Below are positions 1-64,000 of a DNA stretch of 64,000 bases, one piece after another. Source of the DNA: an uncultured Phycisphaerales bacterium (lineage in GTDB: Bacteria > Planctomycetota > Phycisphaerae > Tepidisphaerales > Tepidisphaeraceae); NCBI GenBank assembly GCA_963844715.1, contig CAWJPJ010000008.1:448001-512000 (forward strand), read 5' to 3'. The notes under the pieces are model-generated. The model was not told where the DNA came from. It was given only the letters and a program-made list of their open reading frames with translations, and searched no databases. The position numbers were made by a program, and so were the translations under genes. Position 1 is the stretch's first letter. Each line of letters begins with the position of its first letter.

Positions 1-363
1 GCCGATCCTGCTCGGACGCGTGGAGAGACTTTTTTTAAAGGAGAGGCCCAGCTTCCTGAGCCAACGGTCGACCGTCGACAGCGACACGTCCAGCGCCAAC
101 TTCTCTTTGATCTCGTTGAGCGTGGCATCCGGCCGGGCGGCCACGAACCGACTCAAACGAGTCTTCAACTCGCCGGTCAACTTCCCCTTGCGGCCACGAA
201 GATGAAGCAGCGGTTCGGCCGTCCCCCGTTCACGTTCATCCTGTCGCACGCGGCGGACGGCCGACTCGCATCGGCCGAAGATCGCGGAAATCTCCTTCGT
301 GCCTTTGCCGGCACGATACGCCGACATGATCCATCGACGGGTCAGAGCGGTTTGCGATGCCAT
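1..363 (-). CDS. IS630-family transposase, N-terminal HTH part, with probable -1 programmed frameshift
   Basis: Manual translation MASQTALTRRWIMSAYRAGKGTKEISAIFGRCESAVRRV...PDATLNEIKEKLALDVSLSTVDRWLRKLGLSFKK; GGAGG RBS; slippery TTT AAA AAA AG (29-39) after which the -1 frame reads KKSLHASEQDR. Confidence 0.85.
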   Translation of the reverse strand, partial: MASQTALTRRWIMSAYRAGKGTKEISAIFGRCESAVRRVRQDERERGTAEPLLHLRGRKGKLTGELKTRLSRFVAARPDATLNEIKEKLALDVSLSTVDRWLRKLGLSFKKSLSTRPSRIG

Positions 364-437
364 GGCAACCTCCTTGTTGAATCGGAGATTAGCAAAACAG
401 CATCGATGGCGCTAGTTTAAAATGGGAAATGCTCTAG
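1..437 (-). mobile_element. IS630-family insertion sequence, left end (runs off window start)
   Basis: End sequence on - strand TAGAGCATTTCCCATTTTAAAC at CTAG 434-437, upstream of an HTH transposase ORF. Confidence 0.8.
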
Positions 438-729
438 CCGTGGCATTAGCGACCGTTCTCGCGCGGAGGCCATCCGCGCCGCCAGGTGATCCGATCAAAG
501 CACCGAAGGCCGCGGCTGAAGCGGTACGGCATCATTCGCGACGCGGACAATCCGCCGATACAGAAGGATAGGCGGAATTCCGACCCCGCCAAGTAAGCGC
601 ACTACCCCCGAACCTCCCACTCGTATTGATATAACTATTTATTTAACGAACACTTAAGTAGAAATAATCGCGCCCCCACAATTTCAAAAGCGCTTACTTT
701 TGTACCCTCTTTAACCGCTGGCAAGCAGA

Positions 730-1174
730 TCAATGCATCGCAGACAACGGCCACTCCGGGTCCGCCATCGGCGTCTGGACCGCCGGGCTCAGCGGGACGG
801 CACTATTCAGGAAGACATCCCAATCGACTTTGAGGCCCGGCCGGGTCGCGATGAACTGCAACCAAGCCGCATAGTAGCTCCTCAGAAAGAACGTCTTATC
901 CGCAAAGTCCGCAGCCTGGCGCATTCAACAGCTCGTTCTGGGCCGTCGCCTCCTGAAGCTGCTTTTCCAGGCTGTCGACGCGGGCCGACAGTTCCGCCTT
1001 GCGGTCCTGGGCGGCCTTTAGCTGGGCCAGGGTGTCCTTATACAACTTCTGCAATTGATCGGGCTTAACTTCATCCTGTCCCCGTGCCATCGCCGGCCAG
1101 GCCAGCAGGGCCATCATTATCCCAATGCAAACGCGTCGCATAGTCATCCTTTGCCTTGAGGGTCCGTTTCCCAT
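730..1174 (-). CDS. hypothetical exported coiled-coil protein (one indel near 920)
   Basis: Signal peptide-like N-terminus (CIGIMMALLAWPAMA) and coiled coil in ORF 896-1174, continuing in ORF 730-924. Confidence 0.6.
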
Positions 1175-1228
1175 TTTAACGGTAAACGTGCGGCGTTTGA
1201 ATCCGTCCTAATATGGAAAGACAAGTTG

Positions 1229-2067
1229 CTAGGGCCTGTCTGATGAATCCAAAATCCTGAAATAGCGACGGATCATGGCGAGCTTGGCCATGGCCTGAAA
1301 GTTCACCGCCAGTTTCTCGTAACGCGTGCCCAGGCGGCGATTCTCCTTCATCCAATTCACGCAACGCTCCACCACGTTCCGTCGGCGATACGCCTTGCGA
1401 TCAAAGTTCTCCTGCGGCGGCTGATTCGATTTCGCCGGGATCACCGCTTGGATTCGGTGGCGACGCAGCCATCGCCGCACATTTCCGTAACTGTATCCCT
1501 TGTCGCCCGCCAGCCTCCTGGGGCGACGACGGCGGCGACCGATGCGCATCGCGTTCATCACCGGCTCCACGTACCGGCTCTCGTGGCATTGGCCGGCGCT
1601 GGCCTCGACGGCGAGCGGAACTCCCTGGCCGTCAGTAACCAGGTGGAGCTTGCTGCCCCACCCGCCTCGGCTGCGGCCCAACGCGTAATCCGCCGGTTCT
1701 TCCGGGGCGGTTTTGATTTTCTGGCTCCGGCGGCGGATCGACTGGCTCGCACATTGGTGCCGTCGATGCACCACAGGTCCCAGTCGATTCGTCCTTGCTT
1801 GTCCAACCTCATCTGCAGCCGCTGGAGGATTCGATCAATCGTTCCGTCCTTTCTCCAGCGGTTGAAGCGGTCGTAGACGCTTTGCCATCTGCCGTAACGT
1901 TCGGGCATCTCGCGCCATTGAGCGCCCGAGTGCAGAATCCAGAACATGCCGTTGAGCGTGGTGCGGTGGTCGTTCCACTGCCCGCCGCGCTTGCCGTTGC
2001 CGGGCAGCAGATCGCCGATCAACTCGTACTGCTCATCCGTGAGCTCATAACGTCGCATCCGTGACAC
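1229..2067 (-). CDS. IS5-family transposase in two overlapping ORFs (orfA 1558-2067, orfB 1229-1774)
   Basis: YELTDEQY..., [47 protein letters not shown] motifs; orfB stop is the TAG of the target CTAG. Confidence 0.92.
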
Positions 2068-2121
2068 CTCGTCTGAAAACCGCTATTTATAACCAAAAGC
2101 GATTCATCAGACAGGCCCTAG
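1229..2121 (-). mobile_element. IS5-family (IS427-like) element, copy 1
   Basis: Perfect terminal inverted repeats GGCCTGTCTGATGAATC with CTAG at 1229-1232 and 2118-2121. Confidence 0.95.
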
Positions 2122-2190
2122 TTGTTAGTTGCTGGTTGCCAGTAAAAGGCAATTCACTAGCAACTGGCAACTAGCAACTGGCAACCAGCA
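2119..2190. repeat. inverted heptamer-repeat hairpin (AGTTGCY)n / (RGCAACT)n without cargo
   Basis: TAGTTGTTAGTTGCTGGTTGCCAGT, 12-nt spacer, ACTAGCAACTGGCAACTAGCAACTGGCAACC; first unit AGTTGCT lies at 1224-1230 on the other side of the IS. Confidence 0.85.
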
Positions 2191-2193
2191 TCT

Positions 2194-3458
2194 ATGATCA
2201 CCTTTCCCTGCCGATGCGGCCATCAATTCAGCCTTCCGGACGACATGGCCGGGAAGGAGATTCAGTGCCCAAAATGCGGCCTGTTGCGCGACATTCCCAA
2301 AATGGGAGATCTCGATAACGTCGATCCCGACGGCACCTACAAAGTCTCTGAAGTCGCCCCCAATCCGCACGAACTGGACGAAACCGCCAGGCTTTTCAGC
2401 CGCAAGAAAGCCGACGCCGAAGGCCGGGAACTCGATCTTCGTTATCCGGCGCAGCCGAATCGAAAGGTCGAGGAAATTCCGCTCGCGGAAGATGAGCCGC
2501 CCGCGCACCCGCGTTACGATCCGGAAACGGGCGAATTGGTGAAGCCGATCGAGCTTGCGCCGAGCGAAGACCCGGTGAATCCCGCGCTGGTGCCGATGGC
2601 GCGGCCGATGTTGCACTACGCCACCGGCGAAAACGCCCGCCCTTCGATTCATATCCTGGCGCCCTGCGCCTGCTTTTTGATCCCGTGAACGTCGTCACAA
2701 TGTTCTTCGTGCTCCTCGTGCACGCGGCGGCTCTGGAGGTCTTGGCGTTTCCGTTGCCGCAGCTTGGGCTTTTGTTTCTTCCGATCGCCCTGGGCGCCGT
2801 ATTTCTGTCGGCGGCGCACTTCGCAAATGTGATCGAGGAAACCGGGCCGGAGGATCGCGACGAATTGCCGCGATTCTTGCGCGATTTAAATTTCGCGGAG
2901 GACATCTGGCTTCCCTTCTCGCGCTTCGCGCTGGCGGTGATCTATTGTTTTTTGCCCGCGCTGATCGTCGTGCGATTGCCGCTGCCGCTCGGAATCGCTG
3001 AGCCGTTCGCCCTGGCGCTGGCGGCGCTGGGAACTTTTATTTTTCCCGCCGTTCTGCTCACCAGCGCAACCAGCGGAACCGTGCTGAATTTGCGCCCCGA
3101 TCGCCCGTGGCGAATGATCGGAATCCTCGGCGTAAGATATTTTCTGCTCGTCGCGGTATTCATCGCCACTTTGATGGTTTACCTCGTCGGCATGATCGGC
3201 GTGTCGCGATTGGCAATAAAAGGATTTCCCCGATTTCTCACCGATTGGCCGCAGAATTATCTCCTGCTCATCGCCGGAATTTATCTCGTCCATTATTTTT
3301 GCTGGACGCTCGGATTAATCTGGCGCGGCTGGCACAAGGAATTTCCGTGGGTTCTGCAATATTATCACGCGCCGCCGCCGGTGCTTCCGTCGGGGCCGCC
3401 GGGGGTTACGGCTGGGCCGGGCGCTGATCGTAGCTATACAGATTATCGTCCCGGGTGA
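2194..3458 (+). CDS. membrane protein with N-terminal zinc ribbon (one indel near 2670)
   Basis: CRCG...CPKCG in ORF 2194-2688 and multi-TM ORF 2685-3458. Confidence 0.7.
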
Positions 3459-3942
3459 GGTATTGTCCGTCGGGGCCGGCGCTGAAGAAGAACCACCCCT
3501 TGGTGTCCATGCCGACGGCGGGGTGCATGTGCGCCATGAAGACGATGGGGCTCCCCCAGGCGTCGCGGACATAGACCTGATCATAATTGGCCACCGAAAG
3601 ATCGCTCACGCGGCCGTTGAGCAGGCCCTGGGAATTCAACAGGCGGACGAAGGAGCGATTGTTGACCATGGCGGCTCCCTCGAGGGCGGTTTCGGAGGGG
3701 AGCGGGCGCGAGTTGTCGATGAAGGGGGAGATGGCCTGAAGAGAATCGTTGTTGAGCTGCATGTAAATTGCCATCGCCTGATCCAGGCGGTGCAGGATGT
3801 CCTTGGTGAGTTGATCGGAAGCGCTCAGGCGGACGTGACGGGCGAGGCTGACCATCAGGCCGAGAAGGATGATGAGCACCGCGACGGTGGTCATCATCTC
3901 GACGAGTGTGAATCCCGCCCGACGGCGGGCGGGCTCTAGCAT
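3406..3942 (-). CDS. prepilin-type N-terminal cleavage/methylation protein (pseudopilin-like)
   Basis: RRAG/FTLVEMM cleavage motif, DAWG and SAGPDG...DD motifs. Confidence 0.9.
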   Translation of the reverse strand: MLEPARRRAGFTLVEMMTTVAVLIILLGLMVSLARHVRLSASDQLTKDILHRLDQAMAIYMQLNNDSLQAISPFIDNSRPLPSETALEGAAMVNNRSFVRLLNSQGLLNGRVSDLSVANYDQVYVRDAWGSPIVFMAHMHPAVGMDTKGWFFFSAGPDGQYLTRDDNLYSYDQRPAQP

Positions 3943-3946
3943 GGGA

Positions 3947-5239
3947 TCAGTGGTGGGTTGGCGCGGAGACGGCCTGGATCAGGCTCACCATCGGCATGAA
4001 CAGGGCGACGACGATGAATCCGACGATCACGCCGAGGACGACGACCATGATCGGCTCAAGAATGCTGATCAGCGAGCCGACCAGCACGTCCACGTCGCTG
4101 TCGTAGTTGTCGGCGACTTTCATGAGCATCTTGTCCAGGTCGCCGGTCTCTTCGCCGACGTCGATCATGTTGACGACGATGGCGTCGCACACCTTGGTGG
4201 CGCGGAGGGGATCGGCCATCGATTCGCCTTCGCGGATGGCGTCGTGCACCTTGGTCAGGGCGCGGGCTGTAGACTTCGTTGCCGCAGGTTTCCTTGGTGA
4301 TGTTGATGGCGTCGAGAATCGGCACGCCGGCGCTGATGAGCGTGCCCAGCGTTCGGGTGAAGCGGGCGATGGCGGTCTTGCCGAGAATGTCGCCCATGAT
4401 GGGGATTTTCAGCAAGATCTTGGTCAATGACGCATTTGCCGCCCTCGCTCATGCGGATCAGCTTGATCAGCGAGGACGATGGCGATAGGCGAAAACGAGG
4501 ACATACGCCCAGCCATATTCGGGGCCGAACCAGTAGCTCATCGCCATGAGGAGCTTGGTGGGCGGCGGAAGTTCGGCGTGGAAGTCCTTGAAGATGCCCT
4601 CGAACTTGGGGATCACGAAGATCATGATCATGGAGACGACGCCGACGGCGATGCGTGATGACGACGGCGGGATAGATCATGGCGCCGATGACTTTTTTCT
4701 TGAGCTTGGCGGCTTTTTCCATGAAGTCGGCCAGACGGGCGAGGATCAGGTCGAGCACGCCGCCCGCTTCGCCGGCGTTGATCATGTTGACGTAGAGCTT
4801 GTCGAAGGCCTTGGGGTATTTGCGCCATGGCGTCGGAGAGGGTTCCGCCGCCTTCGACTTCGTCGCCGACGCCGCCGACGATCGCCTTGAGCAAGCCGGG
4901 CTTCTGCTGCTGCTCGAGAATCTGGAGGCTGCGAAGGATGGGCAGGCCGGCGTCCTGAAGGGTGGAGAGCTGGCGGGTGAAGGTGACGAGCTGCTTGCGG
5001 GGCACGCCGCCGATGGAGATCGGCATCTTCCGTTTCTTTGGAGCCACGGACTCCACGGCGGCGGCACTGGCGGCGCCCTTTTTCTTGCCCTGCTTCTTGG
5101 CGGACTTTTCCTTGACCTTGGTGGGGAAGTAGCCCTTGCCGCGGATTTTGGCGATCGCCTCTTCGCTGCTGGCGGCCTCGACCTCGTCCTTGACCTCCTG
5201 GCCGGAGGAATTCATCGCTTCATAGGCAAACAGGGGCAT
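3947..5239 (-). CDS. pilC: type II secretion/type IV pilus inner-membrane platform protein (PilC/GspF family), several indels
   Basis: [54 protein letters not shown] across ORF fragments. Confidence 0.92.
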
Positions 5240-5342
5240 GGGGCTTCTCCATGGATTACGACTTTGTTGGAATTATACGCCGTGTCTAGGCCGGCGTGTA
5301 ATCCTTTGCAAGGACGTATTAACCAGCCGGACCTTTCATCGT

Positions 5343-6128
5343 TCATGGGTTGAAAATCTCGCCAAAAAAGGCCCGCATGGCGGCCCAGGAGCGATGATCG
5401 GCCGAGGCATTGTACGCGATGTTGGGGATATTGAATTTATCGGCATCGGGGTTGGTAAAGGCGTGATGGGCGCCGCCATAGACGTTGACCTCCCAATCGA
5501 CGCCTCCTTTGCGCATTTCGTCCTCGAAAGCCGCGACTTGTGCAGGCGGGACGAACGCATCGTCGCCGCCGGTGCAGACGAGGACCTTGCCCTTGATGTT
5601 TTTGGCGTCGTCGGGGCGGGTGGTTTTGAGTACGCCGTGGAAGACCACGACGCCGGACAGATCGGCGCCGCTGCGCGCGAGTTCCAGGGCGACGGAACCG
5701 CCGAAGCAATAACCGATGGCGGCGATGTGTTTGAGATCGACGCGCGATTCATTTTTAAGTTGATCGAGCGCCGCGGAGGCGCGAGCGCGCATGAGATCGG
5801 GGTCATTATAAAAGCGGCTGGAGAGTTGTTGGGCTTGATTGGGATCCTGGGTGACGACGCCTTTGCCGTACATATCGGCGGCGAACGCCACATACCCCAA
5901 TTTAGCAAGCTGCTGGGCTCGGCTCTTGGCATAATCGTTGAGACCCCACCATTCGGGAAAGATTACCACGCCGGGGCGAACGTCCCGGAATGAATTGTCG
6001 TAGACGATAAAGCCTTCTAATTGGTCTCCGCCCTGAGAGTAATCAACCGGTTGAATGACGATGTCCCCGAAAGCCGATATTGAGGCGGCAGATACGAAGA
6101 ATCAAATCGGAAAAATTGTCCAACGCAT
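5343..6128 (-). CDS. dienelactone hydrolase family protein
   Basis: PEWWGLND, GYCFGG nucleophile motif, HAFTNP; frame extends to ATG 6128 with a signal peptide, interrupted by one TGA at codon 9. Confidence 0.9.
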
Positions 6129-6184
6129 GTTTTCCTCGCTTTACGGGTGTCTAATAATTGAAAAGAACATTGAGCCGAAGTAAT

Positions 6185-7343
6185 ATGAGTGAACCAACCT
6201 TCCGCGGGCATAATTTGAGCAGTTCGATTGCCGCCGCCAACATCGCGACCCCAATCGTTCGACGTCGCGCACGTGATGAGCGGCTCGATTTCTGGCGTGG
6301 GCTGTGTCTGATCGACATGGTCCTTGTCCACTTGTACTACCAGAAGGTGCAATTCGGCGCCGTTCTGGGGAACATCGTCGGGAGTTATACCCGTTTCGCG
6401 GCCGGGGGATTCATATTTATTTCGGGGATGAGCATCGGCATGATTTTTCTGCCGCGCGCTCAGGATCCCGAACGCCGCATGGACACCTACATCGGGCTGT
6501 GGCGGCGAGCGCTATACATTTTGGGAATCCAATATATCAACGCCCTGGGGCAAATGCTGCTGGCGGAATGGGAGGGCAACGGCGGGGTGTATTACAGCGT
6601 CTGGCACGTGCTGCGCAATGTTTTGTTTATGCGCGAGGGGGGCGATCTACTGCCGTTCTACATCATCATGATTGCGCTCTCGCCGTTCCTGCTGGAACTG
6701 CTGCGGCGCAAATGGGGATGGGCGGTTATCGCGTCGGCCAGTTTGACGGCGTTCATTTACGGATTGAGTCATCCGTGGGCATTATCACTGGCGGCGGCAC
6801 AGAATTTCCCGCCGATTCTCTGGCAGGCGATCTTCGTGTGCGGGATCATTTTTGCCTCGATATTCAGAAAATATGATGGTCTGGCAACGCGATGGAAGAT
6901 CGCGGCGGCGGGAGTCGCATGGAGCGCTCTGCGGTTTTGTTCTACGCGGAATACGCTTCAAGCTTTGGCCTGCCGTTCCTGAATCTTCACATGAGCTTCG
7001 TCAAAGTGCCGCTCTCGCTGGGCGAAGCGCTCCGATACCTGACGATGATCTTCGGCATCATCGTGGTAACGGACATGATGTGGCGGCGGTTGCTGGCGTC
7101 TTCGCCGTTCGCGGAATTCGTTCAGACGCTGGGCGCAAGAGCCTGGCGGTTTATGTCTGCCATCTGTGGGTGGTTGAAGGCGTGGCGCTGCTGGCGTCAT
7201 ACTGGTGGTGGATGGGAGCATGGCAGATCGTGTTGTCGGTGGCGGCGGTGCTCTTCCTGTGGTTCTTCGCCCTCCTGCTGGATTTGCGCACGGCCCCCGC
7301 GCGTGTGCGGCCGCAGGGCTTTGCGGTTGCGGGCAATAATTAA
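6185..7343 (+). CDS. OpgC domain membrane protein (indels)
   Basis: RDERLDFWRGL, FIFISG, DLLPFY, WQAIF, LGRKSL motifs. Confidence 0.8.
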
Positions 7344-7365
7344 GCTGCCGCTATAATCATCCAAG

Positions 7366-8360
7366 ATGCAAGTTCTGCACGGATTAGAGGGCCTCTCCCA
7401 CGTCCCGCGGCGCGCCGTGGCGTCGGTCGGGAATTTCGACGGCGTCCATCTGGGGCATCAGCATATCCTGCGGACCGCGCAGACGTTTGGCGGATGAGAC
7501 GGAATCCCGCGCAGGTGGTGATTACCTTTGAGCCGCATCCGAGCACGGTTTTGCGTCCCGATCGCGCGCCGCCGCGGCTGACGCCGCCGGCACTGAAGAA
7601 TCCCCTCATCGAACAATTGGGCGCGGATTTTCTGGTGGTTCTGGCGCCGGAGCCGCAGGTGCTGAATTTGTCGGCCGAGGAATTCTGGCTGCTCTTGCGC
7701 GATCAGGTCCAGGTCTCGCATCTCGTCGAGGGTTCGAGTTTTCATTTTGGAAAGGGCGCGGCGGGGAACGTGGAGACTTTGGCCAAATGGTCGGTCGGGT
7801 CGTCGCTGACGCTTCACGTGGTGGAATCCGTGGAGGTTCCGCTGATGGATATGCGGTTGGTGGCGGTGCATAGTTCGCTGATTCGCTTTTTGTTGGATTT
7901 CGGGCGGGTTCGGGATGCGGCGATTTGTTTGGGGCGGCCGTACGTGCTGGCGGGGACGGTGGGGCACGGCGCGGCGCGCGGCAGGACGATCGGCATTCGC
8001 ACGGCGAATTTGCAGATCGAGGGGCAGATGTTGCCGGCTCTTGCCGTGTATGCGGGACGGTGCCGGATCGACGGGCGCGTTTATCCGGCGGCTGTGAATA
8101 TCGGGGCGACGCCGACATTTGGCCAGACCCAAACGCAAGTCGAGGCGCACGTAATCGGGTTCGAGGGAGATTTATATGGACGGCGGATTGAACTGGAACT
8201 GGTCGATTGGCTGCGGGACCAATACAAATTCGCCAATGGCGAGGCCCTAAGGGCACAAATCGGGCGGGATATCGTCCGATGCCTGGAATTGGCGCCTCGC
8301 GACCCGACCCGGCCAATCGCCCACGTGCCGCAGGTGACACTGGCGGGTCATACCCCGTAG
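7366..8360 (+). CDS. ribF: bifunctional riboflavin kinase/FAD synthetase (indels near 5' end)
   Basis: GNFDGVHLGHQ, TFEPHP, SSLIR, GRTIG..TAN, NIGATPTF, EAH. Confidence 0.95.
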
Positions 8361-8370
8361 AATCCCTCCT

Positions 8371-9287
8371 ATGAGCATGGTCCCAATGCCCCCGGAGTTT
8401 CCGTTTCTGGACGTCCCCATGCTCCTGGAGACCAGCGAGCCTATGCCTCGGTGGGGCGGGTGGCGGCTGGCAGGGGCGGGGGTGCTCGGGGCGGCGGTTC
8501 TGGCGTGGTATTTCCTGAGCCAATCCTTCAGCGGGTCGGGGTCTGATCCGTCTCTGTCACTCTTGCTCAGCGTGGTGATGGCGACCCTGGTCGGCGGTTG
8601 GGTTTTTAATGGGCTCATGACGACCCGGGAGTACCGGCGGCAGCAGGAGCAATTGGAAACGATCCAGGAGCTGATCCAACTTCGCCGGTGGGCGGAAGCG
8701 GCGCTGGGCGTGCAGAATTTTCTATCGAGCCCGGCCCGGTCTGCCGGGGCGCGCGGGCAGGGGCTGCTTTTCCTGGCGATGGTGCTGCGCGGTACCACCG
8801 GTTCGACGACTCAATCATGGTTTACGATCGCATTCTGGACGAATTGGCCCTGGACGACGCGGCGGCGCATTCGGTGAAGCTTGGGCGCGCGATGTCATTG
8901 CTTCGGGCCGAGAATCTTTTGGACGCCGACCGCGCCATTGCGGAATTGCGGCGCGATATGCGGCAAGGGGCGGCTCCCAGCGAACTGGCGGCTCTGGCGC
9001 TGGTCGAGATGTACCGTGACGTGAAGACCGGGCATCCCACGGAGGCGATCGAGACGTTCAATCTCCGGTTTGCCGACGTACGCCGCACGTTGGGGCATCG
9101 GGTCGCCGACGCATGGGCGCTGGTTGCGCGGGCGTACGACATGCAGCAAAGGAACTCCGAAGCGGAATCAGCCTATCGCAATGCGACGCTGCTGGCACCG
9201 CTTTCGGAACTGGTCCGGCGGTATCCGGAAGTGGGGGCGATGAAGGATCGGCTGTCCGCGGCCGTCGCGCCGACGGAGGTGCGGTGA
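8371..9287 (+). CDS. hypothetical membrane-anchored helical-repeat (TPR-like) protein (indel near 8790)
   Basis: Two TM segments then amphipathic helices; ORFs 8371-8877 and 8688-9287. Confidence 0.65.
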
Positions 9288-9289
9288 CC

Positions 9290-10093
9290 ATGCTTCCGGT
9301 TGACCTGGCTATTTCTCGATTCCGGCGCGATCTTGCCGTGTCGCGGTTTCTGCGCGTCGCGCTCCTGACGGCGGCGGGATTTTGCATTCTGGGCGGGCCG
9401 CTGTTTGGCACGCATGGAAATGAAATGATCCCGCTGGTGGCAATTGGCGCAATCTGGATGCTGCTGAGTTACCGGAGCATGCTTGGAACGCGAATGGCGG
9501 CGGATTCACCGTCGCTTATCGCCGCGGGGGAATATGAGCGGGCCGAATCCCATATCGATGCGGCTTTGCGCACGTTTTCCCTGTTTCGAACCGCCAAGCT
9601 GCTGGGGCTGCATCACTTGGCCCTGCTGCGGCATGCGCAAAGGCGGTGGCGCGAATCGACGCTATTGTGCCAGGCGTTATTGGCCCAGGGGGGTTCGCCG
9701 GGGCTGGCGCGGTCGACGCTGCTGATGATGGCCGACTCGATGCTCCAATTAAACGATTTATCCGGGGCGTTTGCGGCTTTGGGGGAACTTTGCCGGCAGC
9801 GCCTGAGCCTCCATGAGGCGTTGGCGCTGCAGCTTTTGCAACTTGATTACGGCTGGCGCGTTGGGGCTTGGGAGCCCATGTTGTCGGGTGTGGGGGCCAA
9901 GGTGCAGATGGCGGAATTGATGCCTTCGCTGAATGCCGCCCGCGGCCAGGCATATCTCGCGGTGGCGGCGTTGAAAACGGGACGTCGGGATTTGGCGTTG
10001 TGGCTGCGGGCGCGGGCGGAATTGCTCGCGGATTTGCCCGAGATCACAGCCGACCGCCCGGCGCTGCGGGACTTGTTTGCACAGCCATGGTAG
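9290..10093 (+). CDS. hypothetical membrane-anchored helical-repeat protein
   Basis: ATG just after previous stop; same two-TM plus helical architecture. Confidence 0.65.
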   Translation: MLPVDLAISRFRRDLAVSRFLRVALLTAAGFCILGGPLFGTHGNEMIPLVAIGAIWMLLSYRSMLGTRMAADSPSLIAAGEYERAESHIDAALRTFSLFRTAKLLGLHHLALLRHAQRRWRESTLLCQALLAQGGSPGLARSTLLMMADSMLQLNDLSGAFAALGELCRQRLSLHEALALQLLQLDYGWRVGAWEPMLSGVGAKVQMAELMPSLNAARGQAYLAVAALKTGRRDLALWLRARAELLADLPEITADRPALRDLFAQPW

Positions 10094-10169
10094 CTCCACG
10101 ACGCGCCGGCCCCTTGCCTGAAAGAGAAGCCTGGCGACAATCGGATTGACTTTACATTAGAGGAACCAA

Positions 10170-12673
10170 ATGAAGCGACGACTGGCGCTGTTGGCGATGA
10201 TTCTGTCGGGTTTGTGCGCTGCGCGGGCCATGGCGGACGATGCGCCCGTAACGCCGGCGTCTACGGACCCGAACGGATCGGTGGCCCTGGCACAGCGCAT
10301 GGAGGCATTTGCCCACCAGATGCTGCGGACGGCTGACGTACCGCCGCAGGCGTGGAATCAGAGCGCCGATCTCCTCAAGGCGGCGGTGAAACTTGACCCC
10401 GCCGAACCGCGCTATGCCCGTTTGCTGGCCGACGATCTGTTGACGTTGGACGATTCCGCCGGCGCCGTCCAGGTCCTTAAAAATTACACGACCAATCTCA
10501 ATACCGACGATCAATACGCGCAAATCCAGTTGCTGGATCTCTATCTGGCGCAGATGCAAAGCGCGGATCAGAAGATCGCGTACCTGCGGAACGTGATCGA
10601 TAAAGACGCGCTCCCCGCGGAAGTTCGCAGCGCCGCGGCCGTGCGGTGCGCCGAACTCCTGGCGGCGCGGCTTCAGACGGATGAAGCGGTCAAAATGCTT
10701 GGCGATGCGCTGTCGCTGGACCATCTCAACTCCGCGGCGATGCGCGCCAAGTACGATCTGACGTCGGCGACGGCGTCGCGCCTGAACCGGGTGCAGCAGT
10801 TGCTGAACCTGCTGATGGCCTGCCCGTCCGATCCGGGGGTGGCGGCGCGGCTTGCCCATCAACTGGCGGATGCGGCGCTGGTGAACTCCTCGATCGAGCT
10901 TTACGGCTATGCCAACAGTCTCTACTCGCTGAGCGGAGTGCGTCCGGACGCGGATTTTGCGATGGGGGCGACGTCGGAGCTGGTTTTGGCCGATCGCGGG
11001 GACGATGCGACGGCGCTGATTTCACAATATGTCCAGGCGGTGCCGAGTGACGTCGACGGGTGGCTGCTGCGGGCGACGGTGGCGAAGTATCTGGCGGATC
11101 AAAACCCGGTGGACAAGTCGATCCAGGCGGCATCGGTGGATGCGCTGCGGCAGACGTCGATCGCGCTAACCAATTGCCTGTTGAAGATTCGCAACCGCGC
11201 GGCGGGGGACACGACGGCGACGACTCAGCCGATGGAATCGGACGCGGCGGCGCCGCTGCCGGATTTATCCGGCGATGCGAGTTTGCTGGAGCGGTCGGGG
11301 CGGCCGGAGTTGGCGGATCGATATGTCGCGGCGGCGGCGGCGCTGGCCTGGTACGACCTCTATTTCGCTCATGACGCCGCCGGCGCTGATCCTTTGCTTA
11401 ACGAGTTGGGAACGCTTTTGGGGGCGCAGGATCCGCTGGTCGCGCGATTACAAGGCTGGCGCCAATATGTGGGGGGCGACCCGGTGGCGGCTTCCACGAA
11501 GCTGGTGGCGGTGCAGGGAACGGATCCGCTGGCGGCGCTGGGGCTGGTGCTGATCGACCTGGCCGATCCGCACAAGCACGGCGAAGCGATAGTGAGCGGG
11601 AAACGGCTTCTGGCGGGTCATCCGTCGGGGCTGATCGGGGCGACCATTTTCGGGCGCTGAAGAAGTACGATGTGACGCTGGAGGCGCCGCCTTCCACGGA
11701 ATCGATCACCGAGGCGATGAGTTCGTTTCCAAACGATTTCCTTCAGATCGTTTCTCATCCGCAGTCTTTTTACATCATTCACGCGGAGCCGACGGAATTT
11801 ACGTTCGATTACGGGCAGCCGGTCCTGGTGCGCGTGACCATCGAAAACATCGGGCAATATGATCTGGCGATCGGGCCTGATGCGGCGCTGCATTCCGATT
11901 TGTGGGGAGACGCGACGCTTCGAGGCCTGGAATCGAAGACGTTCGCCGGGGCGGCGTTCGACCGGTTCGGGCAGCGGCTGGTGCTGCCTGTGGGGCAGAC
12001 GGTTTCGACGATCATGCGCGTGGATGACGGGGAGATGTACAACCTGTTCCGCGACGAGCCGCGGATCGGGCTGACGATCAACATGGGGATCATAACCAAC
12101 CCGGCGGCGGTATCGTCCGCCGGCGCCGGACAGCCGGCGCTGGGCAGGCCGGGACCATGCGGGTATGGCGTTCAACTTTCGCGGATGATTTTGCGCTCAT
12201 CGGTGAGCATCGAAACGGGCGATGAGCGGGAGGCGCTGCTCAATAAGCTCCACGACGGCGACGGAGGTGAGAAGATTCGGGTGCTGGACATTCTAACCAA
12301 CGCGGTGCAGATGATGAGGCGTGATAACACGCCGGGTTCGGGGCCGATCATCGATAAGTTCGTGGCGCACATTAAGCAGGCTACGACGGACGACATGCCG
12401 TCGGTTGCCGCCTGGGCACGTTTCTCGCTGATGCTGCTGACAACGGGGGATGATCAGGCTGCCGTGATGACGCAGATGCGGCAGGATACGGCGCACTGGC
12501 AAAGCCGCCTGCTGGCGATGGTGGGGCAGTCGATCACGGGCGGGAACGAAGCGGTTCCATCGCAGTTATCCGGCGATCCGGACCCGATTGTGAAGGATTT
12601 TGCGATCCAGGCGTCGCAACGGCTTGGGGGGTCTTCGGCGCCGACAACCGAGCCGGCGTCGGCGTCCCCATAA
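10170..12673 (+). CDS. large exported TPR/HEAT-like protein (indel near 11650)
   Basis: GAGG RBS, signal peptide ARA/MA; ORFs 10170-11660 and 11672-12673. Confidence 0.7.
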
Positions 12674-12756
12674 TTGACTCTGTCCGCCGCGTACCATAAA
12701 TCTCTATAAGACTCGAGCGCTGAACCGACAGCGCGGGCGAGTCATGGAGCCTATCT

Positions 12757-13557
12757 TTGACCGCCCCTTTGTTTCCAACACCGGATCCGCGGAAACAGCC
12801 TCGGGTGGGGTTCGTGCAAGATTTCCGGCGATTTTTCGTTCGCGGGCTCGCCGCGGTCCTGCCGACGCTGGTCACCATCTGGCTCCTGCTGTGGGCCTGG
12901 GATTTTCTTTGGGAGAATATCGGCCGGCAGATCATCATTTTTATCCGCCAGGCCTGGTACGCGGCGGGGAACCGCGGGTGGATTCCGTTCCAGACGCCGC
13001 AATATATTCTCAGCCATCTCGACGAAAACTCCTTCGGGACGCGCGCCCTGGGCGTGGTCTTGTCGATCGTATTCATCTACATCGTCGGGGTATTCGTGGG
13101 GAATCTGATCGGGCGCACGGCGTGGGCGCTCGTGGAACGGGGTCTCTTGCGCATTCCGCTGGTTCGGGCGATTTATCCGGCTGTGAAGCAAATTACCGAT
13201 TTCGTCCTGGCGGATCATTCGCGGCAATTCAGCGGCAGCCGGGTCGTGGCGGTGCAGCCGCACGAGCAGAATATCTGGTCGATTGGTCTGGTAACCAGCG
13301 CCGGGCCGTGGAAGCTGGCGGAGGCGGATCCGGAGGAGATGGTGACGGTTTTTGTGCCGTCGACGCCGACAAGTTTTAGCGGATATGTTCTGGTGGTGCC
13401 CCGTAAACGGGTGGTGGAATTGCCGATGACAGTGGAAGAGGCGTTTCGACTGCTGGTCAGCGGCGGGGTGATCGCGCCCGAGGCGGAAAAGCTGCTGGGG
13501 CATGAGATGCCGCCCGCGTCGCCGGGCAGACATGACGCGGTGGCCCCGGTGCGTTAA
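12757..13557 (+). CDS. DUF502 domain membrane protein
   Basis: FVRGLAAVLP, IPLVRAIY..VKQ, VFVPSTP..FSGY, LVSGG. Confidence 0.9.
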   Translation: MTAPLFPTPDPRKQPRVGFVQDFRRFFVRGLAAVLPTLVTIWLLLWAWDFLWENIGRQIIIFIRQAWYAAGNRGWIPFQTPQYILSHLDENSFGTRALGVVLSIVFIYIVGVFVGNLIGRTAWALVERGLLRIPLVRAIYPAVKQITDFVLADHSRQFSGSRVVAVQPHEQNIWSIGLVTSAGPWKLAEADPEEMVTVFVPSTPTSFSGYVLVVPRKRVVELPMTVEEAFRLLVSGGVIAPEAEKLLGHEMPPASPGRHDAVAPVR

Positions 13558-13653
13558 GCTTTGCATCGTCGGCGCGGCCTTGCGCGACGATTTGCGGTAC
13601 AATGAAATACCGATTGGATCCGGGCCGCCGGTCCCATCTTGAAGGAGGTTTGC

Positions 13654-13986
13654 GTGCTGCTTGTCGTTTCGTCGCGTCATTTGGAAGTAACAGGGCCACT
13701 CAAGACTTACGCGGAACAGAAGGCGTCGAAACTGACGCGGTATTTTGACCGGATTCAGGAGATTGAAGTCATCTTCGACACCGCCAAGCAGAAGGCCAGG
13801 GTGGAGATGATCGTCCACGCGGAGCATCGGGCCCGTTTTGTGGCGACGTTCGCGCACGAGGACGCATACGCCTGCGTGGACGGGTGCATGGACAAGCTCG
13901 AGCGGCAGTTGTCGGAACACAAGAAGAAATATCGGAATCGCAAACACGCGTCCACGGACAAGCGCCAAATGCGGCGCACGGGATAA
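13654..13986 (+). CDS. hpf: ribosome hibernation factor (HPF/RaiA)
   Basis: RHLEVT..LKTYAEQK, DAYACVD...KLERQL; AAGGAGG RBS before GTG. Confidence 0.92.
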   Translation: MLLVVSSRHLEVTGPLKTYAEQKASKLTRYFDRIQEIEVIFDTAKQKARVEMIVHAEHRARFVATFAHEDAYACVDGCMDKLERQLSEHKKKYRNRKHASTDKRQMRRTG

Positions 13987-14022
13987 GGAATTTGGATCGC
14001 CGATCGAAAGGTTGCAGTGACC

Positions 14023-14490
14023 ATGAAGTTGAAGGAATTCATCGCGACCGAGGCCATCGTTCCCAGCCTCCAGGCGTCGGATCGCGACGGGGCTCTGAGG
14101 GAACTGGTCGAGGCGCTGACGGCGGCGGGATCGCTGCCGGCGGCGGCGGTCGAGGAAGTGATCGCGGCGCTGATCAAGCGCGAACAGAACGGCTCGACGG
14201 GGTTCGGCAAGGGTGTGGCGGTCCCGCACGTGAAGCATGCGAAAGTGAAGCAGATGTCCGGCACGATCGGACGAAGCGCCGCCGGAATCGACTTTGCGGC
14301 GCTGGATCATCAGCCGGTTTACACCGTGGTGTTGCTTCTTTCCCCCGAGAATCAGCCGCAGCAGCATCTCCAGGCGATGAATATCGTCTTCAGCAATCTT
14401 CAAAAGGACATGTTCCGCCGGTTTTTGCGACAGGCCTCAACCCGCGAAGCGATCGTGGACCTGATCGACGAAGCCGATCAGGGGAAATAA
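14023..14490 (+). CDS. ptsN: PTS EIIA component (Ntr-type)
   Basis: REQNGSTGFGKGVAVPH, IDFAALD. Confidence 0.9.
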   Translation: MKLKEFIATEAIVPSLQASDRDGALRELVEALTAAGSLPAAAVEEVIAALIKREQNGSTGFGKGVAVPHVKHAKVKQMSGTIGRSAAGIDFAALDHQPVYTVVLLLSPENQPQQHLQAMNIVFSNLQKDMFRRFLRQASTREAIVDLIDEADQGK

Positions 14491-14534
14491 TCCGCCGCCG
14501 CAGCTCTCGAGCGCGGCTGAATAACCCGGCGTCC

Positions 14535-14816
14535 ATGGCGACCATCTGGCGAGACATCATCGTGCAAAATTCTCTTGGACTGCACGCGCGGCCCGCGATG
14601 GCGTTTGTCGATATGGCGAATCAATTCAATTCCAAGGTCACCGTCATCAAGGGCGGCGACGAACCCTATGAAGCGGACGGCAAAAGCGTCATGCAGATGA
14701 TCATCCTTGCAGCCACGCAAGGTACGCCCCTGCGGATCAGCGCCGAAGGCGAAGACGCGGAGGCGGCCGTCGCAAGTCTTGCTAAACTATTCGAAGACAA
14801 GTTCGGCGAAGAATGA
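14535..14816 (+). CDS. ptsH: phosphocarrier protein HPr
   Basis: GLHARPA, DGKSVMQM, EGEDAE. Confidence 0.95.
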   Translation: MATIWRDIIVQNSLGLHARPAMAFVDMANQFNSKVTVIKGGDEPYEADGKSVMQMIILAATQGTPLRISAEGEDAEAAVASLAKLFEDKFGEE

Positions 14817-14820
14817 AGAG

Positions 14821-14852
14821 TAGTTGCGAGTTGCCAGTTGCCAGTTGCCAGT
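14821..14852. repeat. left arm, (AGTTGCC)n heptamer repeat
   Basis: TAGTTGCGAGTTGCCAGTTGCCAGTTGCCAGT. Confidence 0.95.
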
Positions 14853-14870
14853 GAAGAGGGCCAAGCATTT

Positions 14871-15229
14871 ATGCCAGTGAGGCATTATCGCGATCTCGTG
14901 GCGTGGCAGAAGGCAATGGACCTGGTCGTGGAAGTCTATCGGTTGACGCAGCGATTTCCGCGCGACGAGCAGTTTGGGTTGACCAACCAATTGCGAAGGG
15001 CTTCGGTGTCCGTGCCGTCGAATATCGCTGAAGGGCAGGGGCGGCGGCTGCAAAAGCAATTTGCCATGTTCCTGCGTGTGGCGCGGCTCAGTGCAGGAAG
15101 TCGAAACACAGCTTTTGATTGCCGAGAGACTTGGCTACGTAGAATCAGATCAGCTTGATGCCGTCCGCGCGTGCGCAAGAGGTAAGTCGGTTAGTCTCGG
15201 GACTAATCAAAGCGGTCGACCCCGCGTAA
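14871..15229 (+). CDS. four-helix-bundle protein (23S rRNA IVP / Avd-like family), indels
   Basis: YRDLVAWQKAMDL..EVYRLT..FP..EQFGLTNQLRRASVSVPSNIAEG.GR, then GSVQEVETQLLIA. Confidence 0.93.
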
Positions 15230-15241
15230 CGGGAGGCATTG

Positions 15242-15273
15242 ACTGGCAACTGGCAACTGGCAACTGGCAACTA
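15242..15273. repeat. right arm, (GGCAACT)n heptamer repeat, inverted relative to left arm
   Basis: ACTGGCAACTGGCAACTGGCAACTGGCAACTA; reverse complement matches the left arm at 31 of 32 positions. Confidence 0.95.
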
Positions 15274-15284
15274 TTAAGTAAGTC

Positions 15285-17024
15285 ATGGAAATTAAAAAGG
15301 GCATAGGCGTTTCCCCCGGCGTGGTCATCGGCACGGCTCTCGTGCTCGACGCGGAGGATTTGGCTATTCCCAAGCGGCAGGTCGCGGTGGCGGGCGTCGA
15401 TGCGGAGATGGCGCGGCTCGATCTGGCAATCCAGGAGACGATCGGCGATCTCACTAAATTGCGCGACGACATCGTTGCCAAGCAGGGGCGGGACATTGCC
15501 GGGATTTTCGATTTTCACATCGGGATTCTGCGCGATCCGTCGGTGATCAAGCCGATGCAGCAGGAGATTACCGCGAATCATCGACCGCGGAGTATGCCGT
15601 CAGTTCGGTGATGCGGAAGTACGCCACGGTGTTTTCCACGATGGGAGACCGGTATCTGTCGGAAGCGCGTCAAGGACGTGCACGATGTGGAGCGACAGGT
15701 TCTTCGGCGGCTGATCGGGCAGAAGAAACTGGATTTGACGCGCCTGGACGCGGACGCGATCGTGATCGCGCACGACATGTTGCCGAGCCAGACGGCGACG
15801 CTGGACAAGAAGCATGTGAAGGGGTTTGCCACCGACGCGGGCGGGCGGACGAGTCATACGGCGATCGTGGCGCGGGCGATGGGCATTCCGGCCGTCGTGG
15901 GATTGGGCGACATCACCTCCGAGGTGAACAGCGGCGATCTGGTGATCCTGGACGGGAATCATGGCGTACTAATCATCGATCCGGACGAGCAGGTCGTCGC
16001 GGAGCATCGCGAATCGGAACGCCGGCGATTAAAGATCGAAAGCGATCTGGCCGCCCTGGGAGGACTCCCAGCGCAGACGCAGGACGGGCATCTGATTTCC
16101 CTTCAGGCGAATATCGAGTTTCCAGCGGAAGTGGATGATGCGCTTCGCCGCGGCGCCGAGGGGATCGGATTGTATCGAACAGAGTATCTTTATCTGGCGA
16201 GCGATCACGAGCCGAGCGAAGAGGAACATTACGGCGCTTATGCGGACGCGCTGCTCAGGCTCAAGAATCGGCCGCTCGTCATCCGCACGCTCGATTTGGG
16301 CGCGGATAAATATACTCAGGACCGCTCGGCGAGCCCCGAGCGCAATCCGTTTCTGGGCGGGCGCTCGATCCGGATGTGCCTGCGTGACATTCCGATGTTC
16401 AAGCGCCAGCTTCGCGCGATTATGCGAGCTAGCGTGCTGGGGGACGTGCGGATCATGTTCCCCATGATCTCCACGCTCATGGAGCTGCGGCAGGCGAAGA
16501 TGGTGCTCAACGACGTGATGGAGGAATTGGACGACGAGGGGGTGGATTTCAAGCGGAATATCTCCATCGGGATGATGATCGAAGTGCCGTCGGCGGCGCT
16601 GATGGCGGAGAAATTCGCCAAGGAAGTGAACTTTTTCTCGATCGGAACCAATGACCTGATCCAGTACACGCTGGCGGTCGACCGGACCAACGAAAAGGTC
16701 GCCGGGCTGTTTTGCCCGGGCCATCCGGCGGTTTTGGGGCTCGTACGCGACGTAATCCGCAAGGGCAGCCGCAGTAATATCGGCGTCAGCGTGTGTGGTG
16801 AAATGGCGGGCGAACCCCTGTACACTCTATTATTGTTGGGATTAGGCTTGACCACATTCAGCATGAGCGGGCCGGATATCCCGGAGATCAAGAAAATTAT
16901 TCGCTCCACGACGATGGAGCATGCGCGGCAGGTGGCGCGGAGGGTGATGACCTTCGACAGCGAACGCCAAGTCATGCACTACCTGCGCGATGAGACCCAG
17001 AAAATCGATCCAGAAGCGTTTTAA
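15285..17024 (+). CDS. ptsI: PEP-protein phosphotransferase, PTS enzyme I (indels near 15580-15670)
   Basis: GIGVSPG, GGRTSHTAI, GIGLYRTE, RTLDLGADK, SIGTNDLIQY, CGEMAG. Confidence 0.96.
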
Positions 17025-17043
17025 AACGCAGACGAGGAACACA

Positions 17044-19515
17044 GTGTCGAAAGAAATGTTGATTAACGTCTCCCAGGGCGAGGAATGCCGAATCGCCCTG
17101 GTGGAAGACGGACGGCTCGAAGAACTGTACATGGAGCGCAGCAGCGCGACCAGTCATGTCGGCAATATTTACAAGGGGCGCGTGGCGAACGTCGAGCCGT
17201 CGATTCAGGCGGCGTTTATCGACTTCGGGCTTGGGCGCAACGGATTCCTGCACATCTCGGATCTGATGCCGCAGTATTTCGGCAGAAGGGGGCGATATTC
17301 AGGAGATCGTGGGCCGCAAGCTGGCGCGGCGCGATCGGCCGCCGATCCAGCGGTGCCTGCGCCGTGGCGATGAGATCATCGTGCAGATCATCAAGGAGGG
17401 GATCGGGACCAAGGGCCCGACGCTGAGCACGTATCTTTCCATTCCGGGGCGAATCCTGGTCATGATGCCGGGGATGAGCCGGATGGGCGTGTCGCGGAAA
17501 ATCGAGGACGACATCGAGCGGCGGCGTCTGCGGCAGATTCTCGACAGCCTCAAGCCGCCGAAGGACGTCGGGTTCATCATTCGAACGGCCGGCGTGGGAA
17601 AAACCAAGACGGAAATCCAGCGCGATCTGACGTACCTGACGCGGCTGTGGATGAATTTCGTCAAGAAGCGCGACAGCGGGCCGGGCCCGATGGAGCTTTA
17701 CACCGAGGGGGACCTGGTCACGCGGACGGTGCGCGATGTCTTCACGACGGACGTCGAACGAATCGTGGTGGACGACAAGGAAGTGGCCAAGCGAGTCAAG
17801 GAAGTGATCAAGCTCGCAAATCCGCGCGCGGAACAAGGTCGAGCTTTACGAGGAGACGTCGCCGCTTTTTCACAAGTTTGGGATTGAACGGGAAATTGAG
17901 CTGATGTATTCGCGGCACGTGCCGCTGCCTTCGGGGGGATCGCTGGTGATCGACAGCACGGAGGCGATCGTCGCGATCGACGTGAACAGCGGGAAATTCC
18001 GCGAGCACGCCGACGCCGAAACCACCGCGTTCAAGACCGATATCGAGGCAGCGGATGAAATTCCCCGGCAGTTGCGCCTGCGTGATCTGGGCGGGGTGAT
18101 TATTTGCGACTTCATCGATCTTCGCTACGAGCGGCATCGCCGCGATTTGGAAGGACGCCTGCACGCCAATTTTCAGAAAGATCGCGCCAAGACCAAAGTT
18201 TTGCGGATGAGCCAGTTCGGGATCATCGAGCTGACCCGCCAGCGCATGCGGCCGAGCCTGAAGCGGTCGATTTATTTCGATTGCCCGCACTGCAAGGGAA
18301 GCGGCCTGGTCAAAACGCCGGAGAGCATGAGCCTGGACGTCATGCGGCGATTGGCGGTCGCGATGTTTGATGTGCGGCGTGGCGCGGGTCGAACTGACGG
18401 TCGGGCCGGAAGTGAACTTTTATCTCCAGAATCGCAAGCGGGTGCAGATCGCGGAACTGGAGCGCCGAAGCGGCAAGCCGGTGATCATTCGTTCCGATCT
18501 GCAAATTGCCTCGGACGAGATCAGGCTGGCGTTGTTCGACGCGCGGGATGGGATGGTTTATCTGGAAGAGCTGGGGATGACCCCGGCCGAGCCGCTTCCG
18601 GCCAGGCATGTGGGACACGCCGGGCGGACCGATACCGGGCGCGGCGACAATCGGCGGCGCGGCGGGAGGAACCAACGGGACCGCGGGCACGGGCCTTATC
18701 CGCCGCCTTCAAGCCGCCCGCGCGAATTGCCCGAGCGTGACGAGGAGGAGGACGTAACGCGCGAGATAGAGGACGTCGAGGAGGATGTGGATCGGCGCGA
18801 GCAGGCCGAGGAAGAGGGGGAGGAAGTGATCGACTCGCCGGCCGAAGCGGTTTCGGGCGAAGAGGCGCCGGCGGCGCAGCAAGACGAATCCAGTCCGCCG
18901 CGGCGAGATTATCGAGACGACAACGGCGGGCAAGGCGGCCGGGGTCCGCGGCGCCGGGGACGGCGCGGCGGGCGCGGTCGCAACCGCGGCGGGTTCGATC
19001 GCGGAACCCAGCCGCAGGAACAGTCCGTCGGTGAAAGCGTCGGAGAACTGGAAATCGATACGGAAATTCGCGGCGAGATCGAAGAGGCGGAGCCCGAGGA
19101 GAATGGTGGCAACGCCGCCGAGTCCGAACCCAACGGAAACGTGTTGGAAGAAGACACCCAGGCGGATCTCGGGAACGAACTGAATTCCGACGAACGTCCG
19201 CAGCGTCGGCGTCGGCGAGGCCGCCGGGGAGGCCGGGGCCGGCGGCGTGGCGGCGCAGAAAATGCGCCTCAAAATATGAATCAGCGCGAGGAGCCTTCGG
19301 GACCTCGCCCGATGCGGGATCGCGTTCCGCCTCCGTCGCTGCCCGCGCCTTCGCCCCGGCAGGATGACGCACCGCGAGCCGCCGAGGCCACTACACTGAC
19401 ACGGACCGGCTCCGCGGATAAGCATTTGGTGCAGGATGAGCCGGTCGCTCCCCAGCCGCTGCCCAGACCGCGAACCTATCGCGACCTGGATACAATTCCG
19501 GATGATTTCGACTAG
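17044..19515 (+). CDS. rne: ribonuclease E/G family with long disordered Arg/acidic C-terminus (several indels)
   Basis: GNIYKGRV.NVEPSIQAAFID, IDVNSG, LRDLGGVIICDFID, CPHCKG. Confidence 0.93.
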
Positions 19516-19535
19516 GGTTCGCCTAGACTCCATGT

Positions 19536-21898
19536 ATGGAATTTTGGCAGCTCTTAGGTGATCTACATCCCAAGCTCGTTCAATTCCCGCTGGTGCTTTT
19601 GCTGGCGGGACTGGTCTTCGACGCCGGAGGATTCATCGCCCGCGCGCCGCGCTGGAACGACGCGGGGAAAATCCTCTCCGGGGCACGTTCTTTCTGCTCT
19701 TCGCGTTCATCTGCGGAATTTACGCCGAAATCTGGGCCGGCCGCGCCGGCATCCCACAGGAACAAATCGAATGGCACGAACTCATGGCGAATATCTCGAG
19801 CTGGGGATTCGTCATCCTCATGGCGTGGCGGCTGTTCCTCCGTCCGGAACATCGCAGATCGCTCATCATCTATATCGTGATCGGCTTGAGCTGGTACGGC
19901 CTGCTGATGATTACCGGATACCTCGGAGGGAGATTGGTTTTCGATTACGGGGCGGCCGTGCGCGGCGCGACGGCGAACAACGTCATTTCCCTTCACGACC
20001 TCAACGCCCTGGCGACGCGACAGACGGATGAAAATCTCCGCTACTCGGAACTCATGCACCACGTTTCGGGGTGGCTGACGCTGGCGCTGTCGGGGTCGCT
20101 TTTTGTGCACGCCCTGTGGCCCAAAAGAGCCGACAAGCTGAAATGGGTCGGCCCGGGATTGTTGCTGGTCGGCGGCATCTGCTTGTTTTTCTTCGCGGAC
20201 CTGGATCTGTATCGCCTGACCGATCTGCGGCAGCTTCGCGACCGCGAAGTGCAGTTGCATAAAACGCTGGCGATCGTGCTGGCGGTAGTCGGGGGGATCG
20301 GGCTGATGCGATTGCGCCGGCAGCAAGCCGCCGGGCGCAGAAGTTTCAGACTCCCTCGAAGGTCGTGGCGGTGATGGCGCTCATCGGCGGGGGGATGCTG
20401 TTCACGCACGTGCATACGGTGGCGCCGTACGCGAACGTGGCGGCGGGCGTTTATATCACGCACGTCGTCATGGGATTGACGGCGCTGGGGATCGGCGCGG
20501 CCAGATTGCTTCAGGACGCGATACCTAAATACCGGCGGCCGCTTGGGGTTGTGTTCGCGACGCTCATGTGCGTCGAGTCGATTCTGCTCATCACTTACAA
20601 CGAGGGATTGCCGTGGTTCATCGGTTATGGCCAGTACCAGCGATGGGCCATTCATGCCAATGGAACGGTCGCGCCGTATGGTCCGATTCGCGGCGAATTG
20701 ACGTTTGATCCATCCAATCAGCGGATGGATTTGTATGTCTACGATAAATTGAAAAATGATCCGGTTCCGGTGCCCGCGCGGCAGGTCGATATGCTCATTT
20801 CGCAGGGATATAACGAAATGACGGTACCGCTGGCGGCAGTCGGCGACGGGGATATGGCGTGGCACTTTTCCGCGGTAGAGCCGGCGCTGAAAAATATTTC
20901 GGCGTTTTGCGCGGGCGGCGCTGCCGATCGGCTCGAAGATGAAGATGGGGTATTTCGATCCGTGGGTGGTGGATTTGATCAAACCGGTGCCGCCGAATGA
21001 GGTGCCGCTTTATCAATGTCCGATGCACGATGGGATCATTTCGGAGACGCCGGGGATTTGTCCGCTGTGCGGGATGCCGCTGGTTCGGTATATGCGGTAT
21101 CCGCGACCGACGCTGCACGATGCGGATTACGACATGCGGCTGGATGTTTCTTCCCAGGCGCTGGCGGGAAAACGGATGCTATTGAAGTTTACGCCGTTGC
21201 ACAATGGAGAGCTGTTCCGCGATCTGGCGGTGGTGCACGAGCATTTGATGCACTTGATCATCGTGTCGGCGGATCTGACTTTTTTCGAGCACGTGCACCC
21301 GGTGATGCACGCGGATGGGTCGCTGACGTTGCCGTATACGTTTCAGAAGCAGGGGACGTATCTTCTGTTCGCGGATATTACGCCGCAGGGGCAGCGCGGG
21401 CAGGTGTTTCGGCTGCCGGTGATTGTGGATGATGCGGCGGGGAAGCCGCCGGAACTATTGGATGATCCGCCGGATTTGGTGCCGACGGCGGCGTCATGCG
21501 AATCGATCGCGGGCCATCCGGACATGACGGCGGAGCTGATTTTCCAGCCGCGCGTTCCGACGGCGGGATTGCATATGAACTTTCTCTTCCGGCTTTACAG
21601 CGATGGACGGCCGGTGAACGATCTGCGGCCATACATCGGGGCGATGGGGCATTGCGTGATTATTTCGGAGGACACGCAGATTTACCTGCATTGTCATCCG
21701 GAGCAGTTGCTGGCGCCGTCGCCGGATGCGCGCGGGGGGCCGGACGTGCCTTTTCATACGATTTTTCCGCATGCGGGGAAATACAAGATATGGGGACAGT
21801 TCAGGCGCGGGGACAAAGTGGTTATCGCGGAGTTTGTCGTCGATGTGAAATCGCCGATTCTGCCGCCGCGGGTCATTAACTTTTTGCTCGACGACTAG
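19536..21898 (+). CDS. multidomain putative heavy-metal (copper-like) handling membrane protein (indels)
   Basis: LHPKLVQFPL (DUF2231-like), His-rich TMs, YQCPMH..CPLCGM metal-binding domain, HEHLMH..HVHP and GAMGH..HCHP domains. Confidence 0.7.
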
Positions 21899-22788
21899 GG
21901 CCTGTCTGATGAATCGCTTTTGGTTATAAATAGCGGTTTTCAGACGAGGTGTCACGGATGCGACGTTATGAGCTCACGGATGAGCAGTACGAGTTGATCG
22001 GCGATCTGCTGCCCGGCAACGGCAAGCGCGGCGGGCAGTGGAACGACCACCGCACCACGCTCAACGGCATGTTCTGGATTCTGCACTCGGGCGCTCGAAT
22101 GGCGCGAGATGCCCGAACGTTACGGCAGATGGCAAAGCGTCTACGACCGCTTCAACCGCTGGAGAAAGGACGGAACGATTGATCGAATCCTCCAGCGGCT
22201 GCAGATGAGGTTGGACAAGCAAGGACGAATCGACTGGGACCTGTGGTGCATCGACGGCACCAATGTGCGAGCCAGTCGATCCGCCGCCGGAGCCAGAAAA
22301 TCAAAACCGCCCCGGAAGAACCGGCGGATCACGCGTTGGGCCGCAGCCGAGGCGGGTGGGGCAGCAAGCTCCACCTGGTTACTGACGGCCAGGGAGTTCC
22401 GCTCGCCGTCGAGGCCAGCGCCGGCCAATGCCACGAGAGCCGGTACGTGGAGCCGGTGATGAACGCGATGCGCATTGGTCGCCGCCGTCGTCGCCCCAGG
22501 AGGCTGGCGGGCGACAAGGGATACAGTTACGGAAATGTGCGGCGATGGCTGCGTCGCCACCGAATCCAAGCGGTGATCCCGGCGAAATCGAATCAGCCGC
22601 CGCAGGAGAACTTTGATCGCAAGGCGTATCGCCGACGGAACGTGGTGGAGCGTTGCGTGAATTGGATGAAGGAGAATCGCCGCCTGGGCACGCGTTACGA
22701 GAAACTGGCGGTGAACTTTCAGGCCATGGCCAAGCTCGCCATGATCCGTCGCTATTTCAGGATTTTGGATTCATCAGACAGGCCCTAG
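21895..22788 (+). mobile_element. IS5-family element, copy 2 (inverted relative to copy 1)
   Basis: Same TIRs and CTAG ends; near-identical to 1229-2121. Confidence 0.95.
21949..22788 (+). CDS. IS5-family transposase orfA/orfB (extra base near 22098)
   Basis: Same translation as copy 1 apart from one indel and a few substitutions. Confidence 0.9.
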
Positions 22789-22873
22789 GAAAACGCCAAC
22801 GGATGGCCATCCGCTGGCTTTCGGGCGCGCCTATCATTTTGCATTCCGCAAGCGCTTGCGGTATTAACTCGGG

Positions 22874-24419
22874 ATGCTCCACGACGAGATCATTCCCATC
22901 CTCGATTTCGGGGCGCAATACTGCGCAATTGATCGCGCGGCGGGTGCGCGAAAAAGGGGTCTATAGCGAACTGGTGCGCCCGGATATTCCCGCGGCGGAA
23001 CTGGCGAAAATGAATCCCAAGGGGATCATCCTCTCGGGCGGACCGGCGAGCGTTTATGAAGAGGGTGCGCCCAAATGCGACCCGGATATTTTCAAGCTGC
23101 CGATGCCGATTTTGGGGATTTGCTACGGGATGCAGTTGGGGGCGGAAATTCTCGGCGGGCGCGTGAAGCCGGGGAAGGCGCGGGAGTTCGGGCGGGCGAA
23201 ATTGCATGTGGTGTCGGACGATCCGCTGGTGCGGGGCCTGCCGCAGGATACGACGGTTTGGATGAGCCACGGGGATCAGGTGGATGAACTGCCGGAAGGT
23301 TTTATTGCGCTGGCGTCGACGCCGACGTGCAAATACGCCGCGGCGCGGCATGTGGGCCGCCCGTTTTACGCGGTGCAGTTCCATCCGGAGGTGACGCATA
23401 CCCCGCGCGGCGAGCAGATCTTTCAGAACTTCCTCTACGACATCTGCAAATGCGCCGGTTCGTGGACGATGGGGAATTTCGTCGATGAGCAGGCGGCGGC
23501 GGTTCGCAAACAGGTGGGAAGCGGGAAAGTCATCTGCGGTCTGTCGGGCGGCGTGGACAGCTCCGTCGTCGCGGCCATGCTCCACAAAGCCATCGGCGAT
23601 CAGCTCATCTGCATCTTTGTCGATAACGGCTTGCTGAGAAAAAACGAGCGGCAACTCGTCGAAGCGACCTTTCGCGATCACTTCAAGGTAAAACTGATCG
23701 TGGAGGACGCCACGGAGCAGTTTTTGTCGGCGCTGGATGGCGTGACCGATCCGCAACATAAGCGCAAAGTCATCGGGCGGGAATTCATCGAGGCGTTCAA
23801 GCGGGCGGCCAAGGCGATTCCAGGAGCGCATTTTCTTGCCCAGGGGACGCTCTACCCCGACGTGATCGAAAGCGGGCATGGCTACGCCGGAAAATCGGCG
23901 AATATCAAGCTGCATCACAACGTGGGCGGCCTGCCGGAAGAACTCGGCTTCGAACTCGTCGAGCCGCTTAGGGACCTATTCAAGGACGAGGTGAGGCAAG
24001 TAGGGGAGGCGCTGGGCTTGCCGGAGTCGATCGTCTGGCGGCATCCGTTCCCGGGGCCGGGACTGGGGGTGAGAATCGTGGGAGCGATCACGCCGGAGCG
24101 GCTGCGCATATTGCGAGACGCCGATGAGATCGTGCTCGAAGAATTGATCGCGGCGAATTTGTACCGAAAGACGGCGCAGGTGTTTGCCGTGCTATTGCCC
24201 ATCGGAACGGTCGGTGTCATGGGGGATGCCCGGACATACGACGGCGTCATCGCCATCCGGGCCGTGGAGAGCCAGGATTTTATGACCGCCGACTGGGCGC
24301 GGATTCCGTTTGACGTGCTGGCGACGATGAGCAATCGGATTATTAACGAGGTTCGCGGGGTTAACCGCGTCGTTTACGATATATCTACGAAACCACCGGC
24401 GACGATCGAGTGGGAGTGA
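22874..24419 (+). CDS. guaA: GMP synthase (glutamine-hydrolysing), indel near 5' end
   Basis: [55 protein letters not shown]. Confidence 0.97.
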
Positions 24420-24425
24420 GCTTCA

Positions 24426-24758
24426 ATGAAATTGCCAAACAGGGCGCAGGCAATCATTGAGGACAACAAGATCCGGGATTATTTGCTAAGTCCGCTGCAT
24501 CGTCACGGACGCCATCACGCGGAATTGTTCCGTCGATTGCTGGGCATCGAGCGCGATTCCTGGCAGCGTCTTCACGCGGCATTGCTTCAGGCCGCGAAGG
24601 ACGAGGAAGCCATTCTCGGGCGCGACAGCAAATACGGCACGAAATACGAGATCAAATTTTCGATGACGGGTCCGGCCGGAAGCCGTACAATATTGAGCGT
24701 TTGGATGATCCGCGCCGGCGAGTCGGCGCCCCGTTTGGTGACCGCCTACGTGGAGTGA
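24426..24758 (+). CDS. DUF6883-like protein (putative toxin)
   Basis: KIRDYLL...H..G, YGTKY, SVW..., PRLVTAY. Confidence 0.75.
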   Translation: MKLPNRAQAIIEDNKIRDYLLSPLHRHGRHHAELFRRLLGIERDSWQRLHAALLQAAKDEEAILGRDSKYGTKYEIKFSMTGPAGSRTILSVWMIRAGESAPRLVTAYVE

Positions 24759-24761
24759 ATT

Positions 24762-24992
24762 ATGTCGCCATCCATTGTGGACTTGGACATCGTTGCTCTG
24801 TTGCGCGACTTGCCGGATGAGAAACTGGAGCGGGGCCAGACCGGTACGGTCGTCCTCACGCATGGGAACGGCGAAGCATACGAAGTCGAATTTATTCTCC
24901 ATACCGGCCGCTCCATTGTCGCGACCGTCACCCGGGAGGATCTGCTCAAGCTCAAGGGTTTCCAGCCCTCCGTGTCCGCTCCGGCCGCTTGA
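24762..24992 (+). CDS. DUF4926 protein (putative antitoxin/immunity)
   Basis: LDIVALLRDLP..L.RGQTGTVV...AYEVEF. Confidence 0.85.
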   Translation: MSPSIVDLDIVALLRDLPDEKLERGQTGTVVLTHGNGEAYEVEFILHTGRSIVATVTREDLLKLKGFQPSVSAPAA

Positions 24993-25058
24993 ACGAAAAT
25001 GACAGGGGTATGGCTTCTTGCGCAAACGATGCGGACTCGGTATGGTCTTATTTGATAT

Positions 25059-25601
25059 ATGGCATCGACTCAGGGCAAGTTGTTGATTGCTTCGCCGCGA
25101 CTGGTGGATCCGAATTTCATGCGCACGGTGGTGCTCATGGTGCAGCACAATGAACAGGGGGCGCTGGGTCTGGTTCTGAATCGGCCGCTGGAGTTGACGG
25201 TTCGCGACGCGTGTAAGGAGAGCCTGCCGGAACAGTGCGAGGTGGAGCAGGTCTTGCATCAGGGCGGGCCTTGTCAGGGTCCGCTGATGGTGATTCATGC
25301 CAACGAACTGTCGAAGGATTCGGATGTCTTCCCCGGCGTCTATTTCACGACGGAGCGGGGCAAGATTGAGATTCTTCTCAAGCAGTCGGACGCGCGGGCG
25401 CGGTATTTCGTGGGATATTCCGGCTGGGGGCCGGGGCAGCTCGAGGCGGAGATGGAAGTGGAATCGTGGCTGGTCGTGCCGGCGGAATCGGACATGATCT
25501 TCGACGGCAAACCCAATCTCTGGTCGAAACTGATGACGCGGCGGATGATGGATCATCCGACCGATCTATCCAACATCCCGGATAATCCGTCGATGAACTG
25601 A
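25059..25601 (+). CDS. YqgE/AlgH family protein
   Basis: DPNF.RTVV, GLVLNRP, GGP, GYSGWGPGQLE. Confidence 0.93.
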   Translation: MASTQGKLLIASPRLVDPNFMRTVVLMVQHNEQGALGLVLNRPLELTVRDACKESLPEQCEVEQVLHQGGPCQGPLMVIHANELSKDSDVFPGVYFTTERGKIEILLKQSDARARYFVGYSGWGPGQLEAEMEVESWLVVPAESDMIFDGKPNLWSKLMTRRMMDHPTDLSNIPDNPSMN

Positions 25602-25611
25602 TCGCATTGCA

Positions 25612-26769
25612 ATGAGCGCATGTCGCGTGGGCATCGCGGGATTCGGGCGGATCGGCGCGGAGCACGCCGGCTGGATCGCTCCCGCCGGAACGATCGCCGG
25701 GGTTGCGGATGTGACCGAGCCGCGGCGGGAACTGGCGCGAAAGCGGGGGCTGGCGGTTCACGATTCGTTCGAATCGCTGATTTCCGACCGCAATATCGAC
25801 GCGGTTCTGATTTCCACGCCGACGGCATTTCATCATCAGCAGGCGATGCAGGCGGCTGCGCGGGCAAGCATGTGATGGTGGAAAAGCCGCTGGCGATGAG
25901 CCTGGCGCAAGCGGCGGAGATCGTCGAAGCCGCGCGAAGCGGGGCGGATTCTGAGCGTCTTTCACAATCGGCGCTGGGACGCGGATTTTCTGGCCGTCAA
26001 GGCGGCGATCGCGTCGGGAATCTTCGGGAAGATCATCAATATCGAAAGCCGATTGGGTCAATGGGCCAGTTGCGTGGGGCCGGCGGCGGCGGAGTATCGG
26101 CCGAATTGGCGCAACGAGGCGGCGTTTGGAGGCGGGGGGCTGCTCGATTGGGGAAGCCATTTTTTGGATCAGATATGGCAACTGATGCTGCCGGCGCGGG
26201 CCTCGCGGGTTTTTGCGCAACTTCGCGGGAACGTCTGGACGCATGACAGCGACGATTTCGCGCGGATTGTGATTGATTTTGACAATGGGGCCGTCGCCCT
26301 GGTTGAAATCAACACCACGACGACGAAGCCGCTTCCGCGCTGGCATATCGATGGAACGTACGGCTCGGCGACGGCGCCATACAGCCTCGAATTCGACACA
26401 GAGAAATGGGCGGAGTTGGAATTTACTCCTTCTCCCTTTCCCGCTACTCCATCTTCCCCCTCCCCCGGTACTCCGGGGGAGGGTTGGGGTGGGGGGCAAG
26501 CGGCTGACGTCGCGGGGAACCCCCTCCCTGGCCCTCCCCCGGAGTACCGGGAGAGGGGACAAAAGGGGCAGAAATCCGGTGAGCCGCGGCGTCTTCCGGC
26601 GGGGGAGCCGGGTCTGACGGAATCAGAGATGTGGCGGCAATTTTTTGAGGCGGTCGCCGGACGCGGAAATCCCGCCGTGAGTGCGGAATCGGTTCTGCCC
26701 ACGATGGCTTTGCTCGATGCGGCGATGCAAAGCAGCCGCATGGGACAAGTCATCTCACTTCAGCGATAG
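25612..26769 (+). CDS. Gfo/Idh/MocA oxidoreductase (indels; in-frame REP-like insert)
   Basis: GIAGFGRIG, GKHVMVEKP, HNRRWD, GGGLLDWGSH. Confidence 0.9.
26455..26559. repeat. REP/REPIN-like inverted doublet
   Basis: CCCTCCCCCGGTACTCCGGGGGAGGG..GGGTGGGGG and inverted CCCCCTCCC..CCCTCCCCCGGAGTACCGGGAGAGGG. Confidence 0.85.
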
Positions 26770-27878
26770 AAGAACGGCTTTTCGATGAAAACGAACGTGA
26801 CCGTCGAGACGGCGATCACGCCCAGGCCGGTGAGAAAGGCGGCTCCGTATAGCTCGGGTAGATTGAAGGCGCCGTAGCGCGACGCTCCGAATATCCATTT
26901 GGCAAAAATGTGAATAATCGGATTGTGGAGCAAATAGACACTGTAGCTGATGTGGCCGAGGAATCGGACGGGCCTCCAGCGCATGATGGCCCAGGGACCG
27001 GCGGCTTGAATGGCGGCGATGAAGATCAGAAAAATGAGCAGAATCTGAACGAGGCCGACTTCGTCTCGGTAGAGGCCGCAAAGGACGGCCGTAGCGATTA
27101 TGCCGGCCCACATCCATAGCGTGTGCGCCAGGACGGTCGGCCGGAAACTGAGCACGTGGACGGCAAGGAAACCTGTCGCAAAAAATGCGCATAACCTCCA
27201 ACGTCCGCCGACCCAAAGTGATAAGGCAAAGATGGCAGGGTAAATCAGCCAATCCCGTTTGGTGGAGCGATAGACCAGGGCGAGAAATGGAAGCGACAGA
27301 TAGAAGACCCATTCGAATTCTAGGGTCCATTGGGTGCTAAGAATGGTGAAGGTGTCCTTAAGCCCGTTGAGATCGACCGGGGGGCAGAAGCCGAATGACA
27401 GCCAGATACCGATCTGGCGCGCGAGCTGGGCGGCGGGGACGTGAAGCGTGAACCTGGTCTCGATCGCGACAATCGCAAAAAGCAGCAGATCGGAAGCATA
27501 AAAAAGAGGTGCCAGTCGCAGCACGCGGCCTTTGAAGAATCTGACCCAGTTCATTCGGCCTTGATTCCGCACCACGCGGCCCCAGAAGAGATAGCCTGAG
27601 ATCATGAAGAACATGGCGACGGCGGCACGGCCGACGAGGTTATCGAACCGATGCGGGGGCGGGCGCCACGGATATCCGGCGAAAAAGCCGTGGGAAATGA
27701 CGGTGTGATGCAGAAAGACCGACAGAGCCAGCAGGCCGCGCAGGCCGTCCATCGAGGTAATGCGATCGGGGGGATCTTCGCCCAGAACGGCACGGGCCAC
27801 GGCGGGGAAAATCTTCAGCGCACCGGCAGTGGCGAAGATGAGCGCGAAGATCAGTCCGATCCCCAGGATGACGTTCAT
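26760..27878 (-). CDS. acyltransferase family 3 membrane protein
   Basis: MDGLRGL, FFMISGY, WTLEFEW.FY, LGHISYSVYLLH. Confidence 0.92.
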   Translation of the reverse strand: MNVILGIGLIFALIFATAGALKIFPAVARAVLGEDPPDRITSMDGLRGLLALSVFLHHTVISHGFFAGYPWRPPPHRFDNLVGRAAVAMFFMISGYLFWGRVVRNQGRMNWVRFFKGRVLRLAPLFYASDLLLFAIVAIETRFTLHVPAAQLARQIGIWLSFGFCPPVDLNGLKDTFTILSTQWTLEFEWVFYLSLPFLALVYRSTKRDWLIYPAIFALSLWVGGRWRLCAFFATGFLAVHVLSFRPTVLAHTLWMWAGIIATAVLCGLYRDEVGLVQILLIFLIFIAAIQAAGPWAIMRWRPVRFLGHISYSVYLLHNPIIHIFAKWIFGASRYGAFNLPELYGAAFLTGLGVIAVSTVTFVFIEKPFFYR

Positions 27879-27886
27879 GCGGCTCG

Positions 27887-29092
27887 TTATCCGAGCTTTT
27901 TGAGGAATTCGCCGATGCGATCGATGCCCTTGTCGATCTGCTCCATGCTGGTGGCGAAGCTGAGGCGAACATGGGTGTCGAACCCGCTGTCATTGCCGGG
28001 AACGACCGCCACGTGATTGTGTTCAAGCAGCGCGGCGGCGAAGGAAATCGCGTCGGTGATTTTTGTCCCGCCAACGGTTTTGCCGAAATATGCGCTGATG
28101 TTGGGGAAGGTATAAAACGCCCCCTGCGGACGCACGCAGGTGATTTTGGGCAGGCTGGTGAGCCGCTGCCACATGTGCTTGCCGCGTTTTTCGAATTGCT
28201 GGCGCATTTGCTCGACGCTCTCGGCGCCGCGCGGATCGGTCAGCGCCGCCACGGCGGCGGGCTGCGTGAAGCTGGTGATATGGCTGGTCATCTGGCTCTG
28301 CAATTTGTTGATGGCGTCGATGGCGGCCTTGGGCCCGCCGATGTAACCGATGCGCCAGCCGGTCATGGCGAACGTTTTGCTGTGGCAGTTGAAGGTCAGC
28401 GTGCGCTCCAAAAGATCGGGGTGGAGCGTCGCGAAGCTCACGAATTTCAGCCCCTCATATACGAGCTTTTCGTAGATTTCATCCGAGAAGACCACGCTGT
28501 TCGGGTGATGCGCGACGACGTCGGCAAGCGCTTTGAGTTCCTGCGGCGTATAGGCGTGCCCGCCGGGGTTGCTGGGGCTGTTGATGAGGAAGATGCGCGT
28601 CTTGGGCGTGATCGCCTCCTCCAATTGTCGCGGCGTGATCTTGAAGCTGTTGGCTTCTTCGCCTCGGATGACCTTGACGATGCCGCCGGCGAGCTTGATC
28701 TGCTCCGGATAGCTAACCCAGTAGGGCGAAGGAAGAATGACCTCGTCGCCGGGGTTGAGCACGGCCATGAACGCCATGTAGAGACAATGTTTCCCGCCTG
28801 CGCCGGTGGTGATCTGATCCGGCTTATAGGGGAGCCCGTTGTCGGCGTTGAATTTCCTGGAGATCGCCTCTTTCAATTCAAGAATGCACGGGGTGGGCGT
28901 GTATTTGGTCATCCCCTTGTCGAGGGCGGCTTTGGCGGCTTCCTTGATGAAAGCGGGGGTGTCGAAATCGGGTTCACCGGCGCCGAAACCGACGACGTCG
29001 ATGCCCGCCTTTTTCATGGCGTTGGCCTTGGCGCTGACGGCCAGGGTGATCGACTCGGAAACCAATTTGACTCGTTCAGCCAGGGGAAACAT
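27887..29092 (-). CDS. PLP-dependent aminotransferase class I (aspartate aminotransferase-like)
   Basis: GEPDF, NSPSNP, SDEIY, SKTFAMTGWRIG, GAFY. Confidence 0.95.
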   Translation of the reverse strand: MFPLAERVKLVSESITLAVSAKANAMKKAGIDVVGFGAGEPDFDTPAFIKEAAKAALDKGMTKYTPTPCILELKEAISRKFNADNGLPYKPDQITTGAGGKHCLYMAFMAVLNPGDEVILPSPYWVSYPEQIKLAGGIVKVIRGEEANSFKITPRQLEEAITPKTRIFLINSPSNPGGHAYTPQELKALADVVAHHPNSVVFSDEIYEKLVYEGLKFVSFATLHPDLLERTLTFNCHSKTFAMTGWRIGYIGGPKAAIDAINKLQSQMTSHITSFTQPAAVAALTDPRGAESVEQMRQQFEKRGKHMWQRLTSLPKITCVRPQGAFYTFPNISAYFGKTVGGTKITDAISFAAALLEHNHVAVVPGNDSGFDTHVRLSFATSMEQIDKGIDRIGEFLKKLG

Positions 29093-29196
29093 GTCATTCT
29101 CCGCGTTACAGGGGCAGGGAACGGTATCGCGGAGATGGCGCGTTTTCAAGCGGCCGTCTGGACAGGGCCGGCCGGCGATTCGATAGTGCTGGCACC

Positions 29197-30468
29197 ATGA
29201 CGGCTGGCGAATCAGATTGGGTTAAATACGTCAGGCAAGCGGTGGATCAGCTCGGACGCGAGCAATTCGACGAGGCGTTCGATCTTGCCCAGCGCGCGCT
29301 TTGGCGATCAATCCGGAAGCGGGGATGGCTCATCAGGTCGTCGGCCGCGTTTTGATGCGTCGGAATCAGCCCATCGAGGCGTTGCCCGAGCTGGAGCGGG
29401 GCCTTTCGCTTCGGCCGGATCAGGTCGAGATTCACAACGCCATCGGCCAATGCCACATGATGCTGGGAAATCTGGATCGGGCGGAGGAGCATTTCAATCG
29501 GCTGCTGGCGATTCGGCCCGAGCATGCGCTGGCCCATTTCAACCGCGCGTCGGTCTGGCTCAAGCAAGCCCGATACAAGGAGGGGTGGATCGAATACGAA
29601 TGGCGTTTCGCCGCGGGCCTGGTGGCGAGAACCGCGATTCCGCGGCCGCGTTGGGACGGCAGCCCGCTTCGAGGGCGATCGATTTTGGTTCATACGGAGC
29701 AGGGCATGGGGGATGTGCTTCAGTTCATGCGATTTTTGCCGATGGTGAAAGCGCAAGCCGGGCGATTGGTCTTTGCATGTCAAAAAGCGATGCAGGAGTT
29801 GCTTCGGCCAACGGAGTGCGTGGATGAATGGTTTCCGATCGACCAGCCTGCGCCGATCAACTTCCAGGTTTATGTCGCCGCTGCTGAGTTTGCCGGGCTT
29901 GCTGGGAATCGATGATCGAACGATTGCTCAGCCGATTCCATATGTGAAGCCGGATCCCGCGCGCGTCGAGCGATGGCGAAAGCCTATTGAGAGCCTGCCC
30001 GGGCTCAAGGTTGGCTTATGTTGGCAGGGAAGCCCCACGTTTGAAGGGGACGGGATTCGCTCGATCCCCCTTAAGCATTTTGCTCCGTTGGGACGGGTTT
30101 CAACTGTGACGCTCGTGAGTCTGCAAAAGGGGGCCGGGCTCGAGCAAATTGAGGGGTTGAAGGAAACGGTGCCGGTCAGCGTACTGGGCGAGTTGGATGG
30201 CGACGGTGCGTTCGTGGACCGGGCGGCGATGATGAGCCATCTGGATCTGGTCATCACGTCCGACACGTCGATCGCTCATCTGGCCGGGGCGATGGGGAGG
30301 CCGGTCTGGACGCTGCTTTCAACCGGATGCGATTGGCGATGGCTGACGGACCGGCAAGACACGCCGTGGTATCCCTCGATGCGGCTGTTTCGACAGAAAA
30401 CCTTGGGGGACTGGCCGGGGGTTATGACGGAAGTTGCAGCGGAACTAAGCCGGCATGCCAGAGAATAG
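29197..30468 (+). CDS. TPR-containing glycosyltransferase family 9-like protein (indels)
   Basis: TPRs, EGWIEYEWR, EQGMGD.LQF, DLVITSDT.IAHLAGA, PWYPSMRLFRQ. Confidence 0.85.
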
Positions 30469-30496
30469 GCCGAATTGTCGAAAGATTTGAATTAGC

Positions 30497-30525
30497 TTGA
30501 CGAACGTAAGTCAGGCGGGAATAAT
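30497..30525 (+). promoter_or_regulatory. sigma70-type promoter
   Basis: TTGACG-17 nt-AATAAT. Confidence 0.6.
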
Positions 30526-30529
30526 ACCC

Positions 30530-30680
30530 TCGGTAGTTGAAAGCCTTTCTCCCGGCAAAGGCCCGTCCGTGGTGATTGAACTGCGGAGCACTAAAGGCCT
30601 TGGCCGCAAGTTGTAATAGGCAACAACGTCAAAAGTTCGATTGCGAAAGAATCCGGGCCATCCGGCTCGTGGTTTTTTGT
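30530..30680 (+). ncRNA. candidate small RNA / short leader-peptide transcript
   Basis: Bounded by a promoter and an intrinsic terminator; contains GTG-start 15-codon ORF 30569-30616. Confidence 0.4.
30646..30678 (+). terminator. intrinsic terminator
   Basis: CGGGCC-ATCC-GGCTCG hairpin followed by TGG and a T run. Confidence 0.6.
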
Positions 30681-30736
30681 CGCTATTGGGTTTGGCGTAG
30701 TTATCGGGCCGACCGGAAAAAAACGGTTTGGTTGGA

Positions 30737-30764
30737 TTGACAAGGCGGTAACAGTCGATACGAT
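30737..30764 (+). promoter_or_regulatory. rRNA promoter
   Basis: TTGACA-16 nt-TACGAT upstream of 16S leader. Confidence 0.75.
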
Positions 30765-30854
30765 CTGCCTCCCCTTACGGGACGAGAGTCTCGAAAATCG
30801 GGGCGCAGCAGGAGGCGGTCCTTTCCGCCGCTGGTTGCGTATCGAATGTTCAGA

Positions 30855-30885
30855 TGCTCTTTGACAAGTGAATAATCGATAAGCC
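30855..30885 (+). promoter_or_regulatory. boxA-like antitermination site and 5' arm of 16S processing stem
   Basis: TGCTCTTTGACAAGTGAATAATCGA is complementary to TCGATTATTCACTTGTCAAAGCGC at about 32923-32946. Confidence 0.8.
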
Positions 30886-31210
30886 GCGAGGATGTGAGCA
30901 CGAAGCGATCCGTGAAACGATTGGGTTCGTGCAGAATGTTTTTCCCGGGGTTAAACCTGGGAAGACCTATCTCAAACATCCTTGTGGTGCACGCAAAGTG
31001 ATCTTCCTTGATCAATTTTGAGTAAGCCATCGAAGATGTTTGAGCCTTGCATCTCGGTTTTCTCGCTTGCGAGAGAATCGGGACTGACCCGATAGTCTTG
31101 CCGACTGATCGGGCAGTAACAGCCGGTTGGAGTTGTCTTAATTCCAATCGGTCTGGACAAACTCATTTCGAGGATAACCCCGCTTGCGAAACTGTAAGTC
31201 GCGGTCTCTT

Positions 31211-31254
31211 GCCTGGAGCTAGTCGAAGGGTTCTGCCCTGAGCTGGTCGAAGGA
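31211..31254 (+). repeat. tandem short REP-like direct repeats in rRNA leader
   Basis: CCTGGAGCTAGTCGAAGG and CCCTGAGCTGGTCGAAGG. Confidence 0.6.
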
Positions 31255-31293
31255 CAACGCCGTGCTTGAGGAGCGATCGGGTCCAAGAAATTT

Positions 31294-32800
<1,507 letters not shown>

Positions 32801-32959
32801 GATTAACTTAGATTCCGAACCCAGAGCGATCTGGGGCTCGGAACACTTTGTCAGCACTCCCCTCGTCCAAGGGCCTTAAAAACCCGAGGCAACGCCCGCG
32901 GCGACGCGAGCGAAGGGCTTTTTCGATTATTCACTTGTCAAAGCGCCGAACACCCACAG

Positions 32960-32989
32960 CCCGGAGTCGAAAGACTCCGGGTTTTTTTT
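32960..32989 (+). terminator. intrinsic terminator of 16S transcript
   Basis: CCCGGAGTC-GAAA-GACTCCGGG followed by a T run. Confidence 0.9.
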
Positions 32990-33021
32990 CGCCACGTTCT
33001 ATTCCGTTGCAAATGGGAAAT

Positions 33022-33380
33022 CTATTTCAAGCCGAATGCCCGGGTCAGTTTATCGTTCAGGGACCCGATTGTGACGGGACCGAGCGATCCCAGGCGGGGG
33101 CAATGACGTGAATTGACAATGTCGCGACCTTGTCCAATCTGATAAGAGAGTCAACTTTAAGGCCGCTGAGAGCGAATTCCGGATCTGATCGCAAAAGCTC
33201 CACCTCGGCCCCGCGGGGCGAACGATTTCCAAGGACACTTGTGATGAAGGCTAGAACCAGTTCGTCCGCTTGCGGGTCAGCAGAGATCACCACCGCCGGA
33301 CGCAATTTCCGGCCGGCAAGGTCGGCGAACGGAAACGGCACAAGAACCACCATCCCCCGATGAAATTGAGTTTGCGCCAT
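33022..33380 (-). CDS. PemK/MazF family toxin (indel near 33100)
   Basis: RGMVVLVPFPFAD...KLRPAVVIS, GLKVDSLIRLDKVAT. Confidence 0.9.
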
Positions 33381-33382
33381 TC

Positions 33383-33601
33383 TTAGACAGTCTCGCCGTC
33401 AGTATCCGAATAAATGTCCTCGCGCGGATCGTTCAAAAACTCGAACGCTCGGTCCTTACCGGCCAATTTCGCCATCCCCTCGGCAGGCAGATCGTCATTG
33501 TCGAGCAACGCGATCATCAATCGGGTGTCTTCTGGCAGATCGATCGGGTCGAGCGGCTTGAGATGCCCGTGTTGAAAAATGGCTCGAATCGTTCTTATCA
33601 A
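33383..33601 (-). CDS. putative antitoxin (AF2212/DUF104-like)
   Basis: IRAIFQHGHLKPLDPIDLPE; acidic C-terminus EDIY; directly upstream of toxin. Confidence 0.75.
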   Translation of the reverse strand: MIRTIRAIFQHGHLKPLDPIDLPEDTRLMIALLDNDDLPAEGMAKLAGKDRAFEFLNDPREDIYSDTDGETV

Positions 33602-33652
33602 AGACCTCGCCCTATTTTATATAGCCGTAATCGGCCAATCCACCCCAAACCA

Positions 33653-34225
33653 TTATCGCTTCTTTGCCACGATGCAGAGTTGCGAGACCACGGTGGGCAG
33701 GCGTGTCTGGTCGAAAATCCCCGCGTTGTAATTGTAGCCGAAGTCCTCGAACGTGAAGCGAACGAAGTCCATGCCGAGCTGTTTCATCAGGGGTTTCAAG
33801 TCATCCTCGATGTGCCAGTGATTCGGCCGTTGCACGGCGCGCCGGGGAACCATGGCCGAAAAACTCTGCTTGTGATCGTAGTTGTGCCGCGACGGCCAGG
33901 TTAGCTTCTCATAGAGCAGATAGTCCGGGACGACGAAGTAGAGGAAGCCGCCCGGCTTCAATATGCGCGTCCAATTGGCCAGGGTTTCCGGGACGTCGCG
34001 CATGTGCTCCAGGCAGTGGGAGGAATAGACGAAATCGAATTCGCCGTCGGGAACGCCCTTCATGAGTTGCGCGTCGCCGTCCCCCACGTCCCAGGGGCGG
34101 ACATTTCCGTCGTCGACTTTCAAGCAATCGTCTCCGCAGCCGATATCGATCCCCTTGCCGTGTAAGAATTGCTGAAAGTCGCCGCGGCTGCGGCGAATAT
34201 CGTTCATTTTTCCTGTTTCCTGCAT
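33653..34225 (-). CDS. class I SAM-dependent methyltransferase
   Basis: IDIGCG, FDFVYSSHCLEH, ILKPGG. Confidence 0.9.
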   Translation of the reverse strand: MQETGKMNDIRRSRGDFQQFLHGKGIDIGCGDDCLKVDDGNVRPWDVGDGDAQLMKGVPDGEFDFVYSSHCLEHMRDVPETLANWTRILKPGGFLYFVVPDYLLYEKLTWPSRHNYDHKQSFSAMVPRRAVQRPNHWHIEDDLKPLMKQLGMDFVRFTFEDFGYNYNAGIFDQTRLPTVVSQLCIVAKKR

Positions 34226-34261
34226 ATGGCGTGGGATTGTCCGCTGCCGGAGCGGTCGCCG

Positions 34262-35470
34262 TCAACTGGGCGGGACGACGCGGGCGAACTTGCGGCTGCC
34301 GAGTTGGATGACGGCGGGCTTGGCGAACCGATATTCCTTTTGCGGGTCGATGATTTTTTCGCCGTCGATGCGGACGGCGCCCTCGCGGATTTTGCGGATG
34401 GCCTCGCTGTTGGATGCGGCCAGTCCGGTTTGGACGAGCAGCGGGGGGAGCTTGTGCGGGCCCGAAGCAACCGGGAATTCCGGCACGTTCTCGGGGATGC
34501 CGCCGTGGGTGGCGGTGACGAATTCCTTCTCCGCGGCGGCGGCTTCGGCTTCGCCATGGAGCCAGGTGACCAGCTTCTTGCCAAGCTGCACCTTGGCGTC
34601 GCGCGGATGGGATTGAATGAGCGGCCGGAAATGCTCGGGCGCGTCGTCGGTGAGGAGTGTGTAATAGTTTTCCAGCAGGGAATCGGGAAGGCGCATGATC
34701 TTGCCGAAGATGCCGTCGGGTCCGCCGGGGGGATCGGTGAGTCCGATGTAGTTGCCCTTGCTCTTGGACATTTTGGCGACGCCGTCGGTGCCGACGAGCA
34801 GCGGCGTGACCATGACGACCTGCGGGTCCTTCCCCTCTTCCTTCATAAACTCGCGCCCGACGAGATTGTTGAAGAGCTGGTCGCTGCCGCCCATTTCGAC
34901 GTCGGCGTTCACAATCACGCTGTCCCAGCCTTGAAGAAGAGGATAGAGAAATTCGTGGATTCGAATGTCCCCGCCGACCTGGAAGCGTTCCTTGAAGCTG
35001 TCGCGATCGAGCATCTGCGCGACCGACTTTCGGCTGGCGAGCCGGATGATCTCGATCAGATTCATCGCCCCGAGCCATTCGCCGTTCCAGCGGACTTCGA
35101 GATGCTGGGGATCGGTCATGAGAATCTTGCCGATCTGGCTGACGTAGGTTTTGGCGTTGGCCTCAATTTCCTCGCCCGTAAGGATGGGGCGGGTGGCGTT
35201 TCGCCCGGAGGGATCGCCGACCCGCGCGGTGTAATCGCCGATGATGAGAACCGCCTTGTGCCCGAATTCCTGGAATTGCCGGATGACTTTCAGCGGGACG
35301 GCATGCCCCAACGTGACGTCCGGGGCCGTCGGATCCATCCCCAGCTTGATCCGCAGCGGATGGCCCATGGCGGAACTGTGCTCGAGCTTCCGGCGAAGGT
35401 CCTGCTCGGTCAATATCCGCTCGCATCGGCGGGACAAAAGCTGAATTTGTTGATCTATTGAGTGGGGCAT
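34262..35470 (-). CDS. tyrS: tyrosine--tRNA ligase
   Basis: GMDPTA..TLGH, GDPSG, GGSDQ, KMSKS, C-terminal S4 domain. Confidence 0.97.
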   Translation of the reverse strand: MPHSIDQQIQLLSRRCERILTEQDLRRKLEHSSAMGHPLRIKLGMDPTAPDVTLGHAVPLKVIRQFQEFGHKAVLIIGDYTARVGDPSGRNATRPILTGEEIEANAKTYVSQIGKILMTDPQHLEVRWNGEWLGAMNLIEIIRLASRKSVAQMLDRDSFKERFQVGGDIRIHEFLYPLLQGWDSVIVNADVEMGGSDQLFNNLVGREFMKEEGKDPQVVMVTPLLVGTDGVAKMSKSKGNYIGLTDPPGGPDGIFGKIMRLPDSLLENYYTLLTDDAPEHFRPLIQSHPRDAKVQLGKKLVTWLHGEAEAAAAEKEFVTATHGGIPENVPEFPVASGPHKLPPLLVQTGLAASNSEAIRKIREGAVRIDGEKIIDPQKEYRFAKPAVIQLGSRKFARVVPPS

Positions 35471-35520
35471 GTAATTGATCGTAAAAGTTACTTCCCAGAG
35501 CGAAGGGATTGTCCCGTCCG

Positions 35521-35613
35521 CTTCTCCGTGTGCTCTAAGGAGAGGGTGGGGTGAGGGTTCTTCGCGACATGCCCCTCACCCTAGCCCTCTCCCCGAGTAC
35601 AGGGAGAGGGGAC
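35521..35613. repeat. REP/REPIN-like inverted doublet, same family as 26455-26559
   Basis: GGAGAGGGTGGGGTGAGGG ... CCCCTCACCCTAGCCCTCTCCCCGAGTACAGGGAGAGGGG. Confidence 0.8.
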
Positions 35614-35946
35614 CAATTTCATGGCGCCGGTAAAGGATCGCGCCGCATACAGGATCTCTCGAGTGGTCAAAATCTCATGACGACGAAATGGATTACGCAA
35701 TAGTCGCTTTTCGACCAGATCAATTGGTCTTTCCCCGAAAATCGTCGAAAGCTCGTCTCGCATTTCCAGGAAGCCCTCGAAAGTCATCGCGCTGCCGGGA
35801 ACGAAGCTTACCAGTACGTCAACGTCGCTGTTGGCGTCAAAATCGTCGCGCAAGACCGATCCGAAAATTGAAAGCTCCTGCACTCCCCATTTTCGACAGA
35901 ACACCTGCACCTTTTCGGGCGAGACTTCAAGTTTGCCAACCGTCAT
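35581..35946 (-). CDS. minimal nucleotidyltransferase (MNT antitoxin-like), orphan
   Basis: FGSVLRDDF...SDVDVLV, R.IDLV. Confidence 0.88.
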   Translation of the reverse strand: MTVGKLEVSPEKVQVFCRKWGVQELSIFGSVLRDDFDANSDVDVLVSFVPGSAMTFEGFLEMRDELSTIFGERPIDLVEKRLLRNPFRRHEILTTREILYAARSFTGAMKLVPSPCTRGEG

Positions 35947-35999
35947 GGTTCACTCCGATGCCATCAACTATACCGCGCCTAAGCAAGCAAAAACATACG

Positions 36000-37689
36000 C
36001 TAAACGTGGGACGATTCGATGGGTTTGGGGATCGGCGTCTCCATAGGCCGGCGCCATTGCAGGTGCATTCGCCAATGCTCGTCGTCGGTGGCGGGATAGT
36101 CGGTTCGCCAGTGCGCCCCGCGGCTTTCGGTGCGGGAATAGGACGCCGTCGAGATCAGAAAACAGACGGTCAGCATGTTCTGCAATTCCCAGCCGGTGGA
36201 GGCGGATTCGTTGCGCTCGGGACTGGCGCCGGGCCAGAAGGTCTTGTCCATGACATAGCGGCTCCAGAAGGCGATGATCTCGCGCGTTTCGCCGAGGCGG
36301 TCGCCGGTGCGCTCGATGCCGACGTTGCGCCACATTACGCTGCGCAGGCTGCTCTTGACGTCGACGAGGTCCAGCTCGGTCTTGTTGGACGCTGGGATCT
36401 TGTGCTCGAGGTGGTTGGGGAATTTGACGTCGTGGGACATCGCCCAGGCGGCGGCATCCACGCCGGCGCGGGCGCCGAAAGCCAGGCCTTCCAGAAGCGA
36501 ATTGCTCGCCAGGCGGTTGGCGCCGTGGAGGCCGCTGCAACCCGCTTCGCCGGCGGCATAAAGGCCGGGCAAGGTCGAGCGGCACTGCATGTCCACCGCG
36601 ACCCCGCCGATCATGTAATGCGTCGCTGGATGGATCGGAATCAGGTCCTTCGCCGGGTCGATATCGAACTGGGCGAGGAGTTGCGCCAATTGCGGAAAGC
36701 GCGCCTTGAAGGGTTCGGTCGGCAGGTGGCGCACGTCGAGATAAACGTGCGTGTAGTTGGTTTTGCGAATTTGCTGCACGATGGCCCGGCTGACCACGTC
36801 CCGGGGGGCGAGTTCGCCCGCCGGGTGATAATCCTTCATAAACCGGCGGCCGGCGCGATCGATCAGATACGCCCCCTCGCCGCGAACCGCCTCGGTAATC
36901 AGCGCCGCGGCTGGACCCGGCGACATAAAGCGTCGTGGGATGAAACTGCACCATCTCCATGTCCTGAAGGGTCGCCCCGGCTCGATAAGCCATCGCATGC
37001 CCGTCAGCGGTGGCGATCTTGGGATTCGTCGATTCGCGATAGAGCTGCCCCGCGCCCCCGCTGGCGAGAATCGTTCGCTTGGCCCAGATGAGATTCACCT
37101 GCCCGTTGATCAACGCCAGCGCGCCGACGCACTGGCCCTGATCGGTCACCAGATCGATCACGAACGATCGCTCGGAAACGCGGACGGATTCGCGGGCGCG
37201 GACGGTGTTGATCAGCGTCTGGGCCAGTTCCTTCCCAGTTGCATCCCCGGCGGCGTGGATAATTCGGGCGAAACTGTGCCCGCCTTCCAGGCCGAAGGAG
37301 AGGTCGTACGCATTGCCCGCTTTTTTATCGAAATGTGCTCCCCAGGAGAGCAACTCCAGGACGCGCTTCGGACCCTCCTCGATGACGATATGGACGGCTT
37401 GCTCATCGCACAGCCCGCCGCCGCAGGCGATGGTGTCCTTGATATGCGACTCGATGCTGTCGCTTGGCTGCAGAACAGCCGCGATGCCGCCCTGGGCATA
37501 CCAGGTGTTGGATTGATCGATGGTGTCCTTGGTGAGAACCAGGACGTCCGCCCCAGCGTCCGCCGCGGCGATCGCGGCTCGCAGGCCAGCAACGCCGCCG
37601 CCGATGACCAGAACATCCGCCACTTGCTGGGGAACGCGCGTCGCTTTGAAAGGAATCAGATACCTGCGCTCGGTAAGCGGTTCGAACAT
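36000..37689 (-). CDS. nadB: L-aspartate oxidase (indel near 36915)
   Basis: GGGVAGL, AQGGIA, EGGHS, QFHPT, HYMIGGV, GLHGANRLASNSLLEG, ESRGAH. Confidence 0.95.
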
Positions 37690-37712
37690 AATTTGGGACG
37701 GTCGAGGACGCC

Positions 37713-38495
37713 CTATTTTAGGCGGCCAAAAAAGAGACGCGTATCGTATTGCTGGATGACGCGGCCGTCCCTGGCATGTCGTGCAAATACCTCTCGCAGT
37801 TCGTCAAGCATCTCCTGGCATCGCGGCTGTCCCGGCAAGGGCAGATTCGAGGACGAGAGCGCCTGCGCGAGCAGGGTTTCCAAATCGAGCGATTGCGAAT
37901 TGTCGAATTGCCGGGTCTGGAACGTCTGAGGTGCAAAGAATTCCCGAAGCTCGGCCGGGTCTTCGGTGCTCAAAAGCCCGCGGGCCGCGTGGTTCGGATC
38001 GATCTCATATTTTCGCACAATTCGCTCGTATTCCCGGTTTAGGTCATCCTCGCGCCGCCGTTTGTTCCAGACAAGCAAGACATATCCGCCCGGCGTCAGA
38101 ATCCTGGAAAACTCCAGTTTGGCGCCGTTGCGGTCAAACCAGTGAAACGCGGTTCCCGCGACGACGAATTGAATGGATTCATCGGGCAGGCCTGTCGATT
38201 CGGCCGACGCGCTGCGACTGTGGAAATTAGGGAAGCGCGAGAGAAGTCGTTCGGCTGCCTGGCGCATTTCCGGATTGGGCTCGATGGCAAAAACAGGGTT
38301 GCCGTTGGGCAGGAACAGTTCGCTGAGCAGTCCGGTTCCAGAGCCAACGTCGGCTATCGCGTCGCCGGGGCGAAGTTCCAGATCACTGCGGCAGAAATGG
38401 AGAAGGGCCTGCGGATAATGCGGCCGGGCGCGAAGGTAGTATTCGGCTCGGTCCGAGAATCGCCGCGTCGGGTCGCGTGGGGAGGTGGTTTGCAT
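37713..38495 (-). CDS. class I SAM-dependent methyltransferase
   Basis: RFSDRAEYY.RARP.YP, ADVGSGTG, AFHWF. Confidence 0.9.
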   Translation of the reverse strand: MQTTSPRDPTRRFSDRAEYYLRARPHYPQALLHFCRSDLELRPGDAIADVGSGTGLLSELFLPNGNPVFAIEPNPEMRQAAERLLSRFPNFHSRSASAESTGLPDESIQFVVAGTAFHWFDRNGAKLEFSRILTPGGYVLLVWNKRRREDDLNREYERIVRKYEIDPNHAARGLLSTEDPAELREFFAPQTFQTRQFDNSQSLDLETLLAQALSSSNLPLPGQPRCQEMLDELREVFARHARDGRVIQQYDTRLFFGRLK

Positions 38496-39082
38496 CACGT
38501 TATGCCCCTTGCGCGCGTGATGATCTGGTAATCTTCCCTTTCCCCGACGCCACGCAGCGGATAATCCTTCCGCAGCGGATAGCTCCCGAATCCGTTCCAG
38601 GTGAGAATCCTGCGCAGGTCGGGATGCCCGACGAAGATGACCCCGATCATGTCGTAAACTTCGCGTTCCATCCACTCCGCGCCTGGCCAGATGCCGCAGA
38701 CGCTGTCGACTTTCAGGCCCGGGTCTCCCTTTTCGATAATTTCCTCATCCCTGATGGCGGTTTTGGGATCGGTCGGCTGGGTGGGATCGAGGAAGACCTT
38801 GAGCCAGAGGCGGCTGTTGTGGGTGACGCTGGTCAGGCCGTAGTTAACGCCGAAGCGATGATGCGCGCCCGGATAGTTCAGGTAATCGACGCCGTTCACT
38901 TCCGCCAGCATGTCGTAGCGCAAGGCGGCGTCATCGCGCAAGAAGGTGCAAACCGGTTTGATCTGCTCGCGCGGCACCACGACGGTCACCATATCGCGAA
39001 ATTCACCGGCCATCAGCGGAACATCCGCGAAACGCGCTTTCAGCGGCTGAAGGGCGGGATGAACGATCTGGTGAGCGGCCAT
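38495..39082 (-). CDS. nuoC: NADH-quinone oxidoreductase subunit C
   Basis: GVDY, WPGAEWMEREVYDMIG..F.GHPDLRRIL, PLRKDYP. Confidence 0.93.
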   Translation of the reverse strand: MAAHQIVHPALQPLKARFADVPLMAGEFRDMVTVVVPREQIKPVCTFLRDDAALRYDMLAEVNGVDYLNYPGAHHRFGVNYGLTSVTHNSRLWLKVFLDPTQPTDPKTAIRDEEIIEKGDPGLKVDSVCGIWPGAEWMEREVYDMIGVIFVGHPDLRRILTWNGFGSYPLRKDYPLRGVGEREDYQIITRARGIT

Positions 39083-39116
39083 GAGCGCTGGATTGTTAGG
39101 GAGATACCCGCCGCCG

Positions 39117-40219
39117 TCAAGATTGAACCAATCCGGCCACGATCTTCGCCACATTTTCCGCGGCGTCGGGCTTTCCGAGCTTTCTGGCGGCGTCGGCCAT
39201 CGATTGCCTGCGCGGCGCGTCATAAAGGAGCGATTCCAGGATGGGGCGAAGCTTGTCGGCGTTCTTTTGGGCGTGTTTCTCATCATCCATAAGCACGGCA
39301 GCGCCGGCGTCTTCAAGGACTTTGGCGTTGGCGCGCTGATGCAAATCCTTGTGGAAGGGATAGGGCATCAGAACCGACGGCACGCCGCACGCCGTGAGTT
39401 CCGCGCAACTGCTGGCGCCGGAGCGGCTGACGGCCAGATCGGTCACCGCCCAGACGTCCGCCATCGCCGGGGTGAAATCGACCACGCAAGCGGGAACGCC
39501 TTTTTCGCGATACCCGCTGCGGACTTTCTCAACGTGATCGCGCCGGAAAGATGGAGAATCTGCCAGCCGTTGAGCGTAATGGTCCCGGCCAGGGCGAGCA
39601 TGGCTTCGTTGACGGTCAGCGCGCCCTGGCTTGCGCCGGTGATCAGAAGGGTATGAAGCATCGGGTCGAGCCCCAATCGCCCGGCGGCCTCCTGACGCGT
39701 GGGAAGCGTGCGCACGGCCTTTCGAATCGGGCAGCCGGTGACTTTGATTTTCTTTCGGTGTTCGGCGGGAACATAGGCGGTCGAATCAAACTGACACGCA
39801 ACCGCCTGAACATAAGGCATGAGGAACTGGTTGGCTTTACCGGGGATGGCGTCCGGATTAACGAGAACCGCCGGGATTTTTTTCGCGCCCGCCAGTTTAA
39901 CGGCAACTCCGGCCGCATATCCGCCCAATCCCAGGACGGCCGCGGGCTTCCTCAGCTTGAGAAGCTTGCGGACCATGTCTTTGGTGTCCCGCCAACTCTT
40001 CCAGAATTTGAGCAATCCGCCGACGCTCCGGGTGGGGGGAATGATCGGCTGCTTCACAAACTCAAACCCGGTCGGCTCCAGGATCACGCGGTCGATTTCC
40101 CGCGTGGTGCACAGAAAGACGGCCTCGGCGCCGGGCAGAGCTTCCCGCAGCGCTTCGGCGACGGCGATTCCAGGGTAAAGATGTCCGCCGGTGCCCCCGC
40201 CGGCAAGGTAAATCAACAT
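39117..40219 (-). CDS. murG: MurG N-acetylglucosaminyltransferase (indels)
   Basis: GGGTGGHLYP, GLGGY, GASQGA, RSGASS..E, HQRANA. Confidence 0.92.
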
Positions 40220-40258
40220 ACTTATTGGGCATGATGAATCTGGATCGATGAATGTCAA

Positions 40259-40828
40259 TCAATCGCCGTGCCGGTCCCGTAATCGGGGGCTTAAACGGAG
40301 CATGAGCTGGACGCGTTCGATTTCGCCGAGCCAATCGGCCAGGGTTGCCGCCAATTCATTTTGATCGGGGGCGACGATGCCGGTGGGGCAGGCGGGTCCG
40401 AGTTGGCGTTGGGCGACGGCGCGGTAGCGGTTGAGCGTGCGGTCCCCGGCCAGAGCGCAGAATTCAAAATCCTCGGCCAGCAGAAGCACCACCGGCACGC
40501 GATTGCCGCCATTCAGAATGAGCTGGGAGGAGAGGTCGCCATGGGCGTCGCGATCGAGAAGACGAAGATGAATTTTGGCGGGATTCGCCTCGGCGATGCG
40601 CGCGACCAGCGGACATTGCTGCACGCAGTCGCCGCACCAGATGCCGCTGACAATCAGAAGGTTCATCTCGCGGACAAAGCCGCCGAGCAGTTTTTGTTGG
40701 GCATCAGTCAACGCGGCGGCGGCGTGGACTTGCTTCCAGCGTTGCCTTTGCGAATCGTTGCCGGTTTCCAGATAAGCGGGATAGTCGAGTGCGGCGGAAA
40801 ACTTCTCTTCCAGGAATTCTCGTTTCAT
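40259..40828 (-). CDS. thioredoxin family protein
   Basis: WCGDC, GGNRVP. Confidence 0.88.
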   Translation of the reverse strand: MKREFLEEKFSAALDYPAYLETGNDSQRQRWKQVHAAAALTDAQQKLLGGFVREMNLLIVSGIWCGDCVQQCPLVARIAEANPAKIHLRLLDRDAHGDLSSQLILNGGNRVPVVLLLAEDFEFCALAGDRTLNRYRAVAQRQLGPACPTGIVAPDQNELAATLADWLGEIERVQLMLRLSPRLRDRHGD

Positions 40829-43800
40829 TTATCGTGGTTCCATGGTGTTGTTCTGAAGATTAACGCGAACTTCCTTGAAATGCGCCTGGGCATTTCCCTG
40901 ACTGTCGACGATGGTGACATCTCCCTCGTCGCCGGCCCGGCAAATCAGGATCTGTTTGATGGGATCATAGTCCGCCTGACCGCACCGGAGCGGGCCGGAG
41001 GCGGTATCCACTTCCACATGGTGCTCGGCCGATAGATGGCTGATCTGAAGAGCCGGGGTGTCGTCCGAAGGCGTCTGGGTATCGTCGCTCTGTTCGATCG
41101 GCTCAAATTCCGCATGGACGGTGTCGGCGGACAGGAACATCGGATTGGGATGGTCCCCGTCGTCCCAATGACGAATCTTGACATCGCCCTGGATATCCGC
41201 GCGTGCGCGACAGTTCGTCGTAGAGGAGTTGCTGGCTCCATTGAAAAGCCGTGCGCCCGCGTCCTCCGCCGCCAATTCCCACCTGTCCGCCATTTTCTGC
41301 TTGCGCTTTGGTGTGATCTTCGACCAGCATCTGCCCCGGCACCGGGACGCTGAGCTTTCGACCGATGGTGTCGTAATCGATCTGGTTACTGCGGATGTAA
41401 TACCGGCGAAGAATCGATCCGGAGGCGTCGCAGAGGGTCGATTCGACCGAAGCCTTATCGCGGAGCGAAACCGACTGGAGCTGCTTATTGCGCATGAAAT
41501 TGAAGTCGCTTTGGCCGGCAACGGGGATGGACGGTTGAGTCGAAGCGGCGGGAATCAGCGTGGCGATCATTTCGCTGCCGTGCGCGGTGTTGACGGTTCC
41601 GTCGGCGGATGTCGATTGCGCGCTAACGTCGCCCAGGACATGAATCTGGTTGGATTTCCCATCCAGCGTCGCGCTTTTTGTCCAGGTGATTTTCATCGGG
41701 CGGGGGGACAGGGGGCGCGAGTCGGGGGTCGGCGAGGGGCCGGGGGCGCGGCGGCGTTTCCCGAGAGCGTGTCCAACTCGCCGGCGCCATCCACTTTGGA
41801 GAATTGATCCATTGCGGAGAGACGAATCGTCCGGGCGATCAGCTCGGAATCCTTGTCCTTGGCGATCGCCGGGGCGCCTCGGAGGGTAATCTGGGCGTGG
41901 CCGTTCAGCATCGCGATGGTGAGATTGTTTCCCGTCGCCGACGAGCCGTTGGGAGATTGGACCTGAACCGAATCGGTGGCGTCGAGTTCATTTAGTTGCA
42001 CGTCCCCCTGGTTCTGGGTTTGGTCGTCGCCAAGATCGGTGTGCTGCGGGGCCGGCTTGGGGACCAATGAAATGAGGATATGCTCGGCGTTGAGATTGTC
42101 CTGTCCCTGAGTTGCCTGGGCCGCGCCGTCCGCCTTGATGGTTTTCGCAAAGAGTCTGCCTGTCGGATCGCGGGCGGTGAATAGCTGAAGCTCCTGGCCG
42201 GAAAGGCTTCGCGCCGTCTGGTCCGTTTCATGAACCACGCACTGGGCGTTGCCCGTGGCCCGTACGCTTTTTAGTTGCCGCGACGCGCCTTCCTGCAAAG
42301 GTTCGCCGAAGACCAGGCCCAGATCGTCGGCGCTGAGTTCAAAGCGTGGATGATCGACGGTCACCTGCCCGGCGAGATCGGCCGAGGTTATCTGCGGCGT
42401 GCCGCCGTCCAGAGACGTCAGATGCACGATGCAACTCTTGTCCCACGACGCGTCGAGCGCCGTATTGGGTTCGTTCGGATCGGGGAAATGAGCTTTGCCG
42501 GCTCCCTCGACCACGGCGATCTGATTCAATCGCGAATAGAGCAGTGAGTTGCCGGTCAGCGTGGAGAGCAGCCCGTTGTTTTCGCGTTTCTGGGAAACGA
42601 GCATCGGGAAATTCTCATCGCCGATGAGATGAGCGCTGGAATCGGCGGTGTGATAAACCAGCTTTGCGCAGGTGCCGGTGCTGTCGGTTCCGTCCTCGGG
42701 GGAAACATGGTGGAGATGCACAGGCGTTCCGGTGAGGGTGACGATCGACTCGCCGGGGTCGAGCCGCTCGGCTTTGCTCTCGTCGGTGGGGACCATGTGC
42801 ATCTTTCCGTCCCAGGTGACGATGATCGGAGATTGCTGAGGCTGCGATGCGGGCGGGGCCTGCGGAACGGGCGGGGCCGCCGGCGCTGGCGGAGTCGATT
42901 GATCGGTTGCCGGTGCGGCCGGTGCGGCGGTTGTTTCGTCTGTCGCACTGCCGCGAGGCAGGAAATCGACCTGCATGAGTGCCGCCTGCACGAGGGGGAG
43001 CTGATCTTGGGAAATGACGACGTTGTCGTAAAACGTCGCCAGATATCGATTGCGCACAGCGGGTTCCGCCGGCGGATTGGCGGGCGCTGACATCGTCGGC
43101 AAGAATCGGCATACCCGGCGCGACGGGCGACGTGAGATTGGGGGCGAGCGCGGCGTCGGCGGATGGGGTCGCCCCCAGCGACAGCCCGCTGGTGTCATAA
43201 ATAATCAGTTGCTTCCCGTGGGCGATATCCAGCGACTTGAGCCGCCGGGTCATCTCGTCCCAGTACATCACCAGCCCCGAGCCGTCGAAGGCGTATTGCT
43301 TGGCGCGAATCGTCACCGGCACGTCGTCGGCCCGCACGGTTTGTCCCTGGGCATCGACATAATCTTGCGTGAAAAGGCGGAATGTATCGTTGTCAAACTC
43401 GACGTGGCTCGTGTACATCGTCACGGCGGGATTTTGCCGAGCCTGCTCCTCGACCGACGAATAAATCCGCACGACGACGTGGTTGTTGAGGGTTCCGTAG
43501 CGCGGCGGCTCGACGGGGACGCCGGTCATCGTGTTGCGATCGGCGCCGGGGGCGACGCGGAGGATGCCGTCGTCGGATTCGATGTGCACGACCTGCCCAT
43601 CGGAGAGAAAGAACTCGATCATCGGGCGCGTTACGCGCACGGTGCCGTCAGGCTGGTTGTCGTAAAAATCGGCCTTGAACTGGTAGGCGCGTTTTCCCGT
43701 GTCGCGGTCGTATTGGGTGACCCATACCCCCTGGCCGGGGCCAACGAAGACGTCCTGGTTCTTGGCGCCGGGGGAGATATCGGCGGGTTGGGCCGTACCG

Positions 43801-43901
43801 GTTCCGCCCGAATAGGGAACATGCGGCTGAAATCGGAGGCACAGCATGAAACCGGCGGTGACAGCCAGAAACGTCAGGATGATGGGAAGAAATCTCCGCA
43901 T
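40829..43901 (-). CDS. large exported beta-rich protein, LptC/LptA(OstA)-like repeats (several indels)
   Basis: N-terminal TM anchor, repeated beta-strand motifs; directly downstream of kdsD as in kdsD-lpt loci. Confidence 0.55.
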
Positions 43902-43926
43902 ACCGTCCGTGATAGACGATCCCACC

Positions 43927-44934
43927 TCACGGCTCCGGTTCGACATCGAGCATCTTGAGCACAACCAGGTCCTGCACGTCGATCAGCCCAACGGGACGAT
44001 CCTGATCGTCCACCACGGGCAATTCGTCAATTCGATATTGTCGAAGGATCGCCATCGCCTCGCTCGCCAGCGCGGATTCGGAGATGCGTTTGGGATTGGC
44101 GGTCATGACTTGCGCGATGGGGCGCGCCAGGGCGCTGACGTCGTTGTCGGTCACAAGTCGGCGGAGATCGCCGTCGGAGAAGATGCCGGATAGTTTTCCG
44201 GTCTTGTCCACGAGAATGACCGCGCCGCTGCGCCGCTTGATCTGGCTCACTTCGTGCAAGACCTGCCCGACGGACAATTGATCCGACGCGACAGGAAGAT
44301 TTTCGCCAAGACGGAAAGTCATCGCTTCCTTGACGCGGATGAGCTTCCTCCCCAGTTGCCCCGCGGGGTGGAACATCGCGAAATCCTCGGCCGTAAAATC
44401 GTGCAGCTTCATCACCGTCAAAGCCAGCGCATCGCCGAGCGCGCCCATGGCGGTGGTCGAGGCGCTGGGCGCCAGACCCAGGGGGCACGGCTCGGGAATC
44501 GTACCGATCTCAATGACTACATCGGAAAACTTCCCCAGGCCGCTGAAGGCCGAGCCGGTTATCGAAATCACCGGATGATTCAATTTTTTGAGCAGGTTCA
44601 AGAGGCGCAGAATCTCATCGCTTTCGCCGCTGGCGGAGAGGATGAGAACGACGTCCCCTTTTCGCACCGAGCCGAGATCGCCATGCACGGCATCGGCGGG
44701 AGAGAGGAAATGGCTGGGCGTGCCGGTGCTGGCGAGTGTTGCCGAGAGCTTTCGCGCTACGTGGCCTGCCTTACCGATCCCGCTGGTCAGGACCGATCCC
44801 TTGCAGTCCTGGATCAATCGGACGGCCTTTACAAATGCCGGCCCCAGCGCCGCGGCCATCCCCTCGACGGCCTTGGCCTCCGCCTGGAGCACGTCCCGGG
44901 CAAACTGAATGATCGAATCGTCTTTCAAGAACAT
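43927..44934 (-). CDS. kdsD: arabinose-5-phosphate isomerase (KpsF/GutQ)
   Basis: GIGKAGH, HGDLG, SGES.E, LAPSAST, HPAG.LG, CBS pair. Confidence 0.94.
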   Translation of the reverse strand: MFLKDDSIIQFARDVLQAEAKAVEGMAAALGPAFVKAVRLIQDCKGSVLTSGIGKAGHVARKLSATLASTGTPSHFLSPADAVHGDLGSVRKGDVVLILSASGESDEILRLLNLLKKLNHPVISITGSAFSGLGKFSDVVIEIGTIPEPCPLGLAPSASTTAMGALGDALALTVMKLHDFTAEDFAMFHPAGQLGRKLIRVKEAMTFRLGENLPVASDQLSVGQVLHEVSQIKRRSGAVILVDKTGKLSGIFSDGDLRRLVTDNDVSALARPIAQVMTANPKRISESALASEAMAILRQYRIDELPVVDDQDRPVGLIDVQDLVVLKMLDVEPEP

Positions 44935-44980
44935 TGGATTATGAAGCACGGGACACTAAAATCAATTGCCCCAACCAAGG

Positions 44981-45839
44981 ATGGACGTGGAATATCGCGT
45001 GGAATTGGATGTTTACAACGGCCCGCTGGACCTGCTCCTTTACCTGATCCGCCGCGACGAACTGGACATCTACGACATCCCCATCACCAGGATTCTCGAT
45101 AGCTACATGGAATATATGGAAATGCTCCGGGGGATGGAGCGCGAAGAGGGGCTGGATATCAACGTGGCCGGGGAGTTTCTGGTGATGGCGGCGACGCTGA
45201 TGGAAATCAAAAGCGCGATGCTGCTTCCCAAGCAGCCCGCCGCGACCGGGGAGGGATCATCGGCGGCGGAGGAACTGGCCGATCCTGCGCCAGGAACTGG
45301 TTCGGCAATTGTTGGAATACAAGAAGCTCAAGGACTCCGCCGCGCTGCTTCAACAGAGACAGCAAACGCAGGAGCAGCGATTCGCGCGTTCCCCCGCGCC
45401 GCTGGCGGGGCACGCCGATGAGCCGCCGCCGCTGGATTTGGAAGAGGTGCAAATCTGGGATTTGCTGACGGCGTTTGGCCGCTTGATGCGGGAGGTGACG
45501 GTTCGCACGCCGCGCGAGCACGAGGTGATCTACGACGACACGCCGATCGATCTGCACGCCGCCGACATCATGGACCGCCTGGGCCGCGAGGGGAGATTGA
45601 CGCTGCGCGCCCTGATTCTCGGCCGGCGCAGCCGCAGCGAGATGATTGGGATTTTCCTGGCCATTCTGGAACTGATCCGCCAGAAAAAAATCGCCGTGGC
45701 GCAGTCGGCGGATTTGGGCGAGTTGGATATTGAGCCTGCCTCGCCCGTTCATCTCGAATCATCCGACGCACCGGCCCCGTCGGAACCGGTCCCGTCGGAA
45801 CCGGCCCCGGCGGCGCCGCAGCCGGAAAATCTGGCATGA
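44981..45839 (+). CDS. scpA: segregation and condensation protein A (indel near 45290)
   Basis: GPLDLLLYLI...DIYDIPI, EFLVMAATL.EIKS, FLAILEL. Confidence 0.93.
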
Positions 45840-46774
45840 AGACTTTCTGGCTGGGGCTCGTCCTGATCCTCGCCGCCGAATGCCTGCTCTTTTACGACGT
45901 TCGATCTTCAAATCGCGGCCATATTGAAAGCGAATCGGCGATTCTTTCGCTGCCGGGTCCCACTACGCCCCTGGCTTGGGCCGCGCGGTGGACCGCCGTT
46001 TACATGACGCCGATCGCGTGGTTCGGGTACCTGTTTGTTCTGGACGGGCTTCTGGCTCGCTCCAGTGCGGGAAGCCCGGCGCGGCGGCGGCCTCACGCCT
46101 TTGCTTTCTGCTGCCTGTGCAGCATCGTGATCTGGTGCGTCTTTGACGTGATCAACTTTTATTGCTTTTCCCCGCCGGCATGGACGTATATCACGCCGGT
46201 GCTGAATTGGCCGCAGCGATTTATTGGTTATGTGATCGCCTTCGCGGCCGAGCTACCGGCAATGTTCATGAGCGGACAGGTGCTCTTCGATCGGCTGAAG
46301 CTGGATCGCCTTCGCAGCCGGCCCTGGCGGTTGCCGGGTTGGGCGATGGGGGTGATCAGCGTCGCCGGAGCCGGATTGCTCGCCTGGGCGATTCTCGGAC
46401 GCAACTCCATCGCCAATTACGGCCTTTGGTGCAGCTTTTTCTTTTTGCTCGACCCGATCAATCTAAAGCTCGGCCGGCCCAGCCTTTTGAAAGATTGGCA
46501 GGAAGGCCGCTACGGCCGCACCCTCGCGCTCTTCGCCGGCGGCTTATGCTGTGGGTTCCTTTGGGAGTTTTGGAATTACTGGGCGCTGAGCAAATGGGTC
46601 TACCATCTCCCCTTTCTGGGCGGCGTCGAGCAGATCAAGTATTTCGAAATGCCGGTCCCGGGTTTATTGGGGTTCCTGCCATTCGGAGCGGCGTGTTGGG
46701 CAATGTGGCAAACCGCCGCCACACCCCTTCGCGGACTCGCCGAGCCGCTGCCGAATGACGTGACCCTCATTTAG
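45836..46774 (+). CDS. hypothetical integral membrane protein
   Basis: Multi-TM; GFLWEFWNYW, FEMP..G.LGF. Confidence 0.8.
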   Translation: MKTFWLGLVLILAAECLLFYDVRSSNRGHIESESAILSLPGPTTPLAWAARWTAVYMTPIAWFGYLFVLDGLLARSSAGSPARRRPHAFAFCCLCSIVIWCVFDVINFYCFSPPAWTYITPVLNWPQRFIGYVIAFAAELPAMFMSGQVLFDRLKLDRLRSRPWRLPGWAMGVISVAGAGLLAWAILGRNSIANYGLWCSFFFLLDPINLKLGRPSLLKDWQEGRYGRTLALFAGGLCCGFLWEFWNYWALSKWVYHLPFLGGVEQIKYFEMPVPGLLGFLPFGAACWAMWQTAATPLRGLAEPLPNDVTLI

Positions 46775-46796
46775 CTGCTATGATTGACCTCCAACT

Positions 46797-47369
46797 ATGA
46801 TCCGCTCCGCGACCATCCATGATGTTTTGCGCATCCAGGAGATCATCAACAGCCACGCCGAGCTGGGGAAGATGCTCTTCAAGAGTTTGGCGCAGATTTA
46901 CGAATCACTGCGCGATTTCGCGGTGTATGAAACCGACGGTGAGATGATCGACGGCGAGCGCTCCGGCCCTCGGCCGCGCGTGATCGGGTGCGTGGCGTTA
47001 TCGATCATCTGGGCCGATCTGGCGGAAGTGCGTTCGCTCGCCGTCGAGGAGGAGTTTCGCGGGCGGGGAGTCGGCCGGCGGCTGGTGGAATGGGCCATCG
47101 ACGAATCCCGCCGCCTGCAAATCCGAAAACTCATGGCCCTGACCTACGAACAGGCTTTTTTTGAAAAGCTGGGATTTGAAGTCGTCACCAAGGAGAGCCT
47201 GCCATTGAAGACCTGGAGCGACTGCGTGCGCTGCCCGAAGCGCGACGGGTGCGACGAGATCGCGATGGTTTATTCGCTGAAGGATGTGCCGATGATCGTG
47301 ATGCACCAGGCTCCGCCGACGCCTCGAGGAATGAGCGTGCCGGTGTTTGAGGGTCCGGTGGAAGACTAG
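46797..47369 (+). CDS. GNAT acetyltransferase (short ArgA-like)
   Basis: [27 protein letters not shown]...CDE. Confidence 0.88.
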
Positions 47370-47393
47370 GTTCTTTGCGAGTACACTTTATTC

Positions 47394-48516
47394 ATGCTCC
47401 ACGAGAATCTTTCCCAATCGATCGAAGACCTTTCATCCCGGATGTTCGCCATTCGGGACTCTCTTTGACCTGCCTGCCAGGCAATCGCGCAGAAAAGAAC
47501 TGGAAACGCAGATGAGCGACGCCGGGTTCTGGAACAACCAGGACCAGGCCAAGCGCGTCGTCGCGGAAGTGAAGACGCTTAAGGCGGCGATTGAGCCGGT
47601 CGAGGAGATGCTGCGCGGGGTGGAGGACGTGCGGGCGCTGTATCAACTGGCCAAGGAAGCCGGGGACGACGCCTCGATGCAGGAGGCGGATCAAACGCTG
47701 GATCAGCTCGAGAAAAAAGCCGAAAAGGTGGAGCTGCAATCGCTTCTGGATGGAAAGAACGACCCGCGGAATTGTTTCGTGCAGATTCATGCCGGCGCGG
47801 GCGGAACCGAGGCGCAGGATTGGGCGGAAATGCTGCTGCGCATGTATCTCTATCATTTCGAGCGGCGCGGGTGGGACGTTTCGGAAGTCGATCGCAATTG
47901 GGGCGAGCAGGCGGGAATCAAGAACGTCACGCTGCTGGTCAAGGGGCAATACGCCTATGGGTATATGCGCGCCGAATCGGGCGTGCATCGGCTGGTCCGC
48001 CCCAGCCCGTTCAATGGCAGGGAAAACGGCAAACGAGCTTCGCCTCCGTCGATGTGGTGCCGGATTTTGAGGAGGACGATTCGGAAATCGAAATTCCCGA
48101 GGGCGATCTGGATATCGTGGCGTTCGTGGCGCGCCAGCGGCCCCGGCGGGCAGAACGTGAATAAAGTCGCCACCGCCGTGCGCATCACACACAAGCCGAC
48201 GGGGATTCAAGTCACCTGCTCCGTCGAGCGAAGCCAGCAGCAGAACAAGCGGCTGGCGCTGGCCCTGCTCAAAGGGCGCCTCGAGCAGATCGAGCAGGCG
48301 AAGCGCGACGAGGAACTCAAGGCGTTATACGGCGACAAGGGCTCGATCGCCTGGGGGAATCAGATCCGCAGCTATGTTCTGGACGATCGCCGCGTGAAGG
48401 ATCATCGCACAGGGGTGGAGACGACGAACGTGGAAAGCGTGTTGGATCGCGGGGAACTCGACGCGTTTATTGATGCCGAACTGCGGCGGAAAAAGAAGGC
48501 CCGGGCCGGAAAATAA
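47394..48516 (+). CDS. prfB: peptide chain release factor 2 with +1 programmed frameshift
   Basis: 24 codons then CTT TGA C (47463-47469); [31 protein letters not shown]. Confidence 0.96.
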
Positions 48517-48633
48517 GGGCGCAACGTCCCATATTCGCGCTTTGTTTGGTTCCTTAGCAATATTCAGGCGGGAAGACTCGTTAAGCGGGGCGTCCCATTA
48601 CTCGATTAGAGAAGTGGGAGACCCTGAACGACA

Positions 48634-49554
48634 ATGTCGGCACTACCGTCACGACCGCCCGCGGCCGCACCTCCGCCAAGTTCGGATGCCCTGATTCGGC
48701 AGGCCATTCGCAAAGTGGCCGCCCTCGCCACTTTGCCGCAGGTCGCCAGCAAAATTGTCCAGATCGTCGAGGACCCGCACAGCAACGCACATCATCTTAA
48801 ACAGGTAATTTGCAACGACCCCGCGCTATCGACGCGAATTCTGAAAGTGGTCAACAGCGCCTTCTACGGCCTGCCCGGGCAGGTGAATTCCGTCGACCGC
48901 GCGATCGTCATGCTGGGTTTCCGCGAGGTGAAGAATATCGCCATGGCGGCGAACCTGAGCGTGCTGTTCCGCGGCGCGGAACTGAGCGGGCCGTTCACGG
49001 CTGAGGATCTGTGGCGGCATTGCGTGGCGGTGGGCGTCGCGTCCAGGCAGTTGGCGAAAAAAACTCGCCGGCTTAATGGACGCGGCTCCGACGCATTTCT
49101 CGCCGGGCTCATCCACGACCTGGGACTTCTGATCCATCTACAAGTCAATCCGGAAAAACTCGGTCAGGTCTGCAAAACCGCCCAGGAGCAAATCCTGGCC
49201 GGGTCGCAAACCGTCAATTTCTGCGCCCTGGAGCGCAACATCATCGGGGTCGATCACGAACAACTCGGCCAGGCGATGACCGAATATTGGCGCTTCCCGG
49301 AAGAATTCCAGCAGGTGGTCGGATTTCATCATCATCCCAAGCTCTCTCGGAGCGATACGCGCGAGATCGTCAATCTGGTTTATGTGGCCGACACGCTGGT
49401 TTGCCGAATGGACGACTGTTTCAACGCCACGGCACGGTGCCAGCAGTGGGACCAGGCCGTGCTCGAAGAGCTGGGTCTGGACGAGGCGAAGATTCAGGGC
49501 GTGTTTGCGGAGCTTCCGGAGATGATTTCGGATGCGGCGGCGATCTTTAAATAA
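48634..49554 (+). CDS. HDOD domain protein
   Basis: DPALSTRILKVVNSAFYG, LWRH, AGLIHDLG, DH..LG. Confidence 0.92.
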   Translation: MSALPSRPPAAAPPPSSDALIRQAIRKVAALATLPQVASKIVQIVEDPHSNAHHLKQVICNDPALSTRILKVVNSAFYGLPGQVNSVDRAIVMLGFREVKNIAMAANLSVLFRGAELSGPFTAEDLWRHCVAVGVASRQLAKKTRRLNGRGSDAFLAGLIHDLGLLIHLQVNPEKLGQVCKTAQEQILAGSQTVNFCALERNIIGVDHEQLGQAMTEYWRFPEEFQQVVGFHHHPKLSRSDTREIVNLVYVADTLVCRMDDCFNATARCQQWDQAVLEELGLDEAKIQGVFAELPEMISDAAAIFK

Positions 49555-49614
49555 GCATATAGCGACGGAGAGACAAAGGGACGGAGAGACGAAGTGGGGG
49601 GTCGCCGCGGCGAT

Positions 49615-50997
49615 CTAGCAGGACGCTGAAAAACCCTCTTGACGAATGTTCTCGGTGGCGCTGAACTGTGTGACACCCAGACACGGAGGTCATTCATGCG
49701 AGGCAAGGCCGATCCCCAATCCATTTTGTTCATCGCGGCCATCGATCTGGAACAACGCGTCCGTCCTGATCATCCGCTGCGGGCCGTGAAGTGCATGGTC
49801 GATGAAGACTTGAAGGCCATGAGTCGGCGTTTTGATGCCGCCTACGCGGCCGAAGGCCGGCCCAGCGTGCCGCCGGAGCGGCTGATCAAGGCGTTGCTTT
49901 TGCAATCGATCTATTCGATTCGCTCCGAGGCGCAGCTCGTGGAACGGATTGATCACGACCTGCTGTTCCGTTGGTTTTTGGACCTGCGGATCGACGAAGA
50001 GGTATTCGACGCCACCGTCTTCTCGCACAATCGCGGGCGGCTGGAAGAGCACGGGCTGATCGGCGCGTTTTTCGACGGCACGGTGCGTCGGGCCATCGCC
50101 GCGGGACTGGTCAGCCCCGACCACTTCTCGGTGGATGGCTCGCTGATCGAGGCGTATGCGTCGATCAAGAGCTTCAAACCCAGGGATGAAAAGGACAAAA
50201 AAGACAATGATGCGGGAGATAACAACGGTTTTAAGGGCCGCAACGCCGAGGTGGACTTCCACGGCCAGAAGCGGTCCAACGACACCCACGAATCAACCAC
50301 CGATTCCGACGCGAAGCTGGTCCGCAAGAGCGACGGCAAGCCGGCGTTGCTCAGCCATGCGCTGCACGCGATCGTGGAGAACCGCCACGGGCTGGTGCTG
50401 GCGGTGGAAGTCAACTCGCCGCTGGAGAACAGCGAGCCGGTCACCGCGTTGTCGCTGATCGATCGGGTCAAGAAACGTTTTGGGCTCAAACCCAAGACGG
50501 TTGGGGCCGACAAGGGGTACGACCAGGGTCCGCTGTTGCGTGGGCTGGAGCGAAGAAGAATCCGTCCGCACGTGGCGGTGAAGGAGGGCAAGATCGGCGG
50601 CGACACCGCCGCCTATCGCTGGAAGAACCGAGCCAACATCGCGGCCCGCCAGCGGATGCGTCGGCGCGCGAAGACCCTCGGTTACGCCATCAGCCAGCGT
50701 TGCCGCAAGAAGATCGAGGAATGGATCGGCTGGGCCAAGACGATCGGCGGCCTGTATCGCACCCGGTTGATCGGACATTCAAAAACCGGCCAGCAGGCCC
50801 ACCTGGCCGGGGCGGCGTTCAATCTGATCCGGATGCGCAACCTGAGTACCGTGTGAAACTCAACCTGGGCATGCAATCCGCCAACGAACTCGAACGAACT
50901 GAAGCCCTTGGAACGATCCGAGATGGAACCCGCCATTGAAAAGCGGCCAACAGACAGGAAAATGCGCCAACTCCCGAGTTTTTCAGCGTCCTGCTAG
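49615..50997 (+). mobile_element. IS5/IS1182-like insertion sequence
   Basis: TIR CAGGACGCTGAAAAAC / GTTTTTCAGCGTCCTG with CTAG at both ends. Confidence 0.93.
49696..50856 (+). CDS. DDE transposase with DUF772-like N-terminus
   Basis: DHPLR, GRPSVPPERL, LLFRWFL, VDGS, ADKGY, RKKIEE; GGAGG RBS. Confidence 0.93.
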   Translation: MRGKADPQSILFIAAIDLEQRVRPDHPLRAVKCMVDEDLKAMSRRFDAAYAAEGRPSVPPERLIKALLLQSIYSIRSEAQLVERIDHDLLFRWFLDLRIDEEVFDATVFSHNRGRLEEHGLIGAFFDGTVRRAIAAGLVSPDHFSVDGSLIEAYASIKSFKPRDEKDKKDNDAGDNNGFKGRNAEVDFHGQKRSNDTHESTTDSDAKLVRKSDGKPALLSHALHAIVENRHGLVLAVEVNSPLENSEPVTALSLIDRVKKRFGLKPKTVGADKGYDQGPLLRGLERRRIRPHVAVKEGKIGGDTAAYRWKNRANIAARQRMRRRAKTLGYAISQRCRKKIEEWIGWAKTIGGLYRTRLIGHSKTGQQAHLAGAAFNLIRMRNLSTV

Positions 50998-51043
50998 AGG
51001 GTCGACAGTTGAGAGTAGAAAGCGGAGAAGACGGCGGGGCTTT

Positions 51044-51850
51044 TTATTTCGCCAAGCGAGCGACTAGGCGCCAGACCTGGTGGGGGCCGAGGGGTCTTGC
51101 GCGGGTTTTGTTGAAATCGTTTACAAGCTGATCGAACCGCGGGGTGTAGGGGAGGCGGTCGCGTTTGCCTATGTCTTGGCCTAGGAGTTGTTTTAGGGCT
51201 TCTTGTTGTTCGGGGGTGAGGCGCGGGGGCGGGCCGGTGGCGGGGCCTAGGCGGGGGAGTTTGCCGGCTTTGCGGAGGTTGAGGAGTTGGCGCCAGACTT
51301 CGCCGCGGGTGGGGTGGGGAGTTTGTTTGGCGGCGTAGAGGCTCCAAAGCTTTTCGAATTGAGGCGTGTAGGGGAGATCGTCGGCGGTTCGCGCGATTTT
51401 TTGATAGAGGTCGATCAGCAGATCGGGTTGTGCCGATGCCTCGGGTTCGACTCCTGCAAATAAAGCGGTCGGCGCGGCGGCGTCTTCGACCGCGGCTGAA
51501 TCGCCTGTTTCCGTTGTTCGATCCAGGAGCAATAGCACATTTCCGAATGGATCGCGCACGGCGGCCGTGTATCCGCGCGAAACGGCGCGCGGCGGATGTA
51601 CGAACGAAAGCTTCAATTCCTCCCGCCGATCGTAGAGTAGCCGAACATCATCGACGAGATAATAGACTTCCCCGCTGGTTTGATCGGGATCGGAGCGGAG
51701 GACCAGTTCGGTCGCGCCATCCGACATCAAAAAACTGGCGGCTTGCTTGTCCTGGCGGAGTAATTTCAATCCAAGCGTGTCGCGATAGTAGACGACCGCG
51801 CTTCCAAGGGCGGGAACGCTGAGGAGAATTCGGTCGATTCTACGAAGCAT
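51044..51850 (-). CDS. VOC/glyoxalase domain fused to a duplicated helical domain
   Basis: YYRDTLGL, VRDPFGN; repeats DDLPYTPQFEKL..VWRQL and DRLPYTPRFDQL..VWRL. Confidence 0.8.
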   Translation of the reverse strand: MLRRIDRILLSVPALGSAVVYYRDTLGLKLLRQDKQAASFLMSDGATELVLRSDPDQTSGEVYYLVDDVRLLYDRREELKLSFVHPPRAVSRGYTAAVRDPFGNVLLLLDRTTETGDSAAVEDAAAPTALFAGVEPEASAQPDLLIDLYQKIARTADDLPYTPQFEKLWSLYAAKQTPHPTRGEVWRQLLNLRKAGKLPRLGPATGPPPRLTPEQQEALKQLLGQDIGKRDRLPYTPRFDQLVNDFNKTRARPLGPHQVWRLVARLAK

Positions 51851-51859
51851 GATTCTCCG

Positions 51860-53038
51860 TTATTTGCCGGGGCCGTCGTCAGTATCTTCCCGCTCGACTT
51901 GTTTCTGTTCGGATTCGGATGGGGCGTGGTATCCGCCGCGGAGGACGAAGAAACCGCCGGTCAGGTTCCAGATCATTTGGGTTAGGCGGATGGACATGGT
52001 GAGGGCGAAGGCTTGGCCGACGTTGACTCCCTGCGGCACTAGCAGGTTGATGGCGAAATATTCCATGACGCCGGCGCCCTGGGGACTGATCGGGATTGAA
52101 CCCACCAAGACGAGAACGGGGACGACCATCCAGTAATAGAAGGGTTTGATCGGCAATCCAAATGCGATGCCGCAGAACATGGCCGAGGTGATCACGACTG
52201 CGTGGACGGGGAAGCTGGCGAATAGGGCGCCGATGGCGAGCAGGGGCCGGCGGCCGTAGATGTGCATGGCTTCAATCGCCTTGACGACCTGTTTTTGCAT
52301 GGGCAGGCGGGGAATCAGGAAATCCAGGCCGCTGATTCGGCGCAAAATGGGGTTGTAAAACAGGATCATCCCGACCGCGGTGAGGGCAAGGATCAGCCCG
52401 CTGGTCACGGCGACCTGGCGGCATTTGTGGATGTGCCACTGCAAGCTCGCCATGACGCCGCCAAGAATAATTAGCGCGATCAAGCCGATGGCCCGATCGA
52501 CGAGGACCGACATCACGGCGCGGGTGCGATGGTGGGTTTGCTTGGCGACATAATACATTTTGAGCGCATCGCCGCCGGTCGAACCGAGCATGAAGGTGCT
52601 GTAGAAGAGCCCGACCATGTTCAGGACGAAGGTGCGCGTCACCGGCAGGCGAATGTCCAGCGCTTTGAGTAATTCATGCCAGCGGAAGCTGGTGATGATG
52701 ATGGTGAGGGGAAAAATCGCCAGGGCGGCGGCGAGCCATTTGGGCCTCGCCTGGCGGACCATCCGGATCACGCCGATTTCGACGATCGGATGATTTGGCG
52801 GGGGCTTGACCTCATCGCGCGGGACCGCAATCGGCTTGCCGGTGCGCGGATCGAGTACGGTGAAGGTGGGATCGGTGTCCTGGGCGTTTTGCGTCAGCAG
52901 GCTCAGCGGCTTTTGGCTGAGGCTGGGCACGTAGACCTGGTCGTGCCAGGACATCTTGCTGATAACATAGAGAATTCCAAAAACGGCGATGCCCCAGCGG
53001 ACGGTGGACCAAAGGATCGGGAGTAGCTTTTTGCGCAT
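51860..53038 (-). CDS. lysylphosphatidylglycerol synthase TM / flippase-like protein
   Basis: RWHELL, STGGD..K, VDRAIGL, PISPQGAGV.E. Confidence 0.88.
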   Translation of the reverse strand: MRKKLLPILWSTVRWGIAVFGILYVISKMSWHDQVYVPSLSQKPLSLLTQNAQDTDPTFTVLDPRTGKPIAVPRDEVKPPPNHPIVEIGVIRMVRQARPKWLAAALAIFPLTIIITSFRWHELLKALDIRLPVTRTFVLNMVGLFYSTFMLGSTGGDALKMYYVAKQTHHRTRAVMSVLVDRAIGLIALIILGGVMASLQWHIHKCRQVAVTSGLILALTAVGMILFYNPILRRISGLDFLIPRLPMQKQVVKAIEAMHIYGRRPLLAIGALFASFPVHAVVITSAMFCGIAFGLPIKPFYYWMVVPVLVLVGSIPISPQGAGVMEYFAINLLVPQGVNVGQAFALTMSIRLTQMIWNLTGGFFVLRGGYHAPSESEQKQVEREDTDDGPGK

Positions 53039-53127
53039 CGAAAAGTACCCGGGCATTATCGGCAAAATCGAGGCACTTTGCCAAGCGAACCGCATCCTCT
53101 ATAGTGTGGAGGGGAACGAGGCACTGC

Positions 53128-54204
53128 ATGATTGGGCGAAAGATTTGGATCCTCGCGCTGGCTGTCTACGCCGCCATCATGATCGGCGCCCTGTTTCATG
53201 GCGGGGCGGTTGCGGGCAGCGCCGAGGAGCTGCCGGCGGTGCAATCCCTGACGGGGATGCGCCGATTTACGGGCGTGGCCATCCAGCTTCAGCGCGTCGA
53301 TTGGGTTCCGCAGTATGAAAAGTTGATCGACAAAATCGCCGACGACGGCGCCGATACCGTTTCGCTGGTCGTCGATGCGCGGCAGGAGAATTTCCAAAGC
53401 GAATTCATGTATATCGATGTCCGCAAGACTATGTCGGACGCGCAACTCGCGGAGATTATCGATCACGCCAAGACCCGGCGCCTGCGGGTGATCCTCATGC
53501 CGATCGTTTTGCTCGACGATCCAAACGACACGCACTGGCGCGGCACGCTTGACCCGAAGGACTGGCACGAATGGTTCGAGAATTACCGCGACTTGCTGAC
53601 GCATTACGCCTGGATCGCCCAGGATCATAACGTCTATATGCTGGTCGTCGGGTCGGAACTGGTCACCTCCGAGGAGCACGTCGACGAATGGATCGACACC
53701 ATCAAGGCCGTGCGCGACATTTACAAGGGGAAGCTCACCTATTCCTCCAACTGGGACCGCTATCGCAAGGTGAAGTTCTGGAAATACCTCGACGTCATCG
53801 GCATGAACAGCTACTGGACCCTGGGCGAGGATCGCAATGTGACGGTCGATGAGATCAAGCAGAATTGGCAGGATATCCAGAAGGACATGTTTAAGTTCCT
53901 CGACGAGCAGCATAAGCCGGTGATTTTGCTCGAGGCCGGGTGGTGCAGCCTGGCCAACGCCGCCAAGGACCCATGGGATTACACGCAAAAGCAGCTTGAC
54001 GCGGACAACGATCTTCAGCGGAAGTTATACGAAGGTTTTTTTGAGAGTTGGTGGGGTCAACCCAGATTGGCGGGATTTGTGATCTGGTCGATGGACCCCG
54101 GCGGCGATCCCGACGGGCGCGGATACACGCCCCAGGACAAGCCCGCCGAACAGGTCATGCGGCATTGGCTCAGCCAGCCGCGTTGGGATATCATGGTGAA
54201 GTAA
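53128..54204 (+). CDS. glycoside hydrolase family 113-like protein
   Basis: WRG, VGSEL, LTYSSNWD, D.IGMNSY, LEAG, PQDKPAE. Confidence 0.82.
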   Translation: MIGRKIWILALAVYAAIMIGALFHGGAVAGSAEELPAVQSLTGMRRFTGVAIQLQRVDWVPQYEKLIDKIADDGADTVSLVVDARQENFQSEFMYIDVRKTMSDAQLAEIIDHAKTRRLRVILMPIVLLDDPNDTHWRGTLDPKDWHEWFENYRDLLTHYAWIAQDHNVYMLVVGSELVTSEEHVDEWIDTIKAVRDIYKGKLTYSSNWDRYRKVKFWKYLDVIGMNSYWTLGEDRNVTVDEIKQNWQDIQKDMFKFLDEQHKPVILLEAGWCSLANAAKDPWDYTQKQLDADNDLQRKLYEGFFESWWGQPRLAGFVIWSMDPGGDPDGRGYTPQDKPAEQVMRHWLSQPRWDIMVK

Positions 54205-54222
54205 TTCGAGCTCCCGTCGGAG

Positions 54223-54435
54223 ATGTTTATGGTTCTCAAAGTGGTGATCGAACCGGGCGAAGATTCTGGCTTCGTCGCTCATGTCCCGGCCTTGCGCGGA
54301 TGTTGGTCGCAAGGAAAGACGCGCGATGAGGTATTGTCCAATATCCGCCAGGCGGTCGAAGCATGGCTGGAAGTCGAACAGGACAAGATGGAGCAGCCGG
54401 GTGGCGAGGAAGAAGTCGAGTTGATCACGGTATAA
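54223..54435 (+). CDS. hicB: HicB family antitoxin
   Basis: VPALRGCWSQGKT.DE...NIRQA. Confidence 0.9.
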   Translation: MFMVLKVVIEPGEDSGFVAHVPALRGCWSQGKTRDEVLSNIRQAVEAWLEVEQDKMEQPGGEEEVELITV

Positions 54436-54451
54436 GGGCTGGAATGCGCGC

Positions 54452-54676
54452 ATGCCGCAATTGCCGGTCATCAGCGGCCGCGAGGCCCGCCGGGCATTCG
54501 AAAAGGCTGGTTGGAGTTTCAACCGTCAGCGCGGAAGCCACATGATTTTGATCAAGAGTGGCGTTTCCGTGAATCTATCCGTTCCGGACCATCGTGAGTT
54601 GGATCGCGGTCTGCTTCGCGGACTAATTCGTGACGCGGGAATCACCGTCGACCAGTTCATCGAACTATTGAAGTGA
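54452..54676 (+). CDS. hicA: HicA family toxin
   Basis: RQRGSH, VPDH, GLLR.LIRDAG. Confidence 0.92.
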   Translation: MPQLPVISGREARRAFEKAGWSFNRQRGSHMILIKSGVSVNLSVPDHRELDRGLLRGLIRDAGITVDQFIELLK

Positions 54677-54682
54677 CTGTCA

Positions 54683-56475
54683 ATGGAAGCCATCCGCACC
54701 CGATATCGTACTCACACTTGCGGCCAACTTCGCGATAGCGATGTGGGTCAGGCCGTCCAATTGGCTGGGTGGGTCCATTCCTATCGCGATCACGGGAATT
54801 TGGTGTTTGTGGACCTTCGCGATCGCGATGGCCTGACCCAACTGGTGTTGGACCCCGATCTTTGCGGAGAGGCCCACCACGACGAGGCCCGCAAGCTTCG
54901 CGGCGAATGGGTCATCAGCGTCAGCGGGGAAGTCTCGGCCCGCGCGGCGGATGCGATCAATCCGAAGCTGCCGACTGGGAAGATCGAGGTGCGGGTCAAG
55001 GATTTGACGGTGCTGAGCACGTCGCCGACGCCGCCCTTTTCGCCGGACGAGCATGAGACGGTTTCGGAAGAGAAGCGGCTGACGTATCGATATCTGGACC
55101 TCCGACGGGCCGTGATGCAGCAGACTCTGCGCATTCGCCACCGGGTCACCAAGATGATGCGGGATCATCTTTCGGATCAGGGATTCTGGGAGATCGAGAC
55201 GCCGTTTTTGACCAAGTCTACGCCGGAGGGGGCGCACGATTTTATTGTGCCGGCCAGGCTCATGCCGGGAAGTTTCTATGCCTTGCCGCAGTCGCCGCAA
55301 CTCTTCAAGCAATTGCTGATGGTCGCGGGGTGCGACAAATACATGCAGATCGTGCGCTGTTTCCGCGACGAGGACCCCCGCGCGGATCGGCAGGCGGAAT
55401 TCACGCAGCTCGACGTCGAGATGTCGTTCGTCGATCGGGAAAACGTGATCGCCGTCATCGAGGGTCTGCTGCGGCGGATTTGGAAGGAAATCCTCGGCAA
55501 GGAAATCCCCAACCCGATCCCACACATGGACTACGACCAGGCGATGAACGAGTACGGCTCGGATCGCCCGGACTTGCGCTTCGGAATGAAGCTGGCGGAC
55601 GTCACCGATCTGGGCCAGCGCACGGATTTTGGGGTGTTCAAGAATGCGGCGATGGTCAAGGCCATTGCCGTGCCCGGCGGCGGGAAACTGAGCCGGAAAG
55701 ATACGGACGCGCTTGCCGAATGGGCGAAGGGATTTGGCGCAAAAGGGCTGGCGGTGACGAAAGTCACGGCCAATGGGCCGGATACGGGTGTCGCCAAGTT
55801 CCTCGCGCCGATTGCGGCGGATTTGATCCAGCGCACGGGCGCGAAGGAGGGCGATCTCCTTTGCTTTGCAGCCGACAAGCCCAAAGTCGTGCACAAAGTT
55901 CTTGGCGAGCTTCGCCTGAAGATGGCGCCGATCTTAGTCTGACTCCATCGGCGGAATTCGCCTGGGTCTGGGTGGTCAACTTTCCGCTTCTGGAATGGGA
56001 TGAGGAGGAGAAGCGGTTTGTCAGCACGCATCATCCCTTCACGTCGCCGCTAGATGAGGACGTGTCGAAACTCGATAGCCGCGAGCAGGCGGTTGTCGAG
56101 TCGATCAAGGCCAAGGCTTATGACATCGTGGTCAACGGCAGCGAAGTCGGCGGGGGGTCGATCCGTATCCATCGCATGGATGTTCAGCAAAAGCTCTTTT
56201 CCTTGCTGGGCATCGACGACGCGGCACAAAAGCTGAAATTCGGATTCCTGCTCGATGCCCTGCACTATGGCGCTCCGCCGCACGGCGGGATCGCCCTGGG
56301 TGTCGATCGGCTGATCATGATTCTCCGCGGCATCCCCAACATCCGCGACGTCATCGCGTTCCCCAAAACTCAGAGCGGGGCCGATCTGATGTGCCAGGCG
56401 CCTAGCCCCGTCGATCAGCGGCAACTGAACGAAACGCACATTCGCGTCGTCTTGCCGCAGAAAAAAGAAGCCTGA
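54683..56475 (+). CDS. aspS: aspartate--tRNA ligase (indel near 55930)
   Basis: YRTHTCG, FYALPQSPQ.FKQ, FRDED.RADRQ, GGGSIRIH, PPHGG.A.G.DR. Confidence 0.97.
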
Positions 56476-56484
56476 TTCGAAATC

Positions 56485-57279
56485 ATGAGCTCCGATCCGC
56501 GCGACAAGGTCTATCACGATCTGATCGACCGCCAATTGGTCGAAGACGAGGCCAAAACGCGCGCCTCAGCGCATCAAATCTTCAAAGTCCTTTTCGAGTT
56601 CGTCCGGCCGCAATCCGTTCTTGACGTCGGCTGCGGCGTGGGGAGCTGCCTCAAAGCGGCGCAGGAGATCGGGGTCGCCGAAGTCCGCGGGATCGAAGGG
56701 AATTGGCTGGATCGCTCCAAACTCGTGGTTGATTCCGCCTTGGTGGAGACGCGCGATCTGGAACAGGGCTTTTCCCTGGGCCGGCGATTTGATCTGGTGA
56801 TCTGCCTGGAGGTGGCCGAACATCTCAGCCCGGAATCGGCCAATCGTTTTGTGGAGAATCTTTGCGCTCATGGCGATTTGGTTCTCTTTTCTGCTGCCAT
56901 TCCGTTCCAAGGCGGGCACCATCACCTGAACGAGCAATTCCCGGATTACTGGGCCGGGCTTTTTTCATCGCAGGGATTTCGATCCGTCGATCTGATCCGT
57001 CCGCGGATTTGGAACGACGAATCGGTCTGGTACTGGCTGAGGCAAAACACGATTCTTTTCGCGCACCAGCGCGTCCTGGATTCGAACGAAAAGCTCCGAC
57101 AGGAGTCCGAGCAAAGCCGACCCCTGAACCTGGTGCACCCCTTTTATTACCTGGTGCGGATGAACGAAGTGAAGAAAATCACCGATCAGCACAACGCGAT
57201 AATCAACGTCCTGAAAACCGGCGGGGTCTTCGACGTCACACCCCTGCCGGACGGCAAGGTGAGGATTACCAAGCGCTAA
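56485..57279 (+). CDS. class I SAM-dependent methyltransferase
   Basis: LDVGCG.G, CLEVAEH, HLNEQ..YW. Confidence 0.9.
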   Translation: MSSDPRDKVYHDLIDRQLVEDEAKTRASAHQIFKVLFEFVRPQSVLDVGCGVGSCLKAAQEIGVAEVRGIEGNWLDRSKLVVDSALVETRDLEQGFSLGRRFDLVICLEVAEHLSPESANRFVENLCAHGDLVLFSAAIPFQGGHHHLNEQFPDYWAGLFSSQGFRSVDLIRPRIWNDESVWYWLRQNTILFAHQRVLDSNEKLRQESEQSRPLNLVHPFYYLVRMNEVKKITDQHNAIINVLKTGGVFDVTPLPDGKVRITKR

Positions 57280-57359
57280 CGATCTTGCAGCCGCGCAAGG
57301 GCGCTCCGGGGTCGCCTCCTGTTGCAATTGCAGCGGCAAAGCTCACAATCCATTCCGGT

Positions 57360-58860
57360 ATGATTCGTACGAAGATCGTCGCCACCATGGGTCCAGCGTG
57401 TGGCGACGTGGAGATGCTGTACTCGCTGTTTCAGGCCGGGGTTGACGTCTGCCGGCTGAATTTCTCGCACGGGGACCTGGACGCCCATTTGCAGATGCTT
57501 CGGAACATTCGCGAAGCCGCGGCGCGGTGGGACCAGCCGATCGCTGTTTTGGGGGATTTGTGCGGACCGAAAATCCGGCTGGGGAAGATTGCCGACGTGG
57601 ACGGGACCGGCGGCCTGTCAATCAACTCGGGTGAGCAACTCATCATTCAGCGCCGCGATATTCCGGGCGCCGGCAAGCGCGTCACCAGCATCTATGCCCA
57701 TCTTGTCGACGATGTGCAGGTCGGTCATCGCGTCCTGATCGAGGACGGCCTGCTCCGCTTCATTTGCACGGAAAAGAATTCCAACGAGGTGAAATGCAAC
57801 TGCACAGTCGGCGGGATTCTTCGCAGCTCCAAGGGAATCAACCTTCCCGACACAAGCGTGAATATCGCGTCGATCACCGATCGCGATTGGGAATGCGTGG
57901 ACTGGGCGGTGGAGAACGATCTGGATTATCTGGCCCTCTCCTTTGTCAGGAAGCCGGAGGATCTGCAATTGCTCCGGGAGCATTTGCGGAACAAGGAGAG
58001 CGACATCCACCTGATCGCGAAGATCGAAAAGTCCGAGGCCCTGGATCACATCGAGGCGATAGTTGAATCGAGCGACGGCCTGATGATCGCCCGGGGCGAT
58101 CTGGGCGTGGAACTGGACATCGCCCGGGTACCGATCATTCAAAAAGACCTAATCCGCCGCTGCCAGACCTCGGGCAAGCCGGTGATCGTCGCCACGCAGA
58201 TGCTGCAGACGATGATCGAGCAGGCCAGTCCCACTCGCGCGGAAGTCAGCGACGTCGCCAACGCGATTTTTGACGGGACCGACGCGGTGATGCTGAGCGG
58301 GGAGACGTCGGTGGGCAAATTCCCGCTGGGATCGGTGCATATGATGTCGCACGTGGCGGGCGTGACGGAGGATTATTTGATCGCCTCGCGGTCGGCGCAG
58401 GCGACGCTTCCCCAGCCGGGCTCGCCGACGCTGCGATTTTCGGTGGCGGTGGCGCCGCGGGGTGAGGCAGATCGTCGCCGATCTGAAGGTAAAGCTGGTG
58501 GTGATCTGGAGCCAGACGGGAGCGACGGCGCGGATTTTTTCCAAGAGCCGGTTTCCGGTTCCGCTGGTGGCGCTGTCCAGCGACCATCGAGCGCTGCGGC
58601 GGGCGGCGCTGCATTATGGCGTGATTCCCTTCGAAATGGCGCCGCCGCAAACGATGCTCGATCTGGTTGAAGGCGTGGACAACATGGTTCGCACGCGCAA
58701 ATTTGCCACGCCGGGCGACCGCATTGTGATCGTCACCGGGGCGGCCCTGGGGACGCCGGGGACGATGAACGGCATTGTGATTCACACGGTGGGCGAGAGA
58801 TGGAGCGGGCAGGTTGAGAACGACCTCCCCGCCGCCGCGACGGAATCAGGATGGTCATGA
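57360..58860 (+). CDS. pyk: pyruvate kinase (indel near 58455)
   Basis: RTKIVAT.GP, RLNFSHG, AKIE, ARGDLG, ATQML, DAVMLSGET. Confidence 0.97.
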
Positions 58861-59501
58861 ACGCTCGCGTTGGTCTGCTTCTGGTGTTGCTGCTGGCGCC
58901 GCTTGGATGCGCCTCGGAGCCGGAAGGGGTTTCGATATCCCGGTCCGGGCCGGAGCGAACGATGGCCGCCGACATTCCCCCCGAGCAGGCGACCGCCACG
59001 TATTGGCTGGGGCAACCGACGCATGCTTCGGTGATGGGGTTCGATTTCAATAAATTATGCGATGCCTGTCTGGACGCGGCCAGGGACGAGCAGTTTACCA
59101 TCGACCGGACGGATTACCGCGACGGCCTGATCACGACACGTCCGCAAATCTCCCCGCAATTTTTCGAATTCTGGCGCCGCGACGCCGGGAGCTTTACGGA
59201 CGTCATTCAAAGCTCCTTGCAGACGATTCGCCGGACGATTCGCTTTGAGCTTTCGCGTTCCGAGGACGGCCTGTTTACGGCCCGGCCGAAGGTGCTCGTC
59301 GAAAAGTTATCGATCGTCCAGCGGCGGATCACCTCGGTGGCGCAATATCGTTATGTGTTTTCACCGCTCAGCACGGATGCGACATTCACGACGTCTGAGG
59401 GGAAAAGCGTGCCGACGCGATATTGGTACGCGATCGGGCGCGACGAAGCGATGGAACGGCAGCTCGCCGACGCGGTCGCCAGAAAACTGCGGGACGACTG
59501 A
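58857..59501 (+). CDS. hypothetical lipoprotein
   Basis: Lipobox-like PLGC after a hydrophobic stretch. Confidence 0.7.
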   Translation: MNARVGLLLVLLLAPLGCASEPEGVSISRSGPERTMAADIPPEQATATYWLGQPTHASVMGFDFNKLCDACLDAARDEQFTIDRTDYRDGLITTRPQISPQFFEFWRRDAGSFTDVIQSSLQTIRRTIRFELSRSEDGLFTARPKVLVEKLSIVQRRITSVAQYRYVFSPLSTDATFTTSEGKSVPTRYWYAIGRDEAMERQLADAVARKLRDD

Positions 59502-59502
59502 A

Positions 59503-60294
59503 TTATTCGTAAAGAACCAGCGGCCTGGGCGGAGAGATAAGGCCGTATTCGCTTGCCAGGCGGTGAAAGAGTTCGATAGCCGCCAATTGCACGGGGCCGA
59601 CATCGTACTTGAGATGCTCGGCCAAATACCGGCGGGCCAGGTCGGGTGGCCAGCCGCGGGCAGCGGCGTGCTCGGCGACGATCGATTCCAAATTGGCCCG
59701 GCCCGCTTGTTTCGCCTGCTCCAGTCGGATCGGCAGGTCTCCCAAATCGACCCCGGCACGTGCGGTCCAGACGGCAAAAACGAACGGCATCCCGGTCAAT
59801 TCCTTCCAGGCTTCTCCAAGATCCATCTGATGCTCCATCCCGGGCGGATCGGTGATGACCTTATCCCCGATGAGGAGCACTGCGACTACCGTTTGGGTTT
59901 TCGCGCGGTCGGTTGAGGTCCAGAATCTTCGGCACAAGTTCCATTTCTGCTTCAAAATTATTTGCGCCAGCACCACGGAGGTGTGGCTTTCGACGTCGCA
60001 CGCGAGCGATTCGATTTTGGACAGCGGCGAAGGGCTAAAGATGCGAACGGTCAGAGTCGGTCCATCCGAGCCGATGCCGCCGCTGGGAACAACCTTCAAG
60101 CCGGCCAATCGCTGGTAATCGATTACGGGCAATAGCGCCACGTCGCAGCGTTGGTGGCGCAAGCCATCGAGGAGACGGGCGGGAACGTCGAGGACCATTT
60201 CGATGTCGGGATCGTGGTCCAAATCGTAAATCAGAGGTTTGGCGTTCAGATAGCTGACGCTGCCAATGCGCAGAATCTTCCTCGTTTGATCCAC
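59503..60294 (-). CDS. mqnA: chorismate dehydratase (futalosine pathway)
   Basis: SYLNAKPL, SHTSV.L, LLIGD, DLGEAW..LTG.PFVFAVW. Confidence 0.9.
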   Translation of the reverse strand: MDQTRKILRIGSVSYLNAKPLIYDLDHDPDIEMVLDVPARLLDGLRHQRCDVALLPVIDYQRLAGLKVVPSGGIGSDGPTLTVRIFSPSPLSKIESLACDVESHTSVVLAQIILKQKWNLCRRFWTSTDRAKTQTVVAVLLIGDKVITDPPGMEHQMDLGEAWKELTGMPFVFAVWTARAGVDLGDLPIRLEQAKQAGRANLESIVAEHAAARGWPPDLARRYLAEHLKYDVGPVQLAAIELFHRLASEYGLISPPRPLVLYE

Positions 60295-60354
60295 GGCAAG
60301 ACCATAGCGAAAGGCGGAAGATTTGTGGAGATGCCAAGTATCGATTGCGGTGAA

Positions 60355-61499
60355 TTATTGCGGGGGAGACGCGGAGGCCTTGGAAGCGAGCCGTCGCCAG
60401 CGGGTTGGCGTCAGGCCGGTCGCCTGCTTGAATCGGCTGGTGAAATGGCTCTGATGCGCAAATCCGCACAATCGCGAGATTTCCACAAGATCCTTCTCTC
60501 CGGCGACCAAAAATATCTTCGCGCCAGCAGATTTGCCACTCGAGCAGAAAATGCTTTGGCGTGATCCCCAGGAGTTCGCTGAACCGGCGATGGAAATGAA
60601 AGGGGCTTAAATGCACGGTCTTGGCGATTTCATCCAGCGATGGGCCGCGCGAAATGCTCGCGCATGAACTGAACGGCGGGGATGAGGCGGGAAATCTCGC
60701 TGTCGGCGGCAAAATCCGCGGCCCGCAATACTTGCCAGTCCCAGGGATCAGGCTGAAGACAATAAAAGAGAATCGGGCCCTTGCCCAGCGCCGGATAGCG
60801 CTGGCAAAGGACGACATGAAACGCCCGCAATTCTCCATTTGAATCGGCGACGCTGAAGCGATTGCCCGGCTCGGCGCTGTCGAACGATTTAAAGCGCTCG
60901 CGCGCATCCTGGAGGACCTGGTCGAGCACGCGCGGGCCCACGCCGGTGCCTCCGACCGGTAATACGGCGCGGAGGTTGGAGTCGAAGGCAAAAAGCCTGC
61001 CGGTCGGCCGGTGCATCCACGCCGGCGGTTTGGGGTAGGCGGGCTCGGCGCGGCTTAACCGTTGCGAGGCGGCGATCTGCTGGGCCTGCTTGCCGAAATG
61101 ATCGAGTGATTGCATTTCCGCGTCGGTAAAATCCCCAAGGTCGGGTGAGCGATAGACCTGAAGCGCACCGGGATATCCGCCGAAGATGGGGGATTCGACC
61201 GGCACGGCCGCGGCGAAGCCGAATCGGCCCGACTGCATCAATCCGGTGTAGAAATTGGATGCCTCGAATTGTCCGTCGGCCCAGGCGTCGCGCGCCGGAC
61301 GGCGCGACGCTCGGCGATGGCGCGCCAAGTCATGGCATCTTCAAGATGCCAATCGCGCCGCGTAGCCCCTAAGCAGATCTTCGCGCACCGTCCCCGGCTG
61401 CACGACCTGAAGCCCCCCCCGAGGCATGGATGTCACAATCCATGCATCCGACAAACGTACGCTTTTTGCTAAGGTCTCAAAAAATGGACGATATGCCAC
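60355..61499 (-). CDS. AraC family transcriptional regulator (several indels)
   Basis: GAGGAG RBS before GTG 61499; LSPFHFHRRF, CGFAHQSHFTSRFKQATG. Confidence 0.85.
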
Positions 61500-62167
61500 G
61501 TCTCCTCGGCAGTTCAGAACGCCCTAGGGTCGTTCGCTTACATAATGATTTCTGTGCCATAGCTCACCGATTATCTCGCAGGCGAGCCACACATATCGTG
61601 ATCAGAACTACTCACTTTCATCCAATTTGGATGGAAATAATTTGATCTCGACACAATTGGAGACCGAGGCAATTTGTTAACGTACAACATCATATGTGTC
61701 AACATATTTATGACCTAACACAAACAATCACAATAATTTATAAATCGTGGTCTCTTAACAAACCATTCATATCTAAAACAATCCACTGTTGTTTTGTGCA
61801 ATTATAGAGTGCAGAAAGTCAAATTGCACGTGCATGCACAGTGCTGCAGTTTTGGGGTTTTCGGAGAGCGGTGTTGCGTCGGGGAGACGCAGGTCAATCG
61901 AATGAGGTGCTCAGGCGACAGACGGAATAAACGGACTCAACTGGCGCGGGTCACGCATCACGTATCTCAAGGCTGGCGCGGGGGCTGGCTCAATTTCCGA
62001 TCGGCGGCACGGCACTTGTATACTCTGACCGCTAAGGAAATTCCCCATGCTGGCGCAGACTCACAAGTTCTCTGTTCTGGGACAAAAAGATCCGCATCGC
62101 GATCCTCGCTTTGGCGAGCTATCTGGCGATGTGCTAGATCGAAGTCCAAGACCTCGGCCTCGTCCAA

Positions 62168-62692
62168 TCACCCATGATCCGAACTGCTCCGCTTGCCGCT
62201 TGCTTTGGCTTCCGGGCTTACCCCAAAGATGTGGAATTGGTGTGAAAGCGGCTCGTACCCGTGCTCGCGGCAAATTTCGTCGCGCAGCTTTTTGAGCTTA
62301 TCGCTGTTGAATTCGATGACCTTCCCCGTATCGACGCAGATCAGATAATCGTACGCCTGCCTGCCCGCGATCACTTCGTAGTAGGACTGCTTGTTGTCGA
62401 AAAATACCTGCTTGAGCACGCCGGCGTCCTGAAGATGGGCGAGCGTTCGATAGACGGTGGCGCGGCTGACGCGATGGCCCAGTTCCCTCAGATGGATCGC
62501 CAATTGATCCGCCTCGAAGAGCCCGGTTTGCCGCAGGACCGCGTCGAGAATCATCGCGCACTCGGGAGTGAACTTCAGTTTCTCGCCATGCAAATAGCGG
62601 CGGAAAACCGCACATACCGGCTCGTAGGGCAAGGCGGATCGACCTGAGGGAACCTTGGGAAGATTAGGCAGAATGTGGCTGCCGGAGGACAT
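62168..62692 (-). CDS. fur: Fur family transcriptional regulator
   Basis: VSRATVYRTL, LIC.DTGKVIEF. Confidence 0.9.
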   Translation of the reverse strand: MSSGSHILPNLPKVPSGRSALPYEPVCAVFRRYLHGEKLKFTPECAMILDAVLRQTGLFEADQLAIHLRELGHRVSRATVYRTLAHLQDAGVLKQVFFDNKQSYYEVIAGRQAYDYLICVDTGKVIEFNSDKLKKLRDEICREHGYEPLSHQFHIFGVSPEAKASGKRSSSDHG

Positions 62693-62732
62693 GATTTCAG
62701 TTTAGCCTTGCTTGAAGGGTTTGGCCAATTGG

Positions 62733-62862
62733 CGCGAAAACCAGAAACCCGGACCCAGAATGTCGAATCAATGCCCGAATGCTCAAATGACGGGAAAGCC
62801 CTTTCGCTCATTCGGATTTCGGGCTTGATTCTGGTTTCTAGTTTCGGATTTCTGGTTTCCGC
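62733..62862. repeat. imperfect palindrome of about 130 bp built of GAAACCM heptamers
   Basis: AAACCAGAAACCCGG...AATGAC / TCATTCGG...TTTCGGATTTCTGGTTT. Confidence 0.85.
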
Positions 62863-62864
62863 AA

Positions 62865-63176
62865 CTAGCGGGTCAGGTTTCTTCCCGCCAGCGCTCGTGC
62901 GATGGTGGCGGGCGAGTTGGGGACGGAATTGGGGCCGTGGTCGTCGATGAGTTGGGCGGTGAGGCGGCGGTTTCCCTCGACCAGGGGCTTGCCGATGATC
63001 TGGGCGATCTGGTTGACCTCGTCCTGCTTGGCGGAGAGCTTCTTCTCCATCTCCTGGAGTTCCAGCTCGATCTGCTGGTATTCCCTGAGGGAAGCGGCGT
63101 ACAAATCCTCCCCTTCCGCGATCCACTCGGCAATGGACTTGGCCACGGTATTTACCTCCAAAATCCCCATGATCAT
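62865..63176 (-). CDS. hypothetical coiled-coil protein
   Basis: Heptad-rich helix, typical codon usage. Confidence 0.7.
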   Translation of the reverse strand: MIMGILEVNTVAKSIAEWIAEGEDLYAASLREYQQIELELQEMEKKLSAKQDEVNQIAQIIGKPLVEGNRRLTAQLIDDHGPNSVPNSPATIARALAGRNLTR

Positions 63177-63255
63177 GGTACATCCTGACTGTCGTCTAAT
63201 CCTGTGGGGACCATGACTAATTTAACTATTTTTGGCGTCCTATAAAACGGGAAAA

Positions 63256-63377
63256 GAAACCCGAAACCAGAAACTCGAATCCCGAATCAAACCAGAATGT
63301 CCGAATGACGAAACGACTTTTCGGTCATTTGGACATTCTGGTTTGGTTCTGGTTTCGGGTTTCGGATTTCTGGTTTC
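63256..63377. repeat. second copy of the GAAACCM heptamer palindrome
   Basis: GAAACCCGAAACCAGAAACTCGAATCCCGAATC...AATGAC / GTCATT...GGTTTCGGGTTTCGGATTTCTGGTTTC. Confidence 0.88.
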
Positions 63378-63415
63378 GCTTGACGCCGCTGCCTCTGGCC
63401 GCGAGATTCCCGCGC

Positions 63416-64000
63416 ATGGGCCGGTCTCGTGTGGGTGAAATCGCTCGCTACTTTACGCGGCTGGGTTTGACGGCCTTTGGCGGGCCGGCTGTGCATATTG
63501 CGATGATGGAAGAGGAATTGGTGGGCCGGCGGAACTGGCTCGACCGCCGGCAATTCCTGGATCTGGTCGCGCTGATCAACTGCATTCCGGGGCCGAATTC
63601 GACGCAATTGGCGATCGCTCTTGGGCGGCATCGCGGGGGTTGGCGCGGGCTGCTGGCGGCGGGGGCGTGCTTTATCTTGCCGGCCGTCATCATCATTCTG
63701 CCGATCGCCTGGCTGTATGTGACGTATCGGCGGCTTCCGAGCGTCACGGGGATGCTCCGGGGGATCGACGCGGCGGTCGTGGCGATTGTGATCATTGCCG
63801 TGGCGCGGTTCGCGCGATCGGCGGTTCGCAATCCTTTTGCGGCGGTGGTCGTGGGGTTGGCTTTTGCCGCGGAAATCGCCGCGCGGCATTTCAGATTTCC
63901 GATGGGGGATCTGGCGATCTTGGTCCTGGCTGGTGTTCTTGGCGCGAGCCGTTCGGCAAAACTGCGCATGGCCGCGCTCAATCCTCTGCTTCCGCTGATC
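63416..64000 (+). CDS. chrA: chromate efflux transporter (partial, runs off window)
   Basis: Manual translation: LG.TAFGGPAVHIAMMEEELV.RR.W, IPGPNSTQ, AGACFILP. Confidence 0.92.
   Translation, partial: MGRSRVGEIARYFTRLGLTAFGGPAVHIAMMEEELVGRRNWLDRRQFLDLVALINCIPGPNSTQLAIALGRHRGGWRGLLAAGACFILPAVIIILPIAWLYVTYRRLPSVTGMLRGIDAAVVAIVIIAVARFARSAVRNPFAAVVVGLAFAAEIAARHFRFPMGDLAILVLAGVLGASRSAKLRMAALNPLLPLI

Follow-up and report, generated by a model that had tools for sequence, protein, structure and literature searches.

What is a small gene doing between ptsH and ptsI, enclosed on both sides by inverted arrays of a seven-base repeat? The locus lies in the genome of an uncultured Phycisphaerales bacterium of the Tepidisphaeraceae, within a 64,000-nucleotide stretch of DNA (hereafter the window), to which all coordinates refer unless a contig is named. 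The original prediction held that the unit might be a mobile cassette lacking a transposase, an element processed in the messenger RNA, or both. We address the question through the anatomy of the locus, the distribution of its arms and the fate of the same junction in related genomes.

A cassette in the ptsH-ptsI operon

The locus comprises the following features.
14535..14816, plus strand: ptsH (HPr), the upstream host gene (TIGR01003, E 1.5e-23)
14822..14852, plus strand: left arm, 31 nt, unit AGTTGCC, five AGT cores with four 4-nt spacers; the 31-nt boundary is common to 73 arms of the genome
14853..14870, plus strand: inner leader with the purine-rich stretch GAAGAGGG; putative function, read from the sequence
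14871..15229, plus strand: four-helix-bundle gene (23S_rRNA_IVP, PF05635 / TIGR02436), 120 aa once two assembly indels are removed (P0004); assigned by profiles and by the fold of the orthologue P0001
15242..15272, plus strand: right arm, 31 nt, five ACT cores, reverse complement of the left arm with one mismatch (complementarity, TRF)
15285..17024, plus strand: ptsI (enzyme I), the downstream host gene, split by assembly indels (TIGR01417; PF02896, E 5.7e-103)

The inverted arms extend over 14821-14855 and 15239-15273 (35 nt, 94% complementary), and the near-perfect 32-bp pairing originally described was reproduced at 31 of 32 positions of their core (14821-14852 and 15242-15273). TRF returns a period of 7 and 4.4 copies for each arm. 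The sole gene inside is the four-helix-bundle gene (TIGR02436, E 6.6e-25), as had been claimed. Five nucleotides separate the ptsH stop (14816) from the left arm and 12 separate the end of the right arm from the ptsI ATG (15285), within the operon order hpf, ptsN, ptsH, cassette, ptsI and RNase E/G gene. Judged from its sequence, GAAGAGGG probably serves the cassette gene as ribosome-binding site; the motif GAAGA lies 3' of the left arm in several gene-less hairpins too. A consensus scan of 14300-15400 detected no sigma-70-like promoter or terminator-like site, and an Rfam search placed no family over the cassette. In a 501-nt stretch folded in silico the arms pair (z = -5.2; 0 of 100 shuffles equally stable). 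The cassette therefore has the complementary termini for a long stem that mark an intervening sequence (IVS); it lies outside rRNA, being flanked by protein genes.

The assembled cassette gene contains two frameshifts. Because short-read contigs from two of four runs carry two extra bases at both frameshift sites, and because an intact 120-aa product (P0004) is encoded on another contig of 820,910 bases, these frameshifts are assembly errors, and a real frameshift or pseudogene is ruled out. Similar indels in ptsI are corrected by one contig. Small indels are frequent in this assembly (15581, 15663 and elsewhere), where ptsI, the RNase E/G gene and the gene of the 23S insert look split. The contigs of the four DNA runs, whose cover is low and patchy, contain no joint that skips the cassette, an absence that speaks neither way.

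The family identity proposed from sequence alone, that of an IVP/Avd-like protein, was upheld by both profiles and structure. The cassette protein scores 133.9 bits against PF05635 (cut-off 33.8; E 3e-39) and 27.2 bits against bAvd PF22296, below the 40-bit cut-off. A structural model (pLDDT 94) was made of P0001, a same-genus orthologue from a Tepidisphaeraceae genome that is 75% identical; it matches Xcc0516 (2GSC), the closest solved relative, with a TM score of 0.90, BT_0352 with 0.81 and Avd (4DWL) with 0.78. The 2GSC and 2RLD entries contain five chains each, and Xcc0516 is described as a homopentamer (PMC4990558). By analogy with these relatives, the cassette protein is predicted to form a five-subunit ring.

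Arms, arrays and junctions beyond the locus

The heptamer is not confined to this operon; the original prediction covered neither the genome-wide set of gene-less copies nor the five-core length of the arms. A repeat scan of the source genome found 227 arrays of period 7, compared with 155 of period 6, 81 of period 8 and 11-25 of periods 5, 10, 11 and 13. Six unit families accommodate 223 of the period-7 arrays, AGTTGCC accounting for 85, and five of the six match the arms of a resident family gene; for the sixth, no matching gene was found in the 85%-complete assembly. Close inverted pairs share the polarity of the full cassette in 40 of 41 cases. The ptsH-ptsI gene is the only full-length AGTTGCC-family member found in the assembly.

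Seven 23S_rRNA_IVP-family genes are present in the genome. The expectation that inverted arms would recur around such genes held for four of them (the ptsH-ptsI copy, a copy in 23S rRNA, one with GAAACCC/GAATGAC arms and one with 9-base units) and failed for three, where a single arm, direct 6-base arms or a hairpin upstream was found instead. The 23S copy (G000:C4:133040-133470) is a true intervening sequence: the one 23S rRNA gene of the assembly contains it, bracketed by CTAG-type heptamer arms of five cores each. The design of this copy equals that of the ptsH-ptsI cassette, which supports the suspected kinship with rRNA intervening sequences.

Gene-less copies occur within the window as well.
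2118..2194, no strand assigned: gene-less five-core AGTTGCC-family hairpin, left arm split by an insertion sequence (repeat scan)
63256..63378, no strand assigned: gene-less hairpin of a second heptamer family (GAAACCC / TTCTGGT), with a similar one at 62730-62859

The insertion sequence (1232-2118), which we take to be IS5-like, measures 887 bases, has two overlapping ORFs and targets CTAG; 8 of its 28 full copies sit in AGTTGCC-type arms, as identified by pattern. The hairpins at 62730-62859 and 63256-63378 are composites that contain a second, inner stem and belong to the GAAACCC/GAATGAC family, which numbers about 70 arrays genome-wide and corresponds to the arms of the 23S_rRNA_IVP-family gene at C6:590032. 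A separate observation concerns four GxxExxY (TIGR04256) genes of the same genome (C8:285363-285701, C5:125275-125619, C4:188061-188408 and C6:1180713-1181057), which lie between arms with a period of about 9-10 bases, in at least three cases inverted around the gene; these loci would form a parallel cassette class with another cargo.

Arm length has a preferred value. Chains of AGTTGCC with 3, 4, 5, 6 and 7 or more cores number 47, 23, 52, 4 and 2, and those of GAATGAC with 3, 4, 5 and 6 cores number 50, 9, 22 and 0; the corresponding GAAACCC series (102, 54, 40, 5 and 1 for 3 to 7 or more) declines steadily, with no five-core peak. Lengths of 30-36 nt are found in 139 of the 227 arrays of the source genome and in 86 of 160 period-7 arms beside family genes of other genomes. 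Across 73 aligned arms, collected with a pattern that demanded five cores, conservation ends at position 31 and no sixth core follows on either side, an absence that is independent of the pattern; variation falls mainly at unit positions 6 and 7. Exact-pattern matches with five and six cores number 28 and 0 in the source genome (G000), 21 and 0 in G015, and 33 and 1 in G033. Longer runs are numerous in G005, G021, G027 and G046. Five cores are the mode, and a cap in some genomes (strict in G000, G015 and G033), with no universal limit.

To place the arms in a wider sample we assembled 111 family genes, 30 from relatives and 81 from 80 loci of many phyla, 107 of them with full flanks; the sampling was not random, since these are the top-scoring matches to one subgroup. 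Inverted arms flank the gene at 95 of the 107 loci; among 150 mismatched pairs 10 gave inverted arms, and direct arms occur at 12 of the 107 loci. Exceptions have 8-, 9- or 6-base units, direct arms or a single arm. The units begin R-G and mostly end with a pyrimidine, and 78 of 94 units from left arms contain Y-R-G, compared with 30 on the opposite strand and 58.5 in shuffles. In 70 of 95 cassettes a stop on the same strand lies before the left arm (25 on the opposite strand), in 60 a start on the same strand lies after the right arm (3 on the opposite strand), and 53 of the 95 have both. On cyanobacterial plasmids, six of the eight family genes fetched from 36 records have both arms and two have the right arm only.

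Units follow the protein tree: those of nearest proteins differ at 2.34 positions, compared with 3.18 +/- 0.12 by chance, a relationship that may reflect plain co-inheritance. Near-identical protein-unit pairs occur in different phyla, which indicates that the cassette travels whole and is not proof that the protein reads its unit. Residue 56 of the protein covaries with unit position 3 (z 9.8), glutamine occurring with 35 of 48 T units and H, Y, C and W leading among G units; once controlled for the tree, the signal comes down to two independent pairs on supported branches, an underpowered comparison, and is not significant.

The ptsH-ptsI junction was then compared among relatives. Searches of 61 genomes yielded 58 ptsI loci; eight were dropped because the HPr or ptsI match was missing in the stretch, and 50 were kept. 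Two junctions (the source genome and G001) hold a full cassette, 12 a gene-less heptamer hairpin, one a single arm and 35 none, two of these 35 being doubtful. The unpublished genome G004 supplies one junction of the last class and one row in the genome tallies, and no conclusion rests on it. With 2 full copies, 13 sets of gene-less arms and 35 empty sites, this comparison of presence and absence in relatives returned the patchy distribution expected of a transposase-less mobile cassette. Gaps of at most 23 bases separate the two genes at 12 of the 50 junctions. The units differ from one junction to another (AGTTGCY, AGTGGTC, GGGTTCA, GATTTTC, AGTGGAC, AGGGGTT and others). In G002, the third genome of the genus, the ptsH-ptsI hairpin is decayed, and a full cassette with the same protein subgroup and unit lies at accB-accC. 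When the 30 closest loci are placed on a tree, at least eight changes of state are needed at the ptsH-ptsI junction, gains and losses not being separable, and occupancy at 15 of 50 junctions also fits an old insertion followed by many losses and unit drift.

The reciprocal comparison was drawn from 32 cassettes of relatives, for 18 of which the matching junction was located in the source genome. None of the 17 besides ptsH-ptsI has a detected array, and one shows a decayed arm by eye. At one further ptsH-ptsI junction (L011) the site is occupied by a different palindromic repeat, presumably REP-like. Elsewhere, four genera (L032, L035, L037 and L038) each carry a full cassette with its own unit at one response-regulator junction, and their proteins are scattered on the tree by inspection, with no formal test of monophyly; this pattern hints at repeated insertion or replacement at a preferred junction.

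Proposed mechanism and rival explanations

Taken together, these observations suggest that the ptsH-ptsI cassette is likely the full-length master of a family of small mobile DNA elements that occupy operon gene junctions. We favour, with reserve, the explanation that it is a selfish cassette that is expressed by operon read-through and encodes a predicted pentamer; each subunit would bind one core, and the ring would recruit a copying enzyme, the gene-less hairpins being non-autonomous derivatives. The evidence for it includes the patchiness of the junction, the 85 AGTTGCC arrays, the excess of five-core chains, the shared polarity of close pairs and the arms found beside family genes in the wider sample.

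In this selfish-cassette model, a unit with neither promoter nor terminator of its own would be expressed by read-through from the host operon. By analogy with Avd, each subunit of the protein ring probably binds one of the five cores in an arm, on a single strand, much as Avd holds flipped-out bases. With the arms single-stranded, the ring would mark or hold them so that an enzyme, either of the host or acting in trans, could copy the unit to new junctions. Selection would maintain each arm as a binding site that conforms to the family unit, and the hairpin would arise less from selection for an RNA stem than from the opposition of two such sites. Gene-less hairpins would have lost the gene by deletion and, being non-autonomous, would rely in trans on a master, for instance the ptsH-ptsI copy. 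A position just after a stop and just before a start would keep the cost to the host low, and in 23S rRNA the hairpin would be tolerated because RNase III removes it.

Candidate mobilisers were sought in the same genome. No reverse transcriptase (PF00078) matched in the 85%-complete genome, and this enzyme was set aside as mobiliser on that ground; neither the reverse transcriptase nor the template and variable repeats of a diversity-generating retroelement were found beside the gene, whose neighbours are PTS genes. No cognate DDE or Y1 transposase was found in or beside the full cassette, the cargo of which is PF05635. The Y1 transposases encoded elsewhere were rejected, none of five having a detected array within 600 bases, as was the 887-base insertion sequence, which has its own ends and mostly other targets even though some of its copies lie in arms. 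No target duplication was seen by eye at ten hairpins or at the full copies, each viewed without a close empty allele.

Among the rivals, a domesticated regulatory network survives best, although we judge it unlikely. Here the ring would bind the junction arrays and tune translation or stability for the downstream gene, in this case ptsI, and the arrays would be kept for the benefit of the host. Strong co-orientation and the closeness of the arrays to stop and start codons would suit such a role, as would the RNA binding of Avd and the TAACTGA repeats found just upstream of Beggiatoaceae start codons, which have been proposed as regulator sites (PMC4679880). A conserved regulatory role is harder to reconcile with a junction whose occupancy changes at least eight times among 30 genomes, with unrelated units, with insertions in coding loops and rRNA, and with arms that are often hit by the insertion sequence (8 of 28 copies by pattern).

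The messenger-RNA part of the original prediction fared worse. It would have the arms pair in the transcript and RNase III cut them, freeing the gene as a separate RNA and uncoupling the ptsH and ptsI messages. The stem does form in silico, and the source genome encodes RNase III; that enzyme cuts the Coxiella 23S insert, which has heptamer repeats upstream of its gene, in the first repeat in vitro (PMC4990558), and Xanthomonas transcripts begin or end somewhat more often at heptamer repeats (PMC4692102). Given the enzyme and the Coxiella precedent, incidental cutting of the ptsH-ptsI cassette is possible. None of three tests points to selection for such cutting. G-U pairs are no commoner than A-C in 95 stems (88 versus 91; by loci, 25 versus 32), and variant units are not mirrored between the arms (15 of 104, with 12.6 +/- 2.9 expected, and 14 of 65, with 11.7 +/- 2.6 expected). 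The arms resemble two independent copies of a recognition unit. Further, 143 of the 223 arrays have no partner detected within 700 bases. Finally, cassettes nested in dnaE2 (L050 and L057) and in a DNA methylase gene (L034) leave the host frame open end to end, a state found in just 12 of 95 cassettes overall; these three in-gene copies therefore point to read-through, not excision. The mRNA-excision reading is weak, and we consider a messenger intervening sequence decidedly improbable. The same dnaE2 and methylase genes contain gene-less arms in frame at other loops too.

That the arrays are ordinary simple repeats growing by slippage, with the gene an old passenger among them, is very improbable: long runs in several relatives and the gene-less state of most arrays would be expected of slippage, but the sharp five-core edge (28 exact five-core and no six-core matches in the source genome), the fixed polarity of 40 of 41 close pairs, the arms beside 95 of 107 family genes and a four-core AGT pattern present in 0 of 6 genomes without the gene family and 33 of 55 with it (kin not being independent) speak against it, and the association and polarity counts largely refute it.

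Known systems and significance

The layout of a rare gene-bearing master with many short, gene-less inverted-repeat copies between genes, and an occasional in-frame insertion in a coding loop, is that of REPIN/RAYT and MITE systems. The cassette family shares this layout and, as those elements do, comprises many gene-less inverted-repeat copies with patchy presence. Unlike them, its cargo is not a transposase and has no known catalytic motif, its arms are periodic arrays in place of single palindromes, and no target duplication was seen by eye. The proposed core-reading ring would also resemble TRAP, a ring that reads spaced triplets.

The closest rRNA counterpart is the helix-45 IVS of Coxiella burnetii with its S23p protein, which is like the cassette in protein family, in size (about 430-470 bases), in its terminal inverted arms of about 28-33 pairs and in the heptamers upstream of its gene (PMC4990558). 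It differs in that the ptsH-ptsI cassette lies between protein genes, where excision is not needed, and stands at the head of a family with some 85 gene-less arrays; the Coxiella heptamers are treated as a strain-variable detail of one locus (PMC4990558). The heptamer simple repeats of Xanthomonas and Nostoc (PMC4692102) and the TAACTGA repeats of Beggiatoaceae (PMC4679880) resemble the arrays described here in their 7-base units, their preference for four full units, their inverted pairs and their closeness to stop and start codons. They have been explained by G-quadruplexes or by S1, Csp or CsrA binding (PMC4692102, PMC4679880), and a term search of the main text of both papers turned up no reference to four-helix, S23 or xcc0516 genes. 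Arrays with AGT, TTC and ATT cores are incapable of forming quadruplexes, yet have equal length.

Avd has the same fold (TM 0.78 between 4DWL and the P0001 model), and its pentameric barrel grips an RNA stem-loop with bases held in crevices between all five subunits (bioRxiv 10.1101/2023.10.23.563531). The cassette protein is unlike Avd in being 11% identical to it, in scoring below the PF22296 cut-off and in lacking any reverse transcriptase, template or variable repeat that we could find.

The rRNA form, with heptamers at one locus, was known. The link of this family to arms outside rRNA and to genome-wide heptamer repeats appears to be new, in that no paper making either connection was found in the literature covered, which took in main texts and few subscription journals. 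The link connects an abundant family of proteins, whose function is unknown, with heptamer repeats that lie between bacterial genes and have lacked an explanation. The ptsH-ptsI locus is a good test case, since it combines an intact gene, near-perfect arms and the sole full-length AGTTGCC member found with a same-genus relative that has a gene-less hairpin at the corresponding junction.

A broader and more tentative possibility is that these cassettes represent a class of transposase-free mobile elements, each encoding a ring of five subunits that would count and bind five heptamer cores at each end of its gene and recruit a host copying enzyme. The heptamer repeats of cyanobacteria, Xanthomonas and Beggiatoaceae might then be gene-less derivatives, ORF-bearing rRNA intervening sequences copies that landed in rRNA, and Avd a recruited member. 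If the ring reads five cores, the 7-base repeats of many bacteria would have a source. If it binds its own unit in sets of five cores, quadruplexes would not be needed to explain why four full units are preferred, rRNA intervening sequences would gain an origin and the source of Avd a hint. If this class exists as proposed, each protein-unit pair would be a natural, orthogonal module for sequence-specific binding.
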